This document shows positions 1 through 8,449 of a stretch of DNA of 8,449 bases, piece after piece. The DNA is taken from the NCBI GenBank assembly GCA_002794465.1, contig MTSL01000151.1, positions 27,296 to 35,744 of the forward strand, read 5' to 3'. Below the pieces are notes generated by a model. That model was given only the letters and a program-made list of their open reading frames with translations. It did no database searches and was not told the DNA's origin. The translations under genes and the position numbers were made by a program. Source of the DNA: Paramicrosporidium saccamoebae KSL3 (Eukaryota; Fungi; Cryptomycota). The stretch's first letter is position 1; every line of letters starts with the position of its first letter.

Positions 1-57
1 CGCCGTCCGATTCTCTAGTGTTTATCTAATTGGTGCTTCGTCAATATCGGTTTATGG

Positions 58-1539
58 ATGCGGATGATTGTCCGCCATATCGTTATGATTGTTTTCCCAC
101 TTACTACCTGGGCAGCTAAATTGGGGGCCGATTTGGAAAATGCAGAGGTGGAATTGAAAACAGTTTTCCGGATGGGTCTCTACCAAGATGCGACAAAGCG
201 TCTCGCACAGATCTTTAGCGATTATGGGAAAAGGTTTGATGAAGCAGACATAGAGGATAAGTTTGTATATGTACAGAAGCTCGACTACTTATATCGGCAA
301 TATGAAGGATTTATTGCATGCAAAAAGTTTCGCTCGCTCCAGAGCGCGATAGATGGTTGGAATCGCGGCCTCCTAGATCATATATATGTCGATGCATACT
401 ACTTGGGCTGGAAATGGGATTTAAGAGGCTACCAGAGATGCAAAGACGCTTATGAGGAATTTGCAAAGCCTCTAAAGGACACTAGCGAATCTGCTCAGCA
501 GCTGCGAAGCGAATTGTTCGAAGACCTAGCCGATGCCCTGTACGAGAGCCCGTGTATCTGTTTCAAAGAGCCCACTCAACAGTTGGCAGCATTCTACCTG
601 AAATTCAACGAGGAGATGAAAGGTAACACTCCAGAAGATTTCAAGAATTACGTACTCGATACGTTTGAAGATGACTCTTCTGGATTCAATGCGACAGTAC
701 TCTATTGTTAATTCTAACAAATTTAGGTTGGCGGGGTAATGGCTACTCTGTTCCTCCACTTTAATGACCATTCGCGTGCCATGGAGACTATTATAAAGAC
801 CATGCCCTTTGCACTCGAAGAACCTAAAATGAATACTTTTGCCCTCAAGACGGCTATTGATGTACTGGGCGATCTTGTTCTGGACGATCCTGACGATGTT
901 GTGTACCTTGCCATTTTGTTAACGGCATCTGGACTTGATTTTCGTCGCTACTCGTATCCTGTAGGAATAGTGCCTAGTGATGTTTCTTGGGATGGGATTT
1001 TCGGGGCTGGTGGTGCTTCCCAAGGCAAAACCGAGATGCCAGAGCTCGTTTTATTAGCGGTAAAGGCCTTTGGTTCTATTATGCGCTTCAATTTTGAAGA
1101 ATCTCATACTCGTATCACTTTGCTAGAAAGGCAAATTCTCAGCAATTTGGAGGAAAGTCGGCAATATTTGCAACTAGTACAGAATCTGTGGCATTTCAGA
1201 TATTGTATTGCAGCTTTCCTTGAGTTTTCACTTAAGAAGGAGAATGCAAGTCGCACCACTATTAAGGATGTATTTAGAGATATGCGCTACTGGGAACGCT
1301 GGACAGAGTTGTTTTGGCTGAGAGACGAAACCCCAAATATGGACGAAGAGGCGGCCATTCACTTTCTCGACGCAATCGGTAGACTTTCAAAACAGTTTGA
1401 GCCTGGAAAATTTGCCCCCTCGTTGGAAGACATGCGTCTTCCTCGACCCCACATGGAAGTGATAGAAGCGGAAAATCTAGAAGCAATGGCTAGCTATATA
1501 ACATTAGATGATAATGCCAATTCATGGGACGATTTTTAA
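58..1539 (+). CDS. Hypothetical ~483-aa mostly helical protein, join(58..696,727..1539); possible N-terminal signal peptide; ends ...DDNANSWDDF
   Basis: ORFs 58-711 and 739-1539 are in the same frame. The 30-nt segment 697-726 (GTACTC...CTAAC...TTTAG) contains the TAA at 709-711. Removing it gives ...FNAT|VGGVMATLF... No family recognised. The start could also be ATG 64 or 85. Confidence 0.75.
697..726 (+). other. Spliceosomal intron, 30 nt, phase 0
   Basis: GTACTC donor, CTAAC branch-like motif 714-718, TTTAG acceptor; removal joins two in-frame ORFs. Confidence 0.8.
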
Positions 1540-1552
1540 GAATCTATTAAAT

Positions 1553-1558
1553 AATAAA
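1553..1558 (+). promoter_or_regulatory. Putative polyadenylation signal AATAAA for gene 1
   Basis: AATAAA 13 nt after the TAA stop at 1537-1539, within an AT-rich tract. Confidence 0.5.
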
Positions 1559-1615
1559 GACGACGCAAACTCGTCAGTAACACATCCTAATTTGGATGGC
1601 GAATCCAGGGATAGC

Positions 1616-2718
1616 ATGACAGTGGGAGATTCTACGGAGCTTAATCTGACCTGGCTGCACTGCAACGAATGCCATCGGTCATTTGAGCATCACAACCGGC
1701 TTGCAGTAGAAGTCGATGGCCTGCGTGTGATGAGAAGCGACCTAATGTTTGCCTTTACTTCCTGTGGACACTTTTTCTGCGAAAACTGTGTCCAGCAGCA
1801 CAGTATGACCGAGTTGCCGTGAATGATTCGTAGCAATTGGAGGCAAGTTAATATGCGCAATATGCCAGTGTGATGCAACTGCATTCAAGATCGACAACCA
1901 CGTCCCCAAGACGTTGGAGATGTACTTGAGACCTCCCATCGGACAACTCGAAGATTCTATTTCTGTCATGACTGTATTCTGCCAGACAACCTAATGGTGT
2001 AGTTTCAAATCAGCAACGCCTGTCATCTAATCAAGAGTCTACGAGCCAAGGTGGTACAGCAGAAGGAGCTCATCTCCAAAGCAAAACAGGAGCTCGCCAG
2101 TCAAAAGCTACTCAAGGAGAAGCTGAATGAGCTGCAGCAGGAAAATGATCGTCTATGTAGAAAGTATTGTCTGCGGTCAAGCGATGACGAGTAGGTTGGA
2201 TGATGTGACGCGTGCGGCCGGGAGTGCCACTCCAAGTAGCAAACAAATGGCCTCGCCCAGCCATACAATCCAAGTGCCGGGAAGATTGTCACTGAGATCG
2301 CCAATGAGACAAGGGCCACTAGCACCGTCCAGGCTTACTAATGAGTGGAATGCCCCAAGATCACCCTCCATCAGTGAAATATTTGTCAGACAGCCCACGT
2401 AAGAGCAGCGGGAGATGGCCTAATGCTAGACACGGTTGGAATCAGCCCCAACTTCCGTTCCAACCCCAAATCTCTCACCAATCCCAGTCGCAACAGCAGC
2501 TTTTTCATGATCCTCAGTTAATTCAGCCGGTTTATAACACTCCCGAAGTGAGGGCCCGATCCGTCATCCAGATTCCTCGCACTGCCCCCGCTCCCATCTA
2601 CAACAGCCGTAGTCGGACGAGTCTACCCCCTAGTCCGCGTCCTGTGCATCGACATACTGATTATTCACGCGGATTTAACCCAACACAAAACTCTTATTCA
2701 CATGGCGGCGCTATTTAG
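1616..2718 (+). CDS. RNF212: Zip3/RNF212-family RING E3 ligase (meiotic crossover factor), ~326 aa, join(1616..1802,1834..1973,2003..2163,2195..2398,2430..2718)
   Basis: The spliced product has WLHCNEC...FAFTSCGHFFCENC...CAICQC (N-terminal C3HC4 RING starting WxHCN, as in RNF212/RNF212B/Zip3). It continues YLRPP...SVMTFQ, then a coiled coil (LRAKVVQQKELISKAKQELASQKLLKEKLNELQQENDRL) and an S/P/Q-rich tail. Four 29-31 nt GT-AG introns keep the frame; the CDS totals 981 nt. Confidence 0.8.
1803..1833 (+). other. Intron, 31 nt (RING gene intron 1)
   Basis: GTATGA...CGTAG; removal supplies the last CxxC pair of the RING domain. Confidence 0.88.
1974..2002 (+). other. Intron, 29 nt (RING gene intron 2)
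   Basis: GTATTC...CTAAT...GTAG; gives SVMT|FQIS, matching the conserved FQ of the RNF212 family. Confidence 0.85.
2164..2194 (+). other. Intron, 31 nt (RING gene intron 3)
   Basis: GTATTG...ATGAC...GTAG; bypasses the in-frame TAG and joins the frame of ORF 2127-2402. Confidence 0.75.
2399..2429 (+). other. Intron, 31 nt (RING gene intron 4)
   Basis: GTAAGA...CTAAT...CTAG; joins the frame of ORF 2341-2718. Confidence 0.75.
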
Positions 2719-4098
2719 TGTAATTATACCGGGCCCGGCGTGGAACACTTCCGGGACGAAACGATGTCTAATAAACTGTGCAGCGATCCAAACGTTTACA
2801 AGGAGGAAAAGTATGGAGGCAGCCCAGACGGCAACAAAGACTTCCTGGCCGAGGAACTCGAGACGGTAGGCCAGATTAAGCCACAGTCCCTGGGCGCCAA
2901 ACCAGAGCACAGACATGGCTGTCCAGCGAAGAGAGGTGATATTGTGCATAGAGTTGTAAGCCATAGGAAACAGCGCCAGATACCAAAGAAAGTATTGAGA
3001 GGTGATCACCTTGTTGAATGCAACAAAGACGAATGTGATGATAAAGCAGGCAAATGCCAAATCTTTCTTGCCAAACTTGATCCCTGCCACAAGAAAAAAG
3101 ACAATCTGGGGAATGAACACGGCCAGTTCTGTAAATTGCGGCAACTTGGTCACAGCGTCCGTGTAGAAGAGGTAAAAGTATGGTGAATAATTGTGGCGAT
3201 GGTCGCGCCGGGTGAGGTGGTAGAGGAATGATTGCTCAATATATTCCATGCCATAGAGGCGGTAGCATATGCCAGTAAGGACCAGGAAACTCGCCAGGGA
3301 AGCAAGACCAAAGACGAAAATGCTCCGAATACGATCCGATGCGCTATGCATTTGGATGAAATTTACCTTTTGAGGGGTAGCCAAGGTGCTTGCAGGCCTC
3401 TGCTCACGCGGCTGCTGTTGCTTCTTCTTCTTATTCTTAAAGGAAGGACTGCCCTCTCTGCTGGGTGTGGGGGAGGCAGTTGGAGTCTCCAGTTTGGGCG
3501 ACATTGGCGGACTCTCGATTAGTTTCTTCGACCTACCGCGCACAAGATGAGCCAAAATTGCGATGCTGTAAATGATGGGGAACAATTTGAAATGTACTGC
3601 AGCTCCATAAGCCAAGCCGCCCAACAATGGTCGATTGGAGGTGATAAAGTAGAGGGAGGACAGTACGAGGACGCTGAGTAATGATTCGGCATTTCCCCGT
3701 GTGCTGATAGTAAAAACCATTGGATTCAGGAGCCAGAACAACCCTACCAGACGGGCGGCACGCGAGGGATTCGTCCCGCGGAGTAGAAAGAGATAGATGA
3801 AATATGCAGCCACCAAATCGAATGCACAGAATAGCACTTTTCCAAACATTCCGCCCGTCCATCCATTGGGCACCAATAGCACAGCCAACAATGGCGTATA
3901 TCTAAAAGTGTGTCGACTGTAGGGCGACCCTCCTGCTCGCACAGCCGCAGCGGCGTCCGAAAACACCCAGTAATCCACATCAGTGTACTTTACTTCCAGC
4001 GTCCTGTCTTGCCATGCGCCGTACACCAACAGCACCACCCGCACAAACACAGCCAACAGCGCCGCTTGGAGGAACGCCCGCATGCCGTAGTGTGCCAT
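2698..4098 (-). CDS. GPI14: GPI mannosyltransferase I (PIG-M/Gpi14), 466 aa, intronless
   Basis: Family motifs VKYTDVDY (DxD), GGSPYSRHTFRYTPLLA, FWLLNP...ISTRGNAES, AVHFKLFPIIY, YHLTRRDHRHNYSPYFY, FVAFNKVITSQYFLWY; multiple hydrophobic TM segments. The start could be ATG 4098 or 4083. Confidence 0.95.
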   Translation of the reverse strand: MAHYGMRAFLQAALLAVFVRVVLLVYGAWQDRTLEVKYTDVDYWVFSDAAAAVRAGGSPYSRHTFRYTPLLAVLLVPNGWTGGMFGKVLFCAFDLVAAYFIYLFLLRGTNPSRAARLVGLFWLLNPMVFTISTRGNAESLLSVLVLSSLYFITSNRPLLGGLAYGAAVHFKLFPIIYSIAILAHLVRGRSKKLIESPPMSPKLETPTASPTPSREGSPSFKNKKKKQQQPREQRPASTLATPQKVNFIQMHSASDRIRSIFVFGLASLASFLVLTGICYRLYGMEYIEQSFLYHLTRRDHRHNYSPYFYLFYTDAVTKLPQFTELAVFIPQIVFFLVAGIKFGKKDLAFACFIITFVFVAFNKVITSQYFLWYLALFPMAYNSMHNITSLRWTAMSVLWFGAQGLWLNLAYRLEFLGQEVFVAVWAASILFLLVNVWIAAQFIRHRFVPEVFHAGPGIITLNSAAM

Positions 4099-4143
4099 CG
4101 CCCGCCCAATATGAAGCGGCTGACCAATGGGGGAGGGGGAGAG
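4099..4143. promoter_or_regulatory. Minimal bidirectional promoter region between GPI14 and NMNAT
   Basis: 45 nt between divergent ATGs; two CCAAT pentamers (4106-4110, 4124-4128) and G-rich tracts. Confidence 0.5.
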
Positions 4144-4971
4144 ATGTTCATGCGAGGATTAAAAGTTGAAAAGTTGGTGCCGAAGAAGGAATGTACGGTT
4201 CTGGATAAAGGGTGAATGGTAGGGAGAGAGGACAAGCAGAAGGTAGTACTAGTGGCCTGCGGCTCATTCTCTCCCATTACCTATCTCCACCTGAGGCTTT
4301 TCGGTACTGCATAAATATGAGCTGACCTTTAGAAATGGCACGGGATGCTCTCCATGACAAGGAGATCTATCAGGTTGTGGGTGGATTCATGTCGCCCGTC
4401 TCTGACGAGTACCAAAAGGTTGGCCTGGAGCCGTCTCGTCATCGCCTCGAAATGTGCCGTCTGGCTGTGGCTGGGAGCGATTGGATTGATGTTGACGAGT
4501 GGGAGTCCTGCCAGTCAAGCTACCAACGGACAGTGCAGGTTCTGGGATCGCTGCAAGAACGACTGGATGAGTACGGTGGTGGGGCGCGGGTTATGTTGCT
4601 GGCAGGTGCGGATCTGATAAAATCGTTCGAAACGCCGGGTTTATGGGCTCCTGAAGATGTAACGGCACCATTCTGCTAACATTGTAGCAAAGTGCCATTG
4701 TGGGAACATATGGGTGTGTGATTGTAGATCGATGGAATTCGGATATTTCAGAATTCCTACTTACTGACCCGATACTGTACCGATATCGGAAGAACATTCA
4801 TGTCGTGAAACAGTTTATCAGCAACGACATTAGTTCCACCAAGATTAGGTGAGTCTGAGTTTAAATGATTGACTCTGCAGATTATACATAGCACGGGGAC
4901 TGTCAGTGAAGTACCTGTTACCAGATTCTGTTATTGAATACATAAGTGAACACGATCTCTACACTAACTAA
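4144..4971 (+). CDS. NMA1: Nicotinamide/nicotinate mononucleotide adenylyltransferase (NMNAT), ~235 aa, join(4144..4192,4223..4303,4333..4658,4688..4848,4881..4971)
   Basis: VVLVACGSFSPITYLHLRLFEMA (HxGH-like signature), GGFMSPVSDEYQKVGL, WIDVDEWE, MLLAGADLIKSF...PGLWAPED, YGCVIVDR, NDISSTKIR, SVKYLLPDSVIEYI...LY. Four 29-32 nt introns. The first exon and start (4144, 4150 or 4216) are less certain. Confidence 0.93.
4193..4222 (+). other. Probable intron, 30 nt (NMNAT intron 1)
   Basis: GTACGG...GTAG; removes the in-frame TGA 4213-4215 and gives LKVEKLVPKKE-W-REDKQKVVLVACG. Confidence 0.6.
4304..4332 (+). other. Intron, 29 nt (NMNAT intron 2)
   Basis: GTACTG...CTGAC...TTTAG; restores the conserved HLRLF-E-MA. 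Confidence 0.93.
4659..4687 (+). other. Intron, 29 nt (NMNAT intron 3)
   Basis: GTAACG...CTAAC...GTAG; restores WAPED|QSAIVGTYGCVIVDR. Confidence 0.9.
4849..4880 (+). other. Intron, 32 nt (NMNAT intron 4)
   Basis: GTGAGT...TTGAC...GCAG; restores SSTKI-R-LYIARGLSVKY. Confidence 0.93.
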
Positions 4972-5073
4972 AAGTGATTACCATAGCAGCGGGTTGATAA
5001 CATAGGGTGAGGGAATATTAGCATCGAGGTAAGGAAGAAGAATCTTGGCAGTGCGACAAGGAAGAGAAATCTC

Positions 5074-5241
5074 AGCAACGTAATGAAATATTGGCAACGT
5101 AATACAATACCAACATGATATTAGCAACGTAATACGACACCAACATGATATTAGCAACGTAATACGACATCAGCACATGATATTAGCAACGTGATACAAC
5201 ACCAACACATGATATTAGCAACGTAATATGATATTGACAAC
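5074..5241. repeat. Minisatellite of 30-32 nt units with conserved core ATGATATTAGCAACGTAATA, plus truncated 19-nt terminal units
   Basis: Cores end at 5104, 5134, 5164, 5196 and 5228 (spacing 30, 30, 32, 32). Linkers are CAATACCAAC, CGACACCAAC, CGACATCAGCAC and CAACACCAACAC. Partial copies lie at 5074-5084 and 5228-5241. Confidence 0.92.
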
Positions 5242-5265
5242 TTTGTACGATCCTAGCACATAATG

Positions 5266-5787
5266 TTACCAGCCAAACCGTTGGCCAAATGGATTCCACC
5301 TTGGATTGATTGTTTTGGCCAGCGGTTGCACGAGAATTAGCCTCGGCCTCCCAGGCAAATCTAGCGCCAAGTAGCGTTCTTCCCAAGCACCATTTTCGCT
5401 TTCTATCGCCTGGATTGTCACTTTTGCCTTTTCATTCTGTCCCTCTACATAAAACGTCGCGTCCACCACTTGCCGTCCATCATTGGCAATGCTGTGCTGC
5501 ACAGCTGGCCTCCTCCTCCGACCGTCGCTCAGGCCATAGACGGAAAGGTTCGGCCCCAGCAACCTCTCTAATTCGACGTGGTGGAGGGAGAGTGTATTGT
5601 CAATGACTGGGTATGTTCCGCCTGGGAGAAACAGTTCTTGTAAGAGAACGTAACCAATACCGCCAAAGAGACAAACTGTCCCGCCTAGAACGACTGCATA
5701 AAATCCACTACGACTCTTGTCGGCTGCCGTAGAATACACCCGATATCTCTGCGCTATGGATACATTCTGGAGGCGTCTCACGAGCAT
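5266..5787 (-). CDS. TIM21: Mitochondrial import inner membrane translocase subunit Tim21, 173 aa
   Basis: Arg-rich presequence-like N-terminus (MLVRRLQNVSIAQRYRVYST) and a single TM (FYAVVLGGTVCLFGGIGYVLL). Then ELFLPGG, LLG...VYG, RRRRP, FYVEG and YLALDLPGRPRLILV, which follow the Tim21 intermembrane-space domain pattern. Confidence 0.82.
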   Translation of the reverse strand: MLVRRLQNVSIAQRYRVYSTAADKSRSGFYAVVLGGTVCLFGGIGYVLLQELFLPGGTYPVIDNTLSLHHVELERLLGPNLSVYGLSDGRRRRPAVQHSIANDGRQVVDATFYVEGQNEKAKVTIQAIESENGAWEERYLALDLPGRPRLILVQPLAKTINPRWNPFGQRFGW

Positions 5788-5857
5788 CCCCCTGTGGGCT
5801 TAGCCGACTTCCTTAATTGGATTTCCTAATTGGTTAGTGCCCTTTCTCGTCCAAATA
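5788..5857. promoter_or_regulatory. Minimal bidirectional promoter region between TIM21 and the kinase
   Basis: 70 nt between divergent ATGs; tandem TTCCT(T)AATTGG copies, with ATTGG (reverse CCAAT) at 5816-5820 and 5829-5833. Confidence 0.55.
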
Positions 5858-8449
5858 ATGCCCACTGTTAGCGGCGGGCTAACATTGAGACATTGCGCGC
5901 CATTTGTGAGGGCTGGGGAACAGTGGTGTCGCGATGGAGACTTGACATTGATGAATGTGCTCTTGGACTTGTTTACTGCGCTGGGGAGTGAGCTGTCAAT
6001 GTTGGAATGTACGTCACCGTATTTGAACATGTTCAAGGACAACTGTACAATTTTGATGTAGCAGAGTGATTAGTAGTTTGTGCTCTGTGGGAGAAGTTTG
6101 GTGATTGTGGACTGGGAGGGTATGATATTGTTGGTCCGATTGGCAGTGGTGCCCACGGAACAGTAGACGTGACTTTTGTTTGAGGTGGTAGGTTGACATT
6201 GGGAGGAGGTTGGATGATGGCGCGATTGTCGCTGTGAAGAAGATTTGCAAGTCTCGCGTTCTTCAAACTGGTGAGGTTGCCAGCATTCTGATGGAAAGGA
6301 TTGTCCTCAGCCAGCCATCTCGATGGCTCTTGCCCCTGTGGGAGGCGTTTCAGGATTGGGACAATCTCTACTTGGTCACAGAGTTCATGTTCGGAGGCAG
6401 TTTGGAAGATCTTTCTGCTCGTCCAGACTACTTGTATGGCAGTGAGGAGAGCAAAAAATTGCCAGAGGAGACGGTTCAATTTTACATGGCAGAGCTGCTT
6501 CTGGCAATTGAAGAATTGCATTCAATCGGATTCGTACATCGCGATGTGAAGCCAGGAAATGTGCTAATAGGCCGCGATGGCCATATTAGATTAGCCGACT
6601 TTGGATGTGCTGCGCGACTGGCTTCTGATGGAAAGGTAAACGCTCCAATGCGCTTTCCTTTCAGTATCATTGTAGTGTAGCTGTAGGTACTCAGGACTAT
6701 TTAGCGCCGGAAGTCCTGTTGGCGCAGGAAAAGCCGACACGACTGGGAACCCAGTCGGATTTGTGGAGCTTTGGAGTGACCATGTACGACTTACTAAGCG
6801 GTGATACTCCATTTTATGACATGTCCACTCTACACACTTATCATCGCATCAAGAATCACAAGGTACACAGAGTTCAAGTCTCATCTGCAGGATTACTTAA
6901 AGTTTGATCAAAGTGTATTCAGTGGAGAGGCCATTGATCTATTGCAAAACTTGATTTGCGACGTAGAGGATAGATTTACCATTTCGCAGGCGAAGGAGCA
7001 CTTGTTCTTCAAGGGGATCAATTGGGAGACAGTCTCCCATAAGGAGCCCCCATTTATACCAATGGAATGCGACGATTTGCGTGAATATCTGCAGCCGCCG
7101 GAAGAGGATGATGAAGGTACAATTACCAGGCCATTTAGGACGAGAACTAAAGACTTTGTGGGGCTAAACTTGCCCTTTGTTGGATTCACATGGCCGCGAC
7201 GTAAGCTGATGATTGCTGAAGAGTCAGTAAGAAGAAAATCCAACTCGGTGTCCTCGGCGTCGTCTGTGAGTCTGTCGCAAGTCTCGCTATCAGAGGCCTC
7301 CATGCGGTTGAAGACACGTTCATCTCTCTCCTTGGCCCCCATCAAAGAGGAACCACTGGTGGAACAATTGGAGGCTGATGGCACAATGGGATATGCATTA
7401 GAAGAGGCGAAATTGCAATTGGAGTGGCGCGAGAGTGAGCTAAGGGAACAGCAGATGGAAAATGAAACTCTGCAAAGGAAAGTGGAAACTCTGCAAGGCA
7501 TCAATGAGGTGGATCGTAAAAAGATTAACGAGCTGGTCAGAAAGCTAGAGGATACTCTGCTGAACGGATCACCACTCACTAGCCGACGAGGATCCGATAT
7601 CAAGAATGATGGAAAGGAGAAAAAGATGAGACAGGAAATGCGACAAGTGGAACAAAAGTATTTGCGTGAATGCCAAGTTAGGGAGCAGTTGGAGCTAGAA
7701 TTGGCCGAGATAAAGGCACACAAAGCAATGCTCGAGTTGGAACTATCGACCCTCCAGCTGCAATTTCAGAACGATACCCACAGCATTGCGTCTGTACATC
7801 GATCACCGCCAAAAGATGCGCGTTCCAGACGGGGAACTGGTGGATCTTTTAGTGTATTCCGTAGCCTTATGAAATCCTCAGAGCTGAAAGCAATCAAATC
7901 AACCATTGAGGGTTATTTGAAGATTCCCTCGATTTCTGGGAAAAAGGTTACTTGGAAAAAGTCGTATTTTTCGCTTCACGATAATGTCCTTTGGGTTGGC
8001 GACAAGGCCAAAGGCACCATGACGCACTTTCTTTCGCTGCAATGCGAGGCATTCTGGATACAGCCGGTCGGTGCTCGTGAATTGCCTCAAATCCCTGCCA
8101 AACAGACTCTCGAGTGTTTCAAAATACGGTCCTGTGGCAAGGACATGTCAGTCCATCTGTCCCGATCCTCTTCAAAACTAAATCTCACCTCTCGTAATGA
8201 TGGGGTGGGCAATATGGAGGATGTTGCTGTTGCTTTGGAGAGAGAGGTAAAGGTCAGAGAGGGTGCTCGGCAAATGTTGGATGTTGCCACATCAGACGAG
8301 GTAAAGACGCAAATTCAGTACCATTTGGATGCATCAGACCGCAAAATTGAAGACTTGAAGCTACGACTTGCAACCAATACGACTGCAGGCGGAGCAATGA
8401 CTGATTTTAACGGCCACTTCTTAGAGCCTCTGACAAGTGTTGGTAGGAT
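5858..8449 (+). CDS. ROCK/MRCK/citron (DMPK-family) AGC Ser/Thr kinase, 3'-partial, join(5858..6044,6074..6162,6192..6635,6665..6862,6891..>8449)
   Basis: N-terminal LLDLFTAL extension; IGSGAHGTV, VAVKK, HRDVKPGN, DFG, SVAVGTQDYLAPE, DLWSFG, GDTPFY, FFKGINWE, PPFIP and hydrophobic motif LPFVGFT (7170-7190). Then a coiled coil, PH-like IEGYLKIP...WKKSYF (from 7905), an HR1-like segment (8214-8372) and a C1-like start FNGHF (from 8406). The frame 6891-8449 has no stop, so the ORF track missed it. Confidence 0.9.
6045..6073 (+). other. Intron, 29 nt (or 32 nt to 6076; kinase intron 1)
   Basis: GTACAA...TAGTAG; both acceptors restore the frame into YDIVGPIGSG. Confidence 0.75.
6163..6191 (+). 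other. Intron, 29 nt (kinase intron 2)
   Basis: GTAGAC...GTAG; gives GAHGT|VDIGRR...VAVKK with normal kinase subdomain I-II spacing. Confidence 0.82.
6636..6664 (+). other. Intron, 29 nt (kinase intron 3)
   Basis: GTAAAC...TTCAG; gives DGK|YHCSVAVGT, the same spacing as DGTVQSSVAVGT in MRCK-type activation loops. Confidence 0.9.
6863..6890 (+). other. Intron, 28 nt (kinase intron 4)
   Basis: GTACAC...GCAG; gives IKNHK|DYLKF and opens the long terminal exon. Confidence 0.9.

Follow-up and report, generated by a model that had tools for sequence, protein, structure and literature searches.

The contig MTSL01000151.1 of Paramicrosporidium saccamoebae ends within a protein kinase gene, and the initial annotation of this locus, made from the sequence alone, raised the question whether a ROCK-like kinase of a fungal-like lineage carries a Rho-binding HR1 domain nested inside a split PH-C1 module. 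The source organism is indeed a basal fungus, a member of the Rozellomycota and a parasite of amoebae. Our analysis indicates that the gene probably encodes a DMPK-family (ROCK/MRCK-type) Ser/Thr kinase with a PH domain split by a linker-HR1-C1 insert, a module that may read a Rho GTPase and lipid together. The window, i.e., the whole stretch of DNA analysed (8449 nucleotides), is identical in its bases to the final 8449 bp of the contig; therefore, the gene cannot be extended within this assembly, and, because the contig ends there, it lacks its 3' part, being broken off at the first C1 histidine. The structure of the gene in the spliced model is as follows.

5858..8449, + strand, predicted DMPK-family AGC kinase gene, 3'-incomplete at the contig end
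5858-6044, 6074-6162, 6192-6635, 6665-6862 and 6891-8449, + strand, exons of the kinase gene (825 codons, no stop)
6045..6073, + strand, intron 1 (GT..AG, 29 nt)
6163-6191 (29 nt), 6636-6664 (29 nt) and 6863-6890 (28 nt), + strand, introns 2-4

Splicing out the four introns restored the Gly-rich loop GSGAHGTV, with a spacing of 12 residues from its Val to AVK, as well as the activation segment DFG...AVGTQDYLAPE, all of which align with the orthologue P0003. The spliced model is colinear with P0003, itself intronless, at every exon junction. P0002 and P0003 are two close orthologues from sequencing-run assemblies; P0003 is a complete ORF of 857 aa with the same order of parts and was recovered in two independent runs. 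The NCBI model of the locus (P0001, "AGC/DMPK/GEK protein kinase, partial") is mis-spliced and incomplete, which could suggest that the architecture is an artefact of assembly or gene modelling joining unrelated genes. However, the last exon (6891-8449) is a single open frame of 519 codons leading from the kinase C-lobe through the C1 start, the parts follow in the same order in the uninterrupted frame of P0003, and dozens of further assemblies concur; such an artefact is refuted by the colinear orthologues and has a negligible probability. None of the short C1/PH-C fragments looked up carries the name of P. saccamoebae, and the P. saccamoebae genome paper contains no discussion of this kinase or of introns. 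Two neighbouring ORFs are TIM21 and PIG-M.

The following parts were recognised or predicted along the gene.

5858..6120, + strand, N-terminal extension before the kinase domain (LLDLFTALGSE...); the alignment with DMPK (2VD5) begins at query residue 31
6121..7025, + strand, protein kinase catalytic domain with three introns inside (Pfam Pkinase, 95.7 and 47 bits on exon pieces)
6537-6560, + strand, HRDVKPGN
6597-6605, + strand, DFG
7026..7193, + strand, AGC C-terminal tail, whose last residues are the hydrophobic motif FVGFTW (7176-7193)
7356..7769, + strand, presumed coiled coil, about 140 residues long (charged, with a heptad-like pattern, and alignable between the orthologues)
7512-7559, + strand, conserved motif DRKKINELVRKLEDTL in the presumed coiled coil
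7905..8132, + strand, N-terminal part of a split PH domain, predicted to comprise six strands plus one short helix (IEGYLKIP...ECFKIRS)
8133..8210, + strand, Ser-rich linker, predicted to be disordered (pLDDT 40-51 at the equivalent P0003 residues 81-110)
8211..8375, + strand, predicted HR1 (REM-1) repeat NMEDVAVALEREVKVREGARQML...RKIEDLKLRLAT (Pfam HR1, family profile, AF2)
within 8211..8375, + strand, modelled first helix LEREVKVREGARQML and second helix QIQYHLDASDRKIEDLKLRL of the HR1 repeat, with a three-residue turn between
8406..8449, + strand, first part of the C1 zinc finger (FNGHFLEPLTSVG), which the end of the contig truncates, with FNGHFLEPL at 8406-8432

Besides the catalytic domain, the marks expected of the DMPK family are present, namely an AGC tail with an F-x-G-F-T-[YFW] hydrophobic motif and an N-terminal extension ahead of the kinase domain. 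The motif, FVGFTW, aligns to LPFVGFTY of MRCK alpha and is invariant in the three orthologues; the extension may form a dimerising capped helix bundle, as in ROCK (PMC4686654). Among solved relatives, the window kinase scores best against MRCK alpha/beta (235 bits), followed by ROCK1 (218), ROCK2 (211) and DMPK (198), the values for other AGC kinases being 166 bits for Cbk1, 161 for NDR1, 145 for PKA and 131 for PKC theta; the kinase domain of a chytrid relative gives the same score order (MRCK 402 vs ROCK 369 bits). Judged by these scores against solved structures, the kinase belongs to the DMPK family and not to NDR/Cbk1, the grouping on which the initial annotation had made its reading depend. 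An NDR/Cbk1 identity is rejected by the kinase scores and the domain order, and membership in PKN/Pkc1 by the kinase scores and by the HR1 repeat lying C-terminal to a DMPK-type kinase, not N-terminal. The earlier label "ROCK-like" thus stands as regards the family but not as regards ROCK specifically: the kinase domain is somewhat nearer MRCK/GEK than ROCK, and therefore "ROCK/MRCK-type" is more accurate. A crude NJ tree recovers the animal ROCKs as monophyletic (99.5%); in it, a chytrid/Mortierella clade joins MRCK with a bootstrap of 81%, and the node that brings in the rozellids has 63%. This tree, built by a distance method with two MRCK sequences, without DMPK, citron or NDR, and with long rozellid branches, is too limited in sampling and method for a firm placement.

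Downstream of the kinase tail, the presumed coiled coil yields a very weak match to Pfam Filament and none to Rho_Binding (PF08912); its assignment is suggested by the heptad-like pattern. It is followed by the segment IEGYLKIP, in which the N-terminal half of a PH domain had been noticed. Taken alone, the window matches Pfam PH with 18.8 bits and PH_MRCK with 15.2 bits, both under threshold, and itself contains only this PH half and the first C1 histidine. The module profile of the family matches both halves of the split PH domain of ROCK2 (2ROV). When the insert was excised in silico, the family profile aligned with the C1-deleted ROCK2 PH domain of 2ROV from end to end (E 3.4e-17) and also with the PH domain of MRCK-1 (E 4e-15). 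Insert-excised sequences match Pfam PH in 12 cases out of 13 and PH_MRCK in 11 out of 13; the match of excised P0003 covers profile positions 1-104 of 105 (the only table shown). In an AF2 model of the P0003 module (pLDDT 84), PH strands (6-79) are followed by a two-helix segment, C1, and a strand with a C-terminal helix, and Foldseek with this model returned 2ROV as the top match (rmsd 2.1 A). Insertion of C1 in the C-terminal PH domain, the ROCK criterion, is found in P0002, P0003 and 13 relatives. According to these alignments, the loop at which the PH domain is interrupted is the one used in animal ROCK.

The missing parts lie where they had been expected to occur if the nesting was genuine: P0002 and P0003, both colinear with the window, have the C1 cysteines and, downstream of them, the last PH strand and helix. 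The fragment FNGHF had been taken for the start of a C1 domain, and its His aligns with the sole invariant column of the 19-sequence module alignment, the column that opens the H..C..C..C..C..H..C..C pattern in all complete relatives. P0002 and P0003 each possess all eight C1 zinc ligands, tested as H-x(11-12)-C-x2-C-x(11-14)-C-x2-C-x4-H-x2-C-x(6-7)-C, and across the 19 sequences the conservation of these ligands is 90% or higher. The module profile matches PDB C1 domains, and Pfam C1_1 scores reach 37-46 bits in chytrid relatives, above the gathering score, and 12.6 bits in P0002.

Between the PH half and C1, the linker (pLDDT below 50 at P0003 residues 88-109), which differs in length and sequence among orthologues, leads to the candidate HR1 repeat. 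Pfam HR1 matches the window with 26.7 bits (E 5.6e-6) and the 70-aa segment with 29.5 bits (E 7e-7), both scores falling under the gathering score of 33.1. Thus, the PH and HR1 matches of the window exceed chance, yet stay sub-threshold until relatives are added. AF2 modelled the window segment at about 8202-8396 (pLDDT 89.3) as two long helices (4-32 and 36-68) joined by a three-residue turn, in agreement with the hairpin that had been postulated, and placed helices at 113-136 and 139-174 in the whole P0003 module. Charged helical sequences yield many weak coiled-coil matches, and the apparent HR1 could in principle be a chance match of an ordinary coiled coil or helical linker. Nor does structural comparison of the hairpin alone discriminate: Foldseek with the isolated HR1 model gave matches with E>0.2 to generic two-helix hairpins (encapsulated ferritins, for example), PKN not being among them, a search that is uninformative because the fold is so simple, and the antiparallel two-helix (ACC finger) fold is indicated by high TM-scores to two-helix hairpin proteins alone. 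Against a chance match, Pfam HR1 is found in 30 of the 34 family members (best E 1.8e-12), and the best solved structures for the family HR1 profile are PKN1 HR1b and HR1a and TOCA1 HR1 (E 8e-6 to 2e-4), the top three matches being PKN1 HR1 domains and the fourth TOCA1 HR1. Moreover, the HR1 part of the module profile, run over 1.8 billion sequences, retrieved proteins whose N-terminus holds two or three HR1-like repeats, three of these proteins bearing a PKC-type kinase motif. A chance match is therefore already largely refuted and very improbable; by profile and model, the inserted helical hairpin is an HR1 repeat. The nesting of HR1 between PH and C1 elements thus holds as originally described, the elements of the window following one another in one uninterrupted last-exon frame.

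Other GTPase-binding domains were sought as well. Rho_Binding (PF08912) was found neither in the window (E<=10), nor in P0002 and P0003 (E<=1), nor in eight relatives (E<=0.01), although animal ROCK matches do carry it. CNH and CRIB are not detectable in the kinases examined (the window, P0002, P0003 and the relatives, by Pfam); P0003 ends 10 residues past the PH helix, and its C1 lies within PH, contrary to the MRCK order. With Rho_Binding, CRIB and CNH all undetected, the HR1 repeat is left as the sole element of these kinases in which GTPase binding can be recognised.

This bears on whether the gene is an MRCK/GEK orthologue in which HR1 replaces CRIB and reads Cdc42/Rac rather than Rho, the resemblance to ROCK being confined to PH-C1 topology. 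The MRCK scores exceeding those of ROCK, both in the window and in the chytrid relative, and the position of the fungal clade in the NJ tree agree with this explanation, as do the source annotations of relatives (GEK, MRCK or "CDC42 binding protein kinase") and the HR1_TOCA model (Cdc42-binding type), which is also matched by 16 of the 34 family HR1s. On the other hand, MRCK has the order C1, unsplit PH, CNH, CRIB (structure 7Z6E), which is absent here, the split of the PH domain lies where ROCK has it, and the tree has the composition and long branches mentioned above. We regard such an orthologue as possible but doubtful.

Under the preferred reading, a DMPK-family kinase with a nested module that reads a Rho-family GTPase, the kinase would dimerise, the PH-C1 module would tether it to acidic membrane, and the embedded HR1 would bind a GTP-loaded, membrane-anchored Rho-family GTPase; lipid and active GTPase would therefore be read together by one module. 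Such co-reading would bring the kinase near cortical substrates, e.g., myosin regulators. GTPase binding by the embedded HR1 is inferred, and some HR1 repeats, e.g., PKN HR1c, bind GTPases poorly. The hairpin could be HR1-homologous and have lost GTPase binding, acting as a rigid spacer or as a dimerisation or autoinhibitory element between PH and C1. The window HR1 score lies under the Pfam gathering score, a single Glu is the only position of the HR1 alignment to reach 90% conservation, and the rozellid C1, exemplified by the low C1_1 score of P0002, is divergent, suggesting relaxed or changed function in reduced parasites. Nevertheless, the E..K/R...GAE/Q.M/L signature common to PKN1 HR1a and HR1b is kept from Rozellomycota to chytrids and Mortierellomycota, and these kinases have no other detectable GTPase-binding element; we consider loss of binding unlikely.

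The initial annotation left open whether the layout exists in other basal fungi. A search with the C-terminal 186 aa alone gave no homologues, nor did the 19-sequence module alignment retrieve anything at E<=1e-5 in a word-indexed search; the family was revealed by exhaustive HMMER search. Kinases with a PH domain split by C1 occur in Rozellomycota, Chytridiomycota, Olpidium and Mortierellomycota (many assemblies and species), and the layout, in most cases with a pair of HR1 repeats, is found in Olpidium, Linnemannia and numerous chytrids. The architecture is thus not unique to P. saccamoebae and is present, unremarked, in public chytrid, Olpidium and Mortierellomycota proteins. A group of relatives of 800-900 aa shares the same kinase...HR1-C1-PH-C tail and may be microsporidian. 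Each microsporidian is reported to have a single DMPK-family kinase (AGC/DMPK/GEK; e.g., E. cuniculi CAD25005.1), in which C1, at the C-terminus, was the one accessory domain recognised and no HR1 or split PH was described (PMC4280135, PMC2078597); this GEK kinase with C1 is the only such kinase noted for microsporidia (PMC4280135), and a 2007 paper compared it with Cbk1 and a divergent PKC (PMC2078597). In the literature searched, no ROCK-type kinase is described from early fungi or chytrids, nor is HR1 within a split PH domain. The DMPK family had been regarded in an earlier kinome study as restricted to metazoans (PMC1420674), and fungi and choanoflagellates have been reported to have no ROCK gene, the earliest ROCK being that of Capsaspora (PMC4686654).

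Compared with known systems, the fungal kinases share with animal ROCK1 and ROCK2 the N-terminal extension, the DMPK-family kinase domain, the hydrophobic motif, the helical tether and the C1-split PH. Unlike animal ROCK, they carry HR1 after the first half of PH and ahead of C1, as a single copy or, in chytrids and Mortierellomycota, as two; they have no detectable coiled-coil Rho-binding domain PF08912, and their kinase domain scores slightly better against MRCK. With MRCK/GEK they share this nearest kinase domain among solved relatives, a PH domain of the PH_MRCK family and the presence of C1, but differ in having C1 inside PH, HR1, and neither CNH nor CRIB. In PKN and fungal Pkc1, HR1 hairpins serve as the Rho-family GTPase sensor, the repeats standing by themselves at the N-terminus, followed by C2/C1 and a PKC-type kinase. 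An HR1 (ACC-finger) hairpin on an AGC kinase is thus common to PKN/PRK, Pkc1 and the fungal proteins, whose profile is nearest PKN1 HR1a/HR1b, while here it is C-terminal, PH-nested and attached to a DMPK-type kinase. The helical tether, about 140 residues here, is far shorter in rozellids than that of human ROCK2, whose coiled coil measures 107 nm (PMC4686654). One depiction of animal ROCK includes an HR1 region, set apart from the C-terminal PH and C1 (PMC13646499).

A hallmark of ROCK, the C1-split PH domain, is found in early fungi, apparently with an extra GTPase-binding fold inside the module. Chytrid zoospores crawl like animal cells, and the kinase is a candidate actomyosin regulator in them. 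If the HR1 repeat binds Rho, the module would be a natural coincidence detector in which lipid and GTPase are sensed by a single nested unit, and would allow the 2026 claim that active Rho is sensed by the ROCK1 PH-C1 module itself (PMC13646499) to be examined in an evolutionary setting. It is conceivable, though on balance somewhat improbable, that PH-HR1-C1 represents the ancestral opisthokont coupling of a ROCK/MRCK-type kinase to Rho, and that animals lost HR1 and moved Rho binding into the coiled coil. If so, the recently reported targeting of the PH-C1 module of human ROCK1 to zones of Rho activity would be a leftover of that earlier state, and fungi would ancestrally have had ROCK-type kinases, subsequently lost by Dikarya.

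The kinase gene under study lies at the very end of its contig. The window sequence equals the final 8449 bases of MTSL01000151.1 (35,744 bp; assembly GCA_002794465.1) of Paramicrosporidium saccamoebae, a member of Rozellomycota and an intranuclear parasite of amoebae (PMC5701793). Since the window end is the contig end, it is the assembly itself that truncates the gene, and this record holds no further sequence of it. Three reading frames were joined at GT..AG sites into a five-exon model, the spliced product having 825 residues and no stop. Splicing restores GSGAHGTV, the canonical 12-residue Val-to-AVK spacing and DFG...AVGTQDYLAPE, and the model is colinear over all exon junctions with the intronless orthologue P0003 (857 aa).

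Features of the window (window positions, strand, description)
58-1539, +, two adjacent ORFs, possibly one gene; no Pfam match
1508-2200, +, ORF with zf-RING_5 (29.4 bits, above the gathering score)
2698-4098, -, PIG-M GPI mannosyltransferase (Pfam, 238 bits)
4222-4960, +, NMNAT-like cytidylyltransferase-fold gene (Pfam search)
4304-4332, 4659-4687, 4849-4880, +, introns of the NMNAT-like gene (GT..AG)
5088-5228, intergenic between the NMNAT-like gene and TIM21, tandem repeat of ATATTAGCAACGTAATAC... (about 30 nt x 4.5 copies, 89% matching)
5266-5787, -, TIM21 (Pfam, 62 bits)
5858-6044, 6074-6162, 6192-6635, 6665-6862, 6891-8449, +, kinase exons (GT..AG splicing of frames)
6045-6073, 6163-6191, 6636-6664, 6863-6890, +, kinase introns (29, 29, 29 and 28 nt)
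7905-8132, +, N-terminal half of PH (Pfam PH 18.8 bits, PH_MRCK 15.2 bits, both sub-threshold)
8133-8210, +, linker between the PH N-half and HR1
8211-8375, +, HR1 (Pfam HR1 26.7 bits, E 5.6e-6; gathering score 33.1)
8406-8420, +, FNGHF, start of C1

The NCBI protein model at this locus, P0001 (643 aa, annotated as 'AGC/DMPK/GEK protein kinase, partial'), is mis-spliced compared with the five-exon model. It spans positions 6192-8433 (L001 10001-12242), begins after the glycine-rich loop, which is missing, lacks YHCSVAVGTQ of the activation segment as well as 32 C-lobe residues, and terminates in a spurious ...TSDESL with no continuation through HR1. All seven introns definable in the window are of the GT..AG type, tiny and very uniform (28, 29, 29, 29, 29, 29, and 32 nt); removal of three of them turns the NMNAT-like gene into a single uninterrupted ORF that contains the motifs GSFSPITYLHLRLFE and ISSTKIR. 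Introns are not mentioned in the P. saccamoebae genome paper, and many genes of this genome may be mis-modelled by pipelines not tuned to 29-nt introns. The genes beside that of the kinase are of the common housekeeping kind and show no obvious connection with it. In the zf-RING_5 ORF, a coiled-coil-like stretch was observed downstream of the domain, beyond apparent short introns, a layout that may resemble that of Zip3/RNF212-type meiotic SUMO/ubiquitin ligases.

In a search of residues 1-416 against all solved structures, the best matches were MRCK alpha/beta (235 bits), ROCK1 (218), ROCK2 (211), and DMPK (198), while Cbk1 (166), NDR1 (161), and PKA (145 bits) scored much lower. The hydrophobic motif FVGFTW aligned with LPFVGFTY, and the DMPK alignment also takes in the N-terminal extension. 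The kinase of a chytrid relative ranked the structures in the same way (402, 369, 363, 333, and 272 bits). Judged by sequence, the Paramicrosporidium kinase belongs to the DMPK family and so does not group with NDR/Cbk1, a grouping that would have spoken against the ROCK-like reading of the initial annotation. In a crude neighbour-joining tree (326 columns, 200 bootstraps, PKN-like outgroups), which contained only two MRCK and no DMPK, citron or NDR sequences, chytrid and Mortierellomycota proteins joined MRCK with 81% support, and the Rozellomycota-type (rozellid) proteins were added at 63%, animal ROCK being separate.

The PH N-half, HR1 and the start of C1 were all located at 7905-8449, where the initial annotation had read them. 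The full spliced protein retrieved two close orthologues from public sequencing-run assemblies: P0002 (50% identical, N-truncated) and P0003 (43% identical, a complete single ORF found in two independent runs). In both, HR1 is followed by GH-x(10-13)-C-x2-C-...-C-x2-C-x4-H-x2-C-x7-C, comprising all eight C1 zinc ligands, and then by LP.YF....REEC..WI, the last PH strand and the tryptophan-bearing helix; both end about 10 residues past this PH C-half. The C1 cysteines and second PH half are thus present downstream in both orthologues. A profile built from the modules of the three proteins matches 2ROV, the ROCK2 split PH construct with C1 removed, by both its N-half and its C-half, with C1 matches to Nore1, PKC iota, chimaerin, and Vav structures in between. 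After in silico excision of the insert from 13 relatives, the new PH profile aligned with 2ROV over the full length (profile positions 5-112 with 2ROV residues 3-110, spanning the junction; E 3.4e-17) and with the PH of C. elegans MRCK-1 (E 4e-15). Among the excised sequences, 12 of 13 matched Pfam PH and 11 of 13 PH_MRCK; in P0003, both were above threshold, Pfam PH covering 1-104 of 105 profile positions. Because the insert-excised PH matches 2ROV and Pfam PH, the split is judged to fall in the loop that is also interrupted in ROCK. An AlphaFold2 model of the P0003 module (19-sequence alignment, pLDDT 84.3) has PH strands (6-79), a linker in disorder (88-109), two long helices (113-136 and 139-174), C1 (188-238), a strand (244-247), and a helix (251-269). 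Structurally, it comes closest to 2ROV (E 1.5e-4, rmsd 2.1 A) and to the C1-PH-CNH module of MRCK-1. The kinase appears marginally MRCK-like and the module topologically ROCK-like.

The 70-residue HR1 segment of the window matches Pfam HR1 with 29.5 bits (E 7e-7), which is sub-threshold alone (gathering score 33.1); the family profile strengthens the identification. An alignment of 34 HR1-like family segments, with that of the window first, matched PKN1 HR1b best among solved structures (4NKG, 7.7e-6; 1URF, 1e-5), followed by PKN1 HR1a from the RhoA complex (1CXZ_B, 2e-5) and TOCA1 HR1 (5FRG, 2e-4). Taken singly, 30 of the 34 segments matched Pfam HR1 (best 1.8e-12), and 16 also HR1_TOCA. Through its HR1 part, the module profile retrieved from 1.84 billion representatives proteins that have two or three HR1 repeats at the N-terminus; three of these proteins bear a PKC-type kinase motif. 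For the window segment, AlphaFold2 predicted two long helices, 4-32 and 36-68, joined by a three-residue turn (pLDDT 89.3); Foldseek with this model returned only generic two-helix hairpins, consistent with a hairpin fold and not specific to HR1.

Word-indexed homologue search with the C-terminal module, as a single sequence or a 19-row alignment, gave no matches. Exhaustive HMMER search of the 1.84 billion representatives found 81 proteins at E<=1e-3; P0003, returned earlier by word-indexed search, is among them. The named matches belong to Chytridiomycota (Rhizophlyctis, Thoreauomyces, Cladochytrium, Geranomyces, Blyttiomyces, Siphonaria, Chytridiales sp. JEL 0842, Batrachochytrium, Synchytrium), Olpidium, and Linnemannia (Mortierellomycota), with none from Dikarya, and their records describe them as hypothetical, as 'CDC42 binding protein kinase' or as 'MRCK alpha/beta'. 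The chytrid, Olpidium and Linnemannia proteins (1200-1575 aa) exceed the thresholds of both PH_MRCK and C1_1, with 110-220 residues between the two domains. In most chytrid, Olpidium and Mortierellomycota relatives (e.g., P0133, P0134, P0140, and P0156), two HR1-like repeats separate the PH N-half from C1, the second being more divergent in chytrids; rozellid-type proteins carry one. Further relatives of 800-900 aa, which we suspect to be microsporidian, share the same tail. Pfam detected neither a Rho-binding domain of the ROCK type nor CNH or CRIB in the window protein, its orthologues or the relatives examined.

The sequences establish in which order the domains lie and what each of them is homologous to, and they support the proposal of an HR1 nested in the split PH-C1 of a ROCK/MRCK-type kinase. 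This architecture is real and conserved, and apparently undescribed: no description was found in the literature searched, coverage of which was incomplete, though database domain annotations may show it. According to published statements, ROCK is absent from fungi (PMC4686654) and DMPK kinases are confined to metazoans (PMC1420674); papers on microsporidian kinomes list a single GEK kinase, which carries C1 at its C-terminus, no HR1 or PH being noted (PMC4280135, PMC2078597).

ROCK is a constitutive dimer in which a coiled-coil tether bears, at its distal end, the PH-C1 that binds membrane (PMC4686654); HR1 of PKN/Pkc1 binds GTP-Rho (PMC7925014, PMC2078597). By analogy, the C-terminal module would bind the membrane, and the embedded HR1 would bind a Rho-family GTPase, prenylated and loaded with GTP, on that membrane, so that both signals would be needed for recruitment. 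The GTPase sensor would be like that of PKN, but its position here is undescribed for the ROCK, MRCK or PKN families. In rozellids the tether has a length of only ~140 residues, which would make the kinase work near the membrane. Within this helical tether, the motif DRKKINELVRKLEDTL (7512-7559) does not vary among the closest rozellid orthologues and is absent from chytrid relatives. Upstream of PH, basic RSRRGTGGS (7821-7847), which matches an AGC-kinase consensus site, is present in the window and P0002, and RSRKGT in P0003. The human ROCK1 PH-C1 module was itself reported in 2026 to be recruited to Rho activity zones (PMC13646499), and the embedded HR1 of basal-fungal relatives is an interesting comparison for this recruitment.
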